Shown here: positions 1 through 64,000 of the stretch, piece by piece
How positions within the stretch are numbered: position 1 is the first letter of the stretch
Layout: each line of letters starts with the position of its first letter
DNA from: Mizuhopecten yessoensis
Lineage: Eukaryota
DNA length: 64,000 nucleotides
Direction: 5' to 3'
NCBI RefSeq assembly: GCF_002113885.1
Contig: NW_018408891.1
Location: 621,633-685,632, forward strand
Position numbers and translations under genes: made by a program
Notes under the pieces: generated by a model
The model's database searches: none
Seen by the model: only the letters and a program-made list of their open reading frames with translations
What the model was told of the DNA's origin: nothing

Positions 1-519
1 ACGTTCAGCATCTCCATACACTGTACACGAACCCTGGGAGAGCAGCTCTAAATCCACGTTCAGCATCTCCATACACTGTACACGAACCCTGGGGGAGTAG
101 CTCTAAATCCACGTTCAGCATCTCCATACACTGTACACGAACCCTGGGAGGGCAGCTCTAAATCCACGTTCAGCATCTCGATACACTGTACACGAACCCT
201 GGGAGAGTAGCTCTAAATCCACGTTCAGCATCTCCATACACTGTACACGAACCCTTGGAGAGTAGCTCTAAATCCAAGTTCAGTATCTCCATACACTGTA
301 CACGAACCCTGGGAGAGTAGCTCTAAATCCACGTTCAGCATATCCATACACTGTACACGAACCCTGGGAGAGTAGCTCTAAATCCAAGTTCAGTATCTCC
401 ATACACTGTACACGAACCCTGGGAGAGTAGCTCTAAATCCACGTTCTGTATCTCCATGCATTGTACACGAACCCTGGAAAAGAAGCTCTAAATCCACGTT
501 CAGCATATCCATGCATTGT
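1..519. repeat. 55-bp tandem minisatellite, ~9.4 copies, truncated by the window start
   Basis: Unit ACGTTCAGCATCTCCATACACTGTACACGAACCCTGGGAGAGTAGCTCTAAATCC recurs at 1, 56, 111, 166 ... 496. Confidence 0.97.
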
Positions 520-2400
520 TCAAGTGTAGTGTTATAATACGCAACAAAGAGGTCTTTTTGTATTATACAGTTCTGGTCCTTGCATGTAGGAGAAATCTAA
601 ATATTTGGAAAACGCAAATAATATTTTTTACGGATATTTCGGGAAGTATATGTACCAATCAGATACTTGCATTCTGACACAAGTTCGAGCCATAATGTAT
701 GATCTCATCATTAAACTTATGTGATGCATTTAGCCGATCAGATGCGAACATGCATTTATACCGGAACAGGGTAACACTACTTCTTCGTGGCAAGAAAACA
801 CAACTATTTAATTTCGCGATTAATCATGGTTTTACGGCGGCAAAAACAGCGTAAAGCAATGATTAATCGAGGGAAATAGAGAGAACTGTTTCCCAGCCGC
901 TAAGGCGATGAATATATAATTTCACCGAAATAGACCAATAACACACCAATAAAGGTTGATAAGGCTATCGCGCGATAGTTGATGTCTGCTTTAGTCACTT
1001 GAACTCATGTGAGGTGCGTCCTGCTTATTTTTCTAGAGAGGTTCCGAATAACGGAAATATGACTGGGGAAACTCGAGCGCGTGAGGTAAATTGATATTTT
1101 ATTTCCCTATCATGTGATAAATATAATCGAACCATGCAGGTACAATATTACACTTGTATAGAGGAGGAATACGTGTATACACTGTACACTATGACAATCG
1201 TGTAACTAAAAGGTTCATAAATACATTCAAATATATCATGATGGATTGTTGAGATACATATATTGGTTCTTCTTTCATCGAACAGCTAACTTAAAAAAGC
1301 TCGGTCATGCCGACTTGATGGTGTTATCACCTAGAATATACGTGTTCATGTATTGTATGTGTAGGAGAGTAATAATGTACCTGTCATACATGCACCTACA
1401 GGTAACGAATGCACCCCGTCAATGTAGGATTAACATTCAGGAGTCTTGGAGGAATTCCACATGGTGTTAAACTTTGACATTCCTTGATGACTCACTTGGG
1501 GTATACTTGTATATAGGTCCCACATAATATTCTAATGCAATCAAATGTTTTTAAAAAGAGGAAATTATTTATTTTGAATTACTAAAATATATAAATAAAT
1601 AAACAATTTCTTGATACACATGTAAAAGAAAATCTTAAAAATCGATAGTGATCTTCTCGCGTTGGAAATAGGATATTTCCCATTTAGATCATGACGGCAA
1701 CCATACTCCCAATAGTCTACGTCAACCTGTATCTCTCTTAAGAATATATTTGCATGATGTATTGCAGAAAATCATTGGGGTTCTTCTTTTATGTGAATGA
1801 ACCAGCGACCTTTCCGTACAAACCAATACTGACAAGTGTGCTCTGCATAACAATCGTTTTTCATCCTCAATTTATAATAATAAAACTTCCCAATCGGTAC
1901 TCAGTCGCACTTTCTCTCGCCATACAATGGCTGACACTGACAAAATACCGCCGATGATCAGAGGCAACAGACCAAATATCAACATATCTGATTTATAAAT
2001 CGAGAAAGAAGGAGAAACAATCTTCACGAGTATAAATAAGATTTCAAATGAAACATGAAATATGCAATAACATTGAATTTCTCTGACTTTAAGAGGAAAA
2101 TAGGGTATGATTTACTTAACCTTTTGACCCCTCGTGATATCATTGGCGTTTGACATCCATTGTGACATTTCGTTGAACTCAATTTGCACAAAAGTTCATG
2201 ATTCATTATCGACCTAGGTGTGTTCGTTCTTATTCAGTCGTAGTGTAACATCGCATGTAATTGGTCAACATGTATACTTTGCGACCGTACAACGAGAATA
2301 TATTGCTCGCAAAAATATCATTTGCATATGAAGCAAGGATGGTGATTGTTAATGGTGTTTCTGACCCCGAGACACCCTGACCAGAATGAAATTAATTTTA

Positions 2401-2624
2401 ATGACGTCGAGAACGATTGCCTGACAACGAAACGTCCGTATAATAATGACGTCGAGAACGATTGCCTGACAACGAAACGTCCGTATAATAATGACGTCGA
2501 GAACGATTGCCTGACAACTAAACGTCCATATAATAATGACGTCGAGAACGATTGCCTGACAACGAAACGTCCGTATAATAATGACGTCGAGAACGATTGC
2601 CTGACAACGAAACGTCCGTATAAT
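2401..2624. repeat. 45-bp tandem repeat, 5 near-identical copies
   Basis: Unit ATGACGTCGAGAACGATTGCCTGACAACGAAACGTCCGTATAATA at 2401, 2446, 2491, 2536, 2581. It explains the repetitive ORF 2346..2702. Confidence 0.97.
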
Positions 2625-3263
2625 TCCGCCTCACTTTGGATGTCACTTACGTCACTAATAGTGACCCGGATTTCTAAAAAAACCCAACGAAGGTTTATCT
2701 AAATTATGAATAACAGGGGGAATACCTTTACTGTGGGTTAAAATTAGCGTAGGAGTATTGTGATTATACTGTCGCAAATTTGCGCTTTTCTACAACTTTC
2801 AACTCTGCTCCACCCGTCTTTATTAAAAACTCTATAGGAGAGAGTATAACCATGATATAGGACCGAAAAGTACAGTAAGCCATGGCCGGATGTATTCCCT
2901 AATAAGGAAAATAAACTGATTAAGTCAATTTTCTAAATAATTTTAAAATGTATGAGGAATTATGAGTGTTTTTTTTTTGTAAAACGATGGCAGGTTTTTC
3001 AAAAAGATTGATCTAGGTCTAAACTGTGTTTCAAGGACTCGCACAACTAAATCAGCCAATCAGCAAGTGTTTCGTACGATTGTATTCCCTACCTAAATTT
3101 GTTCCGGTTAAATACAGTGCCTCTGAGTAGTTTAAATAGGTAATTGTTGACATATTTTACATTGAATGAAATCTACAGATATTGAACTTTTGAAAAACAT
3201 ATAGTTTTAGTAGATTTTGATATGTGATTGCGGATTGATATGGGGTGAAAAGTCGGGGGGGGG

Positions 3264-3316
3264 NNNNNNNNNNNNNNNNNNNNNNNNNNNNNNNNNNNNN
3301 NNNNNNNNNNNNNNNN
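3264..3316. other. Assembly gap (53 N)
   Basis: Run of N following a poly-G tract. Confidence 0.99.
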
Positions 3317-6186
3317 TTTGAAGCCTTTGTCAAGTATGTTTTTGTGAATCAAACAGTTGTCACCAGTTTTGAACTAGAAAATATAAACGTCATTAGCTCA
3401 AAAGCTTAGTTATAACATATAGTAAATACATTATCTGTGTGAGTCCTTTAAGGTATATACGGAATCGGACAAAAGGACCAGTGTAAGAGCTACCTCTCTT
3501 GGCGGTGTTCATATTGAGGTTAGGCATGCGCACATAATATGGTGACATCTTGCCTTACACGGTTTTCTGCTAAGCATGTCAGTTTACTAAACACAATCAC
3601 GCATTGGAGGGCACACACGGAATCCAATAATTAAGTCAACTTGTGTTCACGCATGTCCACTCCCACACTTGCTAGTTTCATGACTGAAATGCAAATTAGC
3701 TTGTCATCAATGTCAGACGAAAAGTGGCATTTGATTGGAAGATGATTACATATCTCGTGGGATTTAGGTATAATCACATGTCGAAACCCCGAGAAAAGCT
3801 CGATCGTATATGTACACAAGCGATGGCTAATGTCGGTGTTATATTTCTGATCACTGGCGTGCCAGGATTTAGCGAGGCCACAAAACGAACTTCTTTACGT
3901 GCGAGGTAATAAACAGCTAGAATTGCGATCGACTTCATTCAAAAAATGATGTAAGAACTTCAGGTTTTGCTAGTAATTTATACAGAATATAATCATAAGT
4001 TTATGTTTAGTTTCATACTCATTAAAATTTTACCTTATACATGCATTTAAACTATTATTTCTTTTGAATTATTTCATTTTAAATTAAATGTCTATTTTGA
4101 ACATCATTTCGTTTAAACTATAAATTCATTTTATTTGTAAGTTTTATTTCATTTAACCATCATTTCAATGTATTTTGACTTTGATCCCACTTTAAATTTC
4201 ACTTTTGATTCAATTTTTATTTTGATCAAACAAATTGTTTTTTGTCCCTGCTGACTTGCAATTGCATTTACAGTCATTAAAAGAGGTCGTCGGTCGTGTA
4301 AGCCACTCTACAGCTTAAGAAGGCACTATTTCTGAGCCATTAAAATCAAACTAAAGTGTATGTACTGATATGTAAGTGTTATTGTAATGGAGAAGGCGTT
4401 TGTCAGGCCAAGTATATCTGATGATTTATAGGTAAGGGAGTAAAGAAAACAATCAATACCGTTACAGACATTTGAACTACCAAGTGTTGTGTCCCTTTGT
4501 TAATACAAATAAAGGTCTACCGAGGCTAAGATGTTGTATGCCCGGACATATTTTGTTCGCGTAATGTTTATATAAACATTCCCCCTAGACGGAATTGCTG
4601 GTGTAACCAACACAGCTATATTGATGCCGCGATTGTGTCCTAAGTCCTAAGAATCCGATGCTTGTTACGAGTACATTAATGACGTCACTAATTATCATTA
4701 CAAACTTCCTAGTTGAAACTACTTCCGTAAGAAGCGCTCTCTGATAGGTTGATTAACATCAGTTATAATTGGTTGTGCAAGTTTGCGTACAATGTCAGTT
4801 CCTGTCGATGCTGTTGCGTTTTTGCAGTTTGTAGCCGTTTTTCATTCCGACATGGAACATACAGTGTACATTTTTTTGACGGAGATGGTTTTCTGGTAAG
4901 TTAGAGGTGAATAAAGGTTTCTCGAGACTCTGTTTTATATAAAGTTTGACCTATCGTCTTTGGATAATTAGTCATTTTAGAAAGTACACTGTAAAAACTA
5001 GATCAAGAACACGAGTTCCTTAAGCGACGTGTACTGGTATAAGACAGAAGCTTGCAAGTGAATATATTTCAGATAAATGATAGAATTGAAAGTTTTCTTT
5101 CCAAACAGATTCTTATCAGACAAGAAATAATTGAGAGTTGGTTTATGCCACATACCTATTTTCTACAAAGATACATCAACCGTTCTTTAACCTAGAACGG
5201 AAATAGACTGGGAGAGGTAATGCCGGCGACCCGGGTGACACGACAGCCTGGGTCGTCAGCGCACTCCGGCACCGGAAGTTGGAGTTAGAGTACGTCACGT
5301 GGCAGCAGAAAACAGATCACGCTTCTGTGACCTCCAGGCATAAAGCTGTCCATACGCTGGTACGCCGGTGAAACCACCAATTTTTTAAACAGACCCCCCC
5401 CCCCCATTTTTTTTTTTTTTTTTACTACGAATTGCACTCATTGTCGCCCTACCAAAACTCTGACCTGGACCCGCTCCTAAATAAATCCACTCCAAAAAGG
5501 GCTAGCTACGTCCTGATCTCATAGAAAGCTTCAAGAAAAAACCCGTTTGTTGTACACGAATGAAGTGTGTTTCTGAATTTTGGGCTCTAATCAAACTATT
5601 AGTTCAGTTCTTTGAAAGAAAAATACGTATTTTATCAAAACAAAGCATGGTCTTTTCCTATTGATTTAATGACATGGTTGGTTTGTGTGCAATATCTTTG
5701 GCGAAATGAAGTGACATGTCTTTCGACGCGAACGCATGACTTATTGGAGTCATATTGTGTCATGAAAGATGTGATGTTGTCATTATTGAAATTATTTCTT
5801 AAAATTTCAGGTCACATTAGGTCCTTTCTACAAAGATATTCATCAACAAAACTATTTGCTGTTCCATCTGATATTTTGGTTCAAAAGTCATTCGCTCCAG
5901 CTAAAATCCGTTTTCTTATAGACAGATACAACTTCTAAAGACTCGTAAAGTGCTCTTTTCCCCCGCGGACAGTTTTCTACCTGTCTCTATTGTCTCGGCC
6001 AATACTGTGGATGGATTTCGATCAGCCGCTATCGTAAAGGACTCTCCAAAACTTGCTGTAAACCTTTTAATCTGTGTTCATTTTTTTACAGCATGAAATT
6101 ATACAAAAATCTGTTCGACTACTTTTAACCAGCGTATGGTACACCCTGTATTAAAAACCTCAATTTTTAAGACTTGTCATTATTGA

Positions 6187-6214
6187 GAAGAAGAAGAAGA
6201 AGAAGAAGAAGAAG

Positions 6215-6246
<32 letters not shown>

Positions 6247-6272
6247 GAAGAGGAAGAGGGGGAGGAGGAAGA
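6187..6272. repeat. (GAA)n microsatellite grading into GAG-rich purine tract
   Basis: About 19 perfect GAA units followed by degenerate GAG units. Confidence 0.95.
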
Positions 6273-9200
6273 TAAAGTGTTTTCCAGCTAACCACAAAGT
6301 TCTCGTTGATAGTTGTAAACCCTGTAAAGATCAAATCTCGAGCAAACTCCTCTGTTTAAAAAAAATGTAATATGTAAAAATGTTTTATTTCTGTAAGTAA
6401 TCAAATAAGGGCGTTTCCTTTAGTAGAACCTATACTGAAATGCTTTGTGGACCGCGGTCTTACAATTAACAAAAAATCACTAACTCTACTTACAAAATCA
6501 AGATGAGACACGGAATTTCTTCATAAATGCGATATATTCACATTTTCTCCCCCCTTTAATACCCCCCCACCACAAAAAAGAGACATACATGTTTGTACAT
6601 GTAGCATGTTCCGTACCACACAGACAACACATTTCGTCATCATCAATAAGACTTGTCTTGATCGTTTGTTTGGTCAAATAATTTATTCGTGACATTTTTG
6701 GATTACTCGTCACTTCGTCAGACTGATTTAACACGTTATCAAAACATATCGCTGTTCTGCACGTGCATTGTCTTACCTCGGTCCTGTCCTAGGGATTATC
6801 GGTCAGTGAGACAGCGAATCTCTATAGTAACAACGTAGTTGAGACTTTACATTGCTGATGAGGTACGCGTAGTTTTCGTGAGGCTGCCCGCTTAAAGACA
6901 AGCGTCTGACCGACTTGGATATAAAGATGTCGGCGACTCTGTACCCGCGCTTGTCATTGGGATGACACGGTTAAGACATTAGGCAGATTACACTTCCAAG
7001 TGATAAATGGCCAAATTATTTCCAAACGAGAGAGAAACTCAATAAACGTCAGGAAAATCGTGCGTGGATTTAGTGTATCAAGCTAACCTCCATGACACGG
7101 AGTCAACCCCGTGACACGAATTTCCGCGCGCGCTCCAGAACAATATTCGCGTTTTCCCTTGTTAGTGTATGTCTGGGAAAGCAGCAGCAAGAATGGTTCC
7201 CGTACTTTGGTATTTTCAGAAGTGTTCAACCGAGAATGCAATTAATTAGGCCTGGAGATTAATTCTTCAGGTTCCTAATCTGATTCCGCACCAGTGCTAA
7301 CGACGGCCTGATCAACTCATTATATAAAAATGGACAAACGGTGCACGCGACAGCCACGAAAGGAAACTTTACTATGATTCTGAATTCTGTTAAAAAACAT
7401 CATATCAACGCTAACCTTTCAAGAGGTACTTTCCGCGGTTATTTTTCAATTGATTTGGAAAAGAAGATAATGATGATTATGAGATTGCTTGTCGAACTTT
7501 CTAGTCTTCCGTTTCATGTCGAATTAAAAAACCCGGTATATTATCATTTGATTTCGTTCAAGCTTGAGAACTAAAAGATAAGTTCTTGCATTAACTTTAT
7601 TATTTGATTTGAAAACTATTTATGCGTTGTATTTACATTTCGTTTTCATTTCGGAATTGAACTTTAATTTGCGCAAACAATGTTTTTTTGACTCTAATAA
7701 CAATGTAAGATGATTTTATCACAATCAAACGTTGTTTTAGTTCTTAACAGATCAAAGATTGCTTTGCGAATTTACAATTAAAAACACTTGCTTGCAGATG
7801 TAATTTTAATATAGATATAACTATTTTTATCGATAAATTCCCTTTCGATAATAGTGAATTAATTCAATGATTCTGATAAAATATTTTGACTTATAAGCTC
7901 GCAAATTAGACGTTATAACTTAAACTTCGACCAATAAACGTGATATTTTGACTTACCCGAAATTTCGAGAAACATTGTTAATGTTATAAGAGAAAGTTCG
8001 AGTTTTTCAGTCAAAATGTCGAGTAAGTACCTGTACCTCGAAATATCGAGTATCGTACAATTTCGAGTTACGACAGTGGGGCATAAAAAAACGTTTCTTC
8101 TTCACATTGAAAAAAACCGCGGAACAAGTACATACATATGTACATCTATTTTCCTTAGTGGTTAATGATTTTCTCTGACTTGATGTGAAAGTTATTTTTT
8201 TCGCTGCAGCCAAACTCTAGATAATTAGTTCGTAGTTATCCTCGGGAAGAGAAATAACTGGAAGTTCTTTTATATTAAACGCAACACATTGTATAAATCA
8301 GGAAAAATATATAGATATATATTTATATAGTGTATGCTTAAAATGCAAGAAAGCGTGCAAGTGTTCTAGGATACATTTAACATAACCATATTTGACTGTA
8401 GAATAAGCTGTCACAGAAATTGTTCAGTCCAAGTGTCTCATTTTCTTAGCTTGCTAAAGCCGTGGCCAGGTTTCTTTTGATATTTATTTTTATAATTCTT
8501 GTCGTTCCTTAGGCACCTTAAGGATTGTGTCACCATTTCTTAGAAGAATTTCTTCAAATTGTGTAGTTATATTGCTTTGAAGTAAAGAAAATTTTAAGGA
8601 TTTTAAATGGAAATCTATGTAAAAAGGAGTGAATTTTGAAGAAAACAAATGAAAGACACAATTCTTTGCAAAATAATGTCAATAAAAATGATACTGCCAA
8701 AGATTAGTATTGCATTAATGTATATCAATTTAATAAATGTTGAAATTGTGTAAAATAAAGTATCTATAAACGATTAAAAATGGCCATGTTATAAAAAAAA
8801 CATACACACCTATGAAAAAAGTAGTGAAATAGGTAGCTGGTTTCCTGAAGTACAGTAAAATGCACACATGTGACTCATTGATAAAAAAAAACCTGAAATA
8901 ATGCACGGATTGCTTTAAAATACTTTAATATTGAGAGAACACACGGTTCTGTCAATAATAAACCTACAATATTCATCACAACTCTAGACTCATTAGTATA
9001 TGCGGAATTTGTGATAATGTCTCCCTACATTGGATTTTCAACTAGGGATGTATTTCCTATTTCCGTTTATCAATACTCTTATAAGACCTTAATGGCAATT
9101 CCTGTTACCGCAAACAATCACATTTTCAACAAGAAATAATGAAAAATCTATCAACCTCATAACAATTCGATTGTCATGTGATAAACACCGCACAGCCAAT

Positions 9201-9649
9201 TCGACTGCTCTCGTAAGTCACTAAATCTTTCACGGATTTGAATTGACGTTTATGGTAAATATAACCAGAAATGACATAAAATAATAAAATGGTGTCTTTT
9301 GCTGGTGTGAAAGTCTATTTTCTATACAGAAATGGTGACCAGGTCGATAATTAGATCTTAGTCGATGTCAGAACGTTACATTGTATAACATAATACCTCG
9401 TGATAACTGGATTGGTATTTCTATGAATGCCTTGTTTTAACATCTGAGTTAGAAACCTCTGCATGTGGTCTGACGCCATGTCAATACAATCAGGTGGGTT
9501 TGACGTGGACGTGTCTGATTAAAACGACAGAAGCTGTGTCTTTCACGTGTCACGTGCAGCTCTAGGGCGTTTCCTCCTCTTATATTATTGACATGGTTAT
9601 TTGTAATTTCATATCTTGCCTATTCGTGACGACGCCATCGATGTTGTCT

Positions 9650-9862
9650 TTGGTAAAGGGATCTGGAAATTAAGACACTGCAGCCGTCTGCAGAGGGACC
9701 TGCTAATTCAGACGCAACTACTTTTTTCGGAGAGACTTGCAAATTAAGACACTCGAGTCTTTTTTTGGCAGAGTGACCTGCGAATAAGGGCAACCCAGAC
9801 GTCTTTGGCAGAGTGACTTGCAATTAAGGCGCTTCGTCGTCTTCGGGAGAGGGACGTGCAAT
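9650..9862. repeat. Degenerate ~40-45-bp tandem repeat
   Basis: Recurring GTCTTTGGCAGAG(T/G)GAC(C/T)TGC..AATTAAG motif, about 5 diverged copies. Confidence 0.6.
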
Positions 9863-10867
9863 ATTAATAATACTGATAATATTCATCTCACCTTATGGTT
9901 TGTCTCAAAATAATACATTGACTTCTTGTTCAGGTTATAAAATTGATAACATTTTCACATTTGATCTATTATTTGGAAGCATTTTGGAGAGATTTAAATC
10001 CGATTATTGTTTTCAGTGTTTATACTTACAAGAAATTTGGTTTGAGCACAGAACCCATGTTTGGGCATGGGCACGATTTCATGAGCATTCCCAGGTGTAT
10101 GTGGCCTGATTCTTACGACTGGATGGACGTCTCTGGGCTGAAGCTGAAGTAAGTATCATATCCGAAGTCAGTATGTGAATCAGAGATTGAACCATCCCTT
10201 CAAATTACCGGAGTTTCAGTGGTGACACCAGTTTTAGATTTATCGAAGGATTCATAAATGGAAACATCCATGCACGTCAGCAAGAGAAGGGGTGGTTCAG
10301 AGATGGAGTGAGCCCAGAAAGTCAGCGGGGATTTAGAGCTGTAATTAACTCTAGCTTACCAAATGTGACTTCCTTTGATATAATTTATTCCAATGATCAG
10401 TTGACGTTGTCTGATCGATAACGATTTAATGCAGACGTAACGTTATCTCCAGAACATTGTATAAACTGGACATGACTGATTTTGTCCACGAGTCAATATT
10501 TCTGTTATTTGGTGGACGGAAGACAGTCTGGAACCATGCTAAGACACTTACATAATTTGACCTATATCGTGACATTCGGAACAAAATCATGGTTACAGAT
10601 GTGTGCGCTGATTTTATTTTATTACAAATAATTCCATTCTTTAGAAATACGCACTGACATTTGCATGAATCTGGTTAATGATTCAAAGCAATTTGTCGAA
10701 TGGCTAATGTTTAGAAGAGAGACTAGCACTACGGTTACATGTATATGTCTCGTCTTCATTAACTTTAGATGTCGGGAGGACAAACCCCAAATAATCATGA
10801 TAACTAGGTCTTCGAAGATGCAAGCGAATTGTATAGAGATGACATATTGCAAGTAATACCAATCGAA

Positions 10868-11608
10868 TACAGTAAAACCTTGTTATACTTCCAGCATATG
10901 TCCAGAGACATTCTTGCGTTATAAAAGGTTTGGCGATTATTTGAGGGAAATGTAGAAAGGAATTCTTGAGAAAACAGTATACCGGGACATTGCAATTTGT
11001 TGGTTGTAAACGAGGTGGCAAATGAGACGAGGGGCAATATATCGAAGTTTTACTGTATATAAACTAGGGACAATATATCGAGGTTTTACTGTATATAAAC
11101 ACGGGACATTATATCGAAGTTTTACTGTATATAAACACGGGACATGATATGGAGGTTTTACTGTATATAAACTAGGGACATTATATCGAGGTTTTACTGC
11201 ATATAAACTAGGGACATTATATCGAGGTTTTACTGTATATAAACTAGGGACATTATATCGAGGTTTTACTGAATATAAACTAGGGACATTATATCGAAGC
11301 TTTACTCTATATGAACTAGGGACATTATATGGAGGTTTTACTGTATATAAACTAGGGACATTATATCGAAGTTTTACTGTATATAAACTAGGGATATTAT
11401 ATGGAGGTTTTACTTTATATAAACTAGGGACATGATATGGAGGTTTTACTGTATATAAACTAGGGACATTACATCGAAGTTGTACTGTAGTTTCACTGTA
11501 TATAAACTAGGGACATTATATCGAGGTTTTACTGCATATAAACTAGGGACATTATATCGAGGTTTTACTGCATATAAACAAGGAACCTTATATCGTGGTT
11601 TTACTGTA
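10868..11608. mobile_element. TA-flanked MITE (Tc1/mariner/pogo-type ends) whose right end is tandemly amplified
   Basis: Left end TA|CAGTAAAACCTTGTTATA (10868). Right-end motif TATATCGAGGTTTTACTG|TA is its approximate reverse complement, first seen at ~11038-11057 and last at ~11590-11608. Confidence 0.7.
11031..11608. repeat. 36-bp tandem array, ~16 copies
   Basis: Unit GGGACATTATATCGAGGTTTTACTGTATATAAACTA with period 36. Confidence 0.97.
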
Positions 11609-14600
11609 CTTCATTACCGTTCCCGAACTTAAGGGACTTGAATTGTTTCTTTGCATTATCAAAATCATGTAAAACAAACACATTTTTCAAACTTCAGTAA
11701 TGCTGTCTTTACGTTAATTTGAAGTGAGGATATTTAATTAAGATAAGGAATGTTTTTGAAACTGGGGCCAGACTACATTTTTCAAAAGTGTACATGTGAA
11801 GCACAAATAAAAAAACCTGGTATGTTGTTCCTAACACTCGTCAAAAATATTTGGTACTCAGCAATTTTTTTTCATCATATTGATTTTGATTTAAACATAT
11901 TTTTGTTTGCATCGATTATACAAAAGAGAAACACATTTCACTGAAGATACTCTAAACAATGTGCTCTTGTTATCCTCACACGTTGACGGCTGTATTGGAC
12001 ATTATGCTTGTATTTCACTGACTGTATCATTCAGGAACTACTGTTATTATGGGGAATTAGTCTAAAAAAAGAGTCATTTATTCAAATAGCTGACTTGAAT
12101 TATGATTTTGTAACCTACAAGCGTATTCCGTGTTTTTCGTTCACGTCTACCGAGCCTTAACCAGCACTAGTAGATATAAGATCTGTTGTTCCATTTTGTT
12201 GTCCCTAAATTTGACCACTCTGTTGTCGGCATCAGATCTGCGCTATCGGAAGTAGGCAAACACATGTACACTAACATACCGCCTCATACAGATCTGCAAA
12301 ACGTACATACTAGTCCTGATATGTGGAAAGGACGCTAAACTGAGTCAACCTAACCAACCTTCAGTTTGATATGAAACACGGTAGTAAATACATGAAAAAT
12401 TTCATTTTTGAGATAATTTTCAATGTGCGCTTACCGAAATATCTTGAACGCATAGTTAAATATAAACCAGTAAGCTTTAGCTATTGAAATGTACTAACAA
12501 TTTACGCGTTTTTTTTTTCTGTAATAAAAATGACAATGTCTTGTCAGCTATCCAACATAAACATTAATTACACAGCTATTTAATCCTTATTGACGTCTGT
12601 GTTTTGGTTATCGGTACCTATTTCGGAGCCTACGTCATGGTGAAAACAATCACATAAAAGGCGACAACAGTTCAACATATGGAAATAGAACCCTCGGAAA
12701 CCTTTATATAAACCGTTAACCGGCGTAGTTTAATTATAGATATATGTTTCACATTTGAATTAAAGATGCACTGAATACGGTATATATAATTATCACATAC
12801 GTACTTGTTGTCATCGAATGCTACAAAGATTTATTCTAGATTATAAACAAACTTTTTCTTCAATATTATGTCATTTTTACACCATGAAGTCGAGAACTCG
12901 TTTTATATGCTAGACCAACATTACTCTGACATTAAGATAGTAGACTGGTGTATATCCATCAGGGATCCTCTTACCGCAAAACAGCCACCGTTAAGTCGTG
13001 TATTTAAGATTAATGAAAAACCAACACAGCCACTGAAACATCCCGACTCGACTGTATCACACTTCGCAAGCTTTCCCGTACATATATTCTAACAAAATTA
13101 GCTTTGATATTTCTGAAATTGTTAAACGTAAAAACGTATATCCTCGGATTCTGAGTGACGTCCTTCAAAGACCCAACAATACATCGGTAATTTTTACACA
13201 TACGTTATAGAATACGATTTGAAAATTTGACTTCTTGTAAAAGTAAACCTACAACGCAGTCCCACACACATATAAATAGCATGACCTATTACCTCAATCT
13301 AACTCCAGCTCCGGGCGTCCGCTTACCAGATGAAATAAATTACCGTAATGTTTTTGAGCAACATTAGGGTTCCTAGATTGTGGTTACGTAACGTCAAACT
13401 GATTGTACGGAAATCGATTTTTTGCAGCTCTGATGATGCTAGGTTGGTCATTAAGACATATCTTCTTCTACAATTGGACAGCAAATTACTAGAATATATG
13501 TAACCATTTACAACCCTTAACGAGCGCTGTTTCTGTGAATAGGAACCCATCGATTAAACCATTAAGAAACGACATCGTCCTATTAAGGCTTACTGTATAC
13601 TGGAAATACTCGACCCATAAACTATATAAACAGATCCTCGTTATGTCGCAGTCATTGGGTCAATGACACCACATCGAGATAAATAGAGGCAGGGATAGGT
13701 ACATGGGTAGATGGTTAAGTTACATATATCTCGATGATTTGAGAAAAATCAGTGTAGAATTATTACTTTTATGGGGATTTTTTTTTCGTTGATTTCCTTG
13801 GTACTCCTCGTAAACGTTTTATGCCCGACACATATCGCTATATAAACCCCTGGTGTAATCCCCCCCCCCCCCCCCCCCCCCATCATTGCTTTAGTGTTTA
13901 TTCGGTCAAACCAAAGATCTATGGGCCAACTAAACGGGGATATTTGATGATTTTTAATTTGATATCAAATGTACAGTTTACTTCCCGAGTATGGACGAGA
14001 ACGAATGAGAGAAGCAATCGAAATACATCAGGAAACAAGCCGGGTCCTAAAGCCACGGGATAGTGTGAAATAGACTGGATAATCATTGGGCTTCACAGGT
14101 ACATTTATATGCATGTAAACTGATGTAATTCATCATGAACCAACTAGAGATATGGTAACACATTGGAATATTGTATAATCATATACCTTTGAAACGATTA
14201 AAAGACATTTCGTAGCATTCAATATCAGACATCTCTTTTTGCTGGACCATGTTGCATAATAAACATACCAGACGATTCGTTGTTAGCAGTTTTTTACAGC
14301 ACGATGATGTTGTAGAACACCCCATGGACCAAACGATAGGTGCAGCAATCACGGAGGCCTTTCTATCGTAAAGGTGTAGCTGTATGTTTGTATTACAGAT
14401 AAATCTTAATTGACGCCTTTAATTCAATCGTAAATATGTAATTGTGTATATTATGGTCCATGTATTATGTCTGTTAATTACAATTTTCAACTGAATTATA
14501 TCCCACATTAACAGTTCATTTGTATCTTGTGCACATAAAAAAAAACAGGCGTCTGTTTTCCAGAAATGAGACATACAAAATGTACGAATGGGTTAACGTT

Positions 14601-15849
14601 ACTGTCTATGATCTTATTAAATGTATTGACGTTTGTACACTGCTAACATAACTTAATTCTTTTTAGACAATTATGGAAAATGTTTTCTGTTCATCGTCCA
14701 TTTGTTTTAACCAGCCTAACTACATTTAACAGTCATACAAATCAGAACTACAATTAAAGCTATTGGTATGTATTACAGGTGGAAGTGTCACGTGACAGAA
14801 CGGTAAGAATTCGCGAACATTCATTACAAAGGGTGCTGCTTCAGGTACGTCAATATGCCACATATATCATAATACAAGTCAAATTAAAAGTTCATAGGTG
14901 AAAGTAGTGTAAGAACAATAGTTAAAAGACAATGAAACAGTTATTGTCTATTGTCGTATCCTAATTGTGTAGGTATCATATCAGAGGCTGACTGCTGTAG
15001 AATTCGTATTTCAAGGTTTAACACAAACTTTGATGCACATTTCTCTATGTACATTTACAAGCATAATACAGATACTAAATCAGCTACATTTTGTATTATG
15101 TTAATATTCCTTCATCTGTTGTATCAACAGCATGTGTGTAGCATCTACGAAAATGTGTTTTTTGAAAGGTTATTCTCATTACTAGTAAGGGAAGTCAGCG
15201 GGAGAGAGCACTATCCTTTTTTTGCGGCAGTTTCAAGCTTATTCGACGGGCGTATGAAGTTTCCGTTTAATGTGCCCTGGTTTAGTTATTTTGTCTTTTT
15301 TTTTTCACAAACCCATCCTTATTTAATTGACTCAAGAAAGAATAAATATGCAGCTTGAATATATGTATATATAAAGAGTGTATATTGATTCCGTGGCTTA
15401 TAGCGAGTATCCTAATCCTTCTTTGTACGAGTCACCTTTTTTTAAAAATAGCATCTGTGTTTTGCCATGTTTTACGTCCCCGAAACGGAGCTTTTCAAAC
15501 TGAACGTTAGCTTGTACTCTTTGTACTCTGTTTATTGTCAGGTCAAGTCTTCCCCGTATGGGTTGGTGACTTCTGTAGGATCTCGTCAGTACGTCATCGG
15601 AGTAGGCAACAAGTTAACCTTGTTATAGTTTAGCTGACATCCACATGTACTGTGCAGTTCCGAATACGACGAGGTGATATTGAATGAGTTTCGATTTTAT
15701 ATTGGAAAACAATATCCGGACTTTGAGAAAGAAATACGCGAATATACAAATAACGATATATACTTTCAGCAATAAATATGTAGTAACGTAAAGTTTTCCA
15801 AACCCAAAACCACTCGAACGTTCTGATCACACTGAATTGTTAGTATTGA

Positions 15850-16372
15850 CTATATATCAAGTTTAGTCAATATACAATTTGGACTATATATAGTAAGGTG
15901 GGTCTGTATTTAATAAGTTTGGTCAATATATAGTAAGTTTTGTCTAAATATGGTACGCTCGGTCTATGTATATCAGTAGTAGGTTTGGCATATAAATAGC
16001 AAGTTTGGTATATATATAGTAAGTTTTATCTATATATAGTGAGTGTTTGTCTGTTTTCAAAGCTACATGTATATATAGTGAGTTTTGTCTATATATAGTG
16101 AGTTTCGTCTATATGTAGTACGTCTGGTCTTTATATAGAAAGTTTGGTCTATTAATAGTGAAATTTGACTATGTATAGTACGATTGGTCTTTATATAGAA
16201 AGTTTGGTCGATGTATACAGTGAAATTTGTCTATATATAGTACGATTGGTCTTTATATAGAAAGTTTGGTCGATGTATATACATCAATGTTAAGTTTGGT
16301 ATATATAGAGTAAGTTTGGTCTATATATAGTGAAATTTGTCTATATATAGTAAGAGTTTGTCTATTTATAGA
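15850..16372. repeat. Degenerate ~20-bp AT-rich minisatellite
   Basis: Recurring TATATATAGTAAGTTTGGTC-like units. Confidence 0.85.
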
Positions 16373-17504
16373 GCTGTAGTAAGTTGTTAGTTTAGCATGA
16401 TAAAAAAGGATTAAATGTCCATGTGAAGGAAGTAAATAGAGAAAAAATAAGATTATCAACCGATTAAAAATAAATTTATTCTCTTTCAATAGTTTTCGAA
16501 TTGTACGTGTATTGTTCGTTATTTCTGTAACTCTTCATTTTTGGAGGAAATAAAGGAAATAATAATAGAGAGAGCCAAGGTAAAGAGTACCAATGCTTCA
16601 GTTATAATCCCGAAATAGAGTTCCACTTTGAATTTAATTTCAAAAAACTACTTTGAGTATTCCCCCCTTCTATATAGAAGATGAAGCCTCTAAAAGGATT
16701 ATTTTCTGGCATAGAGTAATTGTAACTGTAACCTCTCAATTGTTTTCATATGCTGTTCGACTTATAAATTGGTCACTCATTTAGTGCTGTATTGTATAGT
16801 TTGTTATGGCAAGATTTGTAAAATGTAAGTTTTGCAATGTAAAAGTCCGAAGTTTAACCCAACCACAATTATATCAGATGTATGCCAGCATACAATTTTC
16901 ACTTTAATTTGAAAGGATCAAACAAATATAACAGTGACAATGGTGGAAATATGGTTCAACCTTTAACCTGATGGTTCCCTTTACCGTAAGTGGCACTCTA
17001 CATTATAACGTCGCAAATCCATGTCACATTTGTAATTTCCGTCAATTGTTATACTTTAAACTAAACAGACACAGATACAGCTCCATAGGAGACAACGGAC
17101 GACCCACTGCAGTAGTCCCCATCGATCCGTCCCGGGAAGACAAACAAAGGGGGTCCCCGGTATGGTTGTGGGGCCAGCTGGCGAGGTGTCGGATCGATAC
17201 ACCGCGGGATTAGCGTTGTGTCTCCCACTCTGTCAGATCGTGTAAACAAAGAAATCGTACTATTTTATATGTTTCAGTCTATTCGAAGAATGCTTTGACC
17301 GTTTCGCCGTGTGTCCGATCATGTATCTAGTTATTTCATGACAGAGGTCGTTTGCGGTAAGCCGATTGACCATTACAACCCATTGTCTGACTTTTGTCAC
17401 CTCATGTAGGTACGTAAGCTGTCCTTCCTAGGGAATCGAGTCTAGTTCATCAACCCGTATACCATTTTGTCCATGACTATATATAATTGTGTCAACACTG
17501 ATAC

Positions 17505-17966
17505 CCTACTTGCGCACTCGTGAAAAATATAAAAATATATATTTGTTATTTCTGAAGACACCATTAAATTTTCTATTTATTACATTTTTAAAGCATAAAA
17601 AATGAAAAAATGTAATGCATTAAAAAAGGGCGGATTCATTATTAGAACCATATCCTAATGACGTCACACTTGACAACAAGGCTGCGCGCCATTTTGAATG
17701 AGATACTCAACGAAATTCCGACGTTTTCTGCTATTTTCTGGTATTATTGCTTATTTTACTGTCGCTTCATTTGATTCTGAACAAAAAATCGTTGCCTTGA
17801 ATGCAGCAAATAGAAGATAACGTTATGATTGGTCAATATCAAAAAGTGATATTTTCACACTGTGAAAATATCACTTTTGATATTTGTCACAGTATGACAG
17901 ATTTCAGTTTTATAAAGTTATCTAGTTGATAGAGTCGGATATTTCACTGGCAAAAATGTAATAACT
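17505..17966. mobile_element. Non-autonomous DNA element with subterminal inverted repeats and an internal perfect palindrome
   Basis: TTATTACATTTTT (~17577-17589) pairs with AAAAATGTAATAA (~17952-17964). Internal GCGCGCCATTTTG motif. Palindrome AAAAGTGATATTTTCACA-C-TGTGAAAATATCACTTTT at 17842-17878. Confidence 0.6.
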
Positions 17967-18937
17967 GATATTTCTTCGTGTTATCTGAAGGTACATGTAG
18001 ATGTGTTTTTTTGTCATTAATAAAGTTCTCGATAAGAGGTAAAGACATTATTTGGGTTTGAACTAGATTTACATCGTATCGTTGATGAAGCAGAGAACGC
18101 TGTCCACTCCGGAACACATGGTCTAATTGAAGTGTCTCTGTATAAGGCATTCCTTTTCGAATTATGGCTTAGTTTACACAATGCATTCTTTTGTTGTTCA
18201 TACCGAGCTTCGTCTATTCCCTATGACATATATTGGTCTGATCGTCGTACACATATTACCAAACAGGTACTGTTTGTTTATTGTGTTTTACTGGCTCCAC
18301 GTCTACTTGTAGTTCGGCTATCCAGGAGGCAGTACACACTGGCGCTATTATACTAAGGTATTTTTAGTCTTGTCCGGAAAACCGTTGACTTTTACAACCT
18401 AATAAATGTGGAATTTCTCAATCATCTTTCATACAGAATTTCCCGTCAAACATGCCAACCATTGTGATTCCTCAATAATGACAAATCAGAAATTTAGTAA
18501 GTTCAGATTGGTTATTCAATTTATCTTATCTCAATATTAAGACTATCAAGACTAAGACTAAGACTATATCAAGATTAAAACTCTCTGATATCTCAGAATT
18601 TATCTCTAGTTTTTCTTTTATGTTTCATTCCTCCACTTTCCTTAGGTTTACACATAACATAAACTATTTCGTAGGACAGCAGACGGAGAAATACAAAACA
18701 TAAATCTGCCGTATACGTTTACCGTCGCCATAATATCATCACCCGATGATAATGTTAATTAATTAATTGAATACATGTCTTTGATTTGAAGGAAACCTAT
18801 CTGAAAGGTGCCACATAATGTTAAGGAAACGACATTGACTTGGAACATCCGGATCACCTTGTTTTGTTTTATCCGGATCATCTCGTTTTATTGTTCAGAA
18901 TCTATAATAAATTTCCTTTTGTTTTGGCATGTCCTGA

Positions 18938-19311
18938 GTTCCGAATGCTGTCTTGTTATATAGTTCCGAATACTGTCATGTTATATAGTTCAGAATGCTG
19001 TCGTGTTATATAGTTCCGAAAGCTGTCTTGTTATATAGTTCCGAGTATGGTCTTGTTATATAGTTCCGAATGCTGTCTTGTTATATAGTTCCGGATGCTG
19101 TCTTGTTATATAGTTCCGAATGCTGTCGTGTTATATAGTTCCGAATGCTGTCTTGTTATATAGTTTGGAATGCTGTCGTGTTATATAGTTCCGAATGCTG
19201 TCTTGCTATATAGTTCTGAATGCTGTCTCGTTGTATTGTTCCGAATGCTGTCTTGTTATATAATTCCGAATGCTGTCGTGTTATATAGTTCCGAATGCTG
19301 TCTTGTTATAT
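18938..19311. repeat. 25-bp tandem minisatellite, ~15 copies
   Basis: Unit GTTCCGAATGCTGTCTTGTTATATA with period 25. Confidence 0.97.
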
Positions 19312-20334
19312 CGAATTATAGCTCGGATTTTATTCTTGTGTACGTTTGATGACAATAATCTACTTGCTGCTGACTCGCGTGTTGTGGTAAATGTGTTCTA
19401 GTAAACCGCCTTTTTTTAAACATTTTAGCATCTAACACACTGCATTGTAAGTGCCACAAATACCTACAGACAGGTATATTGATGTATCAGATATAGTAGT
19501 ATCTTTAATAGAGCTCATCAGTTTTTAAATATGTGATATCAAAGTTAAATTTTACACGCAAACAATGTACGTTCATGTATTAAACGTGTCGCAATGTTTC
19601 CAGACGGACTGGTCTGTTTGTCAAACTATGACGGATGGTGATAAGTACATTGTTAGTACATAGAGTTATACTTTGATATCAGATGTATTTGAAGGTTTTA
19701 ATTGTAATAGTAAATAAATATGCTTGTTCCGATATCGTACAAAATTCCATAGTTATCGTGCGACTATCTTTGTGAGAAGCATTGGCAAGTTTTAATATCT
19801 GAGGCTTAGTCCCTTGTTAAGAGGGTAATACTAAATATGTTGAAAATGCGTCAACACATTGCATTAGTAAACACGTAAAACAGGTATTTTGTTAATCAAA
19901 GAACACATGTACACGTGCACACGTGTCATCAACACGTTCAAGGACGTCGAATGAATCGTGAAACTCTAAACACACAAAAAGGCAGCACACACCAGTTATC
20001 GCCCTCGCTATCAATTTTGGTATTGACTTATAGTCTGTTGATGGTTTAACTCATCCATAATGTATTGTATAAAGTTTAAAGTGAACAGCTCATCTCGGCA
20101 AGCTAATAATAAATTATTCACAAATCACATTTCCTCTTCGGCTTGGGATTAGTATATGTATTAATAAATATCTTGGATACATACTAAAAATGCACATCTT
20201 TTCCCCCGACTATACGTGAACTCAAAAGACATCTAGAACGAGTCCTATATGCATAGCTAACCAGCGCTGCACGTGTGTTTACTACACGCATGTATAAACA
20301 ATCTAAACAATGTCGTTGTGAATTCCTAGAGCGA

Positions 20335-20753
20335 GATATTTATAAAGGAACCAGCCAGACACGGCTAGCCACGCGTACAACTTCAGGGGGAGGGCATGTC
20401 TATTGTTTACGAACCGGAGACTGTAGCAAGGCAAGATTATGGACTGGTAGCTACACCGTGGCATTTAATGTTTTTGACGAAATTCAACGTGACGTTGAGT
20501 AACACACACACACTTCCGGTATCGATCGAGCACAAGATAGCCTTGGACAGGATTAACACGTACGACACTCTTGCACACTGCCGCGGTAAAGGCAAGCTAT
20601 CACTTTAAACAAAGGGTGAGGGTTAAAGCCTGTGATTCATTGCCAGGATTAAGAATAATTGCAGGTTTTGAAGAATGCAGAGATTGATATTCAACGTGCA
20701 GCGCACATGGTTAACGGTTTTGCTCATCTACACATCGGGGGCCGCCATCTTGG
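20335..20753 (+). promoter_or_regulatory. Candidate core promoter/5' regulatory region of the K2P gene
   Basis: TATAAA at 20341-20346 followed by locally CpG-richer sequence. YY1-consensus GCCGCCATCTTG at 20741-20752. Motif-only evidence. Confidence 0.35.
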
Positions 20754-21086
20754 ATTTCGATGTTTACATTCCTAGAAAGAGGAACTATATCATATTTTAA
20801 CATTATTTTACTTAGTATGCTTGTTCGCGTGTATATATATCACAAGTGACACACATTCGTATTTGAGAAGGATTTGTTATTATCAGTGACAAGGATTGTT
20901 GTTGACTATTGTAACGTATTCAATAAGTACACAGGGGATACTACTTGTAATAGCATTATAGGACTACATATATAGGTCATGTCACACTGAGCCATTCTGA
21001 TATCCGAACAACAGACGTTATGTATCCATTGTTGTTAGACTCTACTGGAACCATGCAGTTTAGTTTCTTGTCCTAGGTAACAGAAG

Positions 21087-21369
21087 ATGAAGCGACAGAA
21101 CGTTCGGACTCTCTCCCTGATCGTGTGTACCTTTACTTACCTCCTGATCGGGGCGGCTGTGTTTGACGCCCTGGAGTCTGAGTACGAACTAGAGAACAAG
21201 AGGCGACTGTTGGAGGAGGAAGACGAAATTCTAACAAGGTATAACATTTCTGACTCGGATTTTAAAGCCATTCGACACAATGTGATCTGGTCCCGTCCTT
21301 ACAAGGAAGTCACTCAGTGGAAGTTCGGAGGTGCCCTGTATCTTTCATTGGTGGTCGTAGCAGCGATCG
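21087..21369 (+). CDS. TASK-subfamily two-pore-domain K+ channel (KCNK3/KCNK9/sup-9-like), coding exon 1 (M1, cap, pore helix 1; codons 1-94 plus 1 nt)
   Basis: N-terminus MKRQNVRTLSLIVCTFTYLLIGAAVFDALESE is nearly identical to vertebrate TASK-3/TASK-1. N53-I-S glycosylation sequon and QWKF motif present. Ends at phase-1 donor G|GTAAGT (21370). Confidence 0.96.
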
Positions 21370-21733
21370 GTAAGTAATTATCTTAAAGTGCCCACAAAAT
21401 TTAATTAACAAAAAAATGTAAATCAAAAGAAACTATATGTAAGTTGTGTTTATTATCAACAAAGGCTATTTTTAGTTCAGATGCATTCTATATTGATTTT
21501 ATATTTTTGAATAACCATGTTTCATCAGCAACAAAAGAAATTCAACGGATTTTTGATGCGAATATGAAAATATATTTATTTTGGTGTTTTCTAACGCTTT
21601 GAGGTATTGATTAATATCAGCATCAGCTATATTAATACATTAATTCATTACACGTGTTGTACACTTTATCATGCACTGCGTAGTATATGATTCAATATTT
21701 CCATGGCATAACATAGCAGTTCTATTATTTTAG
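21370..21733 (+). other. GT-AG intron (364 nt, phase 1) splitting the first Gly of the P1 GYG motif
   Basis: GTAAGT...TTATTTTAG. Splicing gives G|GT TAT GGC CAC (G95-Y96-G97-H98), in frame with ATG 21781. This matches the intron position known in vertebrate TASK genes. Confidence 0.93.
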
Positions 21734-22554
21734 GTTATGGCCACAGTACACCAAAAACGATCGGCGGAAAACTCTTTTGTATGTGCTATGCCCTGGCAGG
21801 AATTCCATTATGTATGATCATGTTCCAAAGCGTCGGTGAAAGACTCAACACTTTTGTGACATTTGCATTAAGGCAAGTCAAGAAATGCTTCCGGTTGAAA
21901 AACAAAGAGGTAACCCAAACGGATTTAATATTTATAACAATGAATTTATCCACCTTAATACTGACCTGTGGTGCCCTGGTGTTTTCACATGTGGAAGGCT
22001 GGACTTATGTAGACGCATTCTACTACAGTTTTATCACATTGACGACCATAGGTTTCGGGGACTTTGTCGCGCTCCAACAAGATAATATGGTACAGAGCAA
22101 ACCACATTACTTTGCTTTTAGTATCTTATTCATTCTATTTGGTTTAACTGTTATTTCGGCAGCCATGAATTTACTGGTTTTGCGGTTTCTTACGATGAAC
22201 ACAGCGGACGAACTTAGAGACGAAAGAGAGGCTGCAGTAGCGGCCCGAAATGCAGTGCATCTTGAAGGTGACGTCATAACCGGAAATAACGGAGTAGTCT
22301 CTAACCTGCAAGAACAGCCCATCGGACCGATAGTAGAGGACACTCTCTCTGTATGTTCTTGCTCGTGCTATAAGTGGAGGTCACCAACTGACAAGGTCTA
22401 CTCGACAAGTCCCATGGCTAATCATCTGCGTAGAAAATTTAAGGCAAAGAAGGGAATGGACAGTCACGAATACTCGAAGGATGCCGAAAGTAATATCTCC
22501 GAGGACACCGACTCCTTCATCAACTGGCAGAGGGATAAACGGGCATCACTTTGA
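21734..22554 (+). CDS. TASK-subfamily K2P channel, coding exon 2 (P1 GYGH, M2, M3, P2 TTIGFGD, M4, C-tail). Spliced protein 367 aa
   Basis: GYGHSTPKTIGGKLFCMCYALAGIPL, FQSVGERLN, TLTTIGFGDFVALQ, X-gate VLRFLT (243-248), C-terminal KRASL-stop (TGA 22552-22554). Confidence 0.96.
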
Positions 22555-23378
22555 ACTACAATTATACGTTGTGTACATGTAGCCTATACATCTTTCTTAA
22601 TATATTCTATTATTCAAATATATAATGGGTTCTTGTCAAAACATACTCTATGACATGTGTTTTATTTAAAAAAATCATTTCTTTTTCGTAAGACACAAGT
22701 TAATAATTTTACCTATAAATCGTCAAACAAGAGTGAAATATTTGATACTCAACGGAAAATCATTAAACTAGTTTTGGTTGTCCTTACTTATAACAAATGT
22801 ACATCACCTGTTACAAAGATGTCAAAGTTCATATATGTTCTTATTGTAATGCAGCACGCTGTACCTGGTGACACAATGAACAGTTAATGACGGGATTTTT
22901 TTTTGTGTCTAAACAAATTATATAATAGACTCTGCTTTAATTCATTGTCATACAATGAAATACTATTTTTATCATTAGAGTACAAAAAGTACCTTAGCAA
23001 TGGCCACTAATGAGGCACCACGTTCTGTGTGTAATTTGGGAACTGAAAACATAGTCCCTATACAGCTCCATCAAAAAGAGATGAAACGATGTAGTTAAAG
23101 ATATAACTTTTGTCATGTCGCTGGTAAAAATGTTATATTTATTATCCTACCTCTCAGAAGTGAACTGGAACAATATAAAATATATTTATGCACATAAGTC
23201 AGGTTTGAATGTGAACAATTAAAAACAAAAACAGTGTTTGTACACAATGTAAAAACGTTATTTCAGATCAGAATTTGTACATTAAACAACAATCATGTAA
23301 AAAATATGTCAGATATGAATTTGTGCTGTTAAAAGCAACTATGTACAAAAGCTATGGTAGATGTTAATTAGTAGGTTG

Positions 23379-23600
23379 AAAAGCTCAGTCAGATATTAAT
23401 TTGTAAAACTATAAAAAAAAATATGTAGAAACAGTTATGTGAGATATGAATGTCTACATTCAAATTATGTATGTTAAAAAGCTCAGTCAGATATTAATTT
23501 GTAAAACTATAAAAAAAAATATGTTGAAACAGTTATGTGAGATATGAATGTCTACATTCAAATTACGTATGTTAAAACAGTTATGTCAGATATGAATTTG
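23379..23600. repeat. 98-bp tandem duplication with shorter internal subunits, downstream of the K2P stop codon
   Basis: GCTCAGTCAGATATTAATTTGTAAAAC... at 23383 and again at 23481. Confidence 0.9.
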
Positions 23601-25459
23601 TTCAACTAAAAATGTTTTTTTTTTTTAAATGTGAATTTGTACAATTTAAATATGTTTTCAAGATTTAAGTTAGATAGCCCATCGAATAACTCAAATTTTG
23701 TATGTAGGACATAAAACAGATATTTATTCCCAAGGTAAAAAAACCTGTCATTGGATAAATTAATATCACTAAGAACTTGTCCTAATGAATGCTCAATTGA
23801 ATAATGAAACACATCTTAAAAATAAATATCATAGAAATTAATGATGATTAAAGACGAAATAGAAAAAAAAATCTTAAAAATACTTGATTTAAGTATAGGT
23901 TATTAAATGTGTTGCCGTGTTCTAAACAATCCTTTGACTTGCTGCGTTTTATGCACCTGTTTAATCTTAATTTGAGACTCCAAGTATTGACAGTTTCTTA
24001 CGTATATTGTTTTTTCACAGGTGTAAATATCTAACTATATTTTTTGTTTGCATATAAACGGCTGTTAACAGATATTTCTTACTTTTAATTGGTTATATAT
24101 ATACAATATCAGTTACATAATTAACTTCAGCTATACTATAAACTAGAATGCAGGCCTATATTCATCAAGCCTTTCCGATCCTCAATATCATATTATATAC
24201 TCACACCTCTTATCTATGTTGGTACACTCCTAATGATGTAACCATAGCAACAGAATCAGCATTTAACATGGAAATGGTATTAAACAATAGACTAGGTACA
24301 GAAAGCAACCACCAGCATTCCGAATTAATGAAGCCTCTATTTAAAAATAAATTGAAACAGAGAGCCAAAAAACATTCGTACTGATTCAAATGGCCATTTC
24401 TTTAATTTAGGACAGGAAGGAGAAAGGCGCCTTCAAACCCCATTACAACATTAAAAATTTACAACTTTTAGACTCAACACATAATTTAATGTTACGGAAG
24501 TGTTTCATGCAAGCCGTGCCAGAATGTAGTTCAGCTGCCGAGTAACACCATATGAAATAATCTGAGTTACTTGTTAATGTCATTTCAAATTAATCTCGAA
24601 AATTGTTTTATGAATACATGTTAAGAACTGAAAGCAATGAGTTTGAATTTTCTAACAGGATAGTGTCTGCATTGTTATCGAAGTTCACATATCTATCCAA
24701 AAACAAAATGTAATGAGAAGTTAGTTGTATCGATTTGTATAATAATCATGATGAAAGTTTCAAACAGTATCATGTTGTTGAAATACGTTCTCTAATGAAA
24801 GCACACCAATCAGTTAATGCACAGGAAGTGATTTCTGTTCTCAGTCTTGATTCGGTTTTTGCCACTTCGACAAAAGTACTCCCTTCCCAACCCCGCCTCC
24901 ACCCCCTACACACACATTAACATTGCTGAGGCATACTATGGCTTTGATCAACGAAGCGTGAACAACAAATGTCTGATTTGATACGTTACATGTACATTCA
25001 ACATTCCATCATATATTATTTACACGGCAGTTTGTATTGCTTGACTTATTGTTTAAATTCGTTTGATACATGCACAATGTATATTTCTTCGAACAAAGAT
25101 GATTAAATGTAATAATTGTATGTATATAAAAAATATTGTATATTTGGAGGATTACCATGACATTTAAACTTTTTTTTACAATCAAGATTTTATTGTTAAT
25201 TATTCTATTTCTTCCTTGTCTTCTTCATCATCATGATATGCGATTCGTGCTTTTGTTAGCCTGTCAATTTAGCTCTGTGTAGTATCAGTTGTTTGTTTTA
25301 TATATACTAGTTATTTTCGACAGATCTATATTTATCTAATTCACTTAGATCAAATTAGTGTTATTGTAAGCATATTTTGCTACATATGTAATTCATTAAG
25401 ATAAAATTAGTGGTATTATAGCCAGATTTATATAATGGAATATTGATTTAATTAAAATT

Positions 25460-25660
25460 ATTAAGGGTTGAAAGCACTTCCCCTTTTGTTAATACATTTT
25501 CAGTGGTTTAGATAAAATCTATTTGAACTTTCCAATTGTTTGACCCCAAGCACCACCGATGATAATTAGAAGGATGAAAAAGCAGTGTAATTCATGTTCG
25601 TACATTGTATCCGATTTTAAAGGTGTGATTGCCTCTCTGTGTGCTACGTTCATCATTCTA
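25460..25660 (+). mobile_element. Degenerate copy (locus C) of the hammerhead-containing repeat family
   Basis: GCACCA-CCGATGA(25556-25562)...GAAGGATGAAA..GCAGTGTAA. Flanks ATTAAGGG..GCACTTCCCC..CAGTGGTTTAGA and TTAAAGGTGTGATTG..GTGTGCTACGTTCATCA resemble loci A and B. Stems II and III are destroyed. Confidence 0.6.
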
Positions 25661-38896: not shown

Positions 38897-41649
38897 GTTT
38901 TCATTTGCATATGTAAAACAATTTTCTGAAATCAAAATAGTAGAATAACAATCGAACAAACCATCAAACAAAAAGGAACTCAGTCCATTATCTGAAAATT
39001 CCTAGAAGGAAGCATAACTATTCTGTATGCACTATTAATAGTGAGATAAAGTAGGTGGTCTCTCGCGGTTGATTAAATGCATCTTCTTCAAACATTTAGC
39101 CATTTGGTTACGGTTATATCACTACATTCTAACACCAATTGTCATGTTATTGATTTTCATTCATTTTCTTTGACGTTTCTACAGTATTTTCATTTTTTGC
39201 CAAAATTTAACAACATGCGCTCAATATAAAAATATTCAAACTTATCTAATATGGAGAGCGAACGAAATGCTTAAAGTTTGTCTGATACTGTATACATAAA
39301 CCAACACAGTTTTAGTTAAAGTATTATCAAGGTTACGGGAGTCGATACAATCGGTTAACAGAGCTCAGCATTATTTGAAGTCCTTGACTTGATCCGAAGA
39401 TTTGTGCGACGCATCTTAAGCGTTTGTGTGATGCAGATACACCCAAGCGTTTGTGTGATGCAGATACTTGCATGTAGCTAGAATTGAGCGCGAGCCATAC
39501 GTAAGACAGAGGATGCATTCCCGGATCAATACACTATTAATCAAGGGCAAGTCGTAAATAGAAAACAAATAGTCTCGCTGGGAATTGGGAACGACTAAAG
39601 TTCTGAATTGGATAGACTGTTATATTCAGAGATGACGGGTAGACCTACGAATATATAGTGATTAGGACGAAACCACAGATATTCCATAGGTTTCGCTAGC
39701 GTAGGAAAACTGGAAATGCTTCCAGCAAGATGGATCGCTTCTGTAGATTATTATATAATATGTTGTAAACTTGAATTATGAAAATTTCACAACCTGACGG
39801 AATAATCAGACTAGTTGATATTACCTTTTTTATTATATATTTCCCCCTTGAGTAGATATTGCAAAAACAAATGATTGATTGGTCGTGAAATTGGAAGAAT
39901 AATTACAAAGCGCAGCAAAATAAATAAAAATAACTCAAAAGAAGACAATCAATCAAATAGCTCAGCTCAACGGGATGTGCATCAAAAGAGGGAGACGAGG
40001 ATTGAGGAAAATAAAGAGCATGCATACTACAAATTAGTGCTGTAGGCCATTATTAAACATGACATTTGCTACTCAGATTCACGAAGCCGTGGTAATTGGG
40101 AACATGATTATTCGGCAGTGTTGGCTTCGTAATTAACGATGTGAGATGAATCATAGGAACAGCACGAGAATGGACACCTTTAATTCAGTTACACCACAAA
40201 ACCTCGATCTCCTAACCGGAAAATCAACTGAGTGTTTATTTATTAGTCTGGACTTTCACATCAAATTTTTCATTCTTGGGACCTCAATACCTTATATGGT
40301 AAACTCTTTCAATAACTGCGGACGATCGTTATAATTGCGAATAGCAATGGAATAAATATGCACTGTACATTATTTTATAGACGTTTCCAAATTAGATCTA
40401 TAATATGTATTGTGGCTAGTCTTATCTTCTCCGAGCTAAAATTGTCCTACCTTGACCAATCTGTCATACATATGTACCCGTCCGCATGCACTCTTTGTCT
40501 TTTATTCCATCTCTGGTAAAATATATCTGTTGGACTAGTGTTTACATACTGTACGTTCATACACGAATACTTTGAACAATTTCTAAAGCAATTCCAATTG
40601 ATTCGCTTCTGTTTGCAATTAGCTCTATGGTATGAGAAATGTCGGTATGGAATAAAATGCAGTTATGTAGCTTCTGACCTGAATCCATTGTATCATCTTT
40701 ATTACGTGGTACATGTAAGCCTGGTGTATGTCTAGTGTTTTCATCGCACTGCTCTGTTGTGAACAGTGTTTCCGTTTCCGTTCAAAGATAGCTCTACGTT
40801 GAGCTGAGCTCATGTCCCGTTGTTCTATAGATTTACAATGTTCTGCGTCTTGTGTTTCGTCCAACAATCGGATCAGCTTTGTGACATCTGTGTATTGATA
40901 TGATGTAGAAACTCGTTACCTTTACTGATACATAAATGCCAGGAGCATATATGTTACACGCGATGAATACGAAACTAATTATTAGAGGAAACTAAGTATT
41001 CAAACTCCACAGGCAACCTGAAGACAATAATGATGATTGATTATAACAAGGTCATAAAGGGTCACAAAAGGTGATGACAGGGTGAAGCTGTCATGCGGAG
41101 GTTAAAGCGTGAAAGTACTAATTGGATTGTGTCCTAAGTTCAGGGTAGGACATAGACATTCCCTTCTGAGGAGGAGATTTTTAATTTCGAACTCGATGCT
41201 GCTCCAGGTGAGGGTAAGGGCATTCAAGAGCTTTCTCAAAGTATGGAGATTCGGCAATATTTCTTTTAGAAATATCCGTCAGATAGGAAATTTTGTTTTT
41301 CTTCCCTATTTCCCTCAAAACGAAAACAATAAAAAAATCAATAAATTATACATGTGCGCTATGTCAATCGACGATTATTTTTATTGCCCTGTTTATGTTT
41401 ACACAATGAGTGTACTAGTAAAATACATTTAACTGCTGACATATGGGTTCGTTATTCACATTATTTCACTATAATTGGGATATAAAGTACAGTGCGGTAC
41501 TCACATGTGTTATAACTTCCGACTAAGTACGCCCTTATATTTCGTGCCGTTCATCCTCCCGCTCAAAGTAAATACAATGTATCTGTTAAATGGTGAAGCA
41601 AACGTCATCTTCCGCACTTCAAGGGCGTATTTCTCTTTTTGCGAGGTAA

Positions 41650-42040
41650 GATGATGCGCATTTCTCACCTACCCAGAGACACCATATTTGGAGGTTAGCA
41701 CTCGACAAAGGCTCGTGATAAGTTTCAAAGCGCTTACCCCTGTATTGAGATATTTCTGTCCTTATCCGAAAACAGAATAACAGATGCTATTATTCCTTCA
41801 CACATCAAGGTGCATTTCACGTTTTTCTGAGGAAAAATGACTTTGTCTTTGCTTACCTGGGAATGGTACGCTTTTATTCTGAAAACGTCAACATCGCGTC
41901 ATCAATTTATGTTGTGTAACCAGGTAGCGCCCTTATTTTGACACACATTTTACTGCCTTGCAGATTGCTCGGTGTATTGGATGCACCATTACAACCTATT
42001 TTACGGTGCCGTAAAAGGATATAGGAGAAACACAATCACT
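41650..42040. mobile_element. Hairpin-headed non-autonomous element (strongly decayed)
   Basis: Hairpin centre TTAGCACTCGACAAAGGCTCGTGATAA (~41696-41721) and internal GCGCCCTTATTTTG, comparable to the elements at 17505 and 45439. Confidence 0.35.
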
Positions 42041-42170
42041 TACTCTTGTATGAAGTAGGCAGAGTAATATCAATCCTCGAAAGAAGAATTGGGTAAATTT
42101 AACACTCGGCAAAACTTCGTGCTATGTTTCATAAATCGTATCCTTGGGTTCTTCAGTACATGGTGTAATA

Positions 42171-42484
42171 GTTTGTTGTGTTTTACGTCCTATTAACAGC
42201 TATGGTCATTTAAGGATGTGCCAGGTTTTGGTAGTGGAGGAAAGCCGAAGTTCCCGGAAAAAACCCCATCGACCTACTGCCAGTACCTGGCTAATGCCCC
42301 ACATAGGTCTCGAACCCGCGACCCAGTGGTAGAGGGCTAGTGTAGCCCACGTAGGTCTGGAACCCGCGACCCGGTGGTAGAGGGCTAGTGTAGCCAACAT
42401 AGGTCTCGAACCCGCGACCCAGTGGTGGAGGGCTAGTGATAGCAGAATGTCAGACGCCTTAACCACTTGGCCACCGCGGCCTCC
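42171..42484 (-). mobile_element. tRNA-derived SINE with V-domain-like body and a triplicated B-box segment
   Basis: Minus strand: GGAGGCCGCGG-TGGCCAAGTGG (A box)...GGTTCGAGACC (B box), central GGTTTTTTCCGGGAACTTCGGCTTTCCTCCAC, tail GCTGTTAATAGGACGTAAAAC. A 48-bp segment is repeated three times. Confidence 0.85.
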
Positions 42485-45438
42485 ACATAGTATACTAGAA
42501 TAATCACTAGGAATGCAAAGTAAGTATGTGTGTTCATGTCTTGTTTCAATCCTGGAAAATATTTAACAAAAAAAGTAAGGAAAGACCTTTTTGCATTCAG
42601 GCGAAGTTCAATTTGTTTATTGCACCTATACGTCCATTAGGTATACCAAGGACTCGCCAGTAGCACTAAGGGAGACGGAACACTAATCCATGTAAAACGT
42701 GTTCCACATACTGGTAGAAACATTATACAATACATTACACATTTCAAACTGTGCCGAGCTAAAGTCCTCTGAGAGTTTGGTGACAAAGTACTTTTCCTGT
42801 TTTTCCTCTCTAAGAAACATTTGTTATTACAAAAAATGTATTATTATTAGATAACACCGCTCTTATTTGAAATCTTCCATTACAGTGTTTTATTTGTTTG
42901 TTTGAGGCAAAGCGCCTTCGCTAACATTCTTTGCCACATGATAACGCTATTTGGTTTTAGTTAAGCAATTTAAGTGACCATACCGCCTCCACTTCCATGC
43001 CGTTGTTTGGCGTTTTTGGAAGATAAGAAAATAAAAGTTTGTTGAATCCCATCTACTATTTTCAGAACAATGCCTGGTCATACAACATAAAACCAAGGTT
43101 CAATCAGTCATGGGATACACTATAGAACGAGGGGCTAGCCATTAAAGCGATACGCCTTGGAAAGAAGGGCCAGGCGGTCACACATAAAGGATACGGAATA
43201 GCAACGCAGTGGAGATAATAACGGGACACACAATGGAATCACATGTCCGCTGTTTACCGGATATACCACGGAGACAAGATCCATCTCTCACGGGAGTAGG
43301 AAAAGGCGGTCATGGGGATACTACGGAAACACAACAAGAGAAAGAGATGGAAAGTTCAAATCACCAATACAACAAAATTACACTTGATTTCGTTGTTGCA
43401 CCTTTTTGCGTTTGTTAATTTGATACTCTGTAGTTTGCTTCCAATAACACAATGATTAGCTGTGAAACAATCAATCAAGCGATCGAGATTGTTGGAGAGC
43501 CGTTGCAGTGGGCTGTGTGCTGTGTGCTTGGTGCTGGGGTTGATGACTCAGTTTTCAGAATGTGAATTTTATTGATATTTAGCGGTATGTTCTAAATTGT
43601 AATGCCAAAGCGATTCCTGGAGTATGTATGTAAGACCAGACAGTTCATACCGGAAAGAAATAATAAAAATGAATAAAAAAGAAAAGTTTTTCTATGAATA
43701 ATAAAATATAATATAAACACACTAAAAAGCGAGCAGCGTTTGACCGAACAGGTTTTTTTCCGGGAAGCTATTCAAGGTAGACTTAAGTTAATTTTGGATT
43801 ATGAGTAGTTCCTGATGTATTTCACAGAAACTGGCAGAAATCACTATGGCGTGAGTCTAAACTATATTTTCCTCTGATTATCATTGAAAATATTGATAGA
43901 TCAATATATAAATGTATCTTCTGGTTTTATACTCTAGATATATTCATTAATTTCCTCCAGTTAACTGACCTAGCATGGTACATGTAGCAGAGTAGGAATA
44001 AAGAACTCTTAAGTGTTTAATACCTGCAACATATATTATTATGTGATAAGTTTTTGTTTTGATACTGCTGTAAATATATTTGACGGTTTATTCTGTTTAT
44101 TGATGTAGACGTTGACTTATCTTGGTGTTTTCTGCAATATCATTAAGAATGCGTAGTAAATCATCAATGTGACATGAATTATATAATACTTGTGTCTTCC
44201 CCAATGTACACAATTCCTTACATGTATGTTGTTCTGCACCACGAGAAGAACTATTAATCAATACAATTACGTAAGATATCCAAACTAAAGGCGAACTCAA
44301 TTCAGAAAAATATATACACGGATGTTCGTTGAACTGACGATGACTAGTTCAAATCACGATCTGTTACAGACCGGCAGACAATATTGAAATAAAGACGTCG
44401 CTATCATCTCATGTCTGGGTCTAACATGGTCTTATGTAACGGACAATGTGATTACACGACATTCAAATGACTAAAACACATACATATGTGTATGTACAAT
44501 CAGACTCGAGGCATACCCTTCTATCGTAACAAATGTCAAAACAATTACAGTTACTCACTTTGATGTTTATACGAGAAGCATTCCAAGCTAAATTCGATAC
44601 AGAGTCGATTCCTGCTGTTTTAAATATAGACTCAGGAGACTGCGTCTTTAATAGAAATTCGTTTGATAAATGGGTTCTCTACGATCACGAATTAAATGTG
44701 CATGATAACGCCTACGTAAGATATTGATGTATACAGTTTACAACAAAACAAAACCATTTAACAATCAGTAAAACATGTATGCGTTATACAAAGATGTGTG
44801 TTTTGCTATTTAGTTCCATAAATATATACTGACTATTCATTGAATTCGGGCAAAAGCATTTATTTTTAACTTTTGTGCGAATCCCAGAAGCTCAGAGGTA
44901 GGAAGAACTAAAAGTGAAGGCGCTAAAACGCAACAACAGAAATCTAGAAAACATCCTTCATTTCATATACTTTCACTTCCACTTTTTGTAAGCGTCCAGG
45001 ATATCTTTTTAGGAAATTCTCCTCAAATTCTTCTTGTTTTTCTCTATATCGACTAAATGTTGCGTGCAAACATTGCGATACAAATCGTTTGTGTCACTTC
45101 AAGTCATTCTAGAAAGGCTTAGCAGCTGTATGATGCAGTGTAGTTCCTTGTTGGCATGCCATTACCAAGTGTTAAAGGTGCAGTCGACTGTATGTGTGTA
45201 ACGTTCATCAACTAAGATACAAGGTAGACTCAACTGGTGAAGTTTAAGTCCTCCAGGTTTACATTTCCCCTGATTAACATAGTTTTAATGGAGGCACGGT
45301 TCATACTACAACCCCTTGACATTTTTGTTTTATTTGAAATTATCCATTACTCCTTCAAATTTTGAAATTCATAATTGAAGGGATTTTACGCACCTACCCC
45401 TCTGTATCAACAGTGATTAAGATGGTTTTGCTACTACT

Positions 45439-46044
45439 ATTCTATTATGGTCCTTTCCTGAGGGAACTGTTCTCTTATAGTGTTGTCTGGAGAGGTATAA
45501 TGCCCTCGCCTAACGGCTCGGGTACTATACCTCTCCTGACAAACACTATAAGACAACTGTTCCCGAGGGAGAGGGTCATAATTGATTTAGTACATCACAT
45601 GACTGTCATTTGGTAATAGAAAGTAACATATTTAATAGTTAACAACAAATGCCAATAAGATAATTGTTTGAGAAGATCTCTCTTTTTTTGTTGTAGGAAG
45701 TAGGAAGACTTTAAGGACTGCGATGTGAAATGGTGTCGTCTACTTCGTCTTAATGTATTGCTGAGCCTCTGCGAAGCAATCGGCATTCCTGGTCCCGAAA
45801 TTCGAAGCCATTTTGGCAGACGACAACAATGAAGTGAAAGTAGAATATATACAGTGCCCCCTAGGAGAAGGGTCGTAGAGTCACGATATTTTTCACGCAG
45901 TCTCAGCTGTCCAAAAAAAAGGTATAGTGCCCGTCTCCAGGTATAGTTCCCGTTGTCAAGGGCGGATGCTAACTATACCAAACAGAACAAGGGTAGTTAT
46001 CCAATAGCTATCCTAGAAATTATCATGTGATGTAATAAATTCTA
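45439..46044. mobile_element. 600-bp hairpin-headed non-autonomous DNA element with 6-bp flanking direct repeat ATTCTA
   Basis: 139-bp hairpin at 45444-45582. Inverted pair ATTTAGTACATCACATGA (45585-45602) / TCATGTGATGTAATAAAT (46023-46040). ATTCTA at 45439-45444 and 46039-46044. Confidence 0.75.
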
Positions 46045-46088
46045 GCATCACCGATGAGTCCCAGAAGGACGAAACGCCTGTTTGATGT
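46045..46088 (+). ncRNA. Minimal type I hammerhead ribozyme (core CCGAUGA)
   Basis: GCATCA-CCGATGA-GTCC-CAGAA-GGAC-GAAA-C-GCCT-GTT-TGATGT: stem I, perfect 4-bp stem II, GAAA, short stem III, GUU triplet (predicted cleavage after 46082). Confidence 0.82.
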
Positions 46089-46475
46089 AGTGTATTTATT
46101 TCTTTGCATACTGTTAAACCTGTGTGTGTTACGTTCATTAATACCATTTGTAGCAAACAGCCGCACAATATTTATGGTACCATAACCAAGTTTGAACAGT
46201 CGATATAGAGTGCAATAGATGCAGGTGCCTCTTTAATCGGCGGATGAGAAGAGTATGTTATGCTAGACTCTAAGCCACACGACAGAGCTTAGTGTAAACG
46301 TAGTTCTTTGGTAGAACACTGCTCTATCTATTCCTTCCATAAGCAGAAATACAGTCTAAAACGCAATGTCAAATATCAACAAAATCAATGTATACAAAGT
46401 TTATGTATTTACAACAATTATGAAACGATGCGTTCAAACTTAAAATTAATAACTCGTGTTGGTCTGAATAAACAC

Positions 46476-46598
46476 AAAGAAACCTGACACCAACGTGGCC
46501 GGGCAGATGACTCCTATATTTCATGTTCGAACGGGGAATCGAACTCAGCCTGACTTGGTGAAAGGCATGTACGCTGTCCACTGCGCCATGCGACCACC
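46476..46598 (-). mobile_element. tRNA-derived SINE 5' fragment
   Basis: Minus strand GGTGGTCGCA-TGGCGCAGTGG (A box)...GAGTTCGATTCC (B box). No complete tRNA cloverleaf. Confidence 0.65.
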
Positions 46599-48132
46599 AG
46601 AAGGTGTGTCATCCTTCTATATGTTCATCATATAAAGTTTGACCGCCATTCCTCCAACGAGATGCTTAAAGTGCTAAAATTCGTCAAAAAGCAAATACAA
46701 CTGCTCATTGAACCAATAAAATTTCAGCAAATCGGTCCAACTTCTTCTGAACATTTATCAAACAAGTTATTTTTCGAACTTTTTTTCTAGAATGTTTAAC
46801 AAACAACTGCCAAAGTAAGTGTATTACACAGTATCGACTGTCCTGAATCATGTCCTTTCCAATGAGCATGATACTGGCCGTTTATAACATAAAAAATGGT
46901 TGCGATCGGATAAAGATCAAATAACGAATCTCTCAACACAAACGTGATGCTTTTCGAATGAGATAACATCTTAAGAATTCCTTCTAAGATATATAATTTT
47001 CCTGCTTATTACGCTGTATGTACGTTACGGTCCTGGTAACAGCTGGCAACAAAGCCAAACTTAAACTACAATTATACATATGCATATTTGGATTTGAAAT
47101 ACAATATGTATCTGTGATTATTCCCGGCGGTACGTTTCTACATTGTTTGACGAGGAGTAATTTATCAGTCGTCGTATATCCTATAGATTTAAACACAAAA
47201 CCAAACGATGATATTTCACACGAATTTACATTTATATCACAGTGTTTTCCAATAGTCGATAGCACTGAGCCAGTTCATACATAATTCAAGACAATATTGA
47301 ATCAGCTGGACCGAGCTAGGCAAGCTGAGCGAAACAAACATGATGTCAGGTTTGTGTTTAACAAGTTCAATATTCCCCTTAATTAAAAAAACAAAATATG
47401 TTTGTACTTGAATAGAAAATGATCATTCTCAGTAGATGTATACATATACATACATACATATGTTGGCTTAACCAAAAATATAATTATTTAAAAATGGACT
47501 TCAAGTAGACTTTAAAATATCAAAGGACTTTCAAGATACAATTGTACTAATGGATTCCATTGCAGATTTCGCCAGACAAAGGGCAAAGTGAGAGCAAATT
47601 GAATTAAATTGACATTTAGAGTAAGTTATATCACACAATTCGCATAAGCATGTGGTTGTTTCGACAGAAATAATCTTCTTAATTCATTTCCTTGTCTGTA
47701 TTGAATTTCTAAACTGCACAAGAATCGCAGTAAACAACGTTTTATCGCCATCTCTGTTAGTAAGTTAGGAATCCAAGCCACTATCAAAACTTGTTAAATA
47801 GGCCTCACCTTTATTCAATCTTAGTACCATTAAATCAGGGGTACATTCGTTTTAAGATACTCTTTACTGTAGGAAGTGGAATTAATTAAATTTCGATTAT
47901 TTATGTCCACAATAAAAAATAATTTCCTTACCAACATTTCTTCATGGGGAACATATGACACATGGTATCTGTACACTAACACACTCCATGCCAAACTAAA
48001 GGGACGTGATTATTTCGTTAGAAAGACGAACAGCCTTATAAATGTATTGTTATATGGTTATGAATTATTTGGAGCATATATTTTAAAAACTCGACATACA
48101 TCAAGGTTAAACACTTGTTGATAACAGTGATG

Positions 48133-48350
48133 GTCCTAATTGAATTTCTGGGTGACAATATATGTGAATGTAGATTGACGGAGAGATGTTTAGCATACTG
48201 CTGCCAAATTCATTGGGACTTACTGCGCTCTTCTGGTTGCCTTGTTTTTGTTATCATAAGAGGATGGATTGATTGAAGAGGTTATCAGAAAAGGTCAAGC
48301 TGACCATGCAAATTCCTTCAATTCAACTTCATACATATCAGTGATTTGTT
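48133..48350 (+). mobile_element. Decayed Penelope-like element reverse-transcriptase fragment
   Basis: Frames give VLIEFLGDNI, then GTYCALLVALFLLS*EDGLIEEVIRKGQADHANSFNST, then (H)ISDL. These resemble the PLE RT blocks LEFLIDNI, GTNCAPLLADLFLYSYE and FNxTFRYIDD. Stop and frameshifts are present. Confidence 0.7.
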
Positions 48351-51300
48351 AATGAGGTAACTTTAATATAAATCATTACATAAAATGGCATGTAGAAGGA
48401 TTCGTTAAAGTCGTCTGAAGTTCAAAAGAAACCTAATCAGGCTTTGAACAATAGATTTCACCTAATTTCTAAAATTTTCAATTTTAACAATGAAAACATC
48501 ATACTTGAAAGATAACAAAGAATCAATAATGAAACGAATATTGATAATGTGAATTCTTTCAAACACATACAACATGTATATTAAAGTGCATGTGTTTGTT
48601 TTTCCACATCTTGCTGTCGCGCAACTACCACTACTGGCGAAATTTGTATAAGGAACACGTTTGTCAATCAGCCACGTTGCAATGTGTAGCCTGGAAGATT
48701 CGTTAGCTGTACTGGGCAATATGAAGTGACATGAAAGCAAATGAGATACAATTTCTCTTCTCCATATTTTGTCAGCATTTGTAATGTAGCAGCATGCGGG
48801 AGTATGCATCTGTGTGTTTTGTATGGGCATCTTATCAGGGTATTGAAATGAGTAATTGGTATACCAATTTGTTAGGGGGTATCCTTGATTGAAATATTGG
48901 TAATAAATATATTGTATGTTTACCTAACTTACTCAAAAATTAAAAAAAAACAACACCAAAAACAATAAGTAAATGAGTTGATGCCAAATTTGTTTTCGAC
49001 ATGACTTTTTAGATTGTACAATAAAATATTTGTGGAGCGCGTTATCAAGACTATCAAAGTGAACTTAATAACAACATTTATCTGTGTATTTAACCAAATT
49101 AATTAAAACAAGGTAAAAATAACGTGACGAATTTGGGTTTGCTTAAATAATCACTAATTCTCCAACAACTGGTTCCGCTATCTTCATAGGAGTATCAATG
49201 AATAAACAGCATTTTACACTAGCATTGACTGAGTCGTAAACAGTTTGTCAATATATCGGTCACGCTGTCTGAATCTGGAATAGCAAAAATGATCATTAAT
49301 AAATTAGCTTAAAAAATGAAATGAAGAACTCAACTAGAGCGTGAAACTTTCCATGCTTAAGGGAGATTCATGATCAGCACTAACTATCACGCTATGTAAA
49401 CTGTTGTAAATGGTATGTGTTTAAAGAGACAATCAATTCAGAATTCAAGCCAGTACTGCATAAATGTATGAAATAGAAAATGTTGTCATAGTTTCCAAAA
49501 AATAGAAGAATGGTTATCATGCTACGTTGCAATCCCCTGCAAATAAATATATTGTAAAACGTTCGACTCAAATGAAAATATATAGTGTAAACCTCGAGTG
49601 TGGCGACTTTTGTGTGCCTGAGCGTAATCACTCTGTCCAAAAACATATTTGCACGTGACTGTAGTTCATCGAGACAAGACAACAACAACTTGATGCATAA
49701 GTTTTTTCAAATCATTAACGTTGCATTGTTGTATGGTCAAACTTCAAAACGAAGAATGCATATGCACATATCGTTTTTTGTGTATTATCTACTCTACAAC
49801 TTCTATATGTAAATCTTTAACATACATATATTGATAATGTCACTAAGGTATAGATCATTCATGCACTGTGATATTGAGCCTCGGATAGGAGATTAACCCT
49901 ATCACTGAGGATCAAACACACGCCTACAAACGCTATATACTTCTAACAATCACAAATGGTAAATTGAAGATCAAAATATTTTCACCGATTGAAGCTGTCC
50001 GATGTTTTCCTTAAATTTAAGATTTGTTTTAAATGTATGGTAATTGCTAACAATTTTGTTTTGCTAATATAGTTCCCTTCAAAATTCTATCTTTTATTGG
50101 AAGGCAAGGTGGAAGGGGAATAGGATGTCTTTCCGAATAATGTAGTCTTACTTGCCTCGGTCGCTGTTGTTTAGTATTTCCATGTCGACTCCTGATTTTA
50201 GCAATATTTAGTACACCTAAACCTTAGGGCAGTATTGTCAGTTCCGTATTTCCTTCTGGATGTGTTAATTTCCTGTTTAGTTTTTGCTGATTGAGTTTTC
50301 GTTTGCCTGTTTCCCCTGTTTGGCTGAATAAAGGACCTCTGAAGCTTATATGTCGTACATTTCCCTAAGAGCCTGTTAAGCATCATCTGTCTTGCGTCTA
50401 AGCCTAAGGCGGGCAGTTTCTATTCTAAATACGCGTGTCTCATGTTAAACGAACTCCCTAACTGGAGTATGGTAACTGTACAATCGATTGAGTGCAAATG
50501 ACAAACTCTGTCTTCCAGTTTGATTTTTCATTTCATCTTCTGATAACAGATTTATTATTTATATAAAACACAGCCGAAGCAACGATGTCTAAATCCAATG
50601 GGCGTTCACACATATAATCAATATTACAATTATTGCAAACTAACAGTATAAAAACAGGAAAATTTGATAAATGTAAATGTTGCAGTTAATGCGGAAAACA
50701 GCGCCTGTAAGTAATTTCAACCTCTCGCTATAATATTAGGTGGTGAACATTCGTGAACAAAAATCTGAAATATGACTCTTATGTGAGAGAAAATTATGAA
50801 TATCTCTGTATTTTCAAAATAAACAAAATACTAGCACTTGTTTCGCTGACATCATATCAAAGCATCGTATGGTGGAACCTCACATTTTTTCATCCATAAA
50901 GTCTAGGGTGAAATTGAAAAAGCAAAAATAAACGAATAACTGTAGCATAAACATAATTAAATAAAATGAAAATGAATTTAGTAAATACATTTTAAAAAAT
51001 GAAATAAAAATCAAAGTGTCGATTGTTTTTGAAAACAACTGATAAAAAAATGAAACAAGAATTTTAAGAGATTTTACAGCCAATGCAATATTCAATGCGA
51101 AATATTAATAAATAATTAAAACAAATAATTGACGGATTTATCAAAACCATATTTGTTATATAAAGGTGGTCTTCAATAACTTACTCTTTTGTTTGTTTCT
51201 GAGTGAGCAATCAATTGCATTATTCTTTTAATACTGCAGATGATAACTCAGAATTGAAAGTTATGAAATTTGAAAATCTTAATATAATAGATTGAACAAA

Positions 51301-53199
51301 CAGTACTAAATTACATGTGAATATCGGTGTGTACAAAACTGTTCATAATACAAATTATGTTTACACATTTTTCATAGAAGCATGAAACGGTCAGCATGCA
51401 TTTGCATGTAACCACGTGCATTAAAACCTATCGTGAACTATAAAACTATGTTGAATGATTCTGTTTAATCATATCTTTATACCTCCATAATTAAAGAGCT
51501 ACATATTACATATACATAATGAACAAATAGTGAGTTAGAAGATAGATACGTGCATACAACAAATAAATGTGACAAAATAACAGTAGTAGGATTTATTCGT
51601 GGACAACAGATGTGATGGCATATAAAGTTAATCGAGAAAAAGAGGAGTAACAAAAAAGAAAGGAAAAAAATCAAAAACGTGCTACATTACAAAACACTAT
51701 AGCATTTTTTACAGCGTGATAATATTATATGGTCACCATGATTTTACATGTAAACACAGGCGTTCAATCCTCTGAAACTATGTTCTATTATTCTGTTCAC
51801 CGTTCAATTTTGACAGAAAACGAAAAAGAAACAATCACATATTGCAGGAAATACTTTTCTCAATCAGGAAATGCATGAATACATGTAATTTGCTCTCTCA
51901 GAACATCATAAAATAAACATGAAAGCTTATGTCTTCTGAGGTTCCCTGTCCTACTGCAGGCGTAACTCTAGATATTGTCGTACCTACTGTATGCTTTGCT
52001 ATATTCTGTATTCCGTTGAGCAACTGACTCAGCTGGTTAGACCGACACTTTAAATCTTGTGGATTTATTCATCTTTTTTATTTGTTCAAGAAATCCCCAA
52101 CAAGGCATGTCTTCTTCTTTTCATAAATGATCCACCAAAGCTTCAGTCATGCAAGTGAGATCATGAGATCATTTTCTAATACATAGCTGCAGTTATAAGC
52201 AGTGGTATTGGGATACTGACCAGCCAGGTCATGTGGATATATGATCTTGTATTGTTTGTGCTATGCATTAAAAAACAGACTCTGTCAAAACTCAGTGGCA
52301 GTGTAATAGTTATGATTTAAAACCAATTTCCGTTTTGAAGAAAAAATACTATTGAGACTTATCATTGGGGTGTTTTGTCGGAAACCTAGCAGATTTCGTT
52401 TCCCATCTCGAACATTTCCGCTGGCGTTTTATTTCCTCTTCATGTTTGCACTTAAGTAGCCATATTTGGTAATGAACGTGACAATTGAATGTGATATATG
52501 ATATTGATTGATGTAATATATTTCTGGCCCATACTCGGTTATTTGATAGATTTGTTCGCTTAAAGAGTAGTAGTTTTATACTTTAGAAAATTAAAACAAT
52601 TACTCTTATGTCAAAATTAGCTCTTTTCTTTTTCTTCCTTGTCTTTCAATATTTGCTATTGTGAAACCAGAAAGTTTGCATTGTTTGCAAGTATACAAAT
52701 ATAAAAAATAGGTAATAATTTTCCGAGTAAGCTAACTATGATTGTGAGAGCTGCATCTAAGCCAGACATTGGGAAGGTCAATTCAATTGTCCACACACTG
52801 AGGAACCCCTAGGAACCGCCTCAGTCGTAACCTTGTCATGACCACTGGTCTGTCAAATCAATCCTAATTAAGGCAAAATGTCATATACAATGTCTCATTA
52901 CCGGCGAATAGTATTAGAATCCTGACCGCAGAATGACGAATACTATAATAAACCAAGGCACTCAAACAAGTGTTAAATCGATATGAGATTTTCCGGGAAA
53001 ACATCCGCCCATCTATTTCAGGCAAACCGTATATGAGGGAAAAGTTGATAAGAACGATTAATTAATCTTATTTCCAAGTGTGTTGATGATGTGATATATA
53101 TTTGTCCACTTGTATTGCCGATGAGGAATACTTTTGTTATTAAGTTTATTGACGCTGTGGTAGATATTGTTTTTTCCGTGTTGATGCTGTAGTTTATTT

Positions 53200-56100
53200 G
53201 GTCCAGACCTGTTGATGATGTTGGATATGTTGTCATTATGTGTTGACATTGTGGTATATTATGTCCTTGTGTGTTGATACTGTGGTATATTGTGTCCTTG
53301 TGTGTTGACAATGTGGTATATTATGTCCTTGTGTGTTGACACTGTGGTATATTCTGTCCTTGTGTGTTGACACTGTGGTATATTCTGCCCTTGTGTGTTG
53401 ACACTGTGGTATATCATGTCATTGTGTGTTGAAACTGTGGTATATATTGTCACTGTGCGTTGGCACTGTGGTATATCATGTAATTATGTGTTGACACTGT
53501 GGTATATTCTGTCCTTGTGTGTTGACAATGTGGTATATTATGTCCTTGTGTTTTGACACTTTGGTATATCATGTCATTTTGTGTTGGCACTGTGGTATAT
53601 CATGTAATTATGTGTTGACACTGTGGTATATTCTGTCCTTGTGTGTTGACACTGTGGTATATTATGTCCTTGTGTGTTGACACTTTGGTATATCATGTCA
53701 TTTTGTGTTGGCACTGTGGTATATCCTGTCATTGTGTGTTGCCATTGTGGTATATTCTGTCCATCTGTGTTGACACTGTGGTATATATTGTCACTGTGCG
53801 TTGACACTGTGGTATATCATGTCATTGTGTGTTGACACTGTGGTATATTCTGTCCTTGTGTGTTGACAATGTGGTATATCATGTCATTGTGTGTTGGCAC
53901 TGTGGTATATCATGTCCTTGTGTGTTATATTCTGTCCTTGTGTGTTGACACTGTGGTATATTATGTCATTTTGTGTTGGCACTGTGGTATATCCTGTCAT
54001 TGTGTGTTGACATTGTGGTATATTCTGTCCTTGTGTGTTAACACAATGGTATATATTGTCACTGTGCGTTGACACTGTGGTATATCATGTCATTGTGTGT
54101 TGGCACTGTGGAATAATCTGTCCTTGTGTGTAGTCAGTGTGGTATATATTGTGACTGTGCGTTGACAATTTGATATATTATGTCCTGGTGTGTTGCCACT
54201 GTGGTATATCATGTCATTTTGTGTTGGCACCGTGGTATATCAAGTCATTGTGTGTTGACACTGTGGTATAATTTGTCCTTGTGTGTTGACACTGTGGTAT
54301 ATCATGTCATTGTGTGTTGGCACTGTGGTATAATCTGTCCTTGTGTGTAGTCAGTGTGGTATATATTGTCACTGTGCGTTGACAATTTGATATATTATGT
54401 CCTTGTGTGTTGACACTGTGGTATATCATGTCATTTTGTGTTGGCACTGTGGTATATCAAGTCATTGTGTGTTGACACTGTGGTTAATCTGTCCTGTAGT
54501 GTTGACACTGTGGTATATCATGTCCTTGTGTGTTAACACTGTGGTGTATCATGTCCTTGTGTGTTAACACTGTGGTATAATCTGTCCTAGTGTGTTGACA
54601 CTGTGGTGTATCATGTCCTTGTGTGTTAACACTGTGGTATATCATGTCCTTGTGTGTTGACACTGTGGTATATCATGTCCTAGTACGTTGACAATGTGGT
54701 ATATCATGTCCTTGTGTGTTGACACTGTGTTATATCATGTCCTTGTGTGTTAACACTGTGGTGTATCATGTCCTTGTGTGTTAACACTGTGGTATATCAG
54801 GTCCTTGTGTGTTGACACTGTGATATATTCTGTCCTTGTGTGTTGACACAGAGGTATATCATGTCCTTGTGTGATGACACTGTGATATATTCTGTCCTTC
54901 TGTGTTGACACTGTGTTATATTCTTTCCTTATGTGTTGACAGTGTGGTATATTATGTCCTTGTGTGTTGACACTGTGGCATATCATGTCCTTGTGTGTTG
55001 ACACTGTGGTATATTCTGTCCTTCTGTGTTAACACTGTGGTATATATTGTCACTGTGCGTTGACACTGTGGTATATCATGTCATTGTGTGTTGACACTGT
55101 GGTATATTCTGTCCTTGTGTGTTGCCACTGTGGTATATCATGTCATTTTGTGTTGGCACTGTGGTATATCAAGTCAATGTGTGTTGATACTGTGGTATAT
55201 TCTGTCCTTATGTGTTAAAACTGTGGTATATCATGTCATTGTGTGTTGGCACTGTGGTATATCAAGTCGTTGTGTGTTGACACTGTGGTATAATCTGTCC
55301 TTGTGTGTTGACACTGTGGTATATCATGTCATTGTGTGTTGGCACTGTGGTATATCAAGTCGTTGTGTGTTGACACTGTGGTATATATTGTCACTGTGCG
55401 TTGACACTGTGGTATATCATGTCCCTGTGTGTTGACACGGTGGTATATTCTGTCCTTGTGTGTTGACAATGTGGTATATCATGTCATTGTGTGTTGGCAC
55501 TGTGGTATAATCTGTCCTTGTGTGTTGACACTGTGGTATATATTGTCACTGTGCGTTGACAATTTGGTATATTATGTCCTTGTGTGTTGACACTGTGGTA
55601 TATCATGTCATTTTGTGTTGGCACTGTGGTATATCAAGTCATTGTGTGTTGACACTGTGGTATAATATGTCCTTGTGTGTTGACACTGTGGTATATCATG
55701 TCATTTTGTGTTGGCACTGTGGTATATCAAGTCATTGTGTGTTGACACTGTGGTATAATATGTCCTTGTGTGTTGACACTGTGGTATATCATGTCATTTT
55801 GTGTTGGCACTGTGGTATATCAAGTCATTGTGTGTTGACACTGTGGTATAATTTGTCCTTGTGTGTTGACACTGTGGTATATCATGTCATTGTGTGTTGA
55901 CACTGTGGTATATCAAGTCGTTGTGTGTTGGCACTGTGGTATATCCTGTCATTGTGTGTTGTCATTGTGGTATATTCTGTCGTTTTGTATTAACACTGTG
56001 GTATATACTGTCACTGTGCGTTGACACTGTGGTATATCATGTCATTGTGTGTTGACACCGTGGTATATCATGTCCTTGTGTGTTAACACTGTGGTATATC

Positions 56101-58320
56101 ATGTCCTTGTGTGTTGACACTGTGGTATATTCTGTCCTTGTGTGTTGACACTGTGGTATAATCTGTCCTTGTGTGTTGACACTGTGGTATATCATGTCAT
56201 TGTATGTTGACACTGTGGTATAATCCGTCCTTGTGTGTTGACACTGTGCTATATCATGTCATTGTGTGTTAGCACTGTGGTATATCAAGTCATTGTGTGT
56301 TGACACTGTGGTTAATCTGTCCTGTAGTGTTGACATTGTGGTATATCATGTCCTTGTGTGTAAACACTGTGGTGTATCATGTCCTTGTGTGTTAACACTG
56401 TGGTATAATCTGTCCTAGTGTGTTGACACTGTGGTATATCATGTCCTTGTACGTTGGCACTGTGGTATATCATGTCCTTGTGCGTTGACACTGTGGTATA
56501 ACATGTCCTTGTGTTTTGACACTGTGGTATTTTCTGTCCTTGTGTGTTGACGATGTGGTATAACTTGTCCTTGTGTGTTGACACTGTGGTATATTTTGTC
56601 CTTGTGTGATGACACTGTGATATATTTATCCTTGTGTGTTGACACTGTGGTATATTCTTTCCTTATGTGTTGACACTGTGGTATATTATGTCCTTGTGTG
56701 TTGACACTGTGCATATCATATCCTTGTGTATTGACACTGTGGTATATCATGTCCTTGTGTGTTCACACTGTGGTATATCATGTCCTTGTGTGTTGACACT
56801 GTAGTATATCATGTCCTTGTGTGTTGACACTGTGGTATTTCATGTCCTTGTACGTTGACACTGTGGTATATCATGTCCTTGTGCGTTGACACTGTGGTAT
56901 ATAAAATCCTTGTGTGTTGACACTGTGGTATATAGTGTCCTTGTGTGTTGACACTGTGGTATATTTTGTCCTTGTGTGTTGACGCTGTTGTTTATTTTGT
57001 CCTTGTGTGTTGACACTTTGATATATCATGTCCTTGTGTGTTAACACTGTTGTATATTATGACTTTGTTTGTTGACACTGTGGTATTTTCTGTCCTTGTA
57101 CGTTGACACTGTGGTATATTCTTTCCTTATGTGTTGACTCTGTGGTATATTTTTCCTTGTGTGTTGCCACTGTGGTATATCATGTCATCGTGTGTTGACA
57201 CTGTGGTATAGCATGTCCTTGTGTGTTGACAATGTGTTATATCATGCCCTTGTGTGTTGACACTGTCATTGTGTGTTGACACTGTGGTATATTATGTCTT
57301 TGTTTGTTGACACTGTGGTATTTTCTGTCCTTGTACGTTGACACTGTGGTAAATTATGTCCTTGTGTGTTGACACTGTGGTATATCATGTCATTGTGTGT
57401 TGGCACTGTGGTATAATCTGTCCTTGTGTGTTGACACTGTGGTAAATTATGTCCTTGTGTGTTGACACTGTGGTATGTTCTGTCCTTGTGTGTTGACACT
57501 GTGGTATAATTTGTCCTTGTGTGCTGACACTGTGGTATATTCTGTCCTTGTGTGTTGACACTTTGATATATCATGTCCTTGTGTGCTGACACTGTGGTAT
57601 ATTCTGCCCTTGTGCGTTGACACTGTGGTATATTCTGTCCTTGTGTGTTGACACTGTGGTATGTTCTGTCCTTGTGTGTTGACACTGTGGTATAGTATGG
57701 CCTTGTGTGTTGACACTGTGGTATATTCTGTCCTTGTGAGTTGACACTGTGGTATATCATGTCCTTGTGAGTTGACACTTTGGTATATTCTGTCCTTGTG
57801 TGTTGACCCTGTGGTATATTCTGTCCTTGTGTGTTGACACTGTGGAATAGTATTGCCTTGTGTGTTGACACTGTGGTATATTCTGTCCTTGTGCGTTGAC
57901 ACTGTGGTATATTCTGTCCTTGTGTGTTGACACTGTGGTATATCATGTCCTTGTACGTTGACACTGTGGTATATCATGTCCTGCTACGTTGACACTGTGG
58001 TATATCATGTCCTTGTGTGTTGACACTGTGGTATATCATGTCCTTGTGTGTTGACACTGTGGTATATNNNNNNNNNNNNNNNNNNNTGTCCTTGTGTGTT
58101 GACACTGTGGTATATTCTGTCCTTGTGTGTTGACACTGTGGTATAGTATTGCCTTGTGTGTTGACACTGTGGTATATTCTGTCCTTGTGAGTTGACACTG
58201 TGGTATATCATGTCCTTGTGAGTTGACACTTTGGTATATTCTGTCCTTGTGTGTTGACACTGTGGTATATTCTGTCCTTGTGTTTTGACACTCTGGTATA
58301 GTATGGCCTTGTGTGTTGAA
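53200..58320. repeat. 31-bp satellite array, ~5.1 kb (~165 copies), spanning an N gap
   Basis: Unit TGTGTGTTGACACTGTGGTATATCATGTCCT with variants. A 31-aa (93-nt) periodicity appears in the spurious ORFs. Confidence 0.98.
58068..58086. other. Assembly gap (19 N) inside the satellite
   Basis: Run of N. Confidence 0.99.
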
Positions 58321-58640
58321 TTTGAAGTATATTTGTCCCACTCTATCGAAAAGGTTCGGTTCCTGTGTCTTTACACTGTGGTGTTTTGTGTCTTTTTTAT
58401 GTTGACGGTGTGAATTGTATTTTCTTTCAACTCACTCAGCTATTAAAATTAGTTTTGTCATATTCTTACGGTTTATCTCATTTGTGAATATATTCCGAGG
58501 GCTAAGCGGAAAACGTACAAATATTGCACGAAATTTATATGTTTTTTTTACTATTTTCATGAAGATACTTGTTTAGAAGAATAAAACGATGAATATAAAA
58601 TTTTAAGTATAAAAGGTTAAGGACATTGTTATTCCGCGAT

Positions 58641-58733
58641 CGATATTGTAAACCGGAGGCTGGTATTTCGGCACGATATCGTAAACCGGAAGCTGGTATT
58701 TCACGACGGATATTGTAAACCGGAAGCTGGTAA
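58641..58733. repeat. ~34-bp tandem repeat, 3 copies
   Basis: GATATTGTAAACCGGAAGCTGGTA repeated three times. Confidence 0.85.
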
Positions 58734-59330
58734 TCTGACAGTAAGTCTGGTTAAATGCGCCATTGACGATGAGTTCGGTACCCATTCTGGTCTTTACAAT
58801 ATGGCAATATATTCTCAAGCAGTAGATGTACATATATTTATATAGATAAAAGACAGATAATGTCAATCAAAACCAAGGCCAGGGATAGCCACTCAACCAC
58901 ATATACGTTATGTAATCCCCTTTCAGACATCAATACCTAAGGGAGGAAGGTTACTAAGTATGGCGGAATCGATCTGACGGTACGCATGCTATTATCTAAT
59001 GAAATGAACATCAAGGCACAAGCCTAAAAAACGATCGAACTGTGTTAAAAGCTTAGTTTGAATCTCTACAAATACAAAGGAAGTAGGTACCTTTTCCTCA
59101 TTAAGAAACAGCTTATTCCAAAAACATCAAACCTATTGCTCCGAAAATCTCAATATGTGTGAGATAACTGTTCAATGAAAGACTTTCTTGGGGTGTGTTT
59201 TTTAGATTTACCAGACACAATGACATAAAAATGTATAGCATCGTTTATTGTTAAATGCTTATATTCCTTTGTTACACATAAAACACCAATACGTCTTTGT
59301 TGCGGAAATTAAAAACGTAATATACAAAAC

Positions 59331-59435
59331 GGCACAAGTCCAGTAGCTAGAGTAAACCCGTGGGCGGCACAAGTCTAGTAGCTAGAGTAAACCCGTGGGC
59401 GGCACAAGTCCAGTAGCTAGAGTAAACCCGTGGGC
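59331..59435. repeat. 35-bp tandem repeat, 3 copies
   Basis: GGCACAAGTCCAGTAGCTAGAGTAAACCCGTGGGC at 59331, 59366, 59401. Confidence 0.95.
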
Positions 59436-60933
59436 AGATTTGCAGACAACATGCTCTAGTTATACGCATGTCGTTCAACGTTTGGTTAGAGAACGTAATA
59501 AACAATCATAGACGTGGCCTTCTCTAAAGAGTATAGGTTGACCTTATAGCTGAAATTTAGCCTGAATCGAAATGCTCGTTTAAACATGAATTGTCTGTTG
59601 CAAGCCACAGTGGCATTTTTTAAACATCAGAAATGGATTATATAGACTTTTGTACACGCAATACACATGGATTTTTTTTTTATTTCTGTCACCTTAAGTG
59701 GTCATATTGACCTTTAAATATTTAGTTTGCTTTCTACATCGACAAAAATATATTTTAATACGGATGGGTGCTACCGTACTTTGAACTGTAAAGGGTATAA
59801 AAACAATTAATGGGAAAATGTTTTTACGGTCATAGTCTGTTATTTAGAAAGCGTATAATAACATCAACAATTCAAGGCAATTTCAGTGAAGCGAGTCCAT
59901 TGTTACCTAGCTGTCAATGTAATAACGTACGCGGACATGCACGCGCATTACTCTTTTTGTTTTTGTTTTTTGTGGAAAATATATGTTCCAGAATATGCTT
60001 TATTAGGATTTAATCGTAATACATGACATGTTCAACTTAGTATCCACTACACGAAATATATCACAGTATGTTGCTGCGATGAACCACTGTCTCTTAAATT
60101 TGACATTTTCACTATCTTAAATCTTCTAGAGGAACATTAAAAAAAATCTGTTTTAATTGAAGATATTATTTTTTCATACTTAATCATACACATTCTACTT
60201 TCTCAATTATGATAGATAAATTTCACCCTTAACTAAAACTGATTTAGAAAGTTTTTTTAGAAATTCCTAAAAACAATTCAGAAGTTTTGTTATTTTAGGA
60301 ACAAGTCTACAGGCACTACACACAACTAAATGCTTTTTTGGGTTGGCAGATATGGTGTCGTGAGTCCTATATATAAGGAGAATGTGTCATATCGGAGGAA
60401 TCATTCATCGCCACAATGACCTTATCCCTGGTCATGACATTGATATCCTTTCATGATAAAAGATTTGTTTGCAGCGACTTTCATGTTCACGATTAATGAC
60501 TTTCAATCTCGAGATTATTCTTTTGCCACAAAACAGAAACTCTGGTAAAAAACTAAATGGTTAATACCTTTTGCCGGAAATGTTTTTTTTTTAACCCGAA
60601 CTGAAGCCCAAGAGGGCAACACTATAGAGTCATCTGAACAACAAGTCATTGGCAACAGGAACATGGTCCATACCGTAATTACTCTACGACACGTATTTTT
60701 CTAAAAAAATAAATATTAATTGACAGAAGACAACCTTGTTCATGTGGTTGATTTGGTGTCTGTGGTTTAACGTCCTTGCACCAGATCATGTCTTCTGGAG
60801 ACTGATGCCTAGGTATACACCGCTTAGAAGAGGGTGCAAGCAAATGAGGGAGAATGAGAAATATATCCCTATTTTCAAAACGGGCATGAGATGTATTTTG
60901 GTTTCTTCAATGTAACCCCAGTAAAAGACACAG

Positions 60934-61381
60934 ATGAAAACCCCCGACGGGTACTTATGGGCACATTGCCTAGAGAAAAGAGTGGGGAAGTGAGAGAGGA
61001 AAACCCCCGACGGGTCCCTATGGGCATATGGCCTAGAGAAAAAAGTGGGGAAGTGAGAGATGAACACCCCCGACGGGTCCCTATGGGCGCATGGCCTAGA
61101 GAAAAGAGTGGGGAAGTGAGAGAGGAAAACCCCCGACGGGTCCCTATGGGCACATGGTCTAGAGAAAAGAGTGGGGAAGTGAGAGATGAAAACCCCCGAC
61201 GGGTCCCTATGGGCATATGGCCTAGAGAAAAAAGTGGGGAAGTGAGAGATGAAAACCCCCGACGGGTCCCTATGGGCACATGGCCTAGACAAAAGAGTAG
61301 GGAAGTGAGAGATGAAAACCCCCGACGGGTCCCTATGGGCACATGGCCTAGAGAAAAGAGTGGGGAAATGAGAGATGAAAA
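60934..61381. repeat. 63-bp GC-rich tandem repeat, ~7 copies
   Basis: Unit GAAAACCCCCGACGGGTCCCTATGGGCACATGGCCTAGAGAAAAGAGTGGGGAAGTGAGAGAT. Explains the overlapping repetitive ORFs on both strands. Confidence 0.96.
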
Positions 61382-64000
61382 CATATAGATCCCAATGTTG
61401 CAATGTGGCAGCGGATCTACTTTGGTTTCTAAGTGGCCACTTTAGCAGCAGACACACAAATAACCCCGATTCTGCAGTGGCCCCTCATTGGTCGCCTCTT
61501 ACGACAATCAGTGGACAGAGCAGGACTAGCCGTGACCATTGCTCCTAAACCTACGTACATTGTAGGTGCCATATAGTTGAGTGCCTCGTTTTCAGATGTT
61601 TTGTCGGGTCTTTGGTGTTTAATTGGTTCCGGTTAGTTGCAATTATGTGATATGTTTACTTTGCTACCAAGTAAATTGGTCAAACATTTAGTGCACGATT
61701 TCACTCAATGCAGTAGTTACCTAAAATGCTCTTCAGCAAGCGTTACAGGTGTATTTAAATATTGTTTAACATAAATAATATTTATATATAATTTGTTCTG
61801 CTAGTGGTTCTTTTACCATTTGTTTTTGAATGCTTGGCATCATGAATTGAATATTTTAGATAACGGTATTTCGTGTTATGTATAACCACTTAATGAAATG
61901 GATATACCAACGAATAGAGTATGATTTGTTATATACAAACGTAATGGAGTAACAAATCAATATATATTTCAATAAATCAATCAATGAAATAGTTCAATTT
62001 TGTCACTTTACTATATTATTGTAGAAAAAATAAAATACACCAAATATAGATTTCATTAATATTTTAATATTGGTTCTGGCATATTTGTGGCCTCGGCTGT
62101 AGTTGAAATCCTTATTTTAATCTATATATGTAATTGTGAGTCGCCACGGGCAGACCCATCAATCTTCTAATATTCTATACACACAAGTAAAACACCAATT
62201 TTTGAGCTAGAAAACCACTAGTCTCAACACAACACAAGTATGGAGGCACGTCACTCCATAAACACCAATTGTTCAAAGTCACATGACACGTTCACTGAGT
62301 CATTGTTTTGAATTCACCAATTACGTATATGAATAAATTTGCATTAAACCCTGGTATCACAACGGTAAAACGCATATTTAATTAACTAGTAAGGTAAACT
62401 GAACGGTTATGCCGCGCGACGCCGCGTCCGTTATACTGTACGACATTGAGTGACTTAAAGCGTGTCACCTGAACTAGTACTACAGCCGTGACGAAGTGAG
62501 ATCATCTGATGTTGCGAATCCAGCCTCCCCTCCAGAACAGCAGGTATCCACCACAAACTGAAATAGAAATCAACCACAGCAGTATCCACTCTCAAATTGT
62601 GGGAAGGGAGGGTGGGATTAGAAAAATTCATAGATTCTGCATGACCAATTTCACTTGCCTGATCTGGAATTTCAATGAATTAAAAAGGGAGATAAATCGG
62701 TATTACCCTGAATATTAAACTGGTTCTCCGTTGTATCCTCACTGCGCTGTTTTGTACTGGAGGTAACTCGGGTTATCTTTCAACCGATTGACAGAGCTGA
62801 ACCATGTTATTTTCTGACTATAAAGTAAACGATTTCATATAACATGAAATAGTTATAATTATTGCAATTTCATACACCTTCAAGTACTTCATGTGTACCG
62901 AGGGATTCCATTTACAAAAAAGGAGCTGTATCACCCTGGTAACATTTGTAAACTGTTCTAAAATGTAATAAACAGGCGTTGAAAATACCATTATAATAAA
63001 AAAGAACGAAATTATTTAAAACCCAATACCAACGGTATCTGTCCAATGGATATTAAAACAGTACTCGGGGCCCAGCTGGTCGAGCTTTCTGTTCTTAACA
63101 ATCAGTAAGTCAAGCTTTTGAATTAAATACCATTATTAAATGAAAACGCAAGTTGTTTTTGTATATCATCTAATCATTTCGAAATCCAGGACATGCATAT
63201 TTTATTTTAGGTTGAGCAATTATAAACGTATGCAAACTATCACAGATACGGTCAGTCTAGGTTCTTAAACATCATAGCAACGGCACTCCTAATACGTTCG
63301 GTGCTTAATTACGTTAAAATAAAGTATGCGTTAAGATCAAACGGTTTACTGATTTCATCACCCAAAAATGTCTGTAATTAATCAATTAGCCGATACGAGA
63401 TAATTTTGTCGACAATTAACTTTCCGAAAAGGCATCATAGCTACTAACAGTTACGGCCAATGAACCATGACACAAACTCACCGCGGACACGCGTGATTGG
63501 CGAGCCCGTAGGAGTTTATGACAGAGGCTGTTTGTTAGTGAAAGCTAAGTACGGGCGAGGCGGACCGCGGAGTGATGTAGTTATGTGTAGTCTTCCCTAC
63601 ATCGATCGTATAGGGCGTGTAAGTAGTGTTGCCTCGCCGTATACATTGGCTACAGGAGCGCACAAACATCGCCTCAAATGGCGAATATAAGGATTACAAG
63701 CCCGTCAGATCCACTTATATATATCTATATTATTTGGTAATAGACACCAACTCGCTCACTGGAAAGCATCAAAATGAAAGTTTTGTTCTACCACATCGAA
63801 GGTAGTGCGCTGATGTTATGGATAAGACCCCTAAAAGGATTCCGTTGATATAAACTGATTGTGGTATGATTACTTTGTATATAACAAGATATGTGTATTT
63901 TATATAAATGTATTGACCTGCGGTGTTTTCTAAGGCAGTAGATCTCACAAAATCCAATTTGTGATAAAAACTGTTATTTGTACACATGCACTGAGCACGT

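What the first reader, a model, noticed from the sequence alone, without database searches (positions are those of the whole stretch)
21351..21745. TASK-like channel with an altered first selectivity filter (AAIGYG instead of TTIGYG)
Seen: the spliced pore loop 1 reads GALYLSLVVVAAIGYGH, with codons GCA (A92) and GCG (A93) at 21360-21365. Numbering is collinear with human TASK-1/3 (GSFYFAITVITTIGYGH), so T89, T92 and T93 are replaced by V, A and A, while P2 keeps TTIGFGD. Established: the Thr of TxGYG supplies the hydroxyl of the S4 K+ site and underlies K2P filter gating. Filters lacking it (HCN CIGYG) or with atypical SF1 (TWIK-1, C. elegans UNC-58) show reduced K+ selectivity. Inference: this may be a Na+-permeable/depolarising leak channel, or a silent or modulatory heterodimer subunit. 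Several coordinated changes in an otherwise intact ORF argue against sequencing error, and A-to-I editing cannot restore Thr from GCN codons.
Basis: partly seen in the sequence, partly recalled or inferred. Interest (0 to 1): 0.8.

Follow-up and report, generated by a model that had tools for sequence, protein, structure and literature searches.

The report
Scallop TASK channel lacking pore threonines
A scallop potassium-leak-channel gene really does carry Ala-Ala where nearly all relatives have the two pore threonines; bivalves have kept this change under strong selection, and insects evolved the same change separately in Task7, a subunit reported to be silent on its own, so it is probably a partner or modified-gating subunit, though nobody has measured its ion flow.

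Summary
A two-exon gene on the + strand (21087-21369 and 21734-22554) encodes a TASK-type K2P subunit, collinear with human TASK-1/3. Pore loop 1 reads V89..A92-A93-I-G-Y-G-H and pore loop 2 keeps TTIGFGD. A spliced RNA contig carries the same GCA GCG codons.

It is neither an error nor a decaying copy:
- The Ylistrum orthologue has the same AAIGYG with synonymous differences around it (dN/dS 0.016-0.025).
- A tandem copy reads AVIG, and a canonical TTIG paralogue lies on the same contig.
- About 20 bivalve sequences (scallops, mussels, oysters, pearl oysters, ark shells, unionids, heterodonts) form one clade in which residue 93 is never Thr.

Insect Task7 shows the same changes (V/L89, A92, M/V93), but tree and AU test reject common origin, so this is convergence. 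Drosophila Task7 (A92, M93) is reported silent as a homomer and conducts once Thr-Thr is restored. Engineered S4-threonine mutants of TASK-1/3 conduct but lose voltage gating.

The likeliest role is therefore a partner or gating-modified subunit. The Na+-leak idea is weaker, because UNC-58 and TWIK-1 differ at another filter position. No electrophysiology exists.

The parts
21087..21369 (+). Exon 1 (M1 to first base of the G95 codon): M1 helix, cap region with an N53-I-S sequon, pore helix 1 and the start of filter 1
   Evidence: phmmer against PDB chains matches KCNK9/KCNK3 residues 1-93, E 5e-29. RNA contigs cover 21000-21368.
21351..21353 (+). Codon V89 (GTC). Canonical TASK has Thr here, in pore helix 1.
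   Evidence: In the column analysis 15 of 20 bivalve clade members have V, while all 37 canonical sequences compared have T.
21360..21365 (+). Codons A92 (GCA) and A93 (GCG). A93 replaces the S4-site threonine of TxGYG.
   Evidence: The spliced RNA contig has no mismatch here.
21370..21733 (+). Phase-1 intron (364 nt, GT..AG) inside the G95 codon
   Evidence: The joint 21368/9 to 21733/4 is seen in an RNA contig. All five scallop genes examined have the intron at the same position.
21734..22554 (+). Exon 2 (rest of G95 to the stop): Y96-G97-H98, M2, M3, pore loop 2, M4, C-terminal tail
   Evidence: Pfam PF07885 Ion_trans_2, 1.5e-21. KCNK9/KCNK3 residues 96-258/268, E 4e-55. Five stranded raw RNA reads lie on it.
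21742..21744 (+). H98 codon (CAC), the GYGH histidine that serves as the extracellular pH sensor in TASK-1/3
   Evidence: The role of H98 is from PMC6790391.
22042..22062 (+). Canonical second filter, TTIGFGD
22177..22194 (+). VLRFLT at residues 243-248, aligned with VLRFLT of human TASK-3 and VLRFMT of TASK-1. Calling this the X-gate segment is from my own knowledge.
   Evidence: Alignment
22537..22551 (+). C-terminal K-R-A-S-L, resembling the C-terminal 14-3-3 binding motif of TASK-1/3. That function is inferred.
   Evidence: KRAS[LVI] is conserved in scallop paralogues and many protostome homologues.

Best explanation
Shown: this is an intact, transcribed TASK-type (KCNK3/9, sup-9, Task6/7 group) two-pore potassium channel subunit of a scallop. 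It belongs to an old bivalve paralogue clade in which the first filter has lost the S4-site threonine. Residue 93 is A, V, L or M and never T. Residue 92 is A, S or T. Residue 89 is mostly V. The second filter, the GYGH histidine, the VLRFLT segment and both termini stay canonical. Both scallop copies (AAIG in the window, AVIG 43 kb downstream) are under strong purifying selection, and a canonical TTIG paralogue lies on the same contig.

Inferred: in a dimer, two of the four hydroxyls that form the innermost K+ site are missing. I expect a homodimer to conduct poorly or not at all, as reported for Drosophila Task7. I expect the subunit to act mainly by pairing with the canonical TASK paralogue, giving K+-selective heterodimers with lower S4 occupancy and hence altered conductance and weakened voltage (ion-flux) gating. 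The same three positions changed independently in insects and bivalves, each time alongside a retained canonical copy, which argues for a specialised partner role rather than drift.

The confidence of 0.45 applies to the inferred partner-subunit mechanism. The 'shown' part I hold at about 0.95.
For: - Gene structure and collinearity.
- Spliced RNA contig with the Ala codons, plus stranded reads on exon 2.
- Paralogues in the same genome: AVIG tandem copy and canonical TTIG copy.
- The upstream sequence of the tandem copy also occurs in the RNA contigs.
- dN/dS against orthologues: 0.016 and 0.025 for the window gene, 0.046 and 0.045 for the tandem copy.
- Synonymous differences occur at and around codons 89-94 while the residues are kept.
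- The bivalve non-TT clade has support 100/99 on trees built only from the exon-2 part, so the trait columns are excluded.
- Only nine columns separate the clade from canonical sequences. Four of them (3, 89, 92, 93) changed the same way in insect Task7.
- Common origin with insect Task7 is rejected (AU p about 1e-16).
- dTASK7 (A92, M93) is silent as a homomer and conducts after the change to Thr-Thr (PMC6790391).
- S4-threonine mutants in P1 or P2 of TASK-1, TASK-3, TREK-1 and TRAAK are functional but lose voltage gating (PMC4771873).
- KcsA T75A has water instead of K+ at S4 and very low conductance (PMC11251424).
Against: - No current has been measured for any member of the bivalve clade.
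- The Task7 precedent is convergent, not orthologous, and carries Met rather than Ala at 93.
- I read the Doring 2006 results only through a review's summary and the paper's title.
- Engineered T93C TASK-1 still conducts as a homomer, so silence of the scallop homodimer is not a given.
- Co-expression with the canonical paralogue in the same cells was not tested.
- Expression looks low: five reads in about a fifth of one raw RNA run, and none in another.
Confidence: 0.45

Rival explanations
1. It works as a homodimeric, K+-selective background channel. Its filter is permanently in 'leak mode': a linear current-voltage relation, no ion-flux (voltage) gating, and probably a smaller unitary conductance. 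No partner is needed.
For: [quoted passage not shown] TASK-1 T93C was recorded as a functional mutant (PMC6391080). Purifying selection is strong on the whole protein, including the trafficking-like termini.
Against: dTASK7, with Ala-Met at the same two positions, gave no homomeric current. KcsA T75A conducts very poorly. Here T89 and T92 are changed as well, which was not part of the engineered mutants.
Confidence: 0.25
2. It is a Na+-permeable, depolarising leak channel. Loss of the S4 hydroxyls in filter 1 would relax K+ selectivity.
For: Molecular dynamics of KcsA T75A suggests compromised K+/Na+ selectivity (PMC11251424). A natural K2P, UNC-58, is Na+-permeable because of a filter-1 variant (PMC11513965). 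K2P filters are known to shift selectivity (PMC12658365).
Against: UNC-58 and TWIK-1 differ at the x position of TxGYG, which is unchanged here (I94). Only two of the four strands lack the hydroxyl. The KcsA paper states that selectivity measurements for T75X are lacking and that data from other channels are inconclusive. The Task7 precedent was silent, not Na+-conducting.
Confidence: 0.15
3. It is an assembly or sequencing artefact, or a recently inactivated duplicate drifting towards a pseudogene.
For: Nothing beyond the rarity of the motif and the low read counts in one RNA run.
Against: A spliced RNA contig carries identical codons. The orthologue has the same residues with synonymous differences. 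dN/dS is 0.02-0.05. The clade is conserved across bivalve orders. All five scallop genes examined have intact reading frames and splice sites.
Confidence: 0.02

Closest known systems
Drosophila Task7 (dTASK7, CG9361) and its insect orthologues
   Same: A TASK-type subunit with A92 and a hydrophobic residue at 93 in pore loop 1, and V/L at 89 in the hymenopteran sequences seen here. GYGH and the second filter are canonical. It coexists with a canonical paralogue, Task6.
   Different: It is not orthologous. Insect Task7 groups with mandibulate arthropod sequences, the bivalve clade sits inside Mollusca, and the AU test rejects a joint clade. Residue 93 is Met or Val in the insects, and Ala in the window gene. 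Function has been measured only in the fly.
Human TASK-1 / TASK-3 (KCNK3 / KCNK9)
   Same: Collinear over residues 1-258 without gaps. It shares the N-terminal MKRQNVRTLSLIVCTFTYLL, the N53 sequon, GYGH, TTIGFGD, the VLRF[LM]T segment and a basic-Ser C-terminus.
   Different: T89, T92 and T93 are V, A and A. H72 is Tyr and K210 is Gln (read from the alignments).
Engineered S4-threonine mutants of K2P channels (TASK-1 T93C, TASK-3, TREK-1 T157C, TRAAK T103C)
   Same: The same filter position loses its hydroxyl in pore loop 1 only.
   Different: Those carry a single Cys substitution made in the laboratory. Here the residue is a natural Ala, together with changes at 89 and 92, kept over long evolutionary time.
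C. elegans UNC-58 and human TWIK-1 (atypical filter 1, altered selectivity)
   Same: Natural K2P subunits with a non-canonical first filter.
   Different: Their variant residue is the x of TxGYG (Cys or Thr in place of Ile/Val), not the threonine. They also belong to other K2P subfamilies.

Membership tests
TASK subfamily of K2P channels (KCNK3/9/15, SUP-9, Task6/7) | Two pore domains and four transmembrane helices in one subunit | tested here: met
   PF07885 matches on exon 2. Exon 1 aligns with M1 to P1 of KCNK9/KCNK3. Exon 2 aligns with residues 96-268.
TASK subfamily of K2P channels (KCNK3/9/15, SUP-9, Task6/7) | Closer to TASK than to any other K2P subfamily | tested here: met
   Exon 1 gives E 5e-29 for KCNK9/3 against 1e-4 for KCNK13. 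Exon 2 gives 4e-55 against 3e-25 for KCNK10. Database neighbours are all named sup-9-like.
TASK subfamily of K2P channels (KCNK3/9/15, SUP-9, Task6/7) | GYGH with His98 after filter 1, and the VLRF[LM]T segment at 243-248 | tested here: met
TASK subfamily of K2P channels (KCNK3/9/15, SUP-9, Task6/7) | Canonical T-x-G-Y/F-G in both pore loops | tested here: not met
   P2 is TTIGFGD, but P1 is AAIGYG. This is the finding itself. By homology it remains a family member with a variant filter.
TASK subfamily of K2P channels (KCNK3/9/15, SUP-9, Task6/7) | K+-selective, acid-sensitive background current | not testable with these tools
   Needs electrophysiology
Task7-type subunits (insect Task7) | Ala92 and a hydrophobic residue at 93 in pore loop 1 | tested here: met
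   Window gene AAIGYG. Nomia and Prorops AMIGYG, Neodiprion AVIGYG. Drosophila A92 M93.
Task7-type subunits (insect Task7) | Common descent with insect Task7 | tested here: not met
   Tree. AU test: log-likelihood difference 46.6, p about 1e-16.
Task7-type subunits (insect Task7) | Silent as a homomer, functional in heteromers with the canonical paralogue | not testable with these tools
   Known only for the fly
Na+-permeable K2P of the UNC-58 kind | Cys (or another odd residue) at the x position of TxGYG in filter 1 | tested here: not met
   The window gene keeps Ile94. UNC-58 is TCGYG.

The most novel reading that the evidence does not exclude
Bivalves keep a TASK-derived channel whose half-dehydroxylated S4 site makes it constitutively permeable to Na+. 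It would be a depolarising 'leak' conductance built from a potassium-channel scaffold. It would have arisen independently of nematode UNC-58, by changes at different filter positions (89, 92 and 93 rather than the x of TxGYG).
Probability: 0.13. Interest if true: 0.75.

Novelty: new variant of a known kind. Interest (0 to 1): 0.52.

Why it matters
The S4 threonine is the only side chain that touches K+ in the filter, and in K2P channels it underlies voltage (ion-flux) gating. Here nature removed it from one pore loop and kept the result under strong purifying selection across bivalve orders. Insects arrived independently at the same three substitutions. This offers a natural, replicated experiment on what a two-of-four S4 site does. 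It also suggests that 'canonical TASK plus threonine-less TASK partner' is a recurrent design rather than a fly oddity. For bivalve physiology it points to an unstudied component of resting conductance. I found no paper in the searchable library describing it.

Tried and rejected
- Sequencing or assembly error: rejected by the spliced RNA contig and by orthologues.
- An alternative exon 1 with TTIG: the whole genome has only five exon-1-like matches and only one lies in the window. The nearest TTIG exon belongs to a separate gene on the opposite strand with its own exon 2.
- Pseudogene or drift: rejected by dN/dS.
- Deep orthology with insect Task7: rejected.
- Pfam on exon 1 alone gave nothing, because it holds only half a pore domain. 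The PDB sequence search resolved it.
- Paper searches for 'dTASK-7' found nothing. I reached the Doring 2006 result through papers that cite it.
- Two searches for prior descriptions in molluscs found nothing relevant. One of them was badly posed.
- An Rfam scan of the window found nothing.
- Run X23 gave no reads and X20 only five, so expression level is poorly known.
- The spliced protein was never joined or searched as one sequence. All searches were exon by exon by reference, and full-length comparisons used database orthologues (P0001 and others).
- No structure was predicted, because gap-free alignment to solved TASK structures already fixes the positions.
The N runs at 3264-3316 and 58068-58086 were left alone.

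Full report
**1. What is in the sequence**

The region holds a two-exon gene on the + strand.
- Exon 1 runs from the ATG at 21087 to 21369 and ends with the first base of a Gly codon, followed by GTAAGT.
- The intron is 21370-21733 and ends in TTTTAG.
- Exon 2 starts at 21734, completes Gly95, continues Y-G-H, and runs to a stop at 22552-22554.
- Codon 89 is GTC (21351-53), codon 92 GCA (21360-62) and codon 93 GCG (21363-65). Pore loop 1 therefore reads V89-V-V-A92-A93-I-G-Y-G-H98.
- Pore loop 2 is TTIGFGD (22042-22062).

**2. Family and numbering**

- Exon 1 translated alone matches human KCNK9 and KCNK3 chains over residues 1-93 without a gap (E 5e-29). The next K2P subfamily scores about 1e-4.
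- Exon 2 matches their residues 96-258/268 without a gap (E 4e-55, against 3e-25 for TREK-2). It carries Pfam Ion_trans_2.
- The numbering is therefore that of human TASK: T89, T92 and T93 are replaced by V, A and A.
- Retained features are the N-terminal MKRQNVRTL, the N53-I-S sequon, His98, VLRFLT at 243-248 and a C-terminal KRASL.

**3. Is it real and expressed?**

- In one public run a 1198-nt contig covers 21137-21368 and continues at 21733-22698. It skips exactly the 364-nt GT..AG intron and has no mismatch in exon 1. That is a spliced transcript carrying GCA GCG.
- The same contigs show a synonymous A>G at 21870 (Leu codon), so they come from another allele or individual than the assembly.
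- A stranded raw-read run placed five reads on exon 2, all in the orientation expected for a + strand RNA. Another run had none. Expression therefore looks low or tissue-restricted.
- Contigs in two runs also carry the 5' flank of the tandem paralogue.

**4. Paralogues in the same genome**

The genome is 987.6 Mb in 82,659 contigs, and the best hits are pectinid scallops.
- Exon-1 and exon-2 searches of the whole assembly find a tandem copy whose exon 1 starts about 43 kb downstream of the window gene's, just past the window end. It reads VVVAVIG.
- They also find a canonical copy upstream on the opposite strand that reads TVVTTIG. Two short contigs look like haplotype duplicates of these genes.
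- All copies have intact frames, the same phase-1 intron in the Gly95 codon, GYGH, TTIGFGD and a KRAS[LV] end.
- No other exon-1-like sequence lies in the window, so an alternative TTIG first exon is not supported.

**5. Relatives elsewhere**

I searched with exon 2 only, by reference. This returned full-length annotated proteins from many molluscs, and their pore loop 1 could be read directly.

| Taxon | Pore loop 1 |
|---|---|
| Ylistrum | AAIGYG |
| Pecten maximus | AVIGYG |
| Tegillarca | AVIGYG |
| Mytilus | ALIGYG |
| A mussel-like transcript | AMIGYG |
| Oysters | SVIGYG |
| Pinctada | SLIGYG |
| Sinanodonta, Mya | TAIGYG |
| Ruditapes | TVIGYG |
| Dreissena | AAIGYG |
| Second paralogue in several of these species (shown for Ylistrum, Tegillarca, oysters, Dreissena and Mya); all gastropod, annelid, priapulid and chelicerate sequences | TTIGYG |

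**6. Phylogeny**

I built trees only from the part after GYG, so the trait columns were excluded.
- All bivalve non-TT sequences form one clade with support 100/99, nested inside the molluscan group (99-100 / 97-98).
- Inside the clade the window gene pairs with Ylistrum AAIGYG, and the tandem copy pairs with Pecten AVIGYG. The tandem duplication therefore predates the split of these scallop genera.
- Because unionids and heterodonts are included, the clade goes back at least to the common ancestor of these bivalve orders.

**7. Selection**

- Window gene against the Ylistrum orthologue: dN/dS 0.016 (exon 1) and 0.025 (exon 2), at dS about 1.8-2.0.
- Tandem copy against Pecten maximus: 0.046 and 0.045.
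- At the site itself, codons 86-94 differ synonymously between species (for example GCG against GCT at 93, GTC against GTT at 90) while the residues are identical.
- By tree path lengths the non-TT genes change about 2.6 times faster than the canonical paralogue between the window genome and Ylistrum (0.12 against 0.046). They are nonetheless clearly constrained.

**8. A convergent precedent**

- A second search brought in arthropods. Ninety of the insect and other new sequences are TTIGYG.
- Three hymenopteran proteins read AMIGYG or AVIGYG, with V/L at 89. One is annotated 'TWIK-related acid-sensitive K+ channel 7'.
- According to PMC6790391, which summarises Doring et al. [quoted passage not shown] - On the tree the insect Task7 group sits with mandibulate arthropods (99/96) and the bivalve clade sits in Mollusca. 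Starred branches force three separate origins of non-TT filters, the third being a nemertean TVIGYG pair.
- Holding insects and bivalves together costs 46.6 log-likelihood units (AU p about 1e-16). The caveat is that I named the group after seeing the first tree.
- Only nine columns in the first 262 residues separate the bivalve clade from canonical sequences. Four of them (3, 89, 92, 93) changed the same way in insect Task7.

**9. How it probably works (inferred)**

- The Thr93 hydroxyls of the two P1 strands form half of the S4 site.
[quoted passage not shown] Simulations of TRAAK T103C show loss of ion occupancy at S1 and S4 (PMC4771873).
- KcsA T75A has water at S4 and very low conductance. 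Its selectivity is unmeasured, and simulations suggest it is reduced (PMC11251424).
- The fly subunit with Ala-Met at these positions is silent alone.

Putting these together, my estimates are:

| Reading | Estimate |
|---|---|
| The scallop subunit conducts poorly alone and acts mainly in heterodimers with the canonical paralogue, tuning conductance and flux gating | about 0.45 |
| A homomeric linear K+ leak | about 0.25 |
| A Na+-permeable channel | about 0.15 |

The Na+ idea is weakened because UNC-58 (TCGYG) and TWIK-1 (TTGYG) are altered at the x position, which is Ile here.

**10. Novelty and limits**

- The genes are annotated in related species only as 'sup-9-like'.
- I found no paper in the searchable library on a molluscan K2P with an altered filter. 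That library misses most subscription journals.
- The kind of subunit is known from the fly. The bivalve clade is an independent, older and more diverse version of it.
- Nothing here measures ion flow.
- The spliced protein was never assembled or searched as one piece. Full-length statements rest on database orthologues.

Noticed in passing
just beyond the window end: G000:C5564:686134-686415 (exon 1, locus L002) and 691138-691947 (exon 2, locus L007): A tandem paralogue with AVIGYG in pore loop 1, orthologous to the Pecten maximus gene. It is intact, under purifying selection (dN/dS about 0.045), and its 5' flank occurs in RNA-run contigs.
   Followed up: yes
G000:C5564:545412-545690 (exon 1, minus strand, L004) and 490365-491156 (exon 2, L008): The canonical TTIGYG TASK paralogue on the same contig. 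Its intron appears to be about 54 kb, compared with 364 nt in the window gene. Contigs C80521 and C41390 look like haplotype duplicates of exon 1 of the canonical and tandem genes.
   Followed up: partly
proteins P0096 and P0112 (nemertean Tubulanus and an unnamed transcript): A third, independent TASK lineage with TVIGYG in pore loop 1, sister to a canonical Tubulanus paralogue.
   Followed up: partly
window 1-64000, including 34830-35325 and 46045-46088: Other first-stage notes on this window describe a hammerhead-ribozyme repeat family. An Rfam scan of the whole window at gathering thresholds returned no family at all. I ran no lower-threshold scan.
   Followed up: partly
window 21870 and 22589: RNA-run contigs differ from the assembly by a synonymous A>G (Leu codon) in exon 2 and a C>T in the 3' untranslated region. 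These are probably polymorphisms.
   Followed up: no
   Followed up: no

What the first reader, a model, noticed from the sequence alone, without database searches (positions are those of the whole stretch)
45120..46145. Dispersed ~350-415-nt repeat family with junctional hammerhead ribozymes: candidate retrozyme/self-cleaving circRNA system
Seen: a complete type I hammerhead fold at 46045-46088 and the 3' half of another at 45123-45141. After removing a 600-bp insertion the two junctions are 352 nt apart, and the sequence after each junction is repeated. The same monomer occurs on the minus strand at 34830-35325 (junction spacing 414 nt, also running on into a second monomer) and as a relic at 25460-25660. 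Established: tandem monomers of a few hundred nt bounded by type I hammerheads are the architecture of metazoan non-LTR retrozymes (reported in mussel, coral and axolotl as abundant circular RNAs) and of Penelope pseudo-LTRs. Inference: this is a non-coding, ribozyme-processed mobile RNA family. Three loci within about 21 kb suggest high genome-wide copy number.
Basis: partly seen in the sequence, partly recalled or inferred. Interest (0 to 1): 0.88.

Follow-up and report, generated by a model that had tools for sequence, protein, structure and literature searches.

The report
Decayed hammerhead-bearing retroposon copies
The three loci are old, mutated insertions of an abundant non-coding mobile element that carries a hammerhead ribozyme motif, a kind already described in molluscs and other animals, and nothing here shows them to be active today.

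Summary
The window has three copies of one repeat family: 45115-46140 (+, split by an unrelated 600-bp repeat), 35340-34810 (-) and 25460-25663 (+). Junction spacings are 352 and 414 nt, as reported. The motif at 46045-46088 is a type I hammerhead by architecture, but it scores 26.2 bits against Rfam's cut-off of 34 and has C instead of U at core position 4.

The family is large genome-wide (at least 1353 candidates) and old. Copies are about 17% from the majority base, and no young copy was found among about 80 sampled. Copies share one 3' end about 86 nt past the cleavage site and are 5'-truncated at all lengths. The longest span about 1.3 units, with a hammerhead in each terminal repeat. 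No long tandem arrays were seen, and no copy is attached to a shared ORF.

The U4C core belonged to the founder. Copies with the canonical core are scattered CpG-decay products.

Four RNA-seq runs gave no read at 95% likeness or more on the minus locus, no joints and no end pile-ups.

Verdict: these are fossils of a Penelope-type, retrozyme-like, non-autonomous retroposon. It is a new member of a known kind. The retrozyme architecture is partly supported; present circRNA activity is not. Other readers flagged hammerhead repeats elsewhere in this genome.

The parts
45115..45438 (+). 5' part of the plus-strand copy. It begins inside the 3' part of an upstream hammerhead (helix III and the helix I 3' strand; cleavage-equivalent site after 45130). 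The tail-like segment (to about 45210) and the unit body follow.
   Evidence: Profile hit at hmm 50-382, E 5.6e-50; sequence read; inverted-repeat match to 35226-35289.
45439..46038 (+). Unrelated 600-bp dispersed repeat inserted into the plus-strand copy. Its left end is a hairpin of about 145 nt, and ATTCTA stands on both sides.
   Evidence: At least 269 genomic candidates, full-length copies at 79-83% identity; hairpin arms 45441-45484 / 45542-45585; removing it restores colinearity with the minus copy.
46039..46140 (+). 3' part of the plus-strand copy: end of the unit body, the hammerhead motif and the 3' tail ending in ...GTGTGTGTTACGTTCAT.
   Evidence: Profile hit at hmm 402-474; tail read and compared with the family tails.
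46045..46088 (+). Type I hammerhead motif. Helix I is GCAUCA/UGAUGU, the core is CCGAUGA (U4C), helix II is GUCC/GGAC, followed by GAAA. Helix III is 2 bp with loop GCCU, and the cleavage triplet is GUU (site after 46082). The family's helix III palindrome is lost in this copy.
   Evidence: Rfam RF00163 at 26.2 bits against a gathering score of 34, E 0.042; the MFE fold reproduces helices I and II, z -1.4; no dimer helix III.
34810..35340 (-). Uninterrupted minus-strand copy of about 1.25 units. It starts in the 3' part of an upstream hammerhead (site after 35317), runs through a 414-nt unit to a decayed hammerhead (34940-34897, core CCAAAGA, site after 34903), and ends in a decayed tail.
   Evidence: Profile hit at hmm 52-541, E 1e-130; sequence; fold; no RNA read at 95% likeness or more.
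25460..25663 (+). 5'-truncated relic: the last ~90 nt of the unit, a hammerhead remnant with a deletion across helix III and the cleavage site (about 25550-25585), and the tail ending in GCTACGTTCATC.
   Evidence: Profile hit at hmm 326-540, E 2.6e-19; alignments; no hammerhead fold.

Best explanation
The three loci are dead insertions of an old, abundant, non-coding retroposon family of this animal genome. A full-length copy is about 1.3 units long. It has a type I hammerhead at the 5' end, a unit of 341-415 nt, a second hammerhead, and a tail of about 86 nt. The body is therefore flanked by direct terminal repeats of about 135 nt, like a miniature Penelope-like element with pseudo-LTRs but no ORF. 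This is the same kind of element as animal non-LTR retrozymes. Shown: copies are dispersed on many contigs, share one 3' end, and are 5'-truncated at every length. That pattern is the signature of reverse transcription primed at the target from the RNA's 3' end. Inferred: a Penelope-like reverse transcriptase/endonuclease supplied in trans did the copying, and the hammerhead processed or marked the template RNA. The hammerhead is minimal, with a 2-bp helix III whose 8-nt palindrome ACAGCUGU lets two motifs pair as a dimer. The founder carried C at core position 4. After the burst the copies decayed neutrally. The window copies have lost core bases or the dimer palindrome, each lacks a complete upstream ribozyme, they lie in an apparently intergenic stretch, and the one tested for RNA (the minus copy) is not detectably transcribed. 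They have no present function.
For: Family size: 1353 first-look candidates, with 40 scored at 67-85% identity. 174 exact 25-nt hammerhead cores were counted genome-wide. Architecture: profile coordinates of 81 copies give 5' ends spread continuously from -31 to -439 nt and 3' ends at +75 to +100. Aligned depth drops from 20 to 2 sequences at the tail end. The tail motif, allowing 2 or fewer substitutions, is in 30 of 81 copies at median +86, against 0-4 in control windows. The longest copies (L006, L014, L017, L026, and the window's minus copy, L001) all begin within about 8 nt of the helix I 5' strand of an upstream hammerhead. Only one locus of about 80 has two hammerheads, 383 nt apart. 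Age: pairwise identity has median 72-77% and maximum 86%; identity to the majority base is 0.81-0.83. Hammerhead: Rfam RF00163 hits the same position in 15 of 19 loci scanned at the E-value threshold, 13 of them family copies, at 23-31.6 bits and E down to 6e-4. Helices are paired in 85.8% of cells against 17-42% in slid controls. The dimer with an 8-bp helix III is predicted 14.5 kcal/mol better than two monomers. No shared ORF: homology never exceeds about 440 nt upstream or about 100 nt downstream, and no listed intact-core copy lies within 30 kb of a listed GIY-YIG match. The genome does hold many GIY-YIG elements, at least 370 candidates. Literature: the mussel retrozyme has units of 350-390 nt, about 5000 hammerheads and low GC (PMC7229834). 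Penelope-like elements carry the hammerhead near the 3' end, have pseudo-LTRs, and have non-autonomous derivatives with head-to-tail insertions (PMC8557442). Retrozymes are reported as derivatives of Penelope pseudo-LTRs (bioRxiv 10.64898/2026.07.22.740005).
Against: Target-site duplications are not clearly above chance: matches of 7 nt or more occur in 18% of copies against 8% of controls. No hammerhead of the family reaches Rfam's gathering score. Base pairs show no covariation, so the structure rests on the founder sequence alone. Self-cleavage was not assayed. The one RT fragment next to a copy (L075/L091) is most like R2/LINE enzymes, so a LINE partner is not excluded.
Confidence: 0.75

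Rival explanations
1. The family is a currently active retrozyme: tandem units are transcribed, self-cleaved at the hammerheads, ligated into circRNAs of 350-415 nt and reverse transcribed into new copies.
For: Unit size, GC content and hammerhead type match the mussel retrozyme. The hammerhead region is slightly better conserved than its flanks (0.85-0.92 against about 0.82). U4C hammerheads can retain enough activity in vivo for a viroid (PMC3088659). RNA reads from other family copies exist at low depth.
Against: No copy pair is above 86% identical among about 80 sampled, including 55 chosen for an intact core. No array longer than about 1.3 units was seen. The window copies lack a complete upstream hammerhead. 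There were 0 reads at 95% likeness or more, no joints and no read-end pile-up in four RNA runs of about 12 million reads each; depth on the hammerhead was at most about 35 at 80% likeness and was similar in the PolyA and RANDOM libraries. Unit RNAs are not more stable than shuffles (z +0.7 to -2.1).
Confidence: 0.07
2. The loci are ordinary pseudo-LTRs or solo remnants of autonomous Penelope-like elements, not a separate non-autonomous family.
For: The hammerhead lies near the 3' end and the copies have partial-tandem terminal repeats, as in Penelope-like elements. GIY-YIG elements are abundant in the genome.
Against: In about 80 copies homology stops within about 440 nt upstream and about 100 nt downstream, and no ORF is shared. 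Full-length copies have a discrete 5' end with only about 265 nt between the repeats. No listed intact-core copy is within 30 kb of a listed GIY-YIG match.
Confidence: 0.06
3. The family is a SINE-like element copied by a LINE (non-LTR) enzyme through a shared 3' tail. The hammerhead is a passenger inherited from an older element with no part in mobility.
For: The common 3' end with 5' truncation fits LINE-type priming equally well. An R2-like RT fragment lies 490 nt downstream of one copy. The founder core is non-canonical.
Against: Only one adjacency was seen in about 80 loci, and no second family copy flanks that RT. The terminal-repeat, partial-tandem build is typical of Penelope-like elements, not of LINE-dependent SINEs. 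No tRNA/5S/7SL-type head was seen at the 5' end, which is the hammerhead itself.
Confidence: 0.1
4. The hammerhead resemblance is a chance motif in an ordinary repeat.
For: All Rfam scores are below gathering, and one core base deviates.
Against: The founder has all three helices, 12 of 13 core bases, an NUH triplet and the helix III palindrome typical of animal type I motifs, in the right order within 44 nt. Rfam E-values go down to 6e-4 in 57 kb, at the same position in every copy. The reversed-pattern control gives 0 genome hits against 123.
Confidence: 0.02

Closest known systems
Metazoan non-LTR retrozymes (Cervera and de la Pena 2020, PMC7229834), especially the Mytilus galloprovincialis retrozyme
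   Same: Non-coding, low-GC unit of a few hundred nt (mussel 350-390; here 341-415) with a type I hammerhead at the unit junction. Helix III is very short with an 8-nt palindrome (mussel ACGCGCGU, here ACAGCUGU). Thousands of genomic copies.
   Different: Here copies are single insertions of at most about 1.3 units with a fixed 3' end, not dimers to large multimers. The founder core has C4 instead of U4. All sampled copies are old. No circular or unit-length RNA was seen.
Pseudo-LTRs of Penelope-like elements and their non-autonomous derivatives (Craig et al. 2021, PMC8557442; Li, Clavereau and Pollet 2026 preprint)
   Same: Hammerhead near the 3' end, direct terminal repeats produced by partial tandem copies, a short tail beyond the ribozyme, and 5' truncation.
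   Different: No RT-GIY-YIG ORF lies between or beside the repeats. The partner element was not identified.
Schistosoma Sm-alpha hammerhead-bearing SINE-like repeats (from my own knowledge; not checked against a sequence here)
   Same: A dispersed short retroposon carrying a type I hammerhead of the GAUGAGUCC...GGACGAAAC kind.
   Different: Sm-alpha has a canonical, active core. Relatedness beyond the ribozyme was not tested.
Viroid hammerhead variant with U4C (cited in Perreault et al. 2011, PMC3088659)
   Same: The same core substitution in a natural hammerhead. It is reported to lower activity in vitro yet still allow infectivity.
   Different: That is a single viroid variant. Here U4C is the founder state of a whole genomic repeat family.

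Membership tests
Hammerhead ribozyme type I (Rfam RF00163) | Conserved catalytic core CUGANGA ... GAAA | tested here: not met
   The window + copy and 27 of 31 unbiased family copies read CCGAUGA (U4C). The minus copy reads CCAAAGA, and the relic has further changes. All other core bases are present in the + copy and in the founder.
Hammerhead ribozyme type I (Rfam RF00163) | Three helices around the core, with helix I open (type I), and an NUH cleavage triplet | tested here: met
   Full-length alignment to the model at 46045-46088. The MFE fold gives helices I and II. 85.8% of cells are paired across 32 copies, against 17-42% when slid. Triplets are GUU (window) and GUA (family).
Hammerhead ribozyme type I (Rfam RF00163) | Score at or above Rfam's gathering threshold (34 bits) | tested here: not met
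   26.2 bits in the window. No gathering hits in the window or in 20 related loci. The best family copy, with a canonical core, scores 31.6 bits.
Hammerhead ribozyme type I (Rfam RF00163) | Self-cleavage activity | not testable with these tools
   Needs an in vitro transcription assay. RNA reads show no end pile-up at the site, but depth is very low.
Metazoan non-LTR retrozyme | Short non-coding repeat unit (about 170-400 nt), low GC, type I hammerhead at the junction | tested here: met
   Units of 341-415 nt with GC 0.35-0.39; no shared ORF; hammerhead at the junction.
Metazoan non-LTR retrozyme | Tandem arrangement, from dimers to large multimers, each unit bounded by complete hammerheads | tested here: not met
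   Window copies span about 1.1-1.25 units with only the 3' part of the upstream motif. The longest genomic copies span about 1.3 units. One locus in about 80 has two motifs. No two listed intact cores are closer than 12 kb.
Metazoan non-LTR retrozyme | Expression as unit-length linear and circular RNA | tested here: inconclusive
   There were no reads at 95% likeness or more on 33900-36400 and no joints in four RNA runs. Reads from paralogues cover only the conserved 3' part, at depth of at most about 35. The libraries were not made for small non-polyadenylated RNA, and only one locus could be laid.
Penelope-like element pseudo-LTR | Repeat flanks, or is continuous with, an RT plus GIY-YIG ORF | tested here: not met
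   Homology limits. Pfam on neighbouring ORFs found only one RVT_1 fragment, which is R2-like. No co-location with GIY-YIG matches.
Penelope-like element pseudo-LTR | Hammerhead near the 3' end, within direct terminal repeats made by partial tandem copies | tested here: met
   The hammerhead ends about 86 nt from the common 3' end. Terminal repeats of about 135 nt are present in full-length copies.

The most novel reading that the evidence does not exclude
A hammerhead-bearing retroposon family reached thousands of copies while its founder ribozyme carried the normally crippling U4C core change. Either the dimeric animal type I hammerhead tolerates C4, or efficient self-cleavage is not what Penelope-type retroposition needs from the motif. 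The motif might instead serve as a fold recognised by the reverse transcriptase. A weakened ribozyme might even be favoured, because full cleavage would remove the 86-nt 3' tail from which copying starts.
Probability: 0.2. Interest if true: 0.55.

Novelty: new member of a known kind. Interest (0 to 1): 0.3.

Why it matters
Repeats with type I hammerheads are already known across animals, including a bivalve, so the existence of this family adds a member rather than a principle. Two points have some value. First, the copy-end statistics give a clear picture of how such elements insert: one fixed 3' end, graded 5' truncation, and a full length of about 1.3 units with a ribozyme in each terminal repeat. 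This favours a Penelope-like, 3'-primed copying of a terminally redundant RNA over free rolling-circle copying. Second, the founder's U4C core is a natural test of whether self-cleavage is needed for the spread of these elements, and a simple cleavage assay could settle it. For genome annotation, the three loci should be masked as repeats, not called ribozyme genes.

Tried and rejected
- Rfam at gathering threshold gave nothing on the window or on 20 related loci. Only sub-threshold hits appear at the E-value threshold.
- The covariation test on 32 copies is indistinguishable from shuffles (85.8% against 85.4% paired), as expected for neutral decay of one founder. It gives no independent support for the fold.
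- I tested whether copies with the canonical core form an active subfamily, and rejected it. They are no closer to each other (0.707) than to U4C copies (0.702; permutation p 0.77) and are equally old. Genome-wide core counts are CCG 123, CTG 33 and CCA 18, which fits CpG decay with at most a slight CTG excess.
- The search for target-site duplications was weak and inconclusive.
- Circular folds of six unit-length RNAs are not more stable than dinucleotide shuffles.
- An RT fragment sits beside one copy (L075/L091). It matches only RVT_1, its best solved relatives are R2 enzymes, and no second family copy flanks it. I treat it as a chance neighbour.
- A 434-aa open frame after the L063 copy has no Pfam hit and overlaps other open frames, so it is probably repeat-derived.
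I did not try another route.
- The first, loose test of the tail motif was uninformative because control windows also matched. It was replaced by the stricter test.
- Literature string searches for the U4C core and for hammerhead plus scallop returned only unrelated papers.
- Species identity: runs and organism are coded. The assembly size and contig count recall the Yesso scallop assembly, but this is from memory and untested.
- In one search I used a hand-typed majority string of the terminal repeat as an alignment probe, only to locate 5' ends. No consensus is given in this report.
Full report
**Observation**

A profile built from six long genomic copies finds four segments in the 64-kb window and nothing else:
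- 35340-34810 (-)
- 45115-45425 (+)
- 46042-46114 (+)
- 25460-25663 (+)

Pairwise local alignments among the loci score far above shuffles (87 against 21 +/- 2.4). The repeat finder had already paired 34881-34943 with 46042-46104 and 35226-35289 with 45162-45225.

The junction spacings of 352 nt (after removing 45439-46038) and 414 nt are exact.

The removed 600 bp is a separate dispersed repeat. It has at least 269 candidates in the genome and full-length copies at 79-83% identity.

**The hammerhead**

Rfam gives no hit at gathering threshold in the window. At the E-value threshold, Hammerhead_1 aligns end to end to 46045-46088 at 26.2 bits (cut-off 34; E 0.042).

Helices I and II fold as expected. 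Helix III is 2 bp, and the cleavage triplet is GUU.

The core reads CCGAUGA, so U4 is replaced by C. The minus copy's motif (34940-34897) reads CCAAAGA. The relic has lost the helix III and cleavage-site segment and does not fold.

**The family in the genome**

The window is contig C5564 of a 988-Mb assembly in 82,659 contigs.

A search with the minus copy gave 1353 first-look candidates, of which 40 were scored at 67-85% identity.

Exact counts of the 25-nt hammerhead cores genome-wide are 123 for CCGAUGAG..., 33 for CUGAUGAG... and 18 for CCAAUGAG.... The reversed control patterns gave none.

In an unbiased sample, 27 of 31 copies have C at position 4.

The canonical-core copies are no more similar to each other than to the U4C copies (0.707 against 0.702; permutation p 0.77), and they are equally old. 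They are therefore CpG-deamination products of a founder that had U4C, not an active subfamily.

Even these canonical copies stay below Rfam's cut-off; the best scores 31.6 bits.

**Architecture**

I mapped 81 copies to profile coordinates.
- The 3' ends cluster at +75 to +100 nt past the cleavage site.
- The 5' ends are spread continuously from -31 to about -440 nt.
- Aligned depth collapses at the tail end.
- The tail motif TTACGTTCATC, allowing 2 or fewer substitutions, is present in 30 of 81 copies at median +86, against 0-4 in control windows (by eye).

The longest copies all begin within about 8 nt of the 5' strand of helix I of an upstream hammerhead. A full-length element therefore consists of a hammerhead, a unit of 341-415 nt, a second hammerhead and the tail. 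This amounts to about 135-nt direct terminal repeats around a body of about 265 nt.

Only one of about 80 loci has two recognisable hammerheads, 383 nt apart. No two listed intact cores lie closer than 12 kb. The family is thus dispersed as single insertions of at most about 1.3 units, not as arrays.

Both long window copies start at profile position 50-52, inside the 3' part of the upstream motif. Neither has a complete upstream ribozyme.

**Age and selection**

Pairwise identity between copies has a median of 72-77% and a maximum of 86%. Identity to the majority base is about 0.82.

This also holds for the 55 copies that were picked because their core is intact, which is the sample most likely to contain young copies.

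Base pairs of the hammerhead are kept in 85.8% of cells. This equals the shuffled expectation and shows no compensatory change, so it reflects neutral decay of one founder.

The hammerhead columns are only slightly better conserved than the flanks (0.85-0.92 against about 0.82).

**Relation to coding elements**

Homology among copies never extends into a common ORF.

Of the long open frames near copies, one is a neurotransmitter-gated channel exon and one is an RVT_1 fragment. The closest solved relatives of that fragment are R2 enzymes, and it has no second family copy beside it.

The genome holds many GIY-YIG elements. There are at least 370 candidates, and many have identical scores and long open frames.

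None of the listed GIY-YIG matches is within 30 kb of a listed intact-core hammerhead copy. I established this by comparing the coordinates.

The partner element therefore remains unidentified.

**RNA**

No RNA run holds the minus locus in its contigs.

I laid four raw-read RNA runs on 33900-36400 at 80% likeness: two 'RANDOM', one 'cDNA' and one 'PolyA', with about 11-13 million reads each. The results were:
- No read at 95% likeness or more.
- Every laid read fits only in part.
- No joints.
- No place where molecules begin or end.

Reads from paralogues cover 34824-34991, the conserved hammerhead and tail region, at depth of at most about 35. This depth is similar in the PolyA and RANDOM libraries and on both strands, with loose ends that run into other sequence. 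This fits family copies embedded in other transcripts, not an abundant ribozyme-processed RNA.

Only one stretch could be laid, and the libraries are not designed for small circles, so absence at family level is not proven.

Unit-length RNAs folded as circles are not more stable than shuffles (z +0.7 to -2.1).

**Mechanism**

One fixed 3' end with graded 5' truncation is the mark of reverse transcription primed at the target from the 3' end of the RNA.

The terminal redundancy with a ribozyme in each repeat is the build of Penelope-like elements and their non-autonomous derivatives (PMC8557442). It is also the build of animal retrozymes, now argued to derive from Penelope pseudo-LTRs (bioRxiv 10.64898/2026.07.22.740005).

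The discrete 5' end at the start of the upstream hammerhead argues for a terminally redundant linear template of about 1.3 units rather than open-ended rolling-circle copying. This step is inference.

The family-majority hammerhead has an 8-nt palindrome (ACAGCUGU) as helix III. It is predicted to dimerise with a gain of 14.5 kcal/mol, as described for the weak monomeric type I motifs of amphibian retrozymes (PMC7229834). The window's + copy has lost this palindrome.

U4C is reported to lower activity in vitro while still allowing a viroid to be infectious (PMC3088659). Whether the founder ribozyme cleaved is therefore open.

**Context**

The last exon of a two-pore potassium channel lies at 21781-22554 (+). 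No ORF with a Pfam hit lies between about 22.6 and 55 kb. The three loci are therefore most likely intergenic, which fits the lack of locus-specific RNA.

**Comparison and verdict**

The closest described relatives are the mussel retrozyme and non-autonomous Penelope derivatives. The mussel element shares unit size, GC content, hammerhead type and a palindromic helix III.

The family differs in four ways:
- It lacks tandem arrays.
- Its founder core has U4C.
- It is old.
- No circular RNA was detected.

It fails the strict tests for a canonical hammerhead (core, Rfam cut-off) and for a retrozyme (tandem units, circRNA). It works, or once worked, like a Penelope-type hammerhead retroposon.

It is a new member of a known kind and of modest interest. 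The only unusual feature is that the family spread with a U4C core.

Other first-stage notes report hammerhead-bearing repeats elsewhere in this genome; I did not examine them.

Noticed in passing
window 45439-46038: The 600-bp insertion is itself a dispersed repeat: at least 269 candidates, full-length copies at 79-83% identity, and a subfamily of its 3' 340 nt at 88-90%. It starts with a hairpin of about 145 nt and is flanked by ATTCTA on both sides. It is younger than the hammerhead family it interrupts.
   Followed up: partly
L049 (G000:C1444:1069843-1072867): The segment just after the hammerhead cleavage site (ACAGCTGTATGGTGC...GGTGTATGGT) has expanded into a satellite of more than 1.5 kb next to a family copy.
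   Followed up: no
L064, L076, L080, L083 (about position 1500 in each): These are other hammerhead motifs with a canonical CUGAUGA core but different helix I/III and flanks. They belong to further hammerhead-bearing families in the same genome; L064 and L083 score 24-26 bits in Rfam Hammerhead_1, while L076 and L080 gave no Rfam hit at E <= 1.
   Followed up: no
whole genome G000: There are at least 370 GIY-YIG candidates. About 90 have an identical 28.3-bit score and open frames of up to 3061 aa, which suggests a young, abundant Penelope-like (possibly Naiad-type) family. The loci could not be read.
   Followed up: no
window 21781-22554 (+): Terminal exon of a two-pore-domain potassium channel (Ion_trans_2, E 7e-14). 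The three hammerhead loci lie downstream of it, in sequence without recognisable coding exons up to about 55 kb.
   Followed up: partly
window 29300-30680 and 42298-42441: Three adjacent minisatellites with periods of 26, 34 and 31 nt, and a 3 x 48-nt tandem repeat with GC-rich units.
   Followed up: no
window 30986-31152 and 31961-32067: Long near-perfect hairpins (44-51-nt arms, 90-91% complementary) that give sub-threshold microRNA-precursor hits in Rfam. They are probably foldback or MITE-like repeats.
   Followed up: no
window 34236-34487 and 35664-35747: RNA reads at 80-95% likeness pile up here in all four runs with loose ends on both sides. These are short pieces of other repeat families that are expressed elsewhere.
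   Followed up: no
L023:2221-3198 (+): An exon of a neurotransmitter-gated (Cys-loop) ion channel lies about 500 nt from a family copy (Neur_chan_LBD, E 7e-46).
   Followed up: no

Follow-up and report, generated by a model that had tools for sequence, protein, structure and literature searches.

A C4 hammerhead core as the source state of family A, an extinct retrozyme-type repeat in Mizuhopecten yessoensis

The hammerhead at 46045-46088 of the window (the whole 64,000-nucleotide stretch analysed here, contig NW_018408891.1 of Mizuhopecten yessoensis, positions 621,633 to 685,632) belongs to a dispersed repeat, family A, whose source elements carried C instead of U at core position 4. Family A is an extinct retrozyme-type element that has decayed neutrally, and it was likely copied by a Penelope-like reverse transcriptase. 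We favour, with moderate confidence, the whole explanation in which a C4 source ribozyme cut slowly and only as a dimer in the RNA of this ~373-bp element.

Family A in the window and in the genome

The three-stem junction of the motif at 46045-46088 is open at stem I, as in type I hammerheads. Its match to Rfam Hammerhead_1 (RF00163) scored 26.2 bits (E 0.042), under the gathering score of 34. The pattern GCATCACCNANGAGTC, allowing at most one mismatch, was found twice in the window against 0 matches in 100 shuffles, and a profile from 30 genomic copies located five family A segments there. The main features are as follows.

46045..46088, plus strand: type I hammerhead of a family A copy (Rfam match, folding, alignment to copies)
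46045-46050 and 46083-46088, plus strand: stem I, GCATCA / TGATGT (6 bp)
46051-46057, plus strand: core CCGATGA, with C4 at 46052
46058-46070, plus strand: stem II (4 bp), then GAA at 46071-46073
46074-46081, plus strand: stem III, 2 bp, reading ACGCCTGT, palindrome lost
46082, plus strand: U17, GUU triplet; predicted cut between 46082 and 46083
45109-46138, plus strand: interrupted family A insertion holding this ribozyme, broken by a 600-bp insert
45109..45430, plus strand: 5' part of that insertion, a partial upstream unit and then unit positions +1 to ~+310
45109, plus strand: start of the insertion, inside the preceding ribozyme; CAGCTGTA TGATGC at 45123-45136
45445..46044, no strand assigned: later 600-bp insert directly 5' of stem I, with ATTCTA at both 45439-45444 and 46039-46044
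46089..46138, plus strand: what a partial deletion has left of this copy's 3' tail, which stops at about unit position +85
34835..35294, minus strand: second family A copy, ~1.1 units, with a hammerhead at 34940-34897
34940-34897, minus strand: that hammerhead, core CCAAAGA at 34934-34928 (G5A and U7A), stem III ACAACTGT
25460..25658, plus strand: third and most decayed family A copy, core CCGATGA at 25556-25562, stem II broken

The initial annotation had read three cores with C at position 4, CCGATGA at 46051-46057 and 25556-25562 (both plus strand) and CCAAAGA at 34934-34928 (minus strand), and all three are present as described. Two of its three stem III regions, C-GCCT-GT (46075-46081) and C-AACT-GT (34910-34904), lie in their own copies; the third, C-AGCT-GT, is absent from the 25556 copy, where ~10 bases are missing over stem III, cut site and stem I, and is found at 45123-45129, in the upstream partial unit of the insertion that holds the 46045 ribozyme. 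The proposed convergence of these regions on the palindrome ACAGCTGT is borne out by its exact presence in 81/207 family copies, the next commonest 8-mer occurring in 6, and this palindrome is the consensus stem III of family A. The copy at 46045-46088 is very likely a dead ribozyme, judging from its sequence, because it has lost the palindrome, carries a GUU triplet and is interrupted by the 600-bp insertion. That insert contains a 145-bp hairpin (45441-45585) and 18-bp inverted arms (45585-45602 / 46023-46040), and it had no match among the other fetched loci.

Several unrelated features were observed elsewhere in the window. A near-perfect long hairpin at 30993-31084 (weak microRNA-family matches far under cut-off) is probably a small inverted-repeat element, and 36809-36928 holds a short GIY-YIG-like fragment resembling a Penelope endonuclease (tblastn E 5e-6). 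A tandem repeat of 45 bp at 2425-2625 includes CAACGAAACGTCCGTATAAT, and the strong strand skew at 52000-58000 (AT skew down to -0.44, GC skew up to +0.28) suggests a simple or tandem repeat tract.

Alignment of loci with an upstream partial copy gave family A a period of 373 bp. The unit is non-coding and AT-rich (38% GC) with one type I hammerhead each, within the ~150-400 bp size range of retrozymes, and flanking frames contained no coding region tied to it. The hammerhead stems measure 6/4/2 bp, and loop 3 is palindromic. Pattern counts give a rough and probably low estimate of ~1,900 copies spanning the motif, and family size may be put at roughly 2,000 or more. Copies are dispersed, most of them single, 5'-truncated or partial-tandem, and several loci have two cores; no long full-unit tandem array occurred among the loci fetched from this fragmented assembly. 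The 5' ends are variable. The 3' ends fall at +71 to +100 from the cut site in 113/201 segments, against 16 expected if uniform, and in a second, independent sample 59/68 stop near +90 and 9/68 continue into the next unit, one further match being too short for a call. Divergence from the consensus ranges from 8% to 29% with a median of 15% (205 segments of at least 120 bases), and catalytic bases have been lost at the same pace as neighbouring bases, which indicates no visible selection on the copies that exist today. For the circular consensus the folding energy was -86.4 versus -76.7 ± 5.3 in 40 shuffles, a weak difference, and single-strand folding z-scores of five short copies (-1.2 to +1.8) were not significant. 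One exact family A pattern gave 0 matches in metagenome contigs.

Ribozyme-only arrays were seen as well. Locus L321:540-970 (G000:C76728, near 361200-361550) comprises a head-to-tail series of about six 59-bp units, each consisting solely of the family A ribozyme, with the U4 core CTGAGGA; by its sequence, this minisatellite could form double hammerheads. Loci L285 and L286 (G000:C5220) are arrays of ~60-bp family A units with A at position 4.

C as the source state at position 4

C was the majority letter at position 4 in every family A sample that we tallied. With the core left free, the 100 matches listed of 140 had C73/T19/A4/G4 at position 4 and G84/A11/C5 at position 5 (hand tallies). 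The pattern proposed in the initial annotation for a genome-wide tally returned C4 in 81 of the 100 matches listed (117 in all, also by hand). That annotation had staked its reading on CTGA not prevailing among genomic copies, and matched patterns counted across the whole genome gave 135 CCGA versus 46 CTGA, of which the CTGA count takes in five copies from a single local tandem array and about five matches to the sister family; reversed-pattern controls gave 0 matches. Among 79 copies not selected by core, in a set partly drawn with a query carrying C4, position 4 was C in 60, T in 11, A in 5, G in 1 and a gap in 2. A core-blind sample, selected by sequence 3' of the cut site, contained 37 C, 6 T and 3 A (n=46). 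The frequency of A in one set (19/155) was inflated by the local tandem arrays L285 and L286.

The minority T matches CpG decay. C4>T (11/77) was comparable to G5>A (10/77) in the 79-copy set, and other CpG sites showed C>T in 51/250 and G>A in 34/250. The proposal that CCAA is the CpG-deamination product of CCGA thus agrees with a G5>A change that mirrors C4>T, and CTGA is likewise CpG decay. T4 and C4 copies (34 versus 107) are equally divergent (16.5% versus 17.4%), and no site was linked to T4 (379 tests, smallest p 0.007). We also considered CTGACGA as a distinct U4 subfamily and rejected it, as the enrichment of C7 (8/34 T4 versus 8/107 C4, p 0.025) fails across the 379 tests. Because CTGA occurs at the CpG-decay rate and without a linked marker, C4 is the source state of family A and not decay, as the initial annotation held. 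That C4 arose by decay of a U4 source, or that the three copies in the window show C4 through chance sampling, is refuted by the tallies, since the T found in about 14-25% of family A copies fits CpG decay mirrored by G5>A, T4 copies form no clade-like group and C predominates in each sample. Two-state sites that are linked to one another (279/283, 209/283 and 210/283, although alignment within a C run may account for some of the link at 279/283) suggest at least two source lineages, and both lineages at site 279 are mostly C4 (31C/4T and 26C/6T). The family A consensus has perfect stems and every core base other than C4 canonical, so its source state departs from CUGANGA / GAAA / UH solely at position 4.

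A sister family with U4 and a different palindrome

A sister family, family B, came to light when the genome was searched for the canonical core and with Rfam; one copy of it scored 35.5 bits against the Rfam gathering score of 34. Its consensus aligns to that of family A across ~180 bases, and a downstream hairpin is common to both. In the 23 loci with a core among 30 loci fetched (with one family B copy as query, itself T4), position 4 was T in 21, A in 2 and C in 0, which differs from the core-blind sample of family A (37/46 C; Fisher p 2e-11). Hammerheads in general have U at core position 4, and family B keeps it; U4C is thus derived at the family level. Stem I reads GCATCA/TGATGC in family A versus GTACCA/TGGTGC in family B, with two-sided changes that keep the pairing. 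The 8-base stem III palindrome is likewise ACAGCTGT in family A versus ATGGCCAT in family B, the letters differing and the palindrome being kept. This difference suggests that the palindrome, and so the pairing of two ribozymes, was selected in the source elements, and the swap between the families is the best evidence here in support of a selected double-hammerhead pairing.

Family B also has ribozyme-only arrays, at loci L503 and L516 (G000:C5024 and C5369; ~73-bp units, 6 and 7 cores). Loci L167, L171, L177, L320 and L180 carry additional hammerhead repeats with U4 that are akin to family B, some of which are possibly separate families; L180 has two U4 hammerheads ~395 bp apart.

Predicted folding and a proposed mechanism

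Folding predictions favour the dimer. The double hammerhead of family A was predicted at -31.5 versus a dimer minimum free energy of -33.3 (monomer -7.8), and that of family B at -33.9, equal to the dimer minimum (monomer -6.6), using consensus motifs and a real copy, L043, equal to the family A consensus, with tertiary contacts ignored. For the window copy, whose palindrome is lost, the double hammerhead (-15.4 versus a minimum of -20.6) is not favoured. For a consensus transcript of 1.3 units, folding predicts that the palindromes pair with each other (probability 0.9-1.0) and that the 3' strand of stem I is held in a hairpin at +2 to +34, which could form only after ~30 more bases are transcribed; the active fold lies ~7 kcal/mol over the minimum and the monomer fold 13. 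Three brakes on cleavage are therefore predicted by the model: the short stem III, the blocking hairpin and U4C. The initial annotation had cited, as established, that minimal hammerheads with a very short palindromic stem III cleave as dimers in tandem transcripts. The sister palindrome and the folding support the dimer reading, but the motif is of the 6/4/2-bp retrozyme type and not the helix-III-less minimal type, and copies are mostly single and dispersed.

We propose that a single unit would have only a 2-bp stem III, with the downstream hairpin taking stem I away after ~30 bases, while in longer-than-unit transcripts two ACAGCUGU palindromes would pair into an 8-bp stem III and produce the active fold. 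U4C would lower cleavage without abolishing it, and longer-than-unit RNA would cut itself slowly and solely as a double hammerhead. A Penelope-like enzyme would then copy family A RNA into the genome, with reverse transcription starting at a preferred site that lies ~90 bases past the cut site on its 3' side; copying through the uncut or re-ligated site would leave 5'-truncated and partial-tandem copies.

Cleavage traces and RNA

In the genomic copies we saw no sign of cleavage. Only 3/76 matches start exactly at +1 and 5 within 2 bases, and the rest extend upstream through the cut site; the core is missing no more often in copies that continue into the next unit (2/9 versus 12/59, p=1). A 5'-end pile-up at the upstream ribozyme (19/49 segments) was considered as a cleavage fossil and rejected, as it was not reproduced in an unbiased sample; the list behind it had left out starts upstream of unit position 330. 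Raw RNA reads on family A are sparse (129-705 per ~11-13 million records). They represent both strands and continue into unrelated sequence, as would be expected of old copies within host transcripts. Neither starts nor ends of reads accumulated at the cut site, and there were no joints, in standard libraries that lose small circles and for a family that is old. Among indexed sequencing runs, no RNA run was listed with family A.

The absence of cleavage traces, and of a partner element among the loci checked, together with a mutational scan of another hammerhead in which all single mutants of the CUGA turn had low activity (available part of PMC9901934), makes a dead source ribozyme a real rival. 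U4C may in effect have killed the ribozyme, and family A may have spread on uncut read-through transcripts with the motif intact since amplification came soon after. Accordingly, ~70/76 matches cross the cut site and the ends do not pile up there, and Naiad-type Penelope elements are described as spreading without canonical hammerheads in the available part of PMC8557442. However, no fewer than two source lineages have retained C4, and the family A consensus is free of other damage to core or stems. A viroid with U4C is viable, the same change turns up repeatedly in phage motifs whose stems are intact, and read-through is equally expected from re-ligated circles. We consider the dead source ribozyme unlikely, though it deserves serious weight.

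A possible Penelope-like partner

Family A has features of a Penelope derivative, namely 5' truncation, a fixed 3' end and partial tandems. No autonomous element sharing its 3' end was found in 29 copies of one Neptune-type family and 15 further loci. A Neptune-type endonuclease frame at locus L078 (Pfam GIY-YIG) was examined as a co-mobilised partner and rejected, because it is inserted into a family A copy, with unit positions 192-239 on one side of the frame and 243 onward on the other. A young Penelope family occupies loci L182-L210, with many near-identical copies, long open frames and ends at TA repeats, and its linker motif is one that we take to mark Neptune-type elements. The name was given by comparing domain order and linker motif with the available part of PMC8557442. 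About 35-75 bases from their 3' end, these elements carry a hammerhead that has the canonical core CTGAAGA and a palindromic stem III of its own.

Family A may alternatively be a shrunken Penelope-like element with pLTR ends and its frame gone, in which partial tandems came from linear RNA and the hammerhead was inherited from the pLTR, and not a circle-forming retrozyme. Penelope-like elements with 5' truncation, a fixed 3' end just past the ribozyme and partial tandems have been described (available part of PMC8557442), the young Neptune-type element of this genome ends about 35-75 bases beyond its own hammerhead, and the RNA reads contained no evidence of circular RNA. Against this, no coding remnant or parent was found in the flanking frames and loci checked, the unit size and the 6/4/2-bp ribozyme fit retrozymes and not minimal PLE hammerheads, and 9/68 copies start upstream of one ribozyme and continue into the next unit, several loci having two cores. 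The two readings overlap, because retrozymes have been proposed to derive from pLTRs (preprint 10.64898/2026.07.22.740005, as available), which also takes weight from the alternative. A shrunken element that never formed circles seems decidedly improbable.

Relation to known systems

Seen from its sequence, family A would behave as metazoan retrozymes do, its hammerhead being of the dimer type and departing from the strict core at one position. Metazoan non-LTR retrozymes, in the available parts of Cervera and de la Pena 2020 (PMC7229834) and the preprint of Li et al. (10.64898/2026.07.22.740005), share with it the non-coding unit, one type I hammerhead, 6/4/2-bp stems, a palindromic loop 3 and co-existence with Penelope-like elements; mussel retrozyme repeats measure 350-390 bp (PMC7229834). 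In contrast to those retrozymes, family A has a C4 source core and mostly single or partial-tandem copies in place of arrays, and it is old (the nearest copy is 8% from the consensus), with no abundant RNA among the raw reads. The stem I-blocking hairpin predicted in family A is reported among animal retrozymes solely for some mussel circles in the available part of PMC7229834. The pLTR hammerheads of endonuclease-bearing Penelope-like elements (PMC4209133 and PMC8557442, available parts) resemble it in that a type I motif with a palindromic helix III lies close to the 3' end and is predicted to act as a dimer, and in that copies are 5'-truncated and form partial tandems. Unlike these elements, family A has no reading frame and no parent among the loci searched, its helix II of 4 bp and helix I of 6 bp are not of the minimal-hammerhead shape, and it carries C4, whereas the core change reported for the pLTR hammerheads is U3-A8. 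A short palindromic helix III works as a dimer, according to the available parts of PMC4209133 and PMC7229834.

U4C itself has precedents. In vitro its activity is considerably lower, and viroid infectivity is still allowed (PMC3088659, available part); the peach latent mosaic viroid hammerhead (Ambros and Flores 1998, cited in PMC3088659) has the same U4C as family A. In phage and viral contigs, the CCGA pattern matched 21 stretches versus more than 129 for CTGA, and several CCGA stretches have intact stems I and III by eye. U4C is thus a rare variant in viroid and phage hammerheads and the majority state in family A, and as a documented natural variant it places the family A hammerhead among type I variants. 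Among the literature searched, with few subscription papers or supplements within reach, we found no C4 retrozyme or Penelope family, and the available part of PMC3907566 contains nothing on U4C. The expectation that strict-motif searches would miss this core holds for CUGANGA-strict searches, but a published CYGANGA descriptor exists (PMC13481778, available part). When 74 candidates from the genome were scored with Rfam, 3 matched, and each of these was a U4 copy.

The surprise of a C4 family is limited, because U4C is precedented and family A is extinct. What hammerheads contribute to Penelope-type elements and retrozymes is treated as an open question in the available part of PMC8557442, and family A reached thousands of copies while its core carried a change that is known to make cleavage slower, beside a homologous standard-core family. 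CUGANGA-strict surveys undercount elements of this kind. The C4/U4 pair with its swapped palindrome provides ready constructs for dimer dependence and for the cost of U4C. A bolder reading, which we regard as quite unlikely, makes U4C a tuned brake that, with the dimer-only stem III and the blocking hairpin, left mostly uncut templates for the Penelope-type enzyme to read through and helped the C4 family outgrow its U4 sister; first-look candidates numbered 3392 for family A versus 338 for family B, from different queries and not as copy numbers. If the brake were indeed tuned, the two families would be a natural experiment in whether cleavage helps or hinders retrozyme spread.
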